Assembly: GCA_022813865.1 (NCBI GenBank) | Contig: JALDZX010000007.1 | Location: forward strand, 558,001-622,000 | DNA: 64,000 nucleotides | Direction: 5' to 3' | Source: Xylographa opegraphella | Taxonomy: Eukaryota | Shown: piece by piece, positions 1 to 64,000 of the stretch | Layout: each line of letters opens with the position of its first letter | Position numbering within the stretch: position 1 is the stretch's first letter | The notes under the pieces: model-generated | What the model was told of the DNA's origin: nothing | The model's input: the letters and a program-made list of their open reading frames with translations, nothing else | Databases searched by the model: none | Made by a program: the position numbers and the translations under genes

Positions 1-159
1 ATATATAGTTATAGGATGTTCGGACAAATGGCAAAAAGCGATTTCATCATGCCGTGCTACATCTCAATGGCCACGGTGAAGAGATGATTCCAAAGCGTAA
101 GCATCGAGTCCGTCTCCACGGACAGAGATTCATCTTCGCTACAAGCACAACACAAACCC

Positions 160-1839
160 CTACAAGCACCCGCCCCGACAGACATGGCGCGCCGCCTCCG
201 TCCTCGAGTAATAATCCGCCCACACAGACGGCCTATCTAGCCTCCTCGTCTCCAAACCCGGCACGACGAGCTCCCCCTTCCCCTCCGGCACATACGCCGC
301 CCTCGCAGGCGTGACGCACATGGTCTCCGTCCACATATCATCACCCCGCGTACCCCACATCGGGAACCGAGCCCAGTCATCCACATACACCGTCCGCGCC
401 CGCTCGACACACCCCGCGTCCCGACACACGCTGTCCATGCTCAGCGGACTATCCGCGCACGCGCGCCGGATACACAGCGGCAGCACGAGCGCCGGGATGC
501 GCTGCCGTAGATGGTGCAAGGCACTGGCGCAGCGGCACGCGGGACTGCGGTGATGGTGGCTGCGGCCGCCGCTTGCTCGGGTGGCGCAGGCCCAGAAATG
601 GCGGGGGTGGTGGTGCGTCGTGTCCGGGTCGTTGTCTGTGAGGCGGAGGCGTTGCAGCGAGGGGCAGCGCAGCGGGAGGGCGTCCGCGTTGTATCGGAGG
701 TGGGTGACGTTGGGCTCGAGGAAGGCGATGTCGAGCTGTCGGAGGCTGGGCGGCAGGTGGCGCAAAATGCTAGAGTCGCAGTCGTGTCGCAGACGTAGGG
801 TAGCGATGCGGGGGAGGTGCTGCAGGAGGTTGACCATACTTCGGCACTCGGCGGGCGATAGCTTGAGGCGTTGGGCTCGGCGGGAGGTGGTGGCTGGCGC
901 AGCTGGACCCGCTCCGGGCGTGGCGACGGTGTACTCGAGATGGAGTTCTTGCAGAGAGGCGCCGTGGCGAAGCTGGAGGTGCGCAGCGACGGCTTTGGGG
1001 AGGGTGCCACCTTTCCAGCCGAAACTCCGCAACGGGGCCGTACTGGCGAGGAAGTGCTCCGGAAAGAGAGCCATGTCCCCCTCGGGGACGCCGGTCACAT
1101 CCAAAAAGAGGTTCTTAAGGCTTGGGAGATGAGAGAAGGCGTTGTCCCAGTCCTCCGTGCCGAAACACAGGGGCTTCATGAACAGCGTCACCAGATTGAG
1201 CTTGTTCCTCAGGAAGTGCAGGCTGCAGTGGTGCGAGTCCAACCGAAGGAACGTTAGACCGTGCAGCGCGGATATCGCACGCTCTGCCTCGTTCCGAAGG
1301 GCAGCTCCTCCGCCCGTGTGCCGACTTGGTTTGCGCAGAAGATCCGGCTGGAGGACGGTCATCGAATTGATGCGCGGTAAGAGCTCGATAATTTCCGCCC
1401 AAGCGCCAGCCATGGTATCTTCCAGCCCTACCGAAAGCTCGCTGCTCCTGCTTATCACCACATGGCGGATATGGCCCACGTTCTGCCGCCCAATCGACTC
1501 CATCCATTCGTGCGTAAGATCTGGCGATGGGAGACTGAGTACTTGTTGGCCGTAGAGGAACGAAGCAACCTCCACGCTGCACTGACGGCACACGTACAGT
1601 AAGGCCGTCTCGAGCAGACCGGTGAACTCGGTGGCGTATCGAGGATAAAACAACTTGTTATCCCACCGGCGTTGAAATGCGGGTTGTTGTAGGGGCGGCT
1701 GTCCATCGGTATAGCAATTGCCCTTGATACGGACAACTTGGAGGTTCCCGTAGCCGTCTATCCGTGGGGTGAAAATCAGTTCGTATATCATACGCCGGAC
1801 CTCCAGTGGGAGACTAAGAAAAGAATTTTTCGAAGCCAT
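160..1839 (-). CDS. Hypothetical protein with N-terminal F-box-like motif and LRR-like C-terminal half
   Basis: 559-aa intronless ORF. It starts FLSLPLEVRRMIYELIF (fungal F-box-like) and has repeated LxxLxL patterns (LPSLKNLFL, LQELHL, LRQLDI, LQRLRL). Confidence 0.65.
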   Translation of the reverse strand: MASKNSFLSLPLEVRRMIYELIFTPRIDGYGNLQVVRIKGNCYTDGQPPLQQPAFQRRWDNKLFYPRYATEFTGLLETALLYVCRQCSVEVASFLYGQQVLSLPSPDLTHEWMESIGRQNVGHIRHVVISRSSELSVGLEDTMAGAWAEIIELLPRINSMTVLQPDLLRKPSRHTGGGAALRNEAERAISALHGLTFLRLDSHHCSLHFLRNKLNLVTLFMKPLCFGTEDWDNAFSHLPSLKNLFLDVTGVPEGDMALFPEHFLASTAPLRSFGWKGGTLPKAVAAHLQLRHGASLQELHLEYTVATPGAGPAAPATTSRRAQRLKLSPAECRSMVNLLQHLPRIATLRLRHDCDSSILRHLPPSLRQLDIAFLEPNVTHLRYNADALPLRCPSLQRLRLTDNDPDTTHHHPRHFWACATRASGGRSHHHRSPACRCASALHHLRQRIPALVLPLCIRRACADSPLSMDSVCRDAGCVERARTVYVDDWARFPMWGTRGDDMWTETMCVTPARAAYVPEGKGELVVPGLETRRLDRPSVWADYYSRTEAARHVCRGGCL

Positions 1840-3020
1840 CGTTTCTACTGGTCGGATTTATTCGCTTTCTGCTTTGTTGATATGTGCAAGGCAGTTTTCG
1901 AGTAATGATTCAAGATCCAAGGAAGAAAGCAGTAGTAAAAGCCATGTGAGGAAGAGTAGAAATGCGGTCGAATGATTGAGTGAGAAGGAGTAGAGAACAC
2001 TGATATATGTAGAAAGCAGAATGCCAGTCAGAACCAAAATAGCTGGTACGCAGGATAGCCCAAAGCATATTTTGCTCATATAGATCGCATGCTTGTTCAA
2101 AATCAAAATCGCTTCCAGGAGAGAGCTGGTACGAACCATAATTTTTTTTCTGAATTAGTGCAAATAAGAAAGCCGATAACGTGAAAGAATCACTTTCGGG
2201 TATGTCACAATGGAATCAGGTATTTTGAGAGAAATATTTCTAGGTACCGTAAGTAGGCAATAACCTGAATCTATATGGTGTAGAGGAGAGGTACTGGCTC
2301 TTGCACCGCCGATGATATGGTACATGTATTCAATATCTGCTTGCATCCCAGAGCAGCAGGCTTATTGCGAGATCAATGACAGTGTGACCAAGTAACTTAC
2401 GAAGCTGAAGATAATCCCTATCCAACAACCGCCTTCACACGAACAGTATCATGAGCCGCTGTAAGAACAAAGTAGTCGTGTCATTTCTCGCAGTAACAGC
2501 CACATCACATGCTTAACTTGTTGTCTCGCGGTTTGTACTGTCGTGGAAAACCGATATCGACCTTAGCTGTTCTACGGAATGACCGCCATCATACCGAGCA
2601 AATACTGACACGAAACAATGGATTATGCAGAGCAAGATAGCTCTGTAAATCCTCGATGTCCGTGTCGCTCGGTCTCGGAATGGATTAGTTGTTTTATATG
2701 AAACATACCATTTCTGAACTGAGAGCAATAGTAAAGTGTATTCATATTCAGTCACTTATTCCCAACGCATAAGTCATGTTTTTGCCATGCCCGTAAGGCG
2801 AAGTTATCTTGATTGGACATTGTAGCACAAGCTCCAGCCCAAAACGCGGTCAGCCCAAACGCGGGATGATAGATTCATAGTTGGCCTTGTGCTTGCTCTG
2901 ATGAAGGGGCCATAGTCCATCCATTTCGAGACGATAGCATGGTCTATCGCCAGTATGGCCCGAGAATCAAAGCCGCATGCTTTATACGTATACTGCGCGT
3001 GTTCCACAAGCCAGCGCGCT

Positions 3021-4779
3021 TCAAGCCTCATCGTCTCCCGCATCCAGCTTAAACCCACCTGCACAACCTCTCTGGAAGAGCCCTTCCGGATCATACTTCC
3101 TACTCACGGACTTCAAAAACTGCCAATTCCCCAAGCCATACCCTCTGAACGGCCTCTGCCACTCCGCGCAGTAATTTAAGTAGCGGTATCGATGGCCGGT
3201 TTGATTAGCTGTCGCAAAGACATCGATCTGCTCGACAGCGCGCCGCGTCGTTGCTTTGACGAACTCGTCGTTCCGCTGTTCGGCCCAGTTGACCGTGAAG
3301 CTTACGACAACAAGGGGCTCTGAGTTAGAATCAAGCAGACCTAACGGATTCGCATCACCTTTGCGTACCCATTCTGGTAGCAGTGGTTGCAGGACGAGCG
3401 TCCAGACCAAGTCCTTGATGTTGACATGGCGCATCGAGGCGATGGCGTCGCTGTAGGCGGCGTGGGTCGCGGCGAGTGTGGCAGGGTCGTTCTTGATAGT
3501 CGTGGTCGCGAAGACTTGGCGCCTACCGGGAGGGTTGAGTGCGTTCATTTCGTCCGTCGCACTGGTGAGTGTGCGGGCCTTGCAGGTGCTCCAGAGGCGC
3601 CATAGCGATCCGAAGGCAGAGTTTTTCCAGCAGGTGGGCCATTTTTTCTCGTTCTCGGGCAACTTGGTATATACAAGATTCACAGCAATAGCCTGGAGGC
3701 CAAGCTTGTGGATATAGGAAAAGCAGGCGATAGGACCGGCGGCGTTGCTGTCGTACGCAATGTCAGGATCGTCTGAAATTGCCCTATTAACAAACCCGTG
3801 GAAAGCCGCGAGGACTTTAGCAGTCTGGGAGGCTGGCATATAGAGGAAGCCACTCCATATTTTGGTGGAGGGGAAGCTTCGGGCTGTGAAACGCGTGACG
3901 ATGCCAAAGTTGTTGGAGCCGCCTTTGAGAGCGCGCCAAAGATCCGGGTTGGTCGCTGCAGATACAGTGGCGATTGAACCGGAGGCGAGAACAACTTCGT
4001 AGCTGATAACATTTGAGCAGACCAGACCATACCGAGAAGAGAAGAAGGAAAGACCGCCTGTTCATGCCGTTTATATCAGATCTGGGGTAGAGGAACAGAG
4101 AAGCACTATCAGGATGCACAGGGGGTTTTAGCACCGTGGTCAAGGGCAGCAACTTACCTCCCAAGGTCAAGCCGCCCACCCCAACTGAAGAGTTCCTGCC
4201 GCCAACAACAACAAGACCCTTCTCGTCCAAGACCTTGGATACATCCATCCACTTGGCGCCAGCTCCGATAACCACACTCGATCCGTCCTCAGATGGCGCC
4301 ACCGCGCAGAAGAGGCTCAAATCAATCACGACACCTCCCTTAATGCTCGCAGCGCCGGGGACCGGAGAGTGACCACCACTACGGACAGCGAACAGGCCTT
4401 TGGCTTTTCCCTTGCCTGCTTCCTTTTCTCGTTCGTCGTACTCACGTTTGAGGATAGCGACGGCCGTACAAAGCTGCTGAATGTCCCGGGGCCGGACGAC
4501 GCATGCCGGAACGACTTCGCACTCCTGCTGAGCCCAGTAGGAATTCATCGATTGCTTAAACGCAGCGGCGTTGTGCGGATAGATCACGCTGTCGGGTAGT
4601 GCCGTTTCAAGGCTTTTGCTGAATGCAGTGGGTTCTGGTAAGCCAGTCGTAAGGTCTACGTGTTTGGGCAATTTCACAGGCCATAGATGCTGGGAAATAC
4701 GTAGACGGCGCGCAATGAAGGTGGAGATGATGATAAGGAGCGCCGTCACGACCAATCCGGAAAACAACTGAAACGCCAT
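3021..4779 (-). CDS. FAD-linked oxidoreductase (BBE/VAO-like) with hydrophobic N-terminus
   Basis: Motifs FAVRSGGHS, VGVGGLTLGGG-LSFFS, DLWRALKGGSNNFGIVTRF and C-terminal YLNY...KYDPEGLFQ. A single GT-AG intron at 4157-4058 restores the frame. Confidence 0.9.
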
Positions 4780-5490
4780 GAGGACTATTGGTACAACTGT
4801 TCCGTAAAGAAGTAGATCAAGTAGAGAAGAACGCGTCGAGGCCTTGATGGCTACGAGAATGAGCTCAAGTGTTGCGGAACATGATAAGAAACTTCACGCC
4901 AATGCACCAGTATTTGGACCGTCGATGATCTTCTTCAAGTAGAAGATAGCACCAACGCTCTTGGAAGAGAAAGTGGATCAAACCAGGTATTCTGGCCGTA
5001 AGGACAGCATGAAGACGGGTAAACCTCCTTGATGAGTAAGAAGCTTGCCCAGATTCTTCAATTTTTATTGTTTCTTCTAGAGTAAGATATGTGTGTGGGG
5101 ATGAATTTTTAGCGGCGTCAGAGTCGGCAAAAAGTTACCTCACGTATTATTATGTTTACCGATTGAGACATTTGGCCAACATCTGAAGGGTTAATATTTG
5201 AGAATTTGTTAGATATGGGCAGCGTTTCGCTGGCCGGGTAGCTTAAGATTAGCGCTATAGTTCTACAGCACTATGCTCTTCATCAGACCGGCTTGAAATA
5301 CTCGAATAGGCAGTAAGTAATACGCCTCCTAGATTTTCAAGACTTCATTACTTTAACAGTTCAGGATTTGGCTAAATGGTCTTATGGTTACTGATATGTC
5401 CATCAATCGAACAAATTCTATGCTTGGAGATATGCTCCTTTCTTATAGGACAATAGATACACGGTACGAAATCCAAAGTCTTTATTCTTC

Positions 5491-6782
5491 TCAATGGCCG
5501 CCAGTGGTGGGCAATCCTAGGTATACTGTGAGGATTCTGTGTTAGTGAAATACTCCAACGGTCCACAGGGTGAAAAGTCTAACCTTTGAAACTGTCGTAG
5601 ATGAGCCATTGGAATGCCTGACAGTAGAGGCCAAGGAGTCAGCATGTTTCCCTCAGGCTTTTGGGGTTGTCAGAGCCAGAGTCATCGACAAACTTACGGT
5701 GAGAGTCCCAATCATGAATATCCTCACGGGTAGACCGTTCCATAAGCCTCCAAACCCGATATTGCCGTAAATGCGGGACATCGCTTTGCCGGCACTTTCT
5801 CCAGCTAGAAGGTACCGTGAGCTTTCTAGTGTAACGAGTACCGACTCGCAGGAGAAGCATATCATACCTTGTCTATCCGAGTTCAGCTTGCTGACCATAA
5901 CATCAGCCGGGTGGCTGATGACAGCACATCCAATACCCGCAATGTATCCTCCCAAGAACGATACACCAGTCTGTTGTAATTTACTGTAGCTCTCCTTTGG
6001 CTTGCCCAATGTCTTGTAGATGTATGCCACTGTTGTCTCAAAGGTTGCGAATTTTACCATCGTGTAAGGGATTTGTCGCCCCCATAACGGATATAGACCT
6101 TTATACAGCCCAGCGATCCCCTCTTTCTCCACGACCTTCGTCCAACCTTCTCTCAAACTACCTGCGAAAGGTGGTAGCGTTGTCTGCATTCGGACCTTGA
6201 TGGCTTCGAATGGGCAAAGAGCTATGTCTGCAAGGAACTCGGCCGAGGCGCTAGCTCCGAGGAAGACGACTGTCTTGTTCATATTGGGAAACAGCTTCTC
6301 GCCGTACAAATATTTAAAGCTCTCGTAGAAACCGTATTTGCCTGCACCTTGAAAGGAGTAACCGACGAACGTTGGCCCCCATCCAAAGAAGACGCCCCGA
6401 AGCCCCTCCTTTGCGTAGATACTTCGCCATGCTGAAATATTGGAGCTATAGATTTTGGGATCGACTTGCCGACGACATTTCACCTAGAATCGTATGAGTG
6501 AAATCGCAGATAGGGGACCTTGAAAGTATTGTGGGGTCTCATGCGTAGCAACAAAGCCATACGTACAAGATCCAAAGGCGTAACAGCTGTGTGAGTGGGA
6601 CCGCAAGCTGTTGTTACCGTCAGCCATTGCCATTGCGACATTTCCTTGAAATGCGCGAAGTTGCTTAGGAATCATGACAGACCAATGACACCACCCAACA
6701 GGCATGCTCCGAAGTAAGTTCCGGAATACAGTTCAATGCCCTTGACTGGCGGGCCTCGCCCTTCCGTCTTCGTTACAGACAT
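5491..6782 (-). CDS. PIC2: Mitochondrial phosphate carrier (Pic2/Mir1 family)
   Basis: Spliced product MSVTK...[32 protein letters not shown]...[14 protein letters not shown]...[20 protein letters not shown], with PxD/ExxK carrier signatures and 5 short introns. PIC2 versus MIR1 assignment is tentative. Confidence 0.9.
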
Positions 6783-7802
6783 TGCTTTGTCGCTTCAGGT
6801 GTTGGCTTACAGCTGGGAGACTCGAATAATTTTACAAGCCACTGAGTACCGTCAATAGCAAGGAAAGGCGCAAAAGACGGACGGCTGAGGAAGTTGGTGG
6901 GTAGGAAGTGCTGTAGAGGGCGGTCGAGAGCTTGCTATCGGAGCTTCACTTATCGGAGCATCGCATTTCCCAGCCGAGCTTTCCGGCTGCGCGTGACGTC
7001 ATCGCTAAAGCTCCATTGCTCTCTCGTGTGTCCTATAGCAAGGTTCTCGTAGACGGGATATGTTTAGATGGAAGATTAAGACTACCTACAATACACCTCG
7101 AAACCTACGTTAGGTCAGTCTTTCAGGTATGCAGATTGCACCAAATTTGTCAACAATGGAAATTCGCCAAATATCAGCAGGAAGCTTCGGTACTGCAGGA
7201 AACAACAACTTCGAACACCATGTCATGCCTATGTCGATGCATCTCAATGATATTATCTATGTAGCATTACATTTCATAATTCTACATGGAGTATGTCGCC
7301 CTTGGCCAATGGCTAAACCGATCATCCGCGAAAAGCTTAGAATGTTTTTCTTGTTCCTGGCCCCTTTCTTACCTCCACATCCGAAGCTTCTTTGCCAGAT
7401 TGGCATCCTTGATATCCGTTTAGATGTATGTCATACCAGAGTGATAGTAATGATATCGCTCGGACAACTGGTATGCCGCTTGCATAATATATGAAGTAAA
7501 GTCCAAGTGATACCAGTATCATCGCAACGGCAGGAGCAACGACGACCCTCACCAGAGACCATGCTAGTCCACTGTGCTCCTTATGCAAATCGAATTCATC
7601 TCAACGGGTTCCCAATCGATGATTCCCTCTGCTGATACTCAGGTTTGGATCGGAACCGTTCCGATTAGTCTATAAATCCCCAAAGAATGTCTCATAACGG
7701 ACCTCATATCAATATCAACCCTCGCAGTCCGGTGACCCTGAGATGCGTCGTCTTGTTTCCGCGATTCCCAAAATTCGTGTACTGCGTAAGCTGACCCAGA
7801 AG

Positions 7803-9271
7803 TCATCTCTCCAGGTCCCGATCATCCCCGTGTCCGTACGACTCCTCTGGAGTAATCACTTGCTTTTGTTGAGGGAAGGGTTGCCCATTATTACGCATAC
7901 TCCAATGCGTGGCCAAAGGCCTAGATGGAATGGCATAAGCATCTAGGTTGTATGAGCCAATATGCGGACGAGTTGATTGTCTATCTTCATTGCAGTCAGG
8001 TGCTTTCGTCCTTCGGCTTCGGTTGTTTGGTCTGCCAATATCTACATATCGATTTGGCTTGTAATGCGCAGAATTCTTTGTAGCGGAAAACTGCTGAAAA
8101 AACTTGGGCAAAATTGGTAGGCATCCCACCAGTATCCCAATGGCGATCTCGGCAATACTGAGAGCGAGTAAGCAGGTTGGTCATAGACGCTTTCTTCCGT
8201 GAAGAAACAACAGAGTCGCTCACGTCCATAGCCCCATTGCATCCATTGCAAAAGGGGCATCCATATCATTGCTGGCCATCCGAAGGAGATTGATGGCGTT
8301 TTCAAGAGCAGCGATACTCGTCACACAAGCAAAAACTCCAAGTCCAAATATGGCATACACACCCAGCTTCTTCCTTGTCGTCAATTGTAGTCGCCAGATT
8401 AATGGAAGCGGAAGAAGTAGAATAGTAAAATCAGAAACAATGTCGATTATCGCGGAGGGCAATTGGAACATATGACGATCCACGCAATGTCCCGGCATAG
8501 CAGGGTCCCACATGCTTTGTCTCGGTGTACACTGTAATATATCAGAAAATAGAGTAGGGAGTCATCCGGCTACAATCAATGCTCGCGGGGTCGATAACTT
8601 GCCATTGCGACTGTTCCAGAACTTACTTGAAAAATTACGAGAAACATAGTTGTAGTATAATATAGGACGTTTATGCCGATGAGACACAATGCACAAGTGT
8701 AAAACCAACCCTGTCGATGCGGCGCAAATATTCGGATGTACTGAAGCAGAACAGATATCTTAACGAGAACAAGCACGGGACCATAAAGGGTGACAATAAC
8801 GCTTGTGAGCTAGCAGTCCAAGACAGGTCCGGTCAGTACCCAATAGTGTTCTCCTGCGCTTCTCCTGCTGAAAGAGGAGGTTGAAGACCTACATAAGACC
8901 CATAGAGGGTATCTCCTTGACATTGAACAACGGCAATGGCAAGTCCCACAAGAGCAAGCATCCCGATCTTCCACAAGGCCGTTAGCCAGGCTGGTCTCAG
9001 ATTTGCACAGCTTGGATGTGGTCTTTCAATGATTGATTGGGTAACATACCCAGCCAACGAGACAGAAATCTAAATGATATGAGCAGTGCGGCTAGAATGA
9101 AGAGAGGGGATCCTTTGATCACTTACAATCTTCCCATCCCAGAAATTTGGTGATATAGACCTTTGTGTATATTCGTGCGGAGACTGCCAGCGTGGTGAGA
9201 CTGATGCTAAGAACGAAGGTCGCTATCTCTCCAACGTGGAGCGGATACGGAGTAACAGACTCAAAGGCCAT
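7803..9271 (-). CDS. PTH11-like (rhodopsin-domain) integral membrane protein
   Basis: Spliced motifs SARIYTK...GWED, VKISVLLQYIRIF, QCTPRQSMWDP...GHC, DFTILLLPLPLIWRLQL..RKK, EIAIGILVGCLPILP. Confidence 0.85.
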
Positions 9272-10333
9272 AGCTGTGGCCCTTCACGGCTACCACACGG
9301 TTATGAAATTGACTTCTGAACGTTCGATGATTGAATATAGGAAGGCATCACGCTGGTTAAGAATCTTCCTTGGATGAAATAGAAAGGAGTTACGGTCAAG
9401 GCAGTGACTCGGCGACAATCAGAGTTCGGCACATGCAGCTTCTGAGTTCAACTATTGTGTTCCGATCAAGCACATCGGGGCATCATTCTTTTGCCTTGCA
9501 TCATCTCGACATCTGCCTGAACCTGTATCCTGCGGCAGAATTTGAGGTGTGTGGTGACATCTCTGACCTCGAACATGAATTGTGTGACCGGCTGAGAGAA
9601 ATAACGAACGAAAGCGACGCAACGCAGAGTTCAAGGATGCATCATTACTCCAAGAACAATGTATAAATTGTAGCTTGTTACTCGATTCCGCTGGGAATAT
9701 GCTCACCGCCATGTGATGTGCTTCTAGAACATCGGGATTTGCGCTTAGGACCTCCTATTTCGGTGTAGGGTTTACTCCGTGTGACCGAGTACTACCAGAC
9801 TACCGCAAGGCTTCCATGCTCACCTCACAACTACTGCCTGCCATGGCCTTAAAGGGATCCACTCACGGTGGACCATTATGTCCAATTGTGGCAATCATAG
9901 CCCGCAACGACCCTATCGTCCCTCAAGTCGATTTCTAATGGGGCTTTCCGGGGAGATACTAAATAATAACCATGTAAGATAGGAGGATAGGAAGGACATA
10001 TCCTCCAAATAGTGTGCCGTACCACGCGATGCACATGCTATGTATCACCTTCAGATCTGTTCCAGCACGAATTCTCGATTCATGTTATAGTATGCTCTGA
10101 ATTCTATCACCTTCCCATTCCCTTTCCCTTTCCCTTTCCCTTTCTCACTCCACTCTCCGTTTCCACCTTCGTGCAGAACGAAAGGAGGAATATGCACACC
10201 TCACCGCTTCCTTACCGCATGGAATCCCCAAATCGGCGGTCCTCTTGCAGTGAAACGATATAATGAATGTAAGCGATCGTATTCTCTCTGTACAACCTTC
10301 CACCAGAAATTCCAAAATCTCTCGCGCCACCCA

Positions 10334-10857
10334 TCAAAACCACCGTTCGAACCAGTTCAAGGCCTGCGTCACCGAGTCTTCCAGGCACGCCCTTTCCAGC
10401 GGATCGTCAGGATTGCCTCTCACAGCAAAACCATGTCGTCCGGGCATGTAGAACTTGTGCTCCATCTCCGGCACCTTTCTCCCTGCTTTCCTAGCTTTCG
10501 AACGGATCTCTTCCACCCGCGCTTCCTGCTCAATATTCACCGCAACATCCTCGAAGGCCCATCCATAGCTAACGGGCACAACCAGAGTCTCGACATGCTT
10601 CGGAACGGCCAATTGACTCAGGTGCAACCCTACCATCGCGTCCACAAGCGGCACCTTGGCAGCAATCTCCATGATGTTGCTCTCTAACTCGGCTCGGATC
10701 GCGTACTTTCCATCCCAATCTTCTGGCTCCTGGGAGTCGCGCGTCTCAGCCCCTGCAAAAATCCCATATACGCTTTATCAGTAGGCGCCTCCTTATGCCT
10801 CGTCATCCACGTGACAAACGGTGCACTGACAAATATGCCCGCGTACTTTGCCAACGT
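10334..10857 (-). pseudogene. Dienelactone hydrolase-family pseudogene (5'-truncated, frameshifted)
   Basis: The C-terminal HGFAVRG motif is intact. The upstream frame reads ...WMTRHKEAPTDKAYMGFLQGLRRATPRSQKIGM and then shifts to GKYAIRA, so the expected G-x-C-x-G nucleophile motif is missing at the frameshift. No N-terminal half was found. Confidence 0.75.
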
Positions 10858-11074
10858 CTACCGTTTGGCCACATAATGATAATCGAAAAAAAGAAGCTTC
10901 TCGTTTGGCGTGTGATTCTGATCTGGGCGCAACCGGTACTTGATTATAGCCAACAACGGTCGGTGAGTCGGTAATTTCCCAGACATAGCTGGGGATAACC
11001 CACATTCCCAAGATGCAGGACTACAGTTGATTGGCCAGCGCCATAACCATCGTTGAGATCGAGATAATAATTAC

Positions 11075-11720
11075 TGTCATTTTGGCCACGGCGAGGCGTG
11101 TGCAGATAACCATGAACCAGTGGATGAGACTTTCAGAACGCGTCGCATACTGAAGATAAGACCGATTAAGCCTCTCGTAAATCTTGTTCAGTAGTTGATG
11201 TTGGTCTTCAAGGCCCAATTCTCTCTCTCCGGCAGCTGGAGCTATCAAATGCTGTACGACATCGCATATCTTCCAATGAGACAACCAACATTGTCATCTC
11301 GGTCAACCATTGACGCTCTGTCGGCAGTTGTTTCGCGTGGAATTCGAGATCAGAGTCTTCGATAATCAAGTGAAGTTTAATATCAAAGCTCGCCCGCGTG
11401 ATGGTGAGATCCATACCCTGATCCTCCGATGCTTGCACATTAATTATACACACCTACCATCAAACCCTTCGCGGAATCTCAACCTGGAAAGGGTTAAGGT
11501 GATTGAAATGGGAACCGTCTCGATGCACTCCCAGAGCGTGGGCCATCTTGACGAGTAGGCCGGTCATCATCCACACGAATCTTGGATTATCCTATTGGCG
11601 GACGAGGAAGACGAAGATGGTAACAGCCTGCACGAGAACAATATCAGGGACATTGAGGCAGTCGGCTTTTACCAGAGCATGCTCCAGGCGAGCCGGTAAC
11701 CGAGATTGATCTCGGCTTTC
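11075..11720 (-). pseudogene. Fungal Zn2Cys6 transcription factor middle-homology-domain pseudogene
   Basis: LEHALVKADCLNVPDIVLVQAVTIF...RQ*DNPRFVWMMTGLLVKMAHALGVHRDG...EIPRRV*W*VCIINVQASEDQG. Three in-frame stops (11592, 11460, 11454), a frameshift near 11275, and no zinc cluster upstream. Confidence 0.8.
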
Positions 11721-12345
11721 GTGCAGCCAAAGTCGGTCATGAGCTAGAGATGAGTTATAGGTCCCATGTTTGTCGGACGCTAAAGGGAGTGTACCTCGTC
11801 CTTGAGTACTCGGTATGCACACGACCAAGTGGCTATCAATCGTGGCTACGGTCTAACCTTTGCTGGAGAGCTAATATAGGGCTAGTCCTACCGCTACAGC
11901 CCTATATTTTGGCCGTCACGTGAGGAAAATCGAGAAAAGATCCGAAAGACTTTTGGTGCAACTCGCTCGAAGCATTACAAAAAGTACAACCGTTAAATGT
12001 ACCTCATCAAGCAGCCCAGCGCTGGCAAAAGCCCCAATCTGAATTGTTTCCACGGATTGTTCCGATTTACCCAGAACGGGCTGCTTCTATGTGGAAACGA
12101 TGAAGGTACTAGTATCTGCTATGGTAAGACCTAGTGCCGCACTCGTCTAGACTATCAACTCGTAGTAATCCCGGGCTTAAGTCTCCGTATTATCAAAGAT
12201 GTAAGCATGGACATAAATTAATCTCAATCACCATCTTCATCTCCATTTTATCTCAATCTTGTTCTCGTTCTCGATATACGATAATCGTAGAGTTCTCTTT
12301 TGGCTCAAGTGGTCAAGGTCGTTGGGAGCAACACCCACAGTAATC

Positions 12346-13339
12346 ATGAGCGAGACAAGTACTATTCCGGTGGCATCCCCACCGTGGACCCTCAAAGCTA
12401 CTGTTTATATGTTTGCTTTTCACGTTCCATCTAAGCAGCCACTTCCGGCTTTCGCATATTCTCCTCTGGAGTCACAAAGTGCCTTTTCCAGCTCCAGCAA
12501 GTTCTGCGGTGGACTGGGGTCTGTCCAGGTGATTCGGTACACCGAGTCACCCGTTGGCCCGTACGATGAGATGCTACTGGTACCAGGGAATTTCGAGTAT
12601 GAGGCCAGTGAAGGCGGAAAAGTGGCAAGAAAACGCAATCTTCAAGTCTCAAGGATTTACGTCAGTCAAAAGCTCACCTGTTACAATGGAAGAATAAGTC
12701 AGTTGCCTGTTTGATATGATCGTCTTGTCGTCCTTTGTTACTCCTTTTTTTGGCATTCAACTGCTAAGATCCTCCTGAGATTGGAATATTCCGAAGCATC
12801 TCGCACGCTTCTCGTTCACCTCCCAGTCTCCAGGAACAGTGAAGGTCGAAGTATTCCCAAATGATACCACCGGTGATAGCACAGAATCGACGGCCAGCGC
12901 GAGACCCTTCTTTACTGGCATCTACTCTCCCGTTTCGTACATACCACGCTTCCCCTTTTCTACGCGAATCGCAGGATTCCTCGGAATCGACTTCAATCTA
13001 GTGCAGCCACCACTTCCGGAGGGGAATGCGAAAGGCGGTGAACTGCCAGGAACGACCAAATGGTGCAGGATTCTACCGCTCGAATATTCTAATAAGACAA
13101 GTATGACTTGGGTTGATCTTAAACAGACGCCCAAAAACGACAAGCTGGCCTCGCCCAAACCGCAGCAAGGGGATGCCATGGCTACTACGGAGGATCTCGA
13201 TGGTGTAGGTCTCGCCAGCCCAGCTGATGGCGTCTACAGTGATTTCGAGAATTGGTGGCCCGGCCTAGGGAGGTGGCAAATTGGTCTGAAACTGGAGGAC
13301 GCCACTGTTGAGTTTGGGGAGGGGACACACTGGGACTAG
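12346..13339 (+). CDS. Acetoacetate decarboxylase-like (ADC superfamily) protein
   Basis: PPWTLKA..., VIRYTESPVGPYDEML, RIYVSQK..CYNGRI|NWNIPKHLARF. Intron 12698-12779. Confidence 0.8.
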
Positions 13340-14070
13340 TCACTCCTTACGATAATCTGAGACGAAGATTGGACATTGACGTCGGGTTGTGATGTAGTCA
13401 CCAGTTTTGTTTATTGGACGCAAGTATCTTACGGCGCAGGACATGAATTCCATTAAAAGACATGTCTTTCACAGGGTCATCGCCGATTAGGAGTAGTGGT
13501 CGTGATAAGTGATAATGATAGCAACGCACTTTAGGATTTGGACTATTGGAGCCTCTACTGTACTTCGTACTTTAACCTACTTTCAGCTGGCCCGTGCCTC
13601 TAACCACCCCCCCTGATTCGGGACGTGACATCTTTATTTAGTGGATCTTAGCTGGAGGAGCTAGCGCTACTCCAGGGGATCTCCCCTAAAGCTACAAGTC
13701 GAGCCAGCCAAATCTCCACCCCAATCACTTGTCATGGCTAGAACGGGATCTGTGACTATCGCTCTCCACACCGATCATGAACGTTCATTGAACAACATAC
13801 TGAGAATTATGGTCACTCTCGTCTCTGTATGCGAACCTCTTTGCTTCAACGTTTTCTGAACGGTTAGGCCCTACTTGGAGTGGGTCATCCACATTGCATT
13901 TTACTACTAATCGTTTGCTTGAGTCTTTTTCCTCTGGAATGAATTCATATTTACTGAAATGTCTGAAGTGAAATAACGTATGAATGACCATATTGGAGAT
14001 GCGGTTTAAATAGCCTTGTGCGTCCACTCTAGCTTAACGACCTGGCGGTGCGGAGGTGTCAGATCAACTC

Positions 14071-17000
14071 ATGGAGGCTCAAGTGGCCACATTCCGTAAG
14101 GTGACCGAATCCTCCAGGAACACCTATGACTCGTATACTAAGCGGCTCAACAGCTTAAACCAGCTTGCGTGGCTGTCAATCAAGTTGTACTCAAGTACAA
14201 AGCGCGGAATACTACCGCTAAAGAGGTGAATGCGGCACTTGAGAGCCTCTACCAAGTTTTGCAAAGCTCATATGCTCTGGACGCCAAACTAGCGGACTAT
14301 GTCTTCTTTCCACTTTCCTTCGTCTTTCGAGACACCAAAAGCATTCCAGCTAGAGCTGTCGAGCTCTCGTTGAACTGTCTGAAGGTTCTCATCACTCGAG
14401 GATGGCGCCAGGAATTGAACGTCGAGGTGTGCAAACAGTTGTTGATCTTGTTTGGGATCCTATCTGGAGGAGACGACGTGAACGGACGCGGTCAAGATGC
14501 CGATGAAGGCATGACGCTTGCTGCTTTGGAGTGCATCAATAGTCTTTGTCTCTCCGCCAAAGATGCGGTGTCCAAGCTTGCCGTGTCGTCAGAAGCTGAA
14601 AGTACTCCAGTCATTGGCCATGTTGTGGGCATCGTCCTTGCTTCACTTACAGGGAGTTCTTCGGTAGATGTCCAAATAATGGCAATAGAGGCACTGAATG
14701 CGTTGGAGGATTGCCTATCAGATCAGCGAGTGCTTCGAAGTTTCCTTCCTGGCGTGGTTTCCAGCCTCACCAAAGTTCTGAAACCCAGTACAAAGACTCG
14801 ACCGCCTTACAAGGTTCTTGCTGGCGCCTTACGTGGCATGACTACAGTACTAGAGAAAACCTTGAGTGGCCGCTTGTCTTCCGGCACCAGATCTAAAGGC
14901 CGCAACGAGGGTGATGCCAAAGATAGGGAGGAAACCGAAGAGGAGAGCTGGATTGCAGCGACTTCTGGCCAGATAAAGCTAGCTCTTGCAAATATTGTGG
15001 GTCTAAGGCATCATGAGCGACCGGAAGTTCGCGATGCTCTCTTTTCTCTCTGTACGATGGTTCTGGAAAACTGTAAAAAGTCTCTACAAAACTGCACAGA
15101 ACTCCTACTTGAGACGGTAGTCTGCATATGCGTCGAAGAGTCTAACAACTCATCAACAAAGCAATATGAGCCAGCCGTGGCAAGACTGATTCTCTCAGAA
15201 GCCTTCCTATCTGATACATTGATGACACTCACATACGATTGGATATCTGCCTTACCAAGGGTTCTGCAGTCTGCGAACGACATAAAACGGGCGAGGCATG
15301 TTGGACAAATCATCACGGCCTATAGGATACTCGCTCGAACGGACAAAGAATTGAAAATGTTAGAAAGCTCGTTGGCATCAAACTTGCAAGAGTGTACTAT
15401 TGCTATTATGAGGCAACCGCCACGACCCACTATTCAAGCAGTGGAGAATAGCCAACTTTTCGACGTGTCTCAAGCGCTCGAGGCGCCTTCAACATCCATG
15501 GCTCTGTACCAATTCAATTCAATTGCAATGACCGGTAGCGGCCCCAGAGGTTCACTCACAGATGTTTTAAGCCTGGTAGACGGCTTCGAACTAACCGTGG
15601 CGACAACAGCAATGAAAAAGAGACTTGCAGACACCCTCACTGAGTCTGCAGATAATGAAGCATTACCATACCTCTGGCTTTCTTCAAAGCTGTTACAAAA
15701 CTCACTAAAGGACATGACCGAAATGGACGACTACATAAATCTCTCCGCCAACGTGGACGAGACCACACGAAACTTCATGGAAGTTGTATACTCATACAGC
15801 ATCAACCTGCTCTCTGCACCAGCCATAGATGACGATTCGGACTGGCGACTACAAGCCGTCGCACTCGAGATCTTCGCCTGGCAGTCCTGCCATGACAAAC
15901 ACAGCTTCCGAGCAGAGCTAGTCGACGTTCTCTACCCCATCCTCGAACGCATCGGCTCCAATAACACCCTGCTCCGAGAACACGCAATGACCTGCCTCAA
16001 CATCGTCTACCGCTCCTGCGGCTACGCCAGCGCCAGCGACCTCATCATTCAGAACGCCGACTACCTGGTCAATTCCGTGGCGCTGAAATTCAACACTTTC
16101 GAGATCAGCCCACAGGCGCCGCAGGTCCTGACCATGATGCTCAAATTGTGCGGGCCGCGCTTGGTGCCTTACCTCGACGATGTCGTCGAGTCCGTCTTCT
16201 CGGCGCTTTCCCGTTTCCACGGGTACACACGTCTGGCAGAGTCTCTGTTCGGATTTCTGCGCACCGTCGTCGAAGTCGGCAGCAGTGCGAGCTCATCTCG
16301 GGCAATCGAGCAACCTGCGGTCGACCATCGCAAAATCAGCCGACCTCAGCCGACTATCGCCGAGGTAGTAACGTTAGTACAAGCGCGAAGGTCCCGCATC
16401 GAAGCCTCCAAAAGTGCACCCATCGCCCCCGGCCCTGCGCCACACATCCCGTGGACGGACGTCCCATCACCCACAGAAGACGACGAACCCCCGGAACCCG
16501 AACCCACTCTCCCTCCCGCAGCTCTCGACAAAACCTACCTGATGACGCAATCCATCCTCCGCCTCGGCCAACACTACCTCACCTCCCCCTCCCCCACGCT
16601 CCGCCTCTGGCTCCTACAGCTCACCAGCACCGGCTGCGCCTCCCTCGCCCACAACGAAGACGCCTTCCTCCCCCTCATCAACGACATCTGGCCCGTCGTC
16701 ACCCAGCGACTGCACGACCCAGAACCCTACATCCGTATCGCCGCTACCGAGACCCTCAGCACCATCTTCCGCACCGCCGGCGACTTCGTCGCCTCGCGCG
16801 TTGACACCGAGTGGCCTGACCTCCGCGCTCTGTGCACACGCACGCGCGCGCAAGTGGCAGCGGCGAAGTCGGGCAAGGCCGGCCGCGGCGCCTTTGCGGC
16901 GCCGGCGCAGTTGTGGGACGCCCTCGTCGCCATGCTGGTGCAGATGGTGGATCACGTCAGTGTGCAGCCGGGCGTGGAGGATGAGTTGATGGAGCTGCTG

Positions 17001-17165
17001 GGGCCGCTGGTGAGGGGGAGGGCGGATGTGCGCGATGCGCTGGAGAGGCTGAATCCGGATGCGGTGTGGTTGCTGCTGCTGCGGGAGGATGTGCGGAGTG
17101 GGAAGGCGCTGGACTTGGAACCGCCGCAGGTGGAGGGCTTTACTTTTACGAAGGTGGTGTTGTGA
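14071..17165 (+). CDS. TTI1: TEL2-interacting protein 1 (TTT complex HEAT-repeat protein)
   Basis: MEAQVATFRK|LKPACV..., LADYVFFPLS, FLPGVVSSLTKVL, IIQNADYLVNSVALKF, FLPLINDIWP. About 1010 aa; intron 14101-14153. Confidence 0.85.
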
Positions 17166-17639
17166 GTAAGTGTTGTGGGTTTGGTGGTGGGATATGTGCT
17201 TTGTAGTGCCTGGATGTACAATGCGTGGCTGCAAGGGCTAGGACAATAAATATAGGTAAGAGGAGACTTAATTGTGGATCGTTCACAGGAGAAGCGGCTC
17301 AGGATATCCAGCATGTAATGGTAGTCTGTGACTTTCTGGACTGGAAGACTACCTGTGCAAAAAGCATCACAAATGTGTCATCAAGTAAATCACCTAATAC
17401 CAGGAGTTCCTAGCAGAGTGGAAAGATTTTCAATTTAGTCGACTGCAGGAGCAAGATAAACCTCTAATGTGTAATGCCGTGGTGCAGAACTTGAGACAGA
17501 GTGGAGAATACAAGCAGGGACAGAACAAGCATAGTACTCAAATGAGCATAGCATGAGCAGAGTTAAGCCGAGTAATGCTAAACCATCCAGAAATGCCTAT
17601 TGCACCCTACCAATGTAGGGTATGCAGAGGGCGCACGGA

Positions 17640-19067
17640 TCACTCGTCATCGTCCTCATCTTCGTCTTCCTCCTCGGCAGCGTCAAGCCAAGTGAGGAAT
17701 GGTTCGGCAGATTTGCGGACTTTCTTGCTCGTCGCGAGATCGACGTATTTCTTGCTGGCCTTTGAACCCCAATTCTTGCAGACGGGCTCGGAGATGAGGT
17801 CTTCTTGGTAGAAGGCAAGTAGAATCGCTGGCACTTGAGAGATCAGCTTGGGATGTTCTTTGCCCACAAAGCGCTCGACACCGCCGAGGAGAGCTTTCTC
17901 ATGCTTCTCTGACGTGATCATCTTTTGAAAGATCAGTATCGCGTTCCATACAAGTGTGAATGAACTAACCTTTTTGAGCATACTGGCGCGCTTAGGAATC
18001 TGGGCGACCATGTTGTCATCGAAAATAGTTTGGGCAAGCACGGTCAGAGTCTTGTACTTGGCCTCAATCCCAAGTTCTTTGGCCTTGACATAAATGTCAA
18101 CATCCTCAAGCTCGCCAACGCCACCGTCCTTTTGCTCTGCCGTGGTCACGACCCAGCTTCCAAGTTGATCATAGGCGCTGTTTCCACCTCCTTCGCCTTC
18201 ATCATCGTCATCGTCAAAGACAAGTTTTTGCTTGAGATCATCCGGGAGTCCTTCAGCGCGGGCCTTGACAGCTTCCGCAGAGACATCGACTGCCCACTCA
18301 TCATCCTTGACTTCAGTTGGCTGATCAAGATCCTTGGCGTCGGAGTTGATACGACGGGTCAGTTCGTCGTCGCTTCCAGCTTCGATGCCTAATTCTCCAT
18401 CATCTTCGTCGGCATTGTCGGAGTTGCTTCCACCAGAACCTGTGTGACCGTTCCCGTTTGTTTCAGTGTCCCCGTTCTCCTTGGCCTTGGCTCTACGCGC
18501 TTTCTTATCGGCTTTATCTTTCTTGCTCTTCTTCGGCTGGTTCTTCAGGATGAAAGAACTCAGCTTCAAACGCAAGTCAACGTCAGAGCGCTGACCGCAA
18601 GCTTTGCAGTCAAGCAGGATTCGCCCATCTTTAATGTGAACATCCGTCTCGGGGTTCTTGCATTTCTTGCAGAGAACGAATTTGCTGATAAAGCCGTCGA
18701 GGTAGTCTTGTAATTTGGAAGCCTCATGGGCACCATTGATGATCCAGCGATCATCGGCAGGGTTGGTATTGGTCTGCGCTCCAAGTTCGAACCCGAAGTA
18801 CTTGATCACGTCTATGGATTGTTAGGCAGAACAAGTGCAGTACTATTAAAGACGACTCACACGAAGGCGGACGGGCCAAAGATGCCGCAACACTGCTCAG
18901 ATTGACTATCACGGTTTTGATACCGTTTCCCTTGCCTTCGATCTTGGACTGGAGACGCTCCATTTTGTAACGGTAGAAGGGGTCGGCGACATCCTAAATC
19001 ATGTTAGCATCATGTCCATTCCCAAGGTAGGAACAGAGCATACCCGACGAATATTGAGATTAGCCAT
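17640..19067 (-). CDS. TIF5: Eukaryotic translation initiation factor 5
   Basis: [36 protein letters not shown], zinc ribbon CKKC...CKAC, and a W2 domain ending [22 protein letters not shown]. 3 introns. Confidence 0.97.
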
Positions 19068-19091
19068 GATTGCGAGAAATGCGTGGTATTT

Positions 19092-19157
19092 TCAAAGATG
19101 CAAAGAACTGAACTTTTGGGACGAGGTAGAAACACTGGTGGATCCTAACATAGACAT
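19092..19157 (-). promoter_or_regulatory. uORF with two poor-context uAUGs in the eIF5 5' leader
   Basis: Minus strand TGT-ATG-T (19157) and TCT-ATG-T (19151) open MSMLGSTSVSTSSQKFSSLHL*, which ends 24 nt before the main ATC-ATG-G. A third TTT-ATG-T lies at 19328. Confidence 0.6.
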
Positions 19158-20176
19158 ACACAAGTATGAAAGTTTTCGCACAGACGAACGGGTTGGAACA
19201 AATACAAAATGGATGCGGCTTATGGATTAGCCACCGTTGGATCCCTCCAAGGCTCTACAAGGTTTCCGCGGTATACGAAAAGATTCCAGCGTGAGCGGCG
19301 GATGGTGTCTGAAGCGGGGATAATACATAAAAAGCAGTGGTTGCTGACTGCTGATGCTTTGCTGGGCGGTTGCTGCTGAGGACCTGCGTGATCGGGGCGC
19401 TGATGAGAGCGAGTACGGAGTGGTATGGAGGGCGTACAGCCTTCCGGTGATGAGTGGGCAAGTGTTTTGTATACGTTCACAGCCGAGGTAATGGACAAAG
19501 GACAAAGGACAAAGAATTTTCGTTGATGATGTGGTGGAGCAAATTGGGGCCAGCAAGCTTAGTGCTCTTTGAGTCTAGATGACCGACTATTATTAAGGCA
19601 GCGTCTCCGTGCTCCGGCGGAATCGTGTATATGTCCGCACGCTTAAATTACCCGTAGGACTGATGCGTAGATGCTCTTATCTCCGGTCGTATAGCCGGCA
19701 GCACACGTGACATCGCACGTGGAGGTTTTCCTCAACCGCGGCAAGAGAGCAGCCACCTGCACGACATATCCCGAGCCGCTGAGCTCGACAGGCCTGTCGT
19801 GGAGGACATGATAGGTTGTGGCTAGCCAAACTATCTTTGTCCGCTGTCTTTGTATATATAAACCAGTGCTTGTGGATGACCCGGCCCTGGTGCAGGTTCG
19901 AATGGCGAAATGTGCTGTTTTGAAGATGAGATCATGGGTATTTGCCCGATATATAACGTCAAGTCCTGAACAACATTTCACAATTTCCTTATTTATTTCC
20001 CATAAATTGCTGTAACACTTCATTTGCACTATAAGCAGGAGCTTTGAGCACTCTTTCGCAACATAACAGACTAAAAGGTTGGATCGACCATTATAGCATA
20101 TTTCCCCATCATCGGCGCGGACATCAGTTCGAGTGTTTTCCTCCAGTCTTAGTAGCTGTCCTCTCAACCTAGCAAG

Positions 20177-21952
20177 ATGTCGGTCAATTACTCTCTTTAT
20201 CTTGTCACCGATTCGACTGATGGAATCCTGGGTCAGAGGAACCTGGTGAAGGTGGTCGAAGAAGCACTCCAAGGAGGTAATCTAGCTGTACGTTTTCTAT
20301 GGACGAATGTATGGTTTGACAATCATAGGTGTTACCATCGTCCAATATCGCGACAAGACAAGCGATACGGCTGACTTGATTCGTACTGCGAACCTGTTGC
20401 ATGCCGTGACACAGAAGCATGGCGTGCCACTTCTCATAAATGACAGGGTTGACGTAGCTCTCGCAGTTGACGCCGAAGGCGTTCACATTGGTCAGGATGA
20501 CATGGGTATAGGTTCACGAACACATAGGGTGACATTTATAGCTGATTCTAATCATAGACCTTGCTACTGCTCGGAAGCTACTCGGGCCCAGCGCCATCAT
20601 TGGTGTAACATGCTCTAGCGTTGGTGAAGCCCATGCAGCGACTTTGGGTGGTGCGAACTACTTGGGTATCGGAACCATGTTTGCGACTCCAACGTAGGTA
20701 CGTCCGTAGCCTATATGAATAGCTTTCTAATATCATCCAGGAAGCAGAACACAAAATCAATCATCGGGACCGCAGGCACCCGAATGATCTTGGAGCACCT
20801 AGCCGCTATAACTGAGCTACCTCACCGTGTATCAACGGTTGCTATCGGTGGCATCAACGCCTCTAATGTGCAGCGCGTGATGTACCAGTCCAAGTCAACC
20901 TTCAGAGGATTGGATGGCGTAGCTGTCGTCAGCGCCATAATTGCTGCACAAAGTCCAAAGGATGCCGCAGCTCACTTGCTTGAACTCATCAAAAGCCCAC
21001 CGCCATTTGTAGGCCCACTTACCAAGAAGGTTAAAGCTCGGACAGCAGAAGATATGATCCGCAATGTCCAGAATGTAGTCAAGCAGGTTGGCATAGTGGT
21101 GCCAGTATGCCACAACATGACCAACACTGTGGTGCAGAATTTCGCAGCAAACGTTGCAGTGGCCATGTAAGAGCTTCCACAAACTGCTTCGTATAGAAGG
21201 TATCTAACTCTGGTAATAGTGGTGCAAGCCCGTGCATGGCGAATGACGCAGCAGAGGCTGGAGATCTTGCTAAGCTGGGGGGTGGTCTCGTTGTAAACAT
21301 GGGTACTCCTACGTTGGACGGTGTGTCGAACTACATCCAGGCTGTTCAAGCATACAACAGTTGCGGTGGTCCAGTTTTACTTGACCCTGTCGGAGCGGGC
21401 GGCTCGGGTCTTCGTCGAGAAGCCGTCAAGAGGCTGATGGCCGGGGGCTACTTCGATGTCATCAAAGGCAATGAGTTTGAGATCGGAGTAGTGTGGGGGT
21501 TCTCAAAGTCTCAACAGAGAGGTGTCGACAGTGGAAAGAGTGACACAACGTTGATTGAAAAGGCTCGTATAGTCAAGAAACTTGCAGCAAGGGAGCGGAA
21601 TGTGGTGATCATGACCGGAGCGGTGGATGTCATCAGTGATGGAGACAGGACCTTCCTTGTCCGCAACGGTCCCAAAATGCTAAGTCAGATCACCGGAAGC
21701 GGGTGCACATTGGGTACGACTGTTGCAGCGTTCGTGGCTGTGGAGAAGGAAGACAAGTTGCTCGCAGCGCTGGCTGGGATGCTCCTGTTCGAGATCGCCG
21801 CGGAGGTGGCAGCAGTACGACCGGATGTCAAGGGGCCTGGCACATTTATCCCTGCCTTTATCGACGCTCTGACCAGCATTGCGGATCAAGCGCACGTGGA
21901 TGACTCAAGATGGTTGGGTTCGGCGAAGGTGGAAGCTGTGGATGCTGCTTGA
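20177..21952 (+). CDS. THI6: Bifunctional thiamine-phosphate synthase / hydroxyethylthiazole kinase
   Basis: YSLYLVTDS, VQYRDK, LLINDRVDVALA, GVHIGQDDM, HNMTNTVVQNFAANV, LLDPVGAGG, ITGSGCTLG. 4 introns. Confidence 0.95.
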
Positions 21953-22235
21953 CAGGGCAGCGCAGAAAGGATGGCGATATATTGATATTTGGTTGCACAG
22001 GCTGAGAAGGGAGCAGAGAGTCTCGGTAGATAGCCGCAGATCATGCAGATGTTAAACAAAGCAGGCCTTTGACCCGAGAGTGTGGGGTAGGGCAAGTGAT
22101 TCGGGAGTAACCCCGCTATATTGTCACCAGTAAACCACTTTATATGACGCAAGTAAACACTCTTTTTCTCAACTGCCCACAACGCATTGTCCACAATATC
22201 CCAGAAAAGACCTCTACACACAAACCATCGCGAAC

Positions 22236-23080
22236 ATGGCGACCACGAGACCCAAACGTCGGTTGGGTACGTATCCACTCCACAGCAGCAAGGTGTCTCT
22301 CGATTGACCTCTCCTCCAGCCAGACCATGCCTCCTGTCAGTGTCCTATGCTTCCATCCCGCCCACTGTACTCACCACCCCCCCAAACAGAATCTGCGACA
22401 TCCAGGAAAACTTCCGCAAAGCCATCTGGGAATACCCCAAAGTGTACTTCCATACCCCCCTTCCCCCTCCTTACCAACCCTACAAAAACACCCCCAGGCT
22501 AACCACCACCACAGCATCTCCACCGCCCAAAAAATGATCAAAGCCAGTACGCCCCTCCTCACCTCCCCTCTGACCTATCTCCCGCCAACCCATTCCAACA
22601 GGCCAAATCCTCTCCATGCCCATCTACGCCACGACGCAGAACCGCGCCCGCCTCGGCCCCACCTGCGCCGAACTCCACCTCGACGACACCGCGCACCCGA
22701 CCGTCCACGCCGACAAGACCGCCTTCTCAATGTACATCCCCCCGGTCGCGGACGCGCTCGCGGCGCACGGCGGACCGTGCGAGGCCGTCATCGTCGGCAT
22801 CGAGGCGCACATCTGCGTCACGCAGACGGCGCTGGACCTGCTGGCGCGCGGGCACAAGGTGTACGTGCTGGCGGACGGGGTGAGCAGCTGCAATGCGGAG
22901 GAGGTGCCCATTGCGCTGCGGCGCCTGGCGCGCGAGGGGGCTGTGGTTACGACGAGTGAGAGCTTTTTGTATGAGTGTATGGGCGATGCGGGCGTGGAGG
23001 AGTTTAAGGCTGTGGCGGGGCTGGTGAAGGAGGGGAAGGAGGGGACGAGGGAGGTGTTGCAGACGTTGTGTAAGATGTGA
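22236..23080 (+). CDS. Isochorismatase-family hydrolase (ISOC-like)
   Basis: ICDIQENFRKAI, DKTAFSM, VGIEAHICVTQTALDL, ADGVSSCN. Several micro-exons at the 5' end; C-terminus CKM. Confidence 0.9.
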
Positions 23081-23271
23081 GGAGGGGAGGGGAGGGGAGA
23101 TTCTGGGTGGTGATAGTGGAGAGGTGTGGGTGTATGCCATTTTCGTGTGAATATATTTGGTTGGGTTGATGAGCTGCAGCACATACGGAATTGGAAAAAT
23201 CAAGCGGCATTTTTGTACATTTTATTGCTCGAACTAGGGGTGAAACCCTTCTTTTTTACATGGAAGGCTCG

Positions 23272-25156
23272 TTACTCTGGAGCAGAAGGCTGCTTCTGCT
23301 GCGCAGCGTTCAGCCAGCCAAACGCCGATGCACCGCCGACGGGATTCGCCGACCTCGGCTTGTTCGCCAAAGGGTGAAGCGGCGACTTGGCTTCGTTGGA
23401 GATCGTCCTTGCCGGAGGGCCTGGACGCTGGTGTTCCGACGATTCGCCCGCAGTATGCTGATTGACACGACCACCATTCTCAGATGAGCGGGCAATAGCA
23501 GCATCAGGGCCCGTTGAAGCTTGCGCGACTGATGTCGAGCGGGATGGCGCGGTGGATCTCGCCGGCTTGAGGACCTTCATTCCACGCCCACGACTGGGTC
23601 TTTGGTATCCCGTATTCGACGCAATGCTCGAGAAAGTAGAGTCAGGACGTGCGCTTTGGGCCGAGTCCCGTCTCCAAGAACCCCACGTACTGCTGATCTC
23701 CCCCTTTGTAGGCGTGTCGGGAGTGGCACCATCTGCAATGCTGTCGTAGTCGTTGGTGTGGCTTTCCGACTGCGCAGGGGACTCGCTACGGCCATTTCCC
23801 TGCGTTATCAGCGAGCTTCGACCATCTCCAATGACAGAAGGCTGTTTCGTCGACGCCACGGTCGGCGAGTAGACGGCGCTGGATAATTGATTAGCGTTAA
23901 GAATGACCTGGTCTACTGGCTGCAACCTGGCGGCTCCAGCATCGAACGAAGCAGTATTGTTCCCTCCAAGTCCGTTTGTCACTACTGAGAAAGGGTAAGC
24001 TGTCGTATCTGTGCTTGATCCTCCGCTGGTACTGATAGGCACGCTGCTGATTGTGATTAGATTGTGGAATATTTCAGAATTCTCTGGACGGACCAAAGGC
24101 ACAGCGAGTTTGTTCCTGTCGTCATCGAAGATGGTCAAGCGATCCTGGGAGAAGAGTACGTCTCCATTCCTGGTACGAAGTATATCACTACCCAGGAAGA
24201 TCTTGATCGAGGCATCTTTTTCAGGCATATCTTGAACCAAGAACTCGATGGTCATCGTAGGTAGCTGTGGCGCAGGATTATCAGACCGAGAAGATGCTTG
24301 TTGTATGGTAGCTTCAGCGAGAAAAACCTGGATCTTGATCTTGGCTTCTCCGTTGGCATTCGTGACTTGAGCGCCCAAACCCAAGCTTTGGACCATGCTT
24401 CTAGCGAGAACTGACCTGTAAGAGCCAGTACAAATCGCAGCATATAGGAGAGTGTCATTTGAGAAGTTTGTGTTGAGCCAACAACGGATAATTGAAGGCA
24501 ATGGTCCCAAGTGGAACAAGCCTGGTGGTGGTCCAATCGGGGTCACTGGGGTGTGAGGGGTGTGTCGTCCTTCAAAGGCAAGACTGTTCAATCGCGATAT
24601 TGGATTTGATAGACTCGCAGCACTCTGCCGACCTTCGGATTTGTGCGAAGAGGATCGTTCTGTCATCGGATGACCACCAAGTCCACTGCCTGTCCTCATA
24701 GGGAAGAAATCACTCGAAGAACGTGAGCCATGACCAAAATGTCCATGGAGAGCACTTTCATCGAAGCGTACGCTGTTGGCTCTTGACGCTCCACGCCTCG
24801 GCTCATCTTCCGTATCCAAGTGTAAACTGCCGAGTAAGTTGTTACTCTGATCTTGATCAAAATTCTTAAAGGCCTCTGCAGCAGGGTTATATCCGGGATC
24901 TATATAACTATCAGCAAGACCGTTGATGCTTCGATATGGTAAGCAAATGCCTACCTTGTTGTGGTGTTCCACCTAGAATACTAGGGAATGGTGAAGAGGT
25001 ACCCCATACGGATTTCATTCGGCTATCATCTTCTTGCCGTCGCTCCAAGCGCGCGAGTCGCTCTGAGTGGTCCGATTGTGTTGCATAAACAGATTTCATC
25101 TCGTTCTGCAGTTGCCAGAGATCGTCCCTGGAAGCCAAAGCGAACTGAGAATCCAT
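23272..25156 (-). CDS. Conserved Pezizomycotina hypothetical protein with a central retropepsin-like segment
   Basis: Exon 1 MDSQFALASRDDLWQL...RLARLERRQEDDSRMKSVWG, an intron near 24955-24900, then RANSVRFDESA and LPSIIRCWL...LLYAAICTGS in a long Ser-rich ORF. Confidence 0.8.
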
Positions 25157-26839
25157 TCCAAGCTCTTAGGGGAAAGGAACAGGACTTCCTCTGGAAGATG
25201 AGCGACTAGAGCTCTGTCATCTAGAAACCTTGGGCCTCGATGAAGCTAAGCCTCAGAAGCACCTCTGGAAAGCTATTTGTGACTGAAAGCTGTTGCGTGC
25301 CGTATCCCCTCTACCACTCTCTAGCTTCTTCTGTCCCTTCTACGCGCAGACCACATCAGCGGCTCGCCTCCCAGATGTCACCGGTCGATAAGCTGGGTTG
25401 TCACCTAATGTGTGAACGAGGAGCGTAAGGTAGTCAATGATCGCCGCAGCAGATTACTCTAAACACTCTGTCGAATGCCTTTGGCTCCCTGGTATCCTGT
25501 TCAAGGTATGAATGCGAAGATCCTGATTGCTTTATTCCAGTAATAGGTACCAGCAGTTTTCAAACCTGAGCTATTGTGAGTACCGTAGAAGTCCGGCGAT
25601 TCTAGGGTTGGTCCTGATGAGGTGGTGATTGCTTTGTTTCTGGGCTGTGGACGAAGTGTCTAGGAGCGCAAAGTATTGCTTAGGACGAATTGTCGATAGT
25701 ACAGACCATTAGTGCTGGCTTGTAAATCCGTGTAGGACCTAGTAAAGTACGAAAGCGGGAGAAAGCTTCTTAGGTAGCTCTCTTCTCAAGGGTGGTTACA
25801 GAGGAGGAGAGCAGGTAGGTAGTACTCCATACCTAGGCAGGAATAAGCTGAAGTCATTGTTAAAACGCCAAGAAAACACAAAACCACCCCAACCTCAATG
25901 ATTTCACGTTTACATGAGCTACTGCCTGCTTCCTATGTGTCCTTTTCACGTGCAGTCTTTAAAGTCTTCCCACCTTTGAGATCCTTTCCTAGAGATTCCT
26001 TCCTGACTCAATGTTCCAGGTGCACTTGACCATTTGGCAAGGGCTGGTGCAGGTCTGAGAAGCTTCTTCAGAACGGACCTTGTCTCAGCACATTGGGACA
26101 TACCAATTTGGGTATGCCTAGAGGATCGGTCTTATGGTCTCGCACTTAACAGAGGCTTTTATCAAACAATTGCACTGGCACATACGGGCATGACCCTTTC
26201 AAATACGTATACTTTCGAAACAATGCCTCATATCTGTGAACAGCCGTCTACATTTCCGGTGTCGTACTACAACTATGTGCGAGAACATTGTCTTAGAGCA
26301 TCCGAACGCCGGTGGTCCATGGAACTTGTTAAAGCCTCAACTCAAATGTGGGGCAATCTTGCTACGGCCCATTGACTATAAAAGCACGCTGAATGCATCT
26401 CTTGTATACCGACTCCGGTATAAATTGAAAGTCTACTCGATTATTTACTCTCTGTCGGCAGAAGGGTATTTTATATCGGAAAATTACTTGAATATACCCC
26501 GAACATGGTTAAATTTATGAATCGTCATGTAATAACTTGCGCTGGGTCGCTGTCGCTTTGTGTATATTCGCAACGGATATTGACGATAGCGATAGCAACA
26601 GCAATAGGGACAGCGAGGCGGCGAGTTTATTGCCAAATAATTGATTAGGCTAGATACATTTGGGTAAGAAGGGGTTGATTTAAGTAATTTGGCCATATTT
26701 GAAGTATATTTACTCCGTATGTAATTTTTCGTAGTCTTTCTGCTGTGCGGTCGTTACCCCGCGTTTGCACCTCCGCTATGAGCGTTATAAAGGTTCGCCG
26801 AAGCTCAGAATTGACTTTATCCATTTGGCAACCACAGCT

Positions 26840-28195
26840 ATGACAATCAGAGTGTCTTCGAGCCGGGGAGAAGCCATAAATCGAACGGCGGCACAGAGTG
26901 ACACGGATGAGCGACTCTCAGCACACGAGACTGAAAATGAGCAAACCACGCGAAATTTGTCATCTATTGTCAATCGATTTAGACCGGATCTGAGCCATTT
27001 CGAACAGGTTTATAAAGATCTCCACCAGTATCCCGAGCTCTCAGGTCAAGAAGCTCGGACTGCTTCCATAGCAGAAAGCCATCTCCGGAGACTCAATTTC
27101 ACCACTCACGGGAACATTGGTGGCGGAGTAGTCGGAGTACTTGAAAATGGGCCAGGCCTGACAATTCTGCTTCGAGCAGATATGGACGCTTTACCTATCG
27201 CAGAGAAAACTGGTCTAACATACGCGAGTCATCATCATATGAAGGGTGCGGACGGCATAGAACGACCAGTCATGCACGCCTGTGGACATGACACTCATAT
27301 CACATCTTTGATGGCGGCTGCATCTCTTCTGATCTCAGCTAGAAAGGAATGGAAAGGTACTCTTGTTTGTCTGTTCCAGCCGAACGAAGAACATGGGGGT
27401 GGTGCACAAGCTATGGTAGACGATGGGTTATATGACAAGATTCCTCGACCGGATGTACTCTTGGCTCAACACGTATGTCCATTGAGAAGTGGCGTTGTTG
27501 CTATACGAAGCGGTCCGATACTCAGCGCAGCCTCAACTCTTAAGGTCCGCATTTGGGGCCAAGGAGGCCATGGCAGCGAGCCACAGAATTGTATTGACCC
27601 CATCGTGATCGCTGGGTACATACTTGTACGGCTGCAATCTGTTGTAAGTAGGGTCATGGACCCCAAGGAGATCGCTGTGGTCACTTGTGGTAGTATACAC
27701 GGTGGGGACGCGGGAAATGTGATTCCTGACTTTGTGGATATGATGATCAACATTCGGACGTACAGCCAGGATTCTCACTCAAAAGCGCTTGAAGCTGTCG
27801 AAGGGATCGTGAAAGCAGAATGCGAGGCCTCTAAGGTGTCTAGAAAGCCTTCCATCGAAGTGACAGATCGATTCCCATTAACAAGCAATGATGCAGGGCT
27901 TGTAGAGGCACTAACGAAAACATTCAAGGGGCATTTCGAAGACAATTTCTGGGAGATGAGTCGAAGCACCGCGAGTGAAGATTTCTCCGTCTTAGCAACC
28001 GCTGTGGCTGCTCCCTATGCATTCTGGACCTTTGGAGGAACAGAACCGACACGGTGGGATGATGCATATAAGAAAAACAAACTGTCTGACCTTCCGAGCA
28101 ATCACTCCTCTCTGTTCGCGCCAATCATAGAGCCCACTCTTAAGACTGGTATAGACGCGTGTGCACTCGCGGCATTGACCTTTTTGGCAATCTAG
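26840..28195 (+). CDS. M20D amidohydrolase (hippurate hydrolase-like)
   Basis: Intronless. LHQYPELSGQE, LRADMDALP, MHACGHDTH, FQPNEEHGGGA, GGHGSEP, ASEDFS, NHSSLF. Confidence 0.93.
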   Translation: MTIRVSSSRGEAINRTAAQSDTDERLSAHETENEQTTRNLSSIVNRFRPDLSHFEQVYKDLHQYPELSGQEARTASIAESHLRRLNFTTHGNIGGGVVGVLENGPGLTILLRADMDALPIAEKTGLTYASHHHMKGADGIERPVMHACGHDTHITSLMAAASLLISARKEWKGTLVCLFQPNEEHGGGAQAMVDDGLYDKIPRPDVLLAQHVCPLRSGVVAIRSGPILSAASTLKVRIWGQGGHGSEPQNCIDPIVIAGYILVRLQSVVSRVMDPKEIAVVTCGSIHGGDAGNVIPDFVDMMINIRTYSQDSHSKALEAVEGIVKAECEASKVSRKPSIEVTDRFPLTSNDAGLVEALTKTFKGHFEDNFWEMSRSTASEDFSVLATAVAAPYAFWTFGGTEPTRWDDAYKKNKLSDLPSNHSSLFAPIIEPTLKTGIDACALAALTFLAI

Positions 28196-28485
28196 CTCAA
28201 GCGTTCAAGTACGACACCACACAGAACATAAGATTAGATCGCCATAACTTGGGCTCGTTGCTCATACTCTAGCTAAGTGCCGGAGGGAGTATGATATGAT
28301 ACGTTCTGTATGTGTAGTATAGCTGCTCTAAGATGATGGGGGCCTAAAGTCGTTTTTGAAACGAGTCTCTGCACATAAAGCGTGGGGTACCCCCAGAGTA
28401 ATCAGTTTTTGTCTATTTCTATTTCTTTTATCGTTTCCGTTTCTATGTCCAACGAAGAGACATAGCTCTGAAATCAGCCTTTCAT

Positions 28486-29530
28486 CTATTTAGGAGCCTC
28501 CGTCCAGAGTGGGAACCTGAATGGAATGGCTTCAGGGCTGTCCTTAGGCCAATTAGTCTCGATAGTGTTCATCAATGCCTGAAACAAAACCCTGTATCCT
28601 TCCGGGTCAAAATGTAGACCTATCAGTGCAGAACATGAGCTAAAGGACGTCCTGGAGAGTTAAGAATCATTACCGTCACTGAGTAGCTCTGCCAATACCG
28701 CGTTTTTTGGCTGTCCTCTGGACCCTGGCAAGTGCCTATCGCCTTGCTTCCATCCAGCTCTTGTCATCAAAACAGACCACAAGTCTAGCACTGGTACCTT
28801 CATTGCGCAGCCAACCTCCACGCATGCATCTGCATACTTCTTGGTATGATCCGCCGTTCGGCTCACCTCCGTTGTACCGTTGAGCAAACCAGCGGCCTCG
28901 AGTCCATACTCATCCACGGGTGGCGGAGTGATGAGAATGATACTGGGTTGTTGATCTCGGACACTGCCATGTTCGACGATGTTCCTTAGGTTCTGTTTGA
29001 ACTCCTCCAACGGAACGTGCTGTTGCGAAGCGCTTCCAGGCAGGCAGGCGTCATTCGCTCCAAACCATATCACCTGTGCACATCAACCACGGCGGTCTCG
29101 CTGTGTTGATTTGGGAGATTTACCATGATTCGAACTCGAGCTTGCTCCGTGCTTGGCATGAACTGAGGAAGGACCTTGATCGCATGGGCAGTGTTATAAC
29201 CACTTGCGACGTTCAGTATGACGTATGGAAGATTTCTAATCCTTTGCGCAGTACCTGAAGCCTCGATTGATCACGTCCAGACGTCTCATGTATGCTGACA
29301 GAAGGAAAATCAATCAGTCTAGCCACACATACAATAGTAAAGAAATTTTTCTTAAACCAATAATTACAGATCGACTTGGTAGAAGGTCCTCTCTGGAACG
29401 GCTTGGGCCACATACCATTCTGCAGCGTTGGCATGAATGCAAAACCATTGTCTCCTTGGCTTGACATTTCCGTTATGGAGTCTCCGAAAAGGACAATTTG
29501 CCCGTAAGGGCCTGTCGAGTCCCCTGTCAT
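28486..29530 (-). CDS. IAH1: SGNH/GDSL esterase (isoamyl acetate-hydrolysing esterase-like)
   Basis: LFGDSITE, DVINRGFSGYNT, IWFGANDA, LLSDG|LHF; all four SGNH blocks are present. 4 introns. Confidence 0.9.
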
Positions 29531-29952
29531 GATCAATGGCTGCAGCAGGAACAAATGAGAAGTGAGAACACAAGGTGAGCTCGCTTTATGCAGGACTTAT
29601 TTTCCCACTCTTGAATCGGGCACGATTCTCGGCTAAATGGTATGATGGTTCACTTGCAACTGTCGCTGTCACTAATTCTCACCACAAGTTCTGCATGTCA
29701 TAGATTCGATCACGGAAAAGCATAATATCATCAACGCTCAGGCAGAACGCGGCGGGGCGGGCTGATCTATATGTGGTTCTCTCCTTTCTTCCCAATGCAT
29801 TTTCTTGAGGATACCCAAGAACATTGTCGATCCGTGATGCTTGGTCGCAACAACCGTCGTCGGTCTGGTCTTGCTGTCGCGAATCAAAATGGCGCGTTGC
29901 ATCGAACATGCCCCTGCACAATTACTTTGGCGGAGCGTTCTCCGCACGGAAA

Positions 29953-30021
29953 CCCCTAAAGATTCCCTAAAGATCCCCTAAAGAGCCTCTAACGATCCCC
30001 TAATTGTTTAACCTTTAGGGG
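29953..30021. repeat. Degenerate 11-mer tandem array (CCCCTAAAGAT x5) plus an inverted copy
   Basis: CCCCTAAAGAT TCCCTAAAGAT CCCCTAAAGAG CCTCTAACGAT CCCCTAATTG, then CTTTAGGGG at 30013-30021. Confidence 0.85.
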
Positions 30022-30611
30022 CTTATGCACAACTCGGCACTTTATCGAGCCAAAAACAGCTCGAGGGCGTCAAACGGCCCTCGGCGTGCGTGATATATCT
30101 TGAACCTCATGACCATCTTGTAGTCCGCGTTTCCACCTCGAGCATCTGGATGCGTGATCGAGTGCTGTCTCTCACAGAGCCCGCCATGCAATCCTGTTAC
30201 TTAGGCCTGCAGGATCGCTCTTTCAAGCCACTTGCCTATCTAACACCCTTCCGGCGTGCTGTCCTCTTCTGAAACATGCACCGCCTCCATAATCACTTTC
30301 GCCAACAGCACGCCTTGCCTTTGCCGACTGATTGAAGAAGCTGAAGCGCTTCTGCGGCACTGACGGATTCTTTGCTGACCTTTGGCCATCATTTTGGCAG
30401 TTGCATAGTGTGGCGCGGTGACAATCTGCAGAGCGATGCGGCTGGCTCCATTGTGGGTTGCGCCTGCCCTTTGCCCATCGACCCTCGGTCCAAGTCCCGT
30501 TCATGTATGAATGTGTTACTTCTGTCTTTTCTCTCTGCCTCATTTCCTATGAGGAGCTTCTTCTCTCATCGTTACTCTCCTGAAAATTGTCTGGAATTCC
30601 ACTAATCTAAA

Positions 30612-33593
30612 ATGCGCAAAGGAAACCACTTGCCACGCTTGACCTTCGCGCCCATCTCTCCGGAGATGTCTCGATCAACGACTTCGCAGCGTGCGTCCAT
30701 AATACTTGACGAGCAAGATGAAGACGACAACATGGATTCCCCTCCCGCCTTATCCACCGGACACACCTCGCCCACTGCAGTTCGGCGCCTGCACTCAGCC
30801 AGGACATCTGATCTGGATCTCAGAAGTCGACTTCCTTCGCGCTTGCTGATAGACGAACAGTCGAGCTTATTGGGTCATCAAGACGGCGCTTCGCGCAACT
30901 ATAGTTATACCGCTCCCAACACTTCCATGCCACGGTTCTCTCGGCGGCAGAGCGCAGCAGGAAGTTTACGACAGCCCAAGAATCACAGCCGTTCGAGCTC
31001 GTGGGGCGTGCGCTTGGCGGCTGCAGTGGGCTCCAGTTGGAAACGGAATGATGGCGGCCTTTCTGAATCCAAGACGTCCCTCTTTACCGACGAGAGAGTG
31101 TGGTACGATCAATTTACATCAACCGACTGGGTTCACGATAGTATAGCAGATAATTTCCGCGTACGCGATCTCAGGTCACGCAAAGATCTGCGTGGTCGAA
31201 TCTACGCCTGGTTTGACGGGGCGCAGGGCTGGATTTTGGTTGCCATCATTGGCTGCATTACGGCTTGTGTTGCTTATTTTGTGGACGTGACCGAGACGGC
31301 CATATTCGATGTGAAAGAAGGCTATTGTAAAGATGGATGGTATTTCAACAAGGGGAAGTGCTGTTTTGATGAAGAAAGCTGCCCATCGTGGAGAACGTGG
31401 GGCGATGCCATGCACTTCACTGGTGTTGGCAAGGAAACGGTAGACCTGCTGGCATACGTTATCATGGCTGTTCTCTTTGCTGCAGCGTCGTGTATGCTCA
31501 CTTTGACGACGAAGACCGTGATCCCGTCATCCTTTTCTTTGTCCACGTTGGACGAGAATCTTGGAGCAGATAGCCAAAGGCTGAAAGGAGAAGGGGATGC
31601 GAATGGGCGTGGACCGGGTGCGAGCTCAGATCGTTCGCCACCGAATCCCCAGAAACCATCTACGATGATCTATTACCCAGCTGCTGGGAGTGGAGTCGCC
31701 GAGGTCAAAGTCATTCTGAGTGGTTTTGTGGTACATGGATACTTAGGAGTGCAAACCCTCGTGATCAAAACCCTCGGCTTGATCCTGAGTGTGGCATCAG
31801 GTCTCAGTCTTGGCAAGGAAGGGCCGTTCGTGCATATAGCGACCTGTATTGGCAATATCGCGTGCCGGATGTTCTCCAAGTACAACCACAATGATGCCAA
31901 ACGTAGGGAAGTCCTTAGTGCAAGTGCTGCAAGCGGAGTGGCTGTTGCGTTTGGTGCTCCTATTGCCGGTGTTCTCTTCAGCTTGGAGGAGGTCAGGTAG
32001 GTTGAATTCATGAGTCCATACTGCAAGACGCTAATCAACCCATGAAGCTACTACTTCCCGCCAAAAACGCTTTTCAGAACATTCTTCTGCTGTATCGTGA
32101 GTGCTAGCATCCCAGGTACTATACTAAAAGGCCGTACTGAAACAACACCTAGGCAGCTGCACTATCGTTGAAGTTTCTGAACCCATATGGTACTGGTAAG
32201 ATTGTCATTTTCGAGGTTCGATATGTAACGGATTGGAGATTCTTTGAAATCATAATATTCGTGCTTCTTGGCGTTCTCGGCGGAGCACTTGGTGCTCTCT
32301 TTATCAAAGCTTCCAGATTTTGGGCCCACACGTTTCGACGGATCGCTGTCATCAAGAAATGGCCTATGCTGGAGGTTGTGCTTGTCGCGACAATTACTGG
32401 CCTCTTGAGCTTCTGGAATCGTTACACTAAACTGGCGGTCACTGAGCTTCTTTTTGAGCTGGCAAGCCCCTGCGGCCAAGATGACGCTTCAGGTCTATGT
32501 CCTCGGAGTTCACAAGAGATACTTGATGTTTTGTGGTACCTCACTACCGCATTCGCCATCAAGAGCATCTTAACAACCATCACTTTTGGTATCAAGGTTC
32601 CGGCAGGCATTTACGTTCCGTCAATGGTAGTTGGTGGCCTACTTGGTCGCCTCATGGGCCATTCGATTCAATATATAGTCCTCACGTACCCCAATGTAGC
32701 ATTATTCGTCGACTGCCCTGCGCAAGGAGAGCCGGAATCTTGCGTCACACCCGGGGTGTATGCTCTGGTGGCTGCAGGTGCTACTATGTGCGGTGTCACT
32801 CGGTTGTCTGTCACGCTCGCCGTCATATTGTTCGAGCTTACTGGGAGTCTCGATCATGTATTACCATTTTCATTATCGGTTCTCGTGGCGAAGTGGACCG
32901 CTGATGCATTAGAGCCGTTGAGCATCTATGTATGTGACGCCCTCTCGAATGATGTATACCAGACTAATATTGGCTTCAGGATTTATTGACAGAAATGAAT
33001 TCATACCCTTTCTTAGACAACAAGATAAGACCGATCTTTACAAGCGAACTTGGAGATATCACCCCGCGGGTACGAAGTGAACGCATTATCGATATCTCGT
33101 CCGCGCCTTTGGTACCCGCCACCAAACTCCGTCGTAAACTACAATACTTGCACGACGCTGGAGAGATCGATGGCGGGTTACCGATTTTGCGACACGGCGT
33201 TCTTGTTGGATTAATACCAGCCCCGGATCTCGAATTCGCCTTGGACAAGCTCGAAGATGAAACTGACATACTCTGTCTCATGGCTACGGTTCCCACATTC
33301 CATAATACCGAGGAGGACGAACAAGATTTCGATCCCACGGATTTTACATCGTATATAGATCCGGTGAGTAGAATCATAATGAGAAGAATGTCATGAGTGG
33401 CGTCACTAACGAGCTTTTGCAGGCTCCTGTGGCTTTGGACATCCATTCGCCCATGGACCTGGTTTACCAGTGTTTTGTCAAGCTGGGGTTGCGCTACATC
33501 TGCGTCCTACGGGACGGCCAGTATGCGGGACTCGTCCACAAGAAGACTTTCGTCAAGTACATCCGACAGCTCGAGGAGAAGAAGGAGCATTAA
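30612..33593 (+). CDS. CLC-family chloride/proton exchanger with CBS domains
   Basis: YDQFTSTDWVHD, GSGVAE, GKEGP, AFGAPIAGVLFSLEE, GIKVPAGIYVPSM, FELTG and a C-terminal CBS pair. 4 introns; start codon uncertain (30612 or a downstream ATG). Confidence 0.93.
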
Positions 33594-33858
33594 TAGCAGT
33601 TTCGGGAATGGCATTCTGATCGTCCGTATCGTTTCGGCAGCTGTCATTTGCGGCATAGCGAGGTTCGTTATTGGCATTGATTTTGGGTCGGACGAGCGGT
33701 ATATTGTTATCGAGCACTTTGGAGCATGGGGAGGCATGGCCGACGGGCAGCGACGGGCACACACGCATATGGAATTTTTCGTTACTCTGTAGAATAGGCA
33801 ACGGTACTCCGAATTGGAAAGAATTCATCGTCACAAGTAGACCAATGAGCATGGGTAT

Positions 33859-34942
33859 TCATCGTTCATTCTCGGCGCTGAGCTCGGCCAGCATGCCTCC
33901 TACATCCATCTTCCGAGCGTTATCTTCCAGCGCCTTGGAGATAACAGCCCCGACGCCTCCGACCTTCGCCACGGCCATCTCCACCGCTCCCAGCAGCATG
34001 AGAGCGTCCGTCGGTACCCCGCCCAGCTTGGCGATCTGGCACACCTCCCCGTGCTTATTGGCTGTGACCACCATCTCCCCCTCGCTGATCTGCTGCTCCT
34101 GCAGCGTCGCATCGACGAGTATGACCTCCCCGCCGTGGAAGAACGACATCGTCACGCAGAGCGGATGGTGCAGCATCGCCAATGGCACCGGCACCCGCTC
34201 CGCCAGCGTGTACACCGTCACCTCGCCGCCCTCGACGCCGACATCCGGTCTGCGGAAGTGCCGCAGCGCCGCTATCACGGCCGCGCAGCTCGCGTCCACC
34301 AGGCCACCGTCGTGGTCCAGCACGTGCACGTCCGCCCGCACGTTCCAGCACCGCTGCCCCGCCACGATGCACAGCGCCTCCGTGTCCAGCGCGTTCGATC
34401 GCCGGATCGCCTTCTCAAGCAGCCGCGACAGCAGCGTTTCCTGCTCTGTTTGTCTGGTGTTTAGTGCGTGTTAGGGATGGGGACGGAATGCGTCAGGGTG
34501 CGGATTTTGGGCGGGGGAGGGGGGCACGCGGGTTGGAAGGAAAAGCTGAAGTGGGGAGGGGGAGGCGGGCGACGCACCTGCCGACTTCGAAGGCGGGAGA
34601 TGCCATCGGTGATAGCTCGGTGGTGATAGTGAAAATACCGTCAAATTTGCGGTCGGGGAAAGGCGCGGCCACTTCGGCGGAGACGCGGGCCAGGACTCTG
34701 TGCAGGCATGGGTCAGTATTTCGTGTACCTGAAGAAGTTCTGGGGGAAGTTTTGGAGGAAGGATTTGTGGGATGTTACCTGGTCTTGCCTAGTCGCACGT
34801 CGGCGACGCCGTATTCCTCGCCGAACGTGACGCTGATGTCGCGGAAGGCATCGAAGGCGCGGCCGTCGACGCGGACGTTCTCCCGTAGTGCCTTGAGGAC
34901 GAAGGCTCGCTCGTTGAGCGAGGGTTCTGCTTCTCGAGGCAT
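33859..34942 (-). CDS. RRP45: Exosome complex component Rrp45
   Basis: MPREAEPSLNERAFVLKALRENVRVDGR, RRSNALDTEALCIVAGQRCW, HDGGLVDASC, ending AELSAENER*. 2 introns. Confidence 0.92.
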
Positions 34943-35394
34943 TGTAGAATTTGGTCAGAGGTTCATTGTGACGGTCAGGTCAACATGTTTGCCTGCCCTA
35001 GTGAAAAGGGAAAATGTTTTGAATATCAGATATGCGTAAGGCTGGTTAGCAGACTAAAACGATAACGGCGTAGCTCGAAAATAAGTTACCGTAGGGCGAC
35101 TAGCAAGTCTTGGCATCGGTATTGCTCAGGCTCTCAGGGTCCTTATAAAACCTCGACGCTGAACCTCATTATACGGAGTAGGCATCTACCTTAGCAACTA
35201 TACGTAGCCTTTCTAAATACACACTATCAAAGAATATGCCCACGGAAACAACCAGACTGCGAAGTTGGGCGGTGAGAATGAGAGTTGCAGTTTTCCCCCT
35301 AAAGTCCCGATTCCGTCGCCTACAAAGCAATTAAAGCAAGTAAGATCACCTTCCAAGCGATGCGTGCCGCAAAGTCGCAATCGACCAGGCGCTA

Positions 35395-37016
35395 CTACTC
35401 GCTACTTCGAAGATTATCGTAGACGGCCTTCTCAAAACATTGGAACATCTTCCGCGAGACGCCACCATCCCTCGCCCCGAGTGTTTGGCTTCCGTAGAAG
35501 CCGCAGACGCCAGCGCTACGATCGAGCCACTGTAATGCGTTGCATATCAGTTGAACTATCTTGCGTGTGTAAAGGTGATGGGTTTACCCAGTAACAACAC
35601 GTGGCTGTGCGTGAAGCTCAAGGTCAGCAAGCAACGATGTTCGCATCAAACATGGAGTACGCGAGCTCACCGCCAGCCCAAGAAACAGACCCAGAATGCC
35701 GGCCCGTCTCTTCGATAGGGTCCACGTTCACACAGCCAGCCAGGCAGTGATCGGCCCTAATGCCGGCTCCGAGTTCATACTCAAGATCTTCTTTCACCTC
35801 TTTCACATCGAAAATTCTACGATCGGGAACCCGGGCCCCAAGTATGAGATCTATAGTCTCAGGATTGAGCACTTTTCCATCGTTGTGCAGCAGACTGGTC
35901 AGTAACTTCATGTAATCTTCCGCACTGGACACGAGTCCTGAGCCTCCCATGTCCGGCGGCCCGTCACCGAAGAAAACCGGCGTAGGCATCAGATTGCCGG
36001 ACACCGTGCGCATGAACAACTGTGGGATGTGTTCAAAGATTTCAGGGTGCTTTGACGCGCGAAAGGTGGAATTGGACATCCCCAGGGGCTGGAAGATGTA
36101 CTTTTGACAACAATCTTCGAGAGAGACTTTCGCAACACGTTCGATCTACATACTAATCTGTCAGCGTTGGAAGATTCCCGATGAGAGATTCATCTGGCTT
36201 GCATACGTACCACTGGTCCGACCCATTCGAAGCCTGGGCCGTAGGCCCACCCTTTGCCTGGTTGAAAGACAAGTGGTTCGACAGGCTTATCATTGTCAGC
36301 TCATGGCTCTGTATTCGTAGTATCCGAGAGCAGTAGCTTAGTGTGGGGATCACACTTACAAAGCTCTTCATTTCCTCGCGCAACTGAGGCAGTAATGCTT
36401 CACGGGTCGCATCGTCACCACCAAAGTAGCGCATTACGAATGTTACCTTCTCAGGATCTCCTTTTGCCGTATAATACCGCGCAAGCTTTTCGTTATCGAG
36501 CGAGGCCATCCCTAATGTATGTGTGAGAAGCTGTCTGTTAATGTAGTCGATTAATTTAGCTCGTTGAATGATATCTGACTAATTCGAACTAGATATTCGT
36601 ATACCTAAAAGTCATCGTCTCATACACTGGCTCCAGCTCCACCTTTTCATCAGCATCATAACCCTTGATAACCTGCAATTTCTTGAATTCGGGGAGGATT
36701 TTAGTCAAGTCGTCATCGAGCGCTACGAGACCATCTTGAACACAACGTAGGGCTGCTACGCATGTAATGAGCTTTGAGGCTGAGGCAAGATATAGCGGCG
36801 TATTTGCAGTCATGGGCGCCGAGCCCGCTTTGATATCCGTATGACCGAATGAATTGAGGTAGTTCACCTCGCCTTTCACGTGTAAGCATTATGCAAATAG
36901 ATTCAGTGAGGAAACCTACCATTCAAGCTTGTAGCGGCGAGGACTATTCCCGGCAAGGGGTTTTTGTCTCGTAAGACCGCTTCCAGCACATTCTCTTCAA
37001 GTAGCGAGAAATCCAT
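35395..37016 (-). CDS. Beta-lactamase-family serine hydrolase / LovD-like esterase
   Basis: SxxK motif LASASKLIT, LLTHT-G, FQPGKGWAYG, GGSGLVSSAEDY, and C-terminal WLDRSAGVCG. Multiple introns including a 17-nt micro-exon. Confidence 0.85.
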
Positions 37017-37431
37017 CTTCCAGGCTTTGTTGTTGGTGCAGATGACACTGCGAAAGGAGCGGTCAAGAGAAGTTTAGAGGTTTCGCACGCACTGGTTTGA
37101 GCAGTCATACTTGTGTCTGGTGTATTGTGTACTGTGTATTTACTTCGCCACACCCCGGCTCTCCGGTCTATTCCTGAAAGATAGCCGCTAAGTGGCTAAC
37201 CCTTATCGTGGACGATTGGATTGGCGGACGGCCACGATAAGGGTTGATCAACCCCGAGCTTGCTTAGTGCCACGCTAATCTTATCAAAGCTTAGTGCCCA
37301 ATCTAGCCTTGTATCACTAGGTCCATACGAACTTAAGGACCTGCACTTGACTATTACATCTGTACTCCACGAATACCGAGTAAGCGTTTGTATTCCTCCA
37401 CTGCTCACGACCCTGCTCTTCTGATATCAAC

Positions 37432-38563
37432 ATGACTACTGGTAAGTTCCATCTTCAGATAGCACTGCGTGTCGAACTAACAGCAACACAGCCCATCGAC
37501 CCACGTTTGATCCGGTATGTACATGGATTGCCATCAAAACTGCGGAGGATGATTGTGATAGGCCCGTGGCAAAGATGCACAGAGAGGCCCAGCATACCAT
37601 CAAAGACTCCTACCGGCCCATACCCAGCTTAAAACAAGGTGCGACTGCACAACTGATCTACTACTCCAATGCTGAATTTGTGCAAGACAACCTGGCCAAG
37701 GAGGCAGCGCCGATCCTCCAGTTCGGAATCTACGAGCGCAACTACTTGAAGCGGAAGCAGCACATTACTCGAAGACCAAAGGATCTTCTGCGACAAACGG
37801 AACTGCGCCCTCATCAATAGCACCTTCTACAGCCAAACGACAAATTAAGGCTGAATCTGAAGGGATTAGTGCCGAAGAGGAAGACAACGAAGCTATGAGA
37901 CGGCGGATTTTAGAGGAGACAAGGGATATCGACGCCGACTCGGACGCCTCCAGGACTGAAAGTAGTGAGGATGAAAGGTTCGAAGGAAAAGCCATACATC
38001 TCCTCGGAATTGACTGATTCTTGGGTAGTGACGAGGAGGACGAGACAGCAGAGCTTCTACGGGAGCTGGAAAAAATAAAGAAGGAAAGAGCGGAGCAACG
38101 TGAAAAAGAAGTACGTTCATCCACCCAGGAAATTACGTCGGGTCGAATACTGAATGCTCGCGTGGTGCTAGGAACGAGAAAGGGCTGCAGAGGAGCAGGA
38201 GAAGAGGGAACATGATATCGCACTCGGCAATCCGCTGCTGAACCCTACCAAGGACTTTAGTGTGCGACGAAGGTTGGTAGCGCAGACACCATTTAGGGCA
38301 TGGCTGATGGATCCCACAGATGGGACGACGATGTCGTGTTCAAGAATCAAGCACGGGGAACGGACGATAAAAGGAAAAAAGAGTTTATCAATGTACGCTT
38401 CTTCTCGAACTTGGCCGCCTCGCGATCAGTTTCGCAAAGCTGACTCTGCCTCCAGGACCTGCTGCGTTCTGATTTCCATAAGCGCTTCATGGTGAGTACA
38501 GGTTCTGCCCACGAAAACTTGGGGCTTGACTAATCAGGGCAAAAGAGCAAATATGTCCGATAA
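37432..38563 (+). CDS. CWC15: Pre-mRNA splicing factor Cwc15/Cwf15
   Basis: MTT|AHRPTFDP|ARG..., LLRELEKIKKERAE, IALGNPLLN, RR|WDDDVVFKNQARG, DLLRSDFHKRFM|SKYVR*. Confidence 0.93.
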
Positions 38564-39002
38564 TACCCAATCGGTGGAGTGGTATAGTCGGCTATTCGGT
38601 ATCGTTAGTGGTTTACCACATAGACCAAAGCATGCTTTTCAAATCAGCTTCCCTTTTTCCGCAAAGTCCTGATTTGTGAGCCTTGTATGACTTATAACCA
38701 TGGAGTTCTTCTCCAGCTCACTTAGGGACGACAGCTCTGCAGGGACCTTCTAGACTCGATCCAAGCGCCATCGGAACCACTGTACGACGATTTACAGACC
38801 GAGCTCAGCCGACAGCAGCTGACGATGCGGGACTTGCGCCTGGTTCATTCCACGGGAGCTTCCCCAACCAGCCAATGATGGTTGGGCCTGGACATGCTCT
38901 GGCGGGATCGATGCTGTACGTATGCTTGGCGGGGTTCGATGCTTAGCGCGTGTTGGATCACAGTCGCATGTTCTGCAGCAACGCCTAACCCTGCTCTCTT
39001 GG

Positions 39003-39260
39003 CCCCTCACTTTGCGACCCCTCCACGATCTAGAACCTGCCTACGGAGTACCTGCCTTCCGAAAGCCATCATCTAGCATGAGCTTGCCGCACTCCAGCTC
39101 GCGATGCACCGCCGACAGGCTCTAAGTCACACGGAACTTGATTCACGCCCGGCTGCCAGCATTCCATGCTGACGACCCTCACACCCACCTTGCTGCGAGC
39201 AGGGCCCTTTCTTATACCCCTCCCTGTCCCCCCTTTTGCTCAATTGATGGATATGCCCCT
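39003..39260 (+). promoter_or_regulatory. Cluster of five STRE-like (CCCCT) motifs upstream of the Gly-rich gene
   Basis: CCCCT at 39003, 39018, 39217, 39230 and 39256, all within 325 bp of ATG 39324. Confidence 0.4.
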
Positions 39261-39323
39261 TGACGAACCGTGACTTCTGCATCAATTTATCTCTTACCCC
39301 ATCTTTCTCCCAACACACACACA

Positions 39324-40597
39324 ATGTCTGACTACAATACCCAAGTGAGCAGTGCTGAGCTCGACTGGCAGTTCTCGGTACTGATGATCGTAGGGTGGAG
39401 GTATGGGCGGTGGTGATTCTTACGACGTACGACGGATTGCCTTAATTTCTTGGGCACAGACGTTAACCCTCATCAGCAGTCATCCGGCGGAGCTGGTCAA
39501 GGCGGCATGGGTGGTAGAATGGGAAGCGGTGACTCCTACGACGTACGTCGCCATCCCGAGCTTTTCTTCCCGCAATACCCGGATTGACTTCGAGCAGCAG
39601 TCTTCGGGCGGTGGTGGAATGGGTAGCGGAATAGGCGGTGGGGACTCCTACGACGTAAGTCACTATCTTGAGCTGCTGCATCCCGAATTTCTAAACTAAC
39701 GTCGATGAGCAGTCGTCAGGCCGCGGTGGTCAAAGTGGCATGGGTGGTGGAATGGGTGGCGATGACTCTTATGACGTGAGTAGTCGCTACTGCTATGGAT
39801 GCTGGAGACGTAAAGCTGACTGCCGCAAAGCAATCTTCGTCAGGCGGCGGCATGGGAGGAGGTCAAGGAATGCGAGGAAGCAGCGGCATGGGTGGTGGAG
39901 ACTCATACGATGCATGTCGACGACTGTAGTCTCCACCTAGACTTGGGCTGAGCTGACGTTGAAACAGCAGTCGTCCGGCCAAGGCATGGGAGGTCGCTCA
40001 TCGGGCGGTATGGGTGGTATGGGCGGCAATGATTCGTACGGCGTTAGTAGTCTACACGGACTCCCATGTGGGCTTCCTTCAGCTGACTCGCGACCCTCAG
40101 TCATCTGGCCAGAGTGGTATGGGTGGCGGCGATTCGTACGGCGTTAGTGCTCCATGTGATCTCCCTTTTCAGCCTCACGTAACTGACTCTGAACCCTCAG
40201 TCATCTGGCCAGAGTGGTATGGGTGGCGGCGATTCGTACGGCGTTAGTGCTCCATCTGTGCTCCTGTTCCAGCTGCCTCGAACTGACTCTTTACCATCAG
40301 TCATCTGGTCAAGGAATGGGGGGTTCGTCTGGTGGCATGGGCGGCGGGAACGATAGCTACGATCAGTCGAGCTCTGGTGGAGGTGGTGGGTGTTCTGGCT
40401 GTCCAACAACAGGAGATGCCCTTTGCTGATAGCTGTTCACAGGATCTACCAAGGACAAAATCATGGACAAAGTTGGCGGTATGTTCCACAAAAAGGAGCA
40501 ACAGAGCGGAGGCATGGGTGGCGATTCATACGATAGCAGTCAGCAAGGCGGCCAGGGCGGAGGCTACGGTAACGACCAAAGCCAGAGCAACTACTAA
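39324..40597 (+). CDS. Gly/Ser/Met-rich repeat protein (hydrophilin/dehydrin-like), 11 exons, ~239 aa
   Basis: Exons 39324-39344, 39394-39426, 39477-39542, 39598-39654, 39713-39775, 39831-39911, 39968-40042, 40101-40142, 40201-40242, 40301-40385, 40443-40597. Introns are 49-58 nt with branch-site-like motifs and splice to an open frame of (Q)SSG..GMGGGDSY[D/G] repeats. Confidence 0.85.
40093..40255 (+). repeat. Recent 100-bp-period duplication of an exon plus flanking splice sites
   Basis: 40093-40155 is identical to 40193-40255 (63 nt). Confidence 0.95.
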
Positions 40598-41040
40598 GCT
40601 CGTCTCAGAATACCTTCCCGAGGTACTTGGTATCAGCTTGCTTTCAATCGAGGTAAGGTGGGGGAAACCCAGTGCATTACGACACTCTTTATAGTCACCT
40701 AAGCATTACCTTACCTGTCCTACATCTTCCACCCTGTGGCTCGTGAGGCGCTAGCTGAGAGTTTCGATACCGGGCAAGGTGACTAGGTCAGATATTTATC
40801 ATCGTCATTTGAATCCGTGAACCCTTCGTAGCTGAATTAGGTATTAAAGGTTCCTTCTTCCATTCAGTAGTGTCGTACTATGTCCCCAGTCGAGGAAGTA
40901 ATCAGCATGATATCAGTATTTGCACCAATCGTATCTTTCTAGTCTTGAAGCCCGCTCTCTGCACTATCTGTAACGAGTGGGGTTGTTCCCTTAGTGTTCT
41001 TGACTGAATTTGTTGCCACCTAAATCGGCCTCTATTCGCC

Positions 41041-42193
41041 ATGCAATCCGGCATTACTGGTACGCAGCCGTTTTGCATGAACACTCTGGAGACTAATTGC
41101 CGACATAGCATCTCAGGAACTCCATGATGCTTTCAACACGCTCGTCTCATCTCCCACCACGCAGCGGGGCCTCGTAGCAAGCATCAAGAACGAACAACTT
41201 GTGCCCATCGAAGTCATCGCTCAATCGTCGAACGACTTCTTTGAGGATATTGGAGCGCTCCAACCTCTTCTCAAAGATAATGAAGCCGCCTACATAATCG
41301 TGCGTCGATACCAGAACAGCCCAAGCGGCTATGCGGCCGTCACTTACGTCCCAGACACGGCCAACGTTCGGCAGAAGATGCTTTTCGCCGCTACGAGACT
41401 CACGCTGGTGCGAGAGCTGGGGACGGAGCGGTTCCGGGACACAATCTTCGTCACTACGAAGCAAGAGCTCACGGCTGAGGGGTGGCGGAAACACGACCAG
41501 CACGGGGAGTTGCAAGCCCCGCTGACGGAGGAGGAGCAGACACTACAAGGGGTGAAGGAAGCGGAGGCAGAAGCGGGACGGGGTACAACTTCCCGGAGTA
41601 GTCATGTCAGCAGTGGGCTCAGCTTCCCGATATCAGGGCACGCATTGAGTGCTCTGAAGGCACTGACGGAGGGAGGCGATAACCTTGTTCAGCTGGTACG
41701 CGCTACTCTAAAATCTGTCCTGAAATGTACCGCGTCACTGAATGTCCTACACAGATGATCGACGTAGGCCGCGAAGCCATCGAGCTCGTCGGCACGAGTA
41801 CGACGGAAGCCGAGGAGCTCTCGTCCCACATATCCGACAGCGACCCCCGGTACTCCTTCTTCCGATACAACCACGAACACGAGGGCCACGAGCTGTCCCC
41901 CATTGTCTTCATCTACACTTGCCCGTCCGGGTCGAAGATCAAAGATCGAATGATCTACGCCTCGTCAAGGGCTGGGGTCATTGCTGCCGCAGGCAAGGAA
42001 GCCGGCGTGGAGGTCGCAAAGAAGGTATTGTCGCTCCGGGGGGAGTCTCAGAGTCCGGCTGACATCTTCTGGTATTTAGTTGGAGGCATCAAGTTCATCT
42101 GAGATCACAGCGTCAACCATTCGGGAGGAGTTCAAACCCCAGCAGGAACAGAAGCAGACGTTTTCGAGGCCGAAGCGGCCTGGGAAGCGGTAA
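41041..42193 (+). CDS. TWF1: Twinfilin (two ADF-H domains)
   Basis: MQSGIT|ASQELH, YVPDTANVRQKMLFAATRLTLVRELG, FIYTCPSGSKIKDRMIYASS, ending FSRPKRPGKR*. Confidence 0.93.
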
Positions 42194-43015
42194 GGAGGAT
42201 GGACCGTCCATTACAAATGGCGTTTCACGAGTACTGGAAGCCCACCATCACCCATTCTATAACTTGCAGTCCATTTGCCAGCTTTATCACTATACTGTCT
42301 ATACGTACGCATATCTTCACAGTACTTCGTACTCTAGTGGCATGGTTTCTCATGACGATGTCGTACCTCCGGTCAACCTCGGCACATTGGTAGGGCTGAC
42401 CCTGGAGCCGAAGCGCTAGCATTCAACGCTAGCCCCCGCATTGCCGCATCGGTCTTCACATGCAAAAGAGTCCTTCGACGACAAGACTGACAGCGTTGAA
42501 GCCATTCGATGTGAATTGATGGCGATGTGTGTTCATTCGCTACTCATAACAATTGAAGTCTATCTTACTATATGACTTTAAGAGGCCCACCTTAGTCCTT
42601 GTCCAACATGGAGTTACCCATTGGGCAAGAAGCCCGGGTAGACTCCATACTTTCGGACTTCCGCTCGCCCTGAAGAGCCAATTCAAGCTTCCTTTGAGCC
42701 TTCTCTATCCTCGGTACGCCATAAGCCTTGATGGGCTGGACTATGTCTCATGACTTGACGTAGACCCGGCCACTCCCATTGGCGGGCAATCTCGGCCGGT
42801 TGTTCCTGTCCTCAAACCTTTCACCTTTGCGTGTCTGCGCCCATGTGCTTCTGGTCCATTCACACTTTATTTTTTTGCTTCCAAAATCGGCTCATTGATA
42901 CGGTGACTTGAAGTTTCGAGCCTTCTAGCTGCTCACATCCCTTGGTGATCTGTGGACTTCACTTCATTATTCGTTTCCACCCTTCGGGGAGAGCTGCTAG
43001 GAATTCCAGCCCTCG

Positions 43016-44204
43016 ATGTCCGCCAAAAATGTCAATGGTCCTGGAGGCAAGAAGCCTGCTTCGGCCGCTACGAATCTTATCGGTAGCAATTTTTCCTCTA
43101 CAACACGCTCATGGCAATACTGATAGCCCTTCCATAGCTGGTGGGACCGCGGGCATGATAGAGGCTCTAGTATGTCATCCACTAGGTTGGTCATATCTAT
43201 AGCGTATGAGGCGACTCTACTCACCGTCTCAGACACTATCAAGGTTCGGATGCAGCTTTCGCGGCGCGCAAGAGCACCAGGGGTACGTTCCTTCAGCACT
43301 CTACCTCGGCATCCATAACTCTGATTGGCATGGGGACAGATGAAGCGAAGGGGCTTCTTGACAACTGGGAAAGAAATCATCAGAAAGGAGACGCCTCTGG
43401 CGCTGTACAAGGGCCTTGGGGCTGTGATGACGGGGATTGTTCCGAAAATGGCGATCCGCTTTACATCCTATGAATGGTACAAACAATTGATGGCGGACAA
43501 GGAAACCGGTGCCGTGAGTGGGAGGAGCACATTCTTAGGTGAGGTCGTTGAAACCTTTCAAAGTTTCCATCGCTCACAACACCACTTTAGCTGGGCTGGC
43601 TGCTGGAGTTACAGAAGCCGTAGCGGTCGTCACACCAATGGAAGTTATCAAGATTCGGTTACAGGCTCAATACCATTCCATGGCTGATCCTTTGGATATT
43701 CCCAAATATCGTAATGCTGCACATGCACTTTACACCGTTCTGAGAGAAGAGGGGTTCGGCGCAATATACCGAGGTGTTGCTCTGACCGCTTTACGGCAAG
43801 GCACGAATCAAGCCGTCAACTTCACCGCCTACTCCGAGTTCAAGTCCCTATTGCAGCAATGGCAACCTGCCTACCACGACAAGGAACTTCCAAGTTACCA
43901 GACCATGCTAATTGGACTGGTCAGTGGAGCTATGGGACCGTTGAGCAACGCTCCGATAGACACCATTAAAACGAGACTACAACGAACGCCTGCTCGAGAG
44001 GGAGAAACAGCCATGTCGAGGGTAAGAGCTATTGCCAGGGACATGTTCAAACAAGAAGGCTTCCATGCGTTCTACAAGGGCATCACACCGAGAATCATGC
44101 GAGTTGCACCGGGTCAGGCTGTGACGTTTACGGTGTATGAATATGTCAAGGGGAAGCTCGAGCATAGTAATTTGGCGATAGTGGGCGGTTCATATGAGGA
44201 GTAG
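43016..44204 (+). CDS. SFC1: Mitochondrial succinate/fumarate carrier (Sfc1/AcuL)
   Basis: ATNLI|AGGTAGMIEALVCHPL|DTIKVRMQLS, GIVPKMAIRFTSYE, DPLDIPKYRNAAHA, ITPRIMRVAPGQAVTFTVYE. Confidence 0.93.
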
Positions 44205-44646
44205 TCTGCATGATGGACTGTCTCCACTGGAAGAGCCGTCTGGAGCGTGTCGATATTGTATACAAGTCCATATGCCGCAACTAGTGAAAGCTTTCGCAGC
44301 GCACCATTGAAATCTAAGCTTGCTGAGGATATACGGCTTCGACAATAGCCTACCAACCCCTGGGCGTTCTGCTGGCAACCCAAGATAGCATCCGTTGGCA
44401 TTTTGTTTTCGCTTTCGAGACCACTGCTCTGAGCGTGGGTAGTTTTGTATTGCAACCTGCAAACGCCGTTCCAGAGACAAGTGGGAGTATGCATCTCTTG
44501 CTCTATCTCCACAAGCCAGTCGGTTCAGCTTTGCCGGCCTAGGTGTCGTCTGAGACTCACCATACAGCCCGGCAACGAAGCCCATCAGCGTACTATCACT
44601 TCCAACCAGGGTTTCTCTTCAACAAGCTCAAGCTCCCTCACCTCGA

Positions 44647-45348
44647 CTAACACAGTCCCTCCACCCCCCCTCCCCCACTCTCCCCCTCCCCCCCCTCCCT
44701 CTCCCCCTCCCCCCCCTCCCTCTCCCACATCTCGAACTCCCACTCCACGCCCCCCTCCTCCCTCCTCCCCTCCGGCACCACCTCCCCCACCCACCGATCC
44801 AACTCCCCCTTCCTCCTCCTCACCCACCCCCCCTCCCCGCCCCCCAACCTCAGCGGAAAAAAAGTATCACACTCGAAATCGGTCCACACCCGCGTCAACA
44901 ACACGCGCCGACACCCCCCCCCCGCCAGCGCCGCGGCATAGATCTCCGCACCCCCAATCACAAACACGCGATGGACGTCCCGCCCCGCCAGCACCTCCCA
45001 CCCCTCGCTCAGACTCCGCACCGCATACGGGCCCTCCTCCACGGCCCCCGCTCCTTTGTCAACGTGCTCCAGCGCCCCCCGCCGCGTCACTACCACATTC
45101 ACCCGCCCCCGCAGCGGCCGCGCAGCGGCCGGGATGCTCTCCCACGTCTTGCGGCCCATCACTACGGCGTTGAGGCGCCCCGCCGGCGCCCGCCGTGTCA
45201 CGCGCGCGAAGTAGGCCATTTCGGAGCGGAGGGGTGGCCAGGGTAGGGTGGAGCGGTGGCCGATGCCGAGGGTGGAGTGCGTGGCGGCCACGAGGAGCGT
45301 GAGCGGTGGGGGTGGGGGCGGGGGCATGCTGGGAGGGGGGGAGGGCAT
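44647..45348 (-). CDS. DFR1: Dihydrofolate reductase
   Basis: LGIGHRSTLPWP, EMAYFARVT, NAVVMGRKTWESIP, RPLRGRVNVVVTR, VFVIGGAEIY, DFECDTFFP. Start is probably 45348, not the upstream ATG in the ORF track. Confidence 0.93.
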   Translation of the reverse strand: MPSPPPSMPPPPPPPLTLLVAATHSTLGIGHRSTLPWPPLRSEMAYFARVTRRAPAGRLNAVVMGRKTWESIPAAARPLRGRVNVVVTRRGALEHVDKGAGAVEEGPYAVRSLSEGWEVLAGRDVHRVFVIGGAEIYAAALAGGGCRRVLLTRVWTDFECDTFFPLRLGGGEGGWVRRRKGELDRWVGEVVPEGRREEGGVEWEFEMWEREGGEGEREGGEGESGGGGVEGLC

Positions 45349-45529
45349 GTGAGTGCGTGGGTGGGTGAGTGAGGTGAATTGGGGGTTGTTGATCAGCGGG
45401 TGGGTTTGGGTGAGGGTGGTGGTGTTTGTGTTGTGTAAGGTAAGGTTGGTGAGAGATGGGACGTTGTTCATCTACCTAAGCATATCAAAATCCCCGCAGA
45501 TCCCTACCGCGACTAGCGGGCGAAAAGCC

Positions 45530-46171
45530 CTAGCCCGATTCCCTAGCATCAAGGACACGCTTTTCTACGGCTCTGAGCCCGTCCTCTCGCCCACCGCGCC
45601 CATGCTCCCTGCCCCCATCCCTCTCCGCCAATGCCCGCAACCCCACCACCACCCCCCTCGCACTCTCCTCCGCCGCTCCCTGCCCCTCCCCCCTCCCCAG
45701 CGTGTCCAGCTTCCCAAACAGCCACGCCTCCTTCAGCGCCCGCGTCAGCGCGAGGATGTCCTCCGCCGCTCGCACCTATGGCACACGCGTGCTCGGTCAA
45801 TCGGCTATTCACCACCACTGGCCTCGGAGAGCCGGATGGGAGGGGAGGGGGAGGGGGTACGGTACCAGTGCCGCGGTCTCCACTTCCATCTGGTACGCCT
45901 CCACGGCGGTCGTGATGAGCTGGGAGGTGGACATCTTGAAGGGGGGCTTAGCGGGAGGGGAAGGAGGGGGTTGGGAAGTAGGGGGGGGGGGGGGAGGTAC
46001 GGGCGCGAGGGCGACGATGTTTTCGAAGCGGCGGAGGAGTTGCGCGACGGGCGCGGTGGCGCGGTCTGTGCTGGGTGAGTAGGGGTGCGTGGGTTGGGGT
46101 GTTGGAAGGATGGGGAAAGGTGGAGGGGGCTGACCTAGCAGCGCGGCGGAGGTTTGCTTCGACGCGTCCAT
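45530..46171 (-). CDS. MED22: Mediator subunit Med22 (Srb6)
   Basis: QLLRRFENIVALA...AYQMEVETAAL|VRAAEDILALTRALKEAWLFGKL. 2 introns. Confidence 0.85.
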
Positions 46172-46628
46172 TGTGGACGGTAGGGTGGGGGAGGATGGAG
46201 AGTGGGGGTGGGATGGAGGAGGATTTAGTTGGCGATAGGATTGTAGATTGAATTGTTAATGTCGAGTAGATAAGTAGCATGCATTTCTTAGGGCTTATGT
46301 CTTCGATACCTTACAAACGACACAATCGTTTCCGTGATCCTACCTGCTTGAGTGTCAAGTCTTCAAGGCAGGCTACAAGTGGGTTCACCATCGGTCCGAT
46401 CGTGTCTTCCTTCTCGCATAGGAATTTTCATTCTTAGATCAACGTTAAGTGATATACGGTGGCACACAACGCCTAGTTGTATCGAGAAGAGTGCGATACC
46501 AAGCAGGCAGTCTTGAATTGGAACTAACATCCTATCTATCACTATCGATACACAATCATGGGCAAATCACGCACTGCAGGCCAAGGTCCAAACGCATCCA
46601 CAGACACCTAGCGAAGAGGGAACAAAAA

Positions 46629-48024
46629 CTAGAGACTGCTCTTTGAAGGCCCAAAAACCACGTTCTCCAGCCATTCACCGATCATCCCGTTGACTTGCTC
46701 CGGCGCTTGCCACAAGGCCCAATGGCCTGCCACAACTTCTCGACGCGTTAGTTTCGGGAAGTACTGCTCCATACCTCGGGCCAATTCTGGAGTCAGGACG
46801 GTGTCATTGCGCGCCTGCACGAACAGAACCGGGATATCGATGGTCGACTTCTCTGGTAAACTAAGTTCGAATTAGCGTGAGGTTCCCTGCAGACTGGGCT
46901 ACCCAAGGCGCAGTCCTACGTGAGCTCCTCTTTGTAGTTTAGCTCTCTGGTTCGATACCAATTCACTGGATTCCTGTCAGCAGGCGCCGAGTTTCAAGTT
47001 ACATTCCACGTACAAGTACTACCCAGTCCATGGTTGGTGTACTCGTTAACATAATAGTCCATTTCCTAATGGCCAATATGTTAAATCTTGGACATGCATT
47101 CCGGATCGCATCGCTTACCCTTTCGGTCAACAATGGGCTCGGGCCTATCTTCGGCACGTTCTCGAAGATAACTCCTTTCTCTGGACTGAATAAAATTTCA
47201 CCATTCGGGCCATGTCCCCCGTACAGGCCCCTGAGGAACTGCCGAATCTGGTCTTTGGATACGATCACCTTTTCGACTTCGCCACTCGCGAGATGAATTT
47301 GGTAGCCAAACTGCGGAAGCACTGTTCTGACAGCATCCTCCAGGGAGACAAAGCGCTTTGTCGGTGCCATGTAGGGCGTACAAACTGAGAAGAGATGTGA
47401 AACGAGCTCGGGATGCCAAAGAGCGACCCGGTACACGACGGCTCCTCCCCTAGAATTCGTGAGCTTGGGTCCTGCAGTGATCATACTCCCCTCTCACCAG
47501 TCATGCCCACCCAGGATAATACGTGACAGGCCTAGCTGTTTCGCCAATTCTTTGATATCATCTGCGGCTCGCTTGAAGCCATAGTTCGACAATGACTCCG
47601 GTGGGACATTGGGAGCATCCTGTAAGATCATCAATCATAACAAACAGAAATGACCCTGAAGCGACGACCACCCACTGTTCTTCCGTATCCCACCATATCA
47701 GGGCAGACGACCCGGAGGCCCATCTCCAGAAACATGGGAATTTGGTATCGCCAGCCCATCGACAGATCCGGCCATCCATGAATCTATTTGGTCAGCCAAT
47801 TTGAATAAATGTTCCCACCGGACGGGACTTACCAAAAAGACCGTGTTTCGCGGCTCGCTCCTGGGGTTACCGAGAAGGTAGTCTGAACAGGGTTATCAGA
47901 CTCGGAGATATAGAAGCTTTGGCAATTATCAAATCTGTCTCTTACGATAAGTTCGTCCATTGAGGACTGCCGTTTGGTGGCTGATCCTCGAATCATCATG
48001 AGGGTCAATTTTATCGTCAGCCAT
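46629..48024 (-). CDS. Alpha/beta-hydrolase, soluble epoxide hydrolase-like
   Basis: HGWPDLSMGWRYQIP, PDMVGYG, GGHD|WGGAVVYR, NWYRTRELN, GHWALWQ; ends SKSSL*. Many introns. Confidence 0.9.
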
Positions 48025-48431
48025 TTTCAGATTTCATGAAAAGCAGGTGTACAGCAGCTCGCAGAACATGGGCGCAGGATGTGCTTATAAGCGTCCTGAA
48101 ACATCAAATGCGGGCAAGTCGGGGAAATTGAATACCGCGGGTTCGGATAGCCGAGGCACAGGAAAACCAGAAAAGTGCGGTGTCGCCGAACAGTGCATCA
48201 ATATGGTCTGAAGGCATACGGAATGAAAAGCACCAGCTATATCGAATAATTCGTGGCACTGTCAGCTTCGTATAACCGAGGCAGACGCTTTTTGCTTCCT
48301 AGTCTAAGGTCGTATCTGCCATGCAATCATTGGCGGAAGAGCGCTCCTGCCAACCCATTCAATAGATTGTCCCTGTCAAATACAAACAAAGCTGCTCATG
48401 ACCACAAACGCACATTGAAATTAAAAAACAG

Positions 48432-49479
48432 TTAGTAGATAACCGTGTCTTCCTCTCCTTCAACCAGAACATCGCCTCCATCGTCGCCATGATCTTTGGG
48501 GAGCTCGGAAGGCGTCGAAGTATCTACTATCGACCCACTCTCGACAACGGGTTGGGGATTAGTATTGGGAACGGATGACGATTCAACGAGCTGTTCATCG
48601 TTAGTTAGTTGACCCACCGTCTCAGGCTTTTCGGATTCCACGTCGGTCATGGCAGTGTCCTTGGGCTGAATGGAATCATCGACCATCTTTGGGTTTTCAA
48701 TGCCATGTTCAATGTTCTCTCTTTCGATTGTGGCTTCGGCCTCCGCAATTTGTGCTTTGATCCTGACTTCATCCTCGGGTAGGAGATCCCACGGTTTGTA
48801 GTACTGCCAGACATTCAGCATACTGGTGAACCCGGGACAAATGTGGCTTACGAGCTTTGGCTCAGACTTTGTCTGCAGAAAGTTTGCCGTAGCTAGGAGG
48901 TTGGAATGCCTAATTTGCATCTGGAGTAAAAGTCAGACCGTCAAATATGATCTTGACCTCGGGGCGTGGGAAAATCTCTACCGATTGTTTGATGTACTTC
49001 TTCTGCTCCCGCCGCCTGACTTCCATCAGTGCGTCCAATCGAAGCTTTTTCTTTTCGTCATATTCCTCGTCCTGTAGCTTTAGCTTTGCTTGTTGCTTTT
49101 GCTCGATGTCTACGCGGCGCCGCTGTGCTGTTGAAGATGAGCTCTGTGCGAGAGTACCGAGCAGAGCGCCGAACAGTCTTTTCCCACGTTTGCGCTCCTC
49201 TACTTGCACGTTCGCCGCTTTCGTGGGCGGTTGCTTCATGGCTGCCGTCGAAGAAGGCTTGGTGTCATCACGTCCGGGAAATTCATCATGAGATAGCCGC
49301 GGCCTCTTGCTGCTGGAGTCAGATACGGATGATTGCCTTCTTTTTGAGGTCAACAGCGGAGAACCAGGCTCATCTACAGGATCGGGGACAATCACTGCAG
49401 ACGCGACCATACTGTGTAGGATATTAGCGATGCTTCGCAATGGTAGGAATGGAACAAGTAACATTTGGCCTTCTGCCAT
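48432..49479 (-). CDS. Pinin/SDK/MemA domain protein
   Basis: EERKRGKRLFGALLGTLAQ, RHSNLLATANFLQTKSEPKL|YYKPWDL, ending EGEEDTVIY*. Confidence 0.85.
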
Positions 49480-49816
49480 GATGGATCCCTATGCGTTCCT
49501 TCTGAGATGGAAGTATGTACATGAATTGGAAGAATTGCTCCAGGCAATAATCCAGTCGGAGAGCTTAGCTTAATGCTTCACCAGGTCTCGGTCGCAAATC
49601 GGCCGATTCTCCGGCTCGCCATGCGACCTTCGCTCGGACCTATCCTAGTGAGGCTAGCTCCTAGATACGATAAGAAGTGGGCCTTTCGACAACTGCATAC
49701 CTAGATACTTTATGTTTCACTGAATAATCACGGCAATAAACGAGTTATCATCAAACACATTACTATACCTAAATTACCCGTCTTGTTGATCAGAGATATA
49801 CATCATTCCTCCTTGA

Positions 49817-50883
49817 TTACGAAGTACAATTCTGCTGAAATAAGCCCACGTTCACAGCTACCAGCTGGCCGCCCTGAATTTGTCCATCTACAGGTGCCAA
49901 CAGACCGCCATTGGTACCAATATACAGAACATTCTTATCCATTCGACTTCTGCCAAGTTGGGCAGAGGTGCATCCTTCTAGCACCAAGCTATTCGGTCCT
50001 CCAACCAGGATATCAACTGCTCCACCAGGGCTGTACCTGTACAGACTATTGTCTCCCGCAAGGTAGGCCGTACCATCATCGGCAATGGCGAAATCATCCG
50101 GGATCGTCATGGTTGCTATTATCTCGACCGGACCCGTGGCACTTCCATTGGCACTAATGGCAACGCGGCCGAAAGCGTTGTTGCCAAAGTTGGTGAAGTA
50201 GAGATGATCATTTAGAATATGTATTCCATCCACGCCAAGCGGGATGAGGGTGTTGTTGGTGGTGAAGAGATCATCTTGGATTGCGATTGAGTAGTCTCCC
50301 GTGGTCGTGTCGACTCTCCACACAATTCCTTTTGCTGCATCTGCAAGCAGGACCAAACCGATTTCATTTTCCAAAGTCGCTATACCGTCAGGCAAGACGA
50401 CGTCAGTCAAGTTTGCAATCAAGATTACTGCATTCGGTTGGCCCTTTATGACGGCAGTCAGCATACGTGGTCAACGGTGTGACTTAGGGTTCGACGACGT
50501 ACCAATGTCCAAGCCGCCATATCTACCTTCCACATTTTCGCTGATCCAGGATATGCCTCGCTCGTGGCAAGCGAAACATTGGCCGATGCAACAACGAAGA
50601 CGTCATTCTCGATCTCGGAGATACCCAGAAGTCCCTCTGTTGGCTCGAATTGATGCACGAGCGACGCGACGTGCTCAAAGGGATTGACAAGATATAATGC
50701 GGCTCTGCTGAGTGATGTGCATAGCACTTCACCGTTCTGTCTCACGGCGAGGTTCTCAATCCATGTTCCGTTCTCGAAAGTCCATATAACACCAGCCGCC
50801 GAGTCGTTTGAAAATGGTAGCACTTGTGCTGCTGATGGCGATATCAGGAGCAGGCAAGTAAACAGCAGGTGCACGACAAACAT
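49817..50883 (-). CDS. Secreted six-bladed beta-propeller (SMP-30/gluconolactonase-like)
   Basis: Signal peptide MFVVHLLFTCLLLISPSAAQ, TWIENLAVRQNG, LLADAAKGIVWRVD, GVDGIHI, LYFTN, PDDFAI. One intron near 50500-50445. Confidence 0.8.
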
Positions 50884-51701
50884 GTCGAGGCTCTTGTCTC
50901 AATTGCAGTATGTCACCAGGGAAAGTCCAAGATGGTGATTGGGATAGACCTGCAGTACCAGACCCGTCTTAAAGACTTCTCATCTGGAAGTTGGTACCGT
51001 CATACCGCCTGCCCTCGGGCTGCAGGCTACCGCTTGTTCGGTCGCCATTCGGAAAGATGAATACACCGCTTACGAAGCAAGCGAGAACTGCTGACTTTGG
51101 CTGATGTGCCTAGCCTTGTTTGCTTGGTCGAACCGTTTCGAGTAATGTTTGAGTAAGTTTCTGCAGAACTGTCTCTGTCATGGTTTTTACTTTGGAAAGT
51201 GGATCCGTATCGGCGAAGCGTTTGTTTCTAAGCCGCACTATATCCTGCAGGAACTTGGGGAACTGCGCTATGACAGCACCGTCCGGTATGCAGCGCAGGC
51301 TCCCGGCTTACTGACCGAGTTTATACCATTATTGGTCCAAGATTGGGGAACTCTACATCCGGGTCATAGGTTCGGCATTGAATCCGACATGGCTGCTGTA
51401 CTTTCTTTGTACCTGGATTTCTGCCTAGTCGGTCTTTTAGTGCTGCTTAATGACTGCAGAAGCCAGTTAGCTGATAGCTAGATGCAGCTGAATCAGTCGA
51501 TGATTCAAACAATCGGTCAAGACGAACGCCACTATTGTAACTGGGAACCGTGACTAATCCAGCTCAGGCAAGGCTTTACGCCCAGATTGTCTTGGTAATA
51601 CTTCCGTGGCAGGTCGAAGGGGTATATAATGTGCAGCCCGGTGCCAATCACCCGCACAGCAAGTGTATTGAAGCAATTCGAGAACACAACACCTCGCAAA
51701 G

Positions 51702-52560
51702 ATGATGTCATTCAACTATCTCGTCCCAGCACTGTTCTGGAATGTACGTCCAATTTCTCTTCTTACATCCTTAGAGCGGTAGAGAAACTAACGGCTGAAT
51801 TCAGGCAACCGTACTGCAAGTCGTAAGATTTCCCACGACCATCTCACCCAGAGGTCAAATTGACCAAGTTCGCAGCAAAACCTAGGCAACCTCAGCACAG
51901 GTGGTTCTCAACTGCTCGGTCAAGTTACCAAGGCCAGACTTTATTCTGAGCCAGGTGTATGTTGCCTTGACCAAGCTCAGCTTCCACCAACGCAGATTCT
52001 AAGTGACTGACGACTTTTTTTGGCCAACACGCAGTTTGAACCCTGTTTTAGTGCCGACTTTCTTTATGGCGAAGACTATGTGACCGCGGATCCTGGTGTC
52101 GATGGCATCGCGCGCCCCAATCTGATTGGTGTTGTTGCACCAGACAACGGGGACACGCCATTCATAATGCAGGTGTCTGGCATTCAAGTTGGCACACCGG
52201 TGCTTGACCAGATTACCGGCACAAACACAAGCACTGGCCAAGCTGTACCATATGGAGCTGCTTACTCTGGTATGTATAAGATGCTTCAGTTGCACATCTC
52301 ATAATTTTCTCCCGCATCTTATAGAGGATATCCTTGGCCATAGTCCTCCAGATAATGCTAATGGTTCTTTGCGTTCTATAGTTTGGGTTCCCACCTTCCG
52401 TGGTGGAGGAGCCAAATACGCAAACCTACAGAACAGCATCTTTGTTGCCAGCGAAACTGTAAGCGACAGCCCTGTTCCAGGGGAATTCTTAGTGGGCATG
52501 AAAATTAGCAAAGTGTTCCCTGTGAACACGAGCGTCGTCATTGGACAGGAATTCCCATAA
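51702..52560 (+). CDS. DUF3237-like small beta-barrel protein (5' exons uncertain)
   Basis: FSADFLYGEDYVTAD...VPYGAAYS|VWVPTFRGGGAKYANLQNSIFVASE...MKISKV, with short upstream exons bounded by GT-AG. Confidence 0.55.
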
Positions 52561-53372
52561 GATCAATACCAAACATTCTTCAAGGGCCGCAGATTGCTTT
52601 AATCACAGAGCGCAACAAAGCTTGATCAAGGACATAGGGTATTGATCTTGGACCTGGCCAGCATCCAGAACTGGGAAGATAAATCTTGGATTCTGCGGTG
52701 AAACTGCTTCAAAAGACTTTCACCACCCAACCATTTGTACTTAACTTGTAATACAACAAGTCTATCTTTAAAGTATGGGGATACCTCATCCCTTGTGAAA
52801 TACATGTCTTGTTCCGACATGATTCTCCCAAGAACTTACAACAGTGTCTACCGCTGAAGTCGATACTATCCTTTCTGCTGTACGGAGTTTAACCGATAGG
52901 TTTGTGCCACTACGGCCGATACTGCGGTCTTGGGTGGTGCTTGCCGCCGTCGCCGCCTCCGGAAATATGACCTACATTTGTGGGAGCGCAGAGGGTCTTT
53001 CTTTTTGTAGTCGAGAAAGGGTTTGATCGAGCTCAACGAACACATAGGATAGTATGAAAAGCAAAAACCCAAATAATTGAAGTCTGGTCGTTATGTAATC
53101 GCATTAGTAACCCTTCGCGTGCTGACGGTGCTCCAAAGCTGCTAGGCGGCGGGTAACGCGCTTTCGAGTTTGAGTTTAGCGCTAGTGATTTCATCCTGAC
53201 AAATCAGCTTTCTACAGGATGAATATTGTGGAATAAATTCGTGACTTCAACATAAAACAACGTCGCATCCTGCCCTGACGAAAACTTCATCGAGAACTAT
53301 CAACGGTAAACCGAGAGCGTACGAAAGCCGGATTATAAGCTACTCAGCTCAGCACATTATCTCCAGAACATC

Positions 53373-53805
53373 ATGTCTCGCCATCATCCGTGCGTACTCC
53401 TCAGCATCTGCCTCTTCCAAACAAGACTGACAACACCTGCAGTGACCTCGTAATGTGTCGTAAACAGTCTGGCATCGCCATCGGTCGTCTGTGTGACAAA
53501 TGCGATGGCAAATGCCCCGTCTGCGACAGCTATGTGCGCCCGACAACGCTTGTACGGATATGCGACGAATGCTCTTTTGGCAACTACCAGAACAAATGTG
53601 TCGTCTGTGGTGGCGAGGTATATTCTCCCTAGCGTTATTATCAGTATTCTTTGTTGACCATCATGGTTAGGGCATATCAGACGCATTTTACTGTTTCGAG
53701 TGTACGCGCCTCGAGAAGGATCGTGACGGGTGCCCAAAGATTATCAACTTGGGCTCGTCGAGAACCGATTTGTTCTACCAGAAGAAAAACTTCCGGAACC
53801 ATTAA
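53373..53805 (+). CDS. RDS3: PHF5A/Rds3/Ini1 SF3b splicing factor
   Basis: [39 protein letters not shown]...|[36 protein letters not shown]. Confidence 0.97.
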
Positions 53806-54349
53806 TTTCGGGACGCCTACACCTGTTTCTTCACGTCCATAGGAAATGTGGCAGAGGAGAGATTGCGATCCAGACTAGGTTACACCGGGTCCCACACGAG
53901 CAAGAAGCCGATCGCTCTGCTTTCGACTACGATCTGCAAGCTTACAGCAAGGCCCATAGATTAGTCGTGCGGAGAATTGAAGGATGTCATTTGGAAAGCC
54001 GTGCGGGACTCCTTCAGGATGTTGATATGAGGGATCACTGTGCTCAACCCAATGAAGAGAAACGGGTATGAAGAACGTGTGTCATCTGAACGAAGTCACG
54101 CTTATTCACATTCTAGATGTGATATTGAGGTACTCCTGGTTGCTAATACAGGCGCAACCACAATAGAGGCGTTGTGGCGGTAGGACTAGTTATTGAAAGC
54201 CGGCGGCTGTCATGATCCGAGAGGGTTTCAGCCCTAATGCAATTTCGATAGAACATTAGGGCAGTACCCCTTAAAAAGCGCTATGGTGACCCGCACACAC
54301 TACAACGCCCAATTCAAGCATTGGGATATAAGGATTACTTTTATATTAT

Positions 54350-55809
54350 TCATAGATAGCTAACCTTCACACCCATTCCTACGGTACCCCGTATCTTGTC
54401 CCAACCAAGGCCCGTGATTCTTCCGATCCGGTCCCTCACGTCTCTCCGGCCCAGCGCCACCAGGAAGGCTATTATGAAGACGATCGTCCTGAGTAACATC
54501 ATTGGATTGTTAGACAACGACTGAGCCATTCTCAGAACTAGGTTTTGCAGCGCCGTCAGCAGAGCTATGCCGCGCCCGTACGTCGTGCGAGAGCCCGATT
54601 TTCTTGCAGGTGCGTGGGCACGGGAAGTCGGTGATAGTCGATTGTTAGATTGTGACTGTCTCGTCGCCTTGAGATTACTGGGTCCTGGGAGCTTGCTGGA
54701 AGGGTTCGGAGAAGCCGTATTGTCGATGCCGTAGTCTTTCTCGCTGTCAGACCTCTTAGGTTGCCCCGGTTCTGCTTCTGTTCTTGCCCGCTCTGATTCT
54801 ACCTTCCGCTCCTCGCCAAGTCGGGTCTCTCTTTCGAGCCGTTCGCAAGCGCGACTTTCTTCCTGTTGGCGTAATGATTCCATTTCATGGTGCTCATTCA
54901 TACCTGTCTGTTCCTCCAGAGTCTGCAAGGCCTGCAGAAAAACCTCCCGACGCTCGTCGTCCAGAACTTCACTCATAGTGATAAAATCCTTTGCATATTG
55001 CCACTCCTCGTTACGCGGAAGCACGTGGAGGGTGTATAGTTCCAGTATTTTGATCCGTGAGTTGAGATCTCGAGGCGTGTTTGTTCCGTGGATATGTGAT
55101 GGTCGTGGCGTAAAGTCGATATTCTGCTCGCTTGATTCTATGAAGCGCTCCGACAGGTCAAAGGTAGGATTGTTCGCGGAGGAGAGATAAGTTTCTAGAT
55201 GGTTTTGAGTATGGGTTTGCGAAGGGGAATGCGCCAGGAGCAATGTTGCGCTGTAGGGGACAGAAGTCAGCCCAGGATACGAATCATCTAGGAAGTCGAG
55301 AAAGAAGGCCTGGCTGCTCACAGGTTTGAGACCACATCAGCGTCGACTCTGCCTTCATTTCCTCCATAGCCAATGTTCACGACCTCATCCCATATTGTTC
55401 CATCTCGAGCTTTGGCTAGCAAGTTCCGCCATTCCTTATGGCCAAATACATTTTTCCCTTCCTCAGGCCCAAGCTCAATAATGGCGTTTAATAGACTCAG
55501 ATAAAGGTTCCATACTTTAATTCTAAGACTTTGGTTGGCGCTTGCAATCAAAGCTGATGAGTTGCTGATGTCGCCAGTGGGAGAACCATCTGTTGTCTCG
55601 AGCGAGCTGATAAGGGGCTCGAGAATTTCGAGTGCCTCCAGCAACCTACGCGTGAGAAAGAGGGTGGACGCATGTTTATAGGTCTTCGAGATCACAGAAT
55701 TGATCCTTTTGACCGACGAATTGGAATTGATCGGTCCAAGTACTCGAGACGAGGAATGGGAGTCGTCGATTTGATCAGCGAGGAGTGTGCTGGTGGCGTT
55801 AGAGTACAT
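54350..55809 (-). CDS. PEX26: Peroxin 26-like tail-anchored protein
   Basis: [42 protein letters not shown], a C-terminal TM segment and [17 protein letters not shown]. One intron. Confidence 0.8.
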
Positions 55810-55932
55810 GATGCAGTTCTGAGGGGTGACAAATGAGGACTCAACGATACACGGAGAACAGTTTGAATTGGAGGTTAGGAAGTCTAGTCCACCCTAAGGT
55901 ACAGTATCTATGGCATGGACCTACCTTAGGTA

Positions 55933-55938
55933 CCGAGG
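55933..55938. promoter_or_regulatory. Candidate FarA/FarB (Ctf1) site CCTCGG upstream of PEX26
   Basis: CCGAGG about 125 bp upstream of the PEX26 ATG. Confidence 0.4.
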
Positions 55939-56242
55939 TACCTTACCTTACTTCAGGGCACGCCTTGGCTTCTAACGAATAATGCATTGGCACTAGTCTC
56001 AATAGACTAGATACTGTAAATCCAGATCTCAACGACGTCATTTGTTCACTATGGCGCAGCGCCCCATCGAGCCCCTCGAGAACGAAAACTTGGTTGCGCA
56101 CTCACTACGCTACTAACATACAACTCACAGTTGCGAATTGATTCAGGTAGTTGCATTGAGGAGCTTGCCAACTGGATAACTGTTAGGATACGCATCATCC
56201 ACCGCAGCTTTTTGCCTCAACCCGCCTTCATCCTCTTGGAAA

Positions 56243-57045
56243 ATGCCTCTTTTTGGACGCTCCAAGAACGACAAGCCAACCTCCTCAAACTTAAATCATG
56301 AGCTTCCACCATCACCTCCTACATCTGAAGCCCCCAGCAGCATCAATAGCGGAGCTGGTAGGAACAGCCTGAAGCGCGACGAAAATGGAAATACAGTGAC
56401 CACGACTACGACTACAACGACGACAACGGTAACCGGCGGCTCCCACAGTCAATCCAATCCCAACTTTAACGGAAGCACGGTGAGCTCGAACGATAGTGGA
56501 TATCAAAGTCAACAGTCAAGTGGCTACATGGGTGAAGAGCGCAAGAATGGAGGTTATGATGCGCCGAACATTCCACGACGACACGAGATGAGAGATTACC
56601 AGCAAAGCAATGCTGCGGGATATGTACCCGCCAACCAAAACTTTTCGACACCGATAGGAACAACGGATGGTATCAAGGCCGCGATGCATGGCATACATGT
56701 GGGTCTTTCCATATGAAGCGCGATACTTATCTTTCAAGTGCACCGTCTGGCTTATGGTCTGCGTCGCACATGCTTTATTTGCGATTCGTCGTGATTCCAC
56801 TATTGACTGACTTGACAAAATATTTGTAGGGTGCTGGCGAAGTTCTTCGTGGTACTCTCAACTCAACCGTTGACAGAACAATGAATCAGCCACCAGAGGT
56901 AGTCGCGCAAAATCAAGCTATAGCGAATAATGGAAGACAAGAGATTAGCAACCAGCCAGGCAATAGAATGGCCCATTATGTACGGCGAAGGAGCGGCAAT
57001 GCAGGCTCGCTGCCTGCTGTTGATGAAAGGACGAGGATTATATGA
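56243..57045 (+). CDS. Hypothetical low-complexity fungal protein
   Basis: Exon 1 56243-56698 with a poly-Thr tract, intron 56699-56829, and a junction reading GIKAAMHGIH|GAGEVLRGTLNSTVD. Confidence 0.7.
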
Positions 57046-57559
57046 GAGTACCATTACCCATTTATCTATCGCGTGGCCAGACAGGAGACTCTAAGGCTTT
57101 TCAGGTGGTTTGATTAAGCTGTAGAAGCGTTATTCAGTCAAAAACGTGATTTGTAACATTTGAAACATATAGTCTATCTAGCGTAACATTCTATAGTTGT
57201 TCGACAAACGACAGTAGGTTACTTCAGTACTTCAAGCCCTTTGATAACATTATGATGCTATAGAACTCCCAATTACCGGAAATAGCCACTGTTCGTCCGA
57301 GAAACCTGATCAAAAGATACAATTGCTGCATCGACTGAAACTTCGCATGTTACCAAAGGATTAAGAAAGAACACATCTTGCGGTTTTTGAGATCACCAAG
57401 CGAACATGCTATCCATTCTTCTTGCTTGTGCTCTGAATAACCACCATTAAGTTCACCACGTATCAAATCAAACCAAAGTCACAGTCATAATACGATCTGT
57501 ATTAGATCATCTTAGATAATTGCCGGTTCTGTCAACAATTAAGGCCAGCAGTCACGGGC

Positions 57560-60284
57560 ATGTCGTTGTTGCAGAATGAAGAGTACGTATGGAATGTGTG
57601 TTTGATTGAGATTATTTCAATATTTATGTACTTTTGCCGCGGTGTCCTTTCAGTCAGGATTTATTCTCTGTTAGCATGATAGCGAGACGAAAGGTCTCTG
57701 TGCCACGTATAGGCAAATGATGAAATTATCATCACGCCATTAAATGACGATGCAGCATTTCTCTCTATTAAAACTAGCTGAACGGACTTTAGTTTCCTCA
57801 TATGGCAATTACGGACTTCCTATTTGACCAATATCAAAGATGGGGTCGGGGAGCGCCTCATTAATGTCGATTCTGGAATTCTCAACGACCCGAGCTTCCG
57901 CGCTGCTGGATGGACTGCTAATATTGCAGATATCAAAAGGTGCTATTCGCCACCAATTCCGACAGCAATAACGTCCGATTATTTTTCAGCTCCTATTCGA
58001 TCGGCAGGCTTCGCTCCCACAAGCTTTCCCGATGATGATGAAGAAGGTGGCATGGTCACCGGCCGGAACAGCATTGAAACTGTTGGGCCTGGCCCTGTCG
58101 TCAAGAAGAGACGGCGAAGGGAGCAGCAGGAGGAAGACGATAGCAGTGACCTGAGCGATGAAAGCGATGAGGAGACAGAAGGAGCGCAACGGCAAGGACA
58201 TAGATTCGAGATTTCAATATATTACTGACTTACGTAAAAGTGCTGCCCAACAAATAAAATTTGCCAAGATGCCTGTCCGGGAGCGCGCAGGTTCATCGCC
58301 CATTCGGAGTTTAAGCATTAAAGAAGGCCCAGAGGTTCTGATCACATCCCCTTCGAGGCGTTCAACGGAGGGACGTTTCCAGAGAAGCTCCCTTGGTGCA
58401 GTCGGAGTGATCAAGCAACGAGCCAGAAGGGACACTGTCACCAGCAGCGAGATGTCTTCGGAGAATGAACTAGATCCTTCTCTCTTCCAGAGGAGACAGA
58501 TCAACCATCCACGATCGAACATAAACAGTAATCTACTACAAGCACAGCGCGAAGAAGACGAGGATGAGGATGAGTATGCGGGTGAAGACGTCAGAGAGAC
58601 CTCAGATGATGAATCCGATGATGAATCCGACGACGCCAGCCTCTCCTCAGAATTCGGGGAGACCGCAGACTCGGAATCATTACTTGATTCTATTCGCAAC
58701 CCGCTTACGTCCCCTGCCTTAACAACAGCACCATCTGCAATCACCATCAACCCGCCGTCACCCAGAAAAACAAGGTCAGCACAGAGCAACGCTTTACCTG
58801 CTTTACCTCCTCCTCGGCCTATCAGTACCATTCAGCCTATCAGTGCACTTGGTCAGGCGATTCGAGCCAGACAAGCAAAGCCCAAAAATCCAATAGACAT
58901 TTTTGCACGGCTTTCCGGAAAGGGTGCTCTGGATCCTTTAAATATTCGGATATACGCTCCGTTCTCGGACACACCTGACCAGCCCATCGACATGCCAATA
59001 CAAAGGACTGTTAAAGATAGTGACACTGGAGACACGCCTCAAGTGACGGTGGCTCATGCAATCGGCTTAAGTCTTTGGCGATATCACGAAGAAGGCTATA
59101 AGCCCGCGATTCCTCGGAGCAAATTAGATGTCAATCGATGGACTCTACGAATCGTGGATGATGGAGAAGTTGAGTACGATTTTCCGGCATTGAATCGCAC
59201 AAGCGCTATGGTCGATTTCACGTCCAACAACAATCGTCCTGCACGAGGGAGGTCGAGGTCCAAAGCTTACGATGATTTCGCACTGGTTGAGGCCACCGAC
59301 GCCCAATACCAGGAAAACCGACGAATCACACCAAAGTACAGTAAACAATTCGATGAAATCGTTGAGGAAACCTTTGAGAGTGGACCACAACTGCCAGAAC
59401 GGCAAGAGACTGGTGCTTTGGCAATGGACGAAGCTCCTCTGAATACTACCGTGAACAAGCCGTTTGCGTTTACCACAAGAAAGCAGTCCGCCACGCTGGC
59501 TGACAAGCCTGCCATGCCCACTATACATTCTACTCCGCGTATGGGACCCCCGAAGTTGCTAAAGATCCATTTCACTAGCCTTGAGGCCAATAGTCAGACG
59601 AGCTCCGTCCAAGTAACCACGGATACATATATCGCAGAAGTCCTTGATATGTCTTGTAAAAAGTGGAATCTCGACAAAACTCATCATTTTTTGAAAGTCA
59701 CTGGCACTAACACAATTGCACCTCTTGATCGTACCGTTGAAGCTATTGGCACTCGGACCGACCTTGATCTCATTCGCCGACGCTTCGCATACGAAGGAGC
59801 CATGGGCTTGACCGGGTCCCCGGTCAGTAGCTCACCAAATGCGCCGTTGCTGCTGACTACAGAGACGCCAAAGAAAGGGAAGAAAGGCATATCATCGGTT
59901 CATCCGCTCGCACAAAAACAAGATCTCTGGAGTAACAGTGGTAACTACAAACGGTACACTGTGGTCCGAAAGCAACCGATGTCCTTCACTCCCTCTCACC
60001 AACGTACATTACTCATGGATGGCGATTACATGCACATTCTTCCCGGCGAAACAGGCAAAACATTGTTCGATACAAGTGCCAAGTCAACCACGGTGCCCTT
60101 CAGTATGATTGTTGGATGCAAGATCAGCAGGAGGCATCCGAAGACCTTCAGGGTTATCATATTTAGGGAGCGAGAGACGAAGAGGTACGACTTTGAAGCA
60201 CAAAATATTTCTGAGGCTGCAGAGATTGTCAAGGAGATCCGGAAAGGCATGGAGCCCTTCCATCCCCAGATCGAGGGGTTGTGA
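57560..60284 (+). CDS. SIN1: TORC2 subunit Sin1/Avo1
   Basis: MSLLQNE|DFLIWQLRTSYL, SPPIPTA, CRIM region AIGLSLWRY...NRWTLRIVDDGEVEYDFPALNR, and a PH domain with KRYDFEA. Introns 57583-57792 and 58192-58240. Confidence 0.93.
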
Positions 60285-60742
60285 ATCTGCAGTCACATCA
60301 TGACGGATCTTCAGACTTCTCCGTGTTGTAGACTAGATGCTCGACCCATCAAATTGAGCGTCAAACACTCAACCTGTGCTACATCGTGAATTGTAAGCGC
60401 GGGCAATTTAGGGCCAGCAAGGGTATCAAGCTTCGACCGAGCTGTTGTATATCACCAAAGTTCGCCTAGTCCTTTAACATATCATCCCCAATTCTAGACC
60501 TTTGACTGGTACTTAATACATAATTTTTAGTAAGAATGCAGCCCCCCCTCCCAGCCCACAAGCATGGAACTACGTGACCATGATCTGGGTAAAGCATACC
60601 TGACGTCGTGTCTTACGCTCGACATGCGCCGATTTATCCTCCAATCACATAAAGGGCAAAAGCTCTATAACTTCAAGCACAAGGATATAATAATTTTTTG
60701 GACTGCTAAATCTGCTTCGTGTCTTTATATGTTAAATCAAAA

Positions 60743-61852
60743 ATGGCATCAAGCCGAGATATGCTAACGGAGCGTCTCCTACCCCAAATGAGGCTGAGCA
60801 ACGGCTCGCTGACCGGGCCACCTGCTCCATTGTCTGATAGCCTGGACAACGCTGGTAGTGCGCAAAAGAGGTTTGAGGTCGAAGGCAATGCTATCAGTAC
60901 GTCGGGCCGCATTCTGACCCGAGCCATCTCAATTCAGTCACTGTTCAATGACTTTGTTGATCGATCAAGCATACAGTCACTGGCGGCGCAGGCACTCTGG
61001 CTCTCGAAGCAGCCAGGGCACTGCTCGAACATGGTCTCGCAGGACTAGCATTGCTCGATATCAATCCTTTACAATTAGAGCAGGCTGCCCGACTCTTAAG
61101 AGGTGACTTCCCAACTGCCAATATCATCACCAAGCCAGTGGACGTCACCGATGCTGCCAGTGTAGATAGAGCCACGCAAGAGACGTCGGGAGAACTTGGG
61201 AGCGTAGACATTCTTTGCTGCTTTGCTGGCATCGTCGGCTGCACTCACGCAATTGATATGACGCCGGATGAGTGGAGACGGACCCTCGATATCAACACCA
61301 CAAGCCACTTTCTTTGTGCCCAGACAGCTGCCAAGTATGCGAGAAATTTCGTCAACATCACTTCTATTTAAATCTCGAATAACACAACCTTGTTTCAAGT
61401 TACTAACCTCCCGTGAGTTGGGTAGATGTATGATACGCCAGCAAACGGGCGGATCCATCGTCCTCATCGCCTCCATCTCAGCCCATCGTGTCAACTTTCC
61501 ACAACCACAGGCGGCCTACAACGTCTCTAAATCCGCCGTGGTTCATATGGCTCACTGTTTGGCCGCCGAATGGGCTCGTTATGGTATTCGCGTGAACACG
61601 ATATCGCCCGGCTACATGGACACCGTCTTGAACGAAGGCGCCGGACTCGAGGAAGCGAGAAATATTTGGGCGAGCAGGAATCCTATGGGGAGGATGGGCA
61701 GTCCGCAGGAGTTGACGGGGCCGGTGGTGCTTTTATGTAGTAGGGCCGGGAGTTATTTCAATGGAGCGGATCTTGTCATGGACGGTATGTCAATGTGTTC
61801 CGATCAAGGAGCACCTCACTGACAGGCAGTAGGTGGGGCCACTGTGTTCTAA
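60743..61852 (+). CDS. Short-chain dehydrogenase (D-arabinitol/sorbose reductase-like)
   Basis: VTGGAGTLA, CFAGIV, IASISAH..NFPQPQAAYNVSK (YxxxK), IRVNTISPGYMDT. 3 introns. Confidence 0.9.
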
Positions 61853-62192
61853 GTTCTATGTGATGATGCTGTTTCTATGACCAGGGTGAATGTCGTCTTT
61901 TCAAGTCATCACAGCTCTGCTAACGTGTGCTTTGCTACGATGTTATTGCATTCGACTCCCCTCGCCATAGTGCAAATGCACATCAACCCGAGCTCATGAA
62001 CTGAATGAATCGCTCCGTTGGTCATGGACCACAAGTCTACTACAAGTACAATGTAAACAGTATTGGGTATCATAAAATGCCATATGGCTCAAGCTCATGC
62101 GCCAGTGTAGAGCGTAATCCCTCTTCGGATCATCCATGTGGAGCTTCCAACAGCACCGGACGTTCGAGCAGTAACGCCCTTTGTGAGAAGTC

Positions 62193-63236
62193 CTAGAAAG
62201 TTCCTTGACCCTTCAGTTCTCCCCACATCCGATCCACAATCTGAAAGACCGCCGTCACGCCCTTGAGTGTCCTCTCATCAATCCCTAAAGCTCCGTATCG
62301 TTGCTGGATTTTGTCCGGGTGCCACCGTACCCTTTCAACCTTGAGCACCTTCGTGAAACGGTCCTTATCATCCTTTCCACGATCAAGGTCCTCTGGGGGC
62401 GCTTTCCTCAGGAACTCCTCGATAGCGTCTTTGCCCACATCCCTCATCTGCCCGGACTTCGTCGGCCAGGGAATCATGTTTTCTTTCCACTTCCGCGCGG
62501 CTTTCGAAGACGACTTTGCATCCTGCGTGGCTTGCACCTCCGTCCGTTCTCTCAGAACCTCCCATCCCTTCACGTATCCCTGCCAGGCCGCTCTCCATTC
62601 CTCCAACTCTCTAGCCGGCCCGGTCCTAGCCAGCACCTCGTTCACCATTCTCTCCCACACTTCTCTATCCCCTGCTTTCTTCCACTCCTCTTCCTCCTGG
62701 CTCGCCCCCTTCGTCCGCCTCGGCCTCTTCTTCCCTCTCCCGCCTTCACGCTTTCCCTCGCTCCTCTCTTCTTCCTTCCGCCTCGCCCTCCTTTCCTCTC
62801 TCATTTTCCTCTCCTCGGCCAAGTACGCATGGCTCTTCTCCCACATCTTAGCCCGCACATGCGCGGTGTACTCCTCGTCCGTCATGCGCTCTAGCTCGCC
62901 GTTCTCAGCCTCCGCGTACGGCGAGTAGGTGTGGACAGGTTGTCCATAAACACCTTCCCAGAAAGCGGCCCCTTCATCGTCAGCCATGGCATCGAAGATT
63001 GATTCGCGGAAGGCGGTCTCAGAGTCAAGGCTGGGAATGGAGTGTGCGGGCGGAGAGGGAGGACGGTGGGATCGGTGACGATGGTGGTGATGACGGTGGC
63101 GATGCGAGGACGATTCACGTGAATTGATAGGCTGAAATGAAGAAGAGGCGTACGGCGAAGGCAACCGTGGGCGTTTGAAGCGGAAGGCGGAGGGTTTGCT
63201 TGGTGGGGAGGAGACGTCGCCGCGCAAGGAAGACAT
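62193..63236 (-). CDS. NFKBIL1-like hypothetical protein with C-terminal WHPDK domain
   Basis: 347-aa ORF. AFRESIFDAMADDEGAAFWEGVYGQPVH, MTDEEYTAHVRAKMWEK, IPWP, LKVERVRWHPDK. Confidence 0.75.
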   Translation of the reverse strand: MSSLRGDVSSPPSKPSAFRFKRPRLPSPYASSSFQPINSRESSSHRHRHHHHRHRSHRPPSPPAHSIPSLDSETAFRESIFDAMADDEGAAFWEGVYGQPVHTYSPYAEAENGELERMTDEEYTAHVRAKMWEKSHAYLAEERKMREERRARRKEEERSEGKREGGRGKKRPRRTKGASQEEEEWKKAGDREVWERMVNEVLARTGPARELEEWRAAWQGYVKGWEVLRERTEVQATQDAKSSSKAARKWKENMIPWPTKSGQMRDVGKDAIEEFLRKAPPEDLDRGKDDKDRFTKVLKVERVRWHPDKIQQRYGALGIDERTLKGVTAVFQIVDRMWGELKGQGTF

Positions 63237-63556
63237 GGTGAGTAGAGTCCAGCTCAGCTGGGAGATCTGTAACTATGAGAAGACCATGGCAAGTGAGGGC
63301 GTGCGGGCCCCTAACATAGACCGGTCGGAAGAATTATCAATGAGTGTTCAATCGACAAGACAGGCGCGGACTGGCAGTTGACCGAATTCAGAACAAAGTT
63401 TTGGCGAATGACGCCACCAGAGGCGCGCGCGCGCAAGGAGTGTGGGGGCGCCTGGCGCAACCGAGCTTTGATATGTTGGCGCACTCTCCACTATCTTCTA
63501 CCTATGCCCATGCCGTTCTGGCCAACCAAAATACTGTAGTACGACGTTTCTGCACC

Positions 63557-64000
63557 ATGAACGGCACACTCTCCTATGGGCTCAACATCCGCAAAAGAGA
63601 CCCTCTCGCCCAACCACGACGCGCCCCGCCCCCAACGCGCAAAACCATATTCGAAGACGCCGACAACTCCGACGCCGAAGATGGCAGCGCTCCAGCCGCC
63701 GAAGAAGCCATAACCACCATTGGAGGGCTCTCAACTCCCTCACCGCCTGCCCACTCCTCTAAGCCCCACCAATCCCCGAAACTTTCCTCGACAATCAAGC
63801 CGCCGGTGCGAAAACCCCCTCCTACCACGACTCAATATGGCGACCTCTCCACCAACCACACCACCGCACTCCACACCAGCAGTTCCCTGGATCTGGATCC
63901 CTCCATCTACGACTACGACTCCGTTTATGACTCGCTGCACGCGAAAGGCCCCTCGTCGTCCTCCAGCGGGCCCACCGGGCCAAAGTACATGGGCAACTTG
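63557..64000 (+). CDS. Nuclear speckle splicing regulatory protein 1-like (DUF2040), truncated by the window edge
   Basis: MNGTLSYGLNIRK...DPSIYDYDSVYDSLHA...PKYMGNL, open to the window end. Confidence 0.8.
   Translation, partial: MNGTLSYGLNIRKRDPLAQPRRAPPPTRKTIFEDADNSDAEDGSAPAAEEAITTIGGLSTPSPPAHSSKPHQSPKLSSTIKPPVRKPPPTTTQYGDLSTNHTTALHTSSSLDLDPSIYDYDSVYDSLHAKGPSSSSSGPTGPKYMGNL

Follow-up and report, generated by a model that had tools for sequence, protein, structure and literature searches.

The window (the whole 64-kb stretch of DNA that was analysed) contains at positions 39324-40597 of the forward strand an intron-rich nuclear gene of 11 exons, which in our preferred reading, held with about even confidence, encodes a disordered stress protein that is a divergent member or an analogue of the fungal DDR48/Cprp class and also a hydrophilin. 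The 239-aa product is acidic and of low complexity and would be cytosolic and intrinsically disordered, and a role as drought or stress protectant is plausible from its sequence.

Gene model and splice signals

Joined by coordinate, the exons of the locus read open from ATG to TAA, with zero frameshifts and zero internal stops. The exons, the single non-repetitive segment and the introns placed by splice signals are as follows.

39324..39344, + strand: exon 1, 21 nt, with the start codon, encoding MSDYNTQ
39394..39426, + strand: exon 2, 33 nt, encoding GGGMGGGDSYD
39477..39542, + strand: exon 3, 66 nt, one repeat ending in DSYD; the initial CAG is a possible alternative acceptor
39598..39654, + strand: exon 4, 57 nt, one repeat ending in DSYD; the initial CAG is a possible alternative acceptor
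39713..39775, + strand: exon 5, 63 nt, one repeat ending in DSYD
39831..39911, + strand: exon 6, 81 nt, 1.5 repeats ending in DSYD, followed by the only GC-AG intron
39968..40042, + strand: exon 7, 75 nt, 1.5 repeats ending in DSYG
40101..40142, + strand: exon 8, 42 nt, encoding SSGQSGMGGGDSYG, identical to exon 9 at 42/42 nt
40201..40242, + strand: exon 9, 42 nt, encoding SSGQSGMGGGDSYG
40301..40385, + strand: exon 10, 85 nt, with a DSYD-QSS junction that lacks an intron; ends in phase 1
40443..40597, + strand: exon 11, 155 nt including TAA, with the Lys-rich segment, one further repeat and a Gln/Gly-rich tail with terminal NY
40445..40498, + strand: Lys-rich segment STKDKIMDKVGGMFHKKE in exon 11, the sole non-repetitive segment
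39345-39393, 39427-39476, 39543-39597, 39655-39712, 39776-39830, + strand: introns 1-5
39912-39967, 40043-40100, 40143-40200, 40243-40300, 40386-40442, + strand: introns 6-10

The start codon lies in the context CACACAATGTC, with A at -3. The model reproduces the original prediction, which had described exons 2-9 of 11 as repeat exons, introns 1-9 as phase 0 (intron 10 is phase 1), introns 2-9 as placed right behind DSY[D/G] (DSYD or DSYG), an intronless repeat junction in exon 10 (DSYD-QSS), a product of about 239 aa with about 40% Gly and no Cys or Trp (239 aa, 38.9% Gly, none of either), and a single non-repetitive segment, STKDKIMDKVGGMFHKKE. The absence of a signal peptide, also predicted, agrees by inspection with the N-terminus MSDYNTQGGG, which is hydrophilic. 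As the lengths of exons 2-9 are all multiples of three, skipping or duplication of any of them preserves the frame, and a product length tunable by exon skipping is possible, being structurally compatible with such symmetric exons.

The ten introns are 49-58 nt long, with nine GT donors and one GC donor, and a branch motif resembling CTRAY or TTRAC precedes each YAG or AAG acceptor by about 9-14 nt. Only intron 10 has a length divisible by three, and it contains in-frame stops, so that any retained intron breaks the frame or meets a stop. Two details had been absent from the original prediction. The donor of intron 6 at 39912, GCATGT, is the only non-GT donor, and tandem CAG-CAG acceptors end introns 2, 3 and 6, which makes the leading Gln of exons 3, 4 and 7 ambiguous. 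GC-AG introns are known as a minor class, and the remainder of GCATGT matches the consensus. The neighbouring gene for a succinate/fumarate carrier provides four reference introns, which an alignment to a Xylographa protein verified (roughly 47-56 nt; donors GTAGCA, GTTGGT, GTACGT and GTGAGG; CTGAT/CTCAC-type branch motifs), and the introns of the locus resemble them in donor, branch and acceptor signals. Complete intron-like signal sets number 14 per 1274 nt at the locus, where the average for the window is 3.5 and its 95th percentile 9. No other part of the + strand of the window is as dense in intron signals, and all ten modelled donors are among the 14 sets. The predicted junctions rest on these sequence signals together with the selection tests below.

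Selection and repeat growth

Six-frame translation of the 64-kb window places all [DN]SY[DG] motifs (10/10) and 13 of the 14 GMGG motifs in the locus, where they span 39400-40523 on the + strand with frame shifts between them that match the intron requirements exactly; the same motif scan found no paralogue within the window. When ten 9-codon blocks of the repeat core were compared in 45 pooled pairs, the reading frame gave pS 0.79, pN 0.20 and pN/pS 0.25, while the two other frames gave pN/pS values of 1.58 and 1.79. Exons 8 and 9 differ at 0/42 positions, and the introns that follow them differ at 15/58 (Fisher P 1.3e-4). Among introns 7, 8 and 9, 15-22 of 58 positions differ, with the changes in mid-intron and the two splice sites and the branch point preserved. 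Codon usage is biased, GGT and GGC making up 73 of the 93 Gly codons and TAC 12 of the 13 Tyr codons. The youngest duplication is seen as a tandem repeat of exon plus intron:

40093..40308, + strand: youngest [exon + intron] tandem duplication (Tandem Repeats Finder: period 100 nt, 2.2 copies, 88% matches)

The gene grew by tandem duplication of units of about 100-120 nt, each of one exon and one intron. The locus is very probably a real gene, judged from its sequence, and the cryptic modular micro-exon gene proposed in the original prediction is backed by splice signals, by frame-specific purifying selection and by exons that are conserved and introns that have diverged. The accompanying claim that ORF-based annotation misses the gene agrees with the lack of any ORF of at least 150 aa between 38244 and 41081 and with a last exon that is unmatched in protein libraries.

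Upstream region, neighbours and lineage

Candidate regulatory motifs upstream of the start codon and the next gene downstream are located as follows.

39003, 39018, 39217, 39230, 39256, + strand: five CCCCT (STRE-like) motifs in one orientation, in the region 39003..39260
39212, + strand: TTATA, in the upstream region
41081-41758, strand not given: ORF of an ADF/cofilin-domain gene, separate and next downstream

CCCCT/AGGGG corresponds to the Msn2/4-type stress element. Five CCCCT sites lie in 321 nt upstream compared with about 0.6 expected (122 sites per 64 kb on both strands), an excess that is suggestive only, as CCCCT is clumpy elsewhere in the window. The 70-nt leader before the start codon is 67% pyrimidine. 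No opposite-strand ORF and no larger fused gene is present at the locus, the downstream ADF/cofilin-domain gene being separate. An ORF of the beta-lactamase family flanks the locus on the other side. The best matches of a neighbouring gene are from Xylographa trunciseda (95%), X. vitiligo (93%), X. pallens (93%) and X. bjoerkii (91%). Xylographa is a lichen-forming genus of the Lecanoromycetes, and the host is identified by its sequence as a Xylographa-like lichen-forming ascomycete.

Protein composition and hydrophilin character

The protein is built as a string of about eleven units, each of a (Q)SSG...GMGGG spacer of Gly, Ser, Gln and Met followed by DSYD or DSYG. It consists of Gly (38.9%), Ser (20.1%), Asp (9.2%), Met (8.4%, 20 residues), Gln (8.4%), Tyr (5.4%) and Asn (2.1%) among others, and contains no Cys, Trp, Leu or Pro. 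With 23 acidic and 9 basic residues its pI is 4.05, its GRAVY is -1.033, and the charge-hydropathy rule places it on the unfolded side. Tyr recurs every 13-27 residues across the repeat region, and the contexts of the 13 Tyr include SYD (7), SYG (3) and GYG (1). The motif DSYDQSS occurs five times, DSYGSS three times and DSYDSS twice, where all DSYGSS copies span predicted splice junctions (exons 7/8, 8/9 and 9/10).

The operational definition of a hydrophilin is a Gly content above 6% and a hydrophilicity index above 1 (PMC11277543). The present protein, for which the original prediction had proposed this class, falls within it at 38.9% Gly and, on the second count narrowly, at a GRAVY of -1.033. 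It shares with the hydrophilins Sip18, Gre1, Stf2 and Hsp12 both of these properties, a predicted unfolded state and a proposed role in water loss, although hydrophilins are a physico-chemical class and not a family, and no sequence relation to the members tested through Pfam was found.

Tests of dehydrin and other known families

The Lys-rich segment contains IMDK[IV], a five-residue core to which its likeness to the K-segment presumably amounts, and the protein resembles plant dehydrins in being Gly-rich and, as predicted, disordered. It differs from them in having only one such segment and in lacking Y- and S-segments as defined in plants. Among 11-residue windows of the protein, the one with the highest helical hydrophobic moment falls within STKDKIMDKVGGMFHKKE (0.55 vs a median of 0.18), but the moment of the 18-mer is not above that of its own shuffles, 1806 of 5000 of which reach the value, and an amphipathic helix was rejected as evidence on that ground. 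Pfam gave no matching family for exons 3, 5, 6, 7, 10 and 11, the six of the 11 exons with at least 20 aa (exons 1, 2, 4, 8 and 9 are shorter), and for exon 11 no family even at E<=10; a PDB sequence search with exon 11 also found no match. Pfam contains the dehydrin family, and the dehydrin-like character given in the original prediction finds no support in the Pfam result for exon 11 or in the helix moment. The same prediction had noted that a match to CON-6, CON-10 or GRG1 would remove the novelty. CON-6, CON-10/KGG, GRG1 and Hsp9/Hsp12, which are small fungal stress proteins with Pfam models, had no match among the six exons scanned, and identity with any of them was rejected.

Several other systems share single features with this gene. 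The low-complexity domains of the FET family (FUS, TAF15 and EWSR1) likewise have regularly spaced Tyr in disordered sequence rich in Gly, Ser and Gln, an analogy that is also drawn in the DDR48 literature (PMC10512284, section 9), but here only 4 of the 13 Tyr are in [G/S]Y[G/S], Tyr is flanked by Asp, and RNA-binding domain and RGG boxes are absent. The micro-exon genes of Schistosoma (MEGs) also contain runs of very short symmetrical exons that can be skipped in frame, with exons of 3-81 bp (bioRxiv 10.1101/2023.06.21.545858). MEGs have introns of up to 5 kb and secreted products, whereas here the introns are 49-58 nt, a signal peptide is lacking and each exon is one repeat unit; a gene of the Schistosoma type was rejected for its short introns and missing signal peptide despite the short symmetrical exons. 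Yeast Pbp1/ataxin-2 has a Met-rich disordered region likewise, a likeness that is compositional only, as no Lsm/LsmAD domains are present here. Reversible Met oxidation is said by Kato et al. in 2019 to control the phase separation of Pbp1.

Comparison with DDR48/Cprp

The closest described kind, which the original prediction did not name, is that of the fungal DDR48/Cprp DSYGS-repeat stress proteins. DDR48 (P18899) has the repeat unit NNxDSYGS and Cprp the unit (N/D)(N/D)(N/D)SYGS, and putative DDR48 homologues occur across Pezizomycotina (PMC10512284). When overexpressed, DDR48 or Cprp slows growth (PMC10512284). Both proteins are described as disordered, as prion-like according to PLAAC and as rich in S, N, D and G, with multiple S-Y-G repeats in which SYG is the dominant [G/S]Y[G/S] motif (PMC10512284, PMC8617954). 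Table 1 of PMC10512284, where likeness to DDR48 was defined by BLASTP at E<1e-5, gives 6-45 SYG and almost no other motif for a total of 18 DDR48-like proteins, fungal and from Allomyces, and the authors caution that the proteins of this set are perhaps not truly homologous (Supplementary Figure 9, note 2).

Like DDR48 of S. cerevisiae, of C. albicans and of H. capsulatum and like Cprp, the present protein is highly hydrophilic, of low complexity and putatively cytosolic, and is built of short repeats around Asp-Ser-Tyr. It is also rich in Ser, Asp and Gly, has a negative GRAVY and consists of a long repeat region with one short Lys/Asp-rich non-repeat segment at one end. The core DSYGSS, in three copies here, is common to it and DDR48, and its 239 aa lie within the length range of the class (Cprp of Clitopilus passeckerianus, 280 aa; H. 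capsulatum DDR48, 315 aa).

The differences are also considerable. D-S-Y is kept in 10 units, 7 of which continue with Asp, so that SYD (7) outnumbers SYG (3) and the dominance of SYG seen in DDR48/Cprp is absent. DSYGSS is preceded here by GG or GN rather than by a run of N/D, the spacers are rich in Gly, Met and Gln (GMGGG) where theirs are rich in Asn and Asp, and units are 14-27 residues long compared with about 8. Asn is 2.1% here, whereas the DDR48 family is called Asn-rich, and Met at 8.4% is not a stated feature of DDR48. Three introns are described for the cprp gene (PMC10512284), and an EST survey tied DDR48 homologues to alternative splicing (PMC3925392). The present gene, with one intron per repeat, has ten compared with the three of cprp. 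To our knowledge the yeast DDR48 gene has no introns. The protein is read as an atypical variant of this kind, either a divergent member or an analogue, and may share descent with DDR48.

Homologue searches

No homologue was found with single exons or a profile of exons as queries. Exon 11 matched no longer protein in a library of 5.8 billion proteins, which includes proteins of four Xylographa species, and no true relative among 1.84 billion representatives, where its two matches, to a mistranslated repeat and a bacterial surface protein, were both spurious. A profile of the repeat unit with exon 11 as first row scored 7999 candidates in the 5.8-billion library, none at E<=0.001. A metagenome scan with exon 11 gave 598 pattern matches, of which 0 were confirmed, and a degenerate DNA pattern for MGGGDSY[D/G] gave 24 loci, all screened and five examined closely, with no relative among them. 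Two unrelated metagenome contigs (L004 and L019) contain very similar GMGGG-D[SP]YG runs in quite different proteins. The top score of a protein-atlas feature search, 0.80 for a hypothetical Ascomycota cluster followed by Gre1p, was below a meaningful level, and exon 10 gave no usable match in the protein-atlas search. Rfam had no match in the entire 64-kb window, and literature text searches returned no match for the literal peptide motifs of the repeat or for DDR48 together with lichen. With single-exon queries and DSYG-SSG words split by introns, these searches are nearly blind to the feature common with DDR48.

Alternative explanations

The protein may instead be a lineage-restricted orphan, a new disordered hydrophilin of lichen fungi that would still protect against stress or desiccation and whose DSY(G/D)SS likeness to DDR48 would be convergence, a reading we consider somewhat unlikely. 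It draws on the failure of every search to find a relative, one library including Xylographa proteins, and on a protein that is Asn-poor and Met-rich with SYD rather than SYG as main motif. The GMGGG-D[SP]YG runs of contigs L004 and L019, being in unrelated proteins, indicate that the motif arises independently, and the homology warning in PMC10512284 on its own DDR48-like set points the same way. Against this, the blindness of single-exon searches to the intron-split words weakens the argument from missing relatives, and DDR48 has the same six-residue core, DSYGSS, and the same overall architecture.

It is decidedly unlikely that the locus is a decaying or silent repeat no longer spliced or expressed correctly, for example through GT>GC at the donor of intron 6. 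That donor is the only one that is not GT, reading through intron 6 meets a stop after 5 further codons, and a product with this C-terminus is absent from both protein libraries, but the remaining signals are intact, the 11 exons are without frameshift or stop, purifying selection in frame is strong, and a GC-AG intron with an otherwise consensus-like GCATGT belongs to the minor class noted above. An acidic calcium- or metal-binding repeat protein of RTX-like type is extremely unlikely and was rejected for want of a Pfam match and for the variable spacers between its units. The RTX nonapeptide has the consensus GGxGxDxUx, of which GMGGGDSYD fits by inspection 4 of 5 fixed positions, a partial fit that is expected by chance at 39% Gly, and the pI of 4.05 and the 23 acidic residues, most of which form pairs around Tyr, would suit such binding. 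However, no scanned exon has a Pfam family, although Pfam presumably contains the RTX-type calcium-binding repeats, the spacers of variable length preclude a beta-roll built from contiguous nonapeptides, and a signal peptide is lacking.

Proposed function and significance

As a stress protein of the DDR48/Cprp kind, the product would act as follows. Under stress, transcription may rise through the upstream CCCCT elements, and the protein would remain unfolded and highly hydrated, with its regularly spaced Tyr serving as weak 'stickers' between flexible spacers. On water loss or stress it may shield other proteins and membranes, or enter and form reversible condensates, a step modelled on proposals for DDR48 and other [G/S]Y[G/S] proteins.

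The locus is a clean case of repeat growth by duplication of exon plus intron, where exons stay constant and intron interiors decay. A last exon that is unmatched in two large libraries fits genes with one intron per repeat (exons of 21-85 nt) escaping standard fungal gene prediction, and low-complexity stress proteins may therefore be under-counted. It is unlikely that lichen-forming fungi possess an unannotated class of exon-modular protectant genes whose products combine hydration and redox sensing or protection and are distinct from DDR48. If so, each micro-exon would add a Tyr 'sticker' and a Met-rich Gly spacer, phase-0 symmetry would let the number of units be set by splicing or unequal crossing-over, and the 20 Met would make condensation or shielding responsive to the oxidative burst that accompanies drying and rewetting.

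Should the protein indeed belong with DDR48, a poorly understood family would reach into the Lecanoromycetes, where its spacers would have a distinct chemistry rich in Met and Gly. Lichen fungi can dry out almost completely and survive, few fungal protein protectants are known from them, and this gene, with exact coordinates and exons suited to primers, is a concrete protectant candidate.

Gene model and splicing signals

The forward-strand locus at 39324-40597 is very probably a real spliced gene, and its sequence has the marks of a gene that is spliced and translated and that grew through tandem duplication of exon-plus-intron units. The model was built from 38900-41100 by translating the three forward frames, listing donors, branch motifs and acceptors, and joining the following exons by coordinate:

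39324-39344, + strand, exon 1
39394-39426, + strand, exon 2
39477-39542, + strand, exon 3
39598-39654, + strand, exon 4
39713-39775, + strand, exon 5
39831-39911, + strand, exon 6
39968-40042, + strand, exon 7
40101-40142, + strand, exon 8
40201-40242, + strand, exon 9
40301-40385, + strand, exon 10
40443-40597, + strand, exon 11

The joined coding sequence (720 nt) encodes a product of 239 aa, with introns 1-9 in phase 0 and intron 10 in phase 1. Each of exons 2-9 has a length divisible by three and closes with DSYD or DSYG; in exon 10, DSYD-QSS is unbroken by an intron, and exon 11 encodes STKDKIMDKVGGMFHKKE. The descriptive statements of the original prediction on this locus were all reproduced when rebuilt from the joined 11-exon model. 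No ORF of at least 150 aa is present in any frame from 38244 to 41081. In the six-frame translation of the 64 kb, all ten [DN]SY[DG] matches and 13 of the 14 GMGG matches fall on the + strand within the 1.2-kb stretch of the locus, where the frame switches of the motifs match what the introns require.

The ten introns (49-58 nt) have GT donors in nine cases and a GC donor in one, and each contains a CTRAY- or TTRAC-type branch motif approximately 9-14 nt upstream of the acceptor. Retention of any single intron produces a frame shift or a stop, and with intron 10 retained the protein ends ahead of the Lys-rich segment, the only non-repetitive part of the product. The model depends on the GC donor at intron 6, and up to three Gln are uncertain because of tandem acceptors, as the first-codon Gln of exons 3, 4 and 7 could instead be an acceptor (a NAGNAG-type choice, making Gln optional):

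39912-39967, + strand, intron 6, the gene's single GC-AG intron (GCATGT...AACAG); read-through stops the frame after five codons
39474-39479, + strand, tandem CAG/CAG acceptors, end of intron 2
39595-39600, + strand, tandem CAG/CAG acceptors, end of intron 3
39965-39970, + strand, tandem CAG/CAG acceptors, end of intron 6

Exons 5, 8, 9 and 10 open directly with SSG, as though Gln were dispensable.

As an organism-specific control, a Xylographa protein was aligned to a neighbouring gene and its four introns were read:

43016-44204, succinate/fumarate mitochondrial carrier gene, sharing 91-95% identity with Xylographa species and interrupted by four short introns

These introns (n = 4) are roughly 47-56 nt in length, with donors GTAGCA, GTTGGT, GTACGT and GTGAGG and CTGAT/CTCAC-type branch motifs, and by these signals the intron style of the locus is that of the carrier gene. 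A uniform scan found 14 complete intron-like signal sets in the locus, including all ten modelled donors, against a + strand mean of 3.5 per 1274 nt (95th percentile 9); this is the + strand maximum, and density reaches 15 elsewhere on the opposite strand, so that density alone is not unique to the locus.

Lineage and surroundings

Judged by its sequence, the carrier gene sets the window in or near the lichen-forming genus Xylographa (Xylographaceae, Baeomycetales, Lecanoromycetes). Its exon 43539-44204 shares 95% identity with Xylographa trunciseda, 93% with X. vitiligo and X. pallens, and 91% with X. bjoerkii, other Lecanoromycetes ranking next (83-90%). The neighbours are ordinary, comprising a CLC channel, a beta-lactamase-family ORF, the carrier, DHFR and, next downstream of the locus, a separate gene whose first exon appears to begin near 41043:

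41081-41758, + strand (as the locus), ORF of the ADF/cofilin-domain gene (Pfam PF00241, E 1.3e-13), ~450 nt downstream

No Rfam family was found in the window. Five motifs of the fungal stress element CCCCT lie in one orientation within 321 nt upstream of the ATG, where ~0.6 would be expected by our own arithmetic from the window average (122 per 64 kb); this excess is suggestive only, as the motif is clustered elsewhere in the window too. Dense AGGGG/CCCCT clusters (~10 on the - strand, 44667-45005; ~9 on the + strand, 45841-46128) occur in the stretch 44400-46100, a G+C-rich region (62.5% in 44001-46000) where long ORFs on the two strands overlap around the DHFR-domain ORF (44647-45471, -). 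Upstream ATGs at 39247 and 39253 open a short ORF (39247-39273) with its TGA ~50 nt ahead of the main ATG, which could act as a uORF in a transcript that begins further upstream.

Selection and repeat growth

Constraint was estimated on the nine codons closing each unit, xMGGxDSY[D/G], by pooling every pairwise comparison among ten units (45 pairs). The in-frame ratio is 0.25 (pS 0.79, pN 0.20), and since two of the ten blocks were shifted by one codon, inflating pN, the true constraint is stronger; the same nucleotides in the other two frames give 1.58 and 1.79. The product uses all six Ser codons and both Asp codons, and the conservation is therefore old and at the protein level. Synonymous divergence of the older units is near saturation (pS 0.79). 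The youngest part was located by Tandem Repeats Finder:

40093-40308, + strand, period 100, 2.2 copies, 88% matches

Here exons 8 and 9 (40101-40142 and 40201-40242) are identical at 42 of 42 nt, synonymous sites included, while introns 8 and 9 differ at 15 of 58 positions, 7 and 8 at 21 of 58, and 7 and 9 at 22 of 58 (40043-40100, 40143-40200 and 40243-40300; exon versus intron divergence, Fisher P 1.3e-4). The intron differences lie mostly in the interiors, with the 5' splice site, branch point and acceptor preserved. Full exon identity beside 26% intron divergence exceeds what protein-level selection predicts, and suggests that gene conversion has acted or that micro-exon recognition constrains the nucleotides themselves.

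Kind of protein

The product contains Gly 38.9%, Ser 20.1%, Asp 9.2%, Met 8.4%, Gln 8.4% and Tyr 5.4%, uses 16 residue types (no Cys, Trp, Leu or Pro), and has a pI of 4.05, with 23 acidic and 9 basic residues. The charge-hydropathy rule puts it on the unfolded side. Its assignment as a hydrophilin in the original prediction holds by the operational definition given in PMC11277543 (Gly >6%, hydrophilicity index >1), given its Gly content and a GRAVY of -1.033.

Pfam matched no family on exons 3, 5, 6, 7, 10 and 11, the six long enough to scan, and therefore membership of Dehydrin, CON-6, CON-10/KGG, GRG1 or Hsp12 was not found for those exons. A match to CON-6, CON-10 or GRG1, named beforehand as removing the novelty, is thus absent there, and the proposed dehydrin-like character was not borne out, IMDK[IV] being all that the Lys-rich segment has in common with the plant K-segment. 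The hydrophobic moment of the Lys-rich 18-mer was equalled or exceeded by 1806 of 5000 shuffles.

Among described proteins, those nearest in kind are DDR48/Cprp, fungal DSYGS-repeat stress proteins which the original prediction did not name. According to PMC10512284 and PMC8617954, DDR48 and Cprp are Ser/Asn/Asp/Gly-rich, disordered and prion-like by PLAAC, and DDR48-like proteins occur across Pezizomycotina, with 16-26 SYG apiece in five species tabulated. Like them, the product has the DSYGSS core (three copies, each across a splice junction) and, as in the published alignment, one Lys/Asp-rich non-repeat segment. In contrast, SYD outnumbers SYG by 7 to 3 (DSYD(Q)SS has seven copies), Asn is only 2%, Met, placed in GMGGG spacers, reaches 8.4%, and unit length is 14-27 residues. 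With the core in common but these four departures, it is therefore called a putative variant working like a DDR48-type or hydrophilin protein, and is not filed as a proven DDR48 member.

Homologue searches were run with one exon at a time, or with an exon profile, taken from unspliced window translations, and their negatives are weak because introns split the family-defining words SYGSS and YGSSG. Exon 11 had no relative in two very large protein libraries, the repeat-unit profile found nothing at E<=0.001, and metagenome scans confirmed no relative. One library includes proteins of four Xylographa species, yet none resembles exon 11, so the orthologues have escaped annotation or else the C-terminus is restricted to this lineage. 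Two unrelated metagenome contigs from a degenerate DNA pattern scan for MGGGDSY[D/G] carry similar runs: in L004 (frame 1, nt ~340-520), stretches like GNMGGGYGNMGGGDSYG belong to a protein whose N-terminus is hydrophobic, and in L019 (- strand), GGMGGGDPYGGMGGGDSYG closes a larger protein as its C-terminal tail. The combination of Gly/Met spacer and Asp-x-Tyr-Gly sticker therefore recurs in unrelated eukaryote-like proteins.

Possible function

The analysis shows how the gene is built, that its reading frame is under constraint, what the product is composed of and which lineage it comes from; the full account, which adds the DDR48/hydrophilin kind and the mechanism below, carries about even confidence. 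Redox input via the 20 Met of the product is possible by analogy with Pbp1, whose Met-rich domain reportedly phase-separates under the control of reversible Met oxidation (Kato et al. 2019, as cited in PMC10237644). For DDR48 itself, PMC8617954 notes reports of the C. albicans protein in P-bodies and in G-bodies. Expression would be induced by stress, and the product would be a disordered, strongly hydrated acidic chain, in which evenly spaced Asp-flanked Tyr (13-27 residues apart across the repeat region) may form weak multivalent contacts and, on water loss, confer protection through shielding or reversible condensation.
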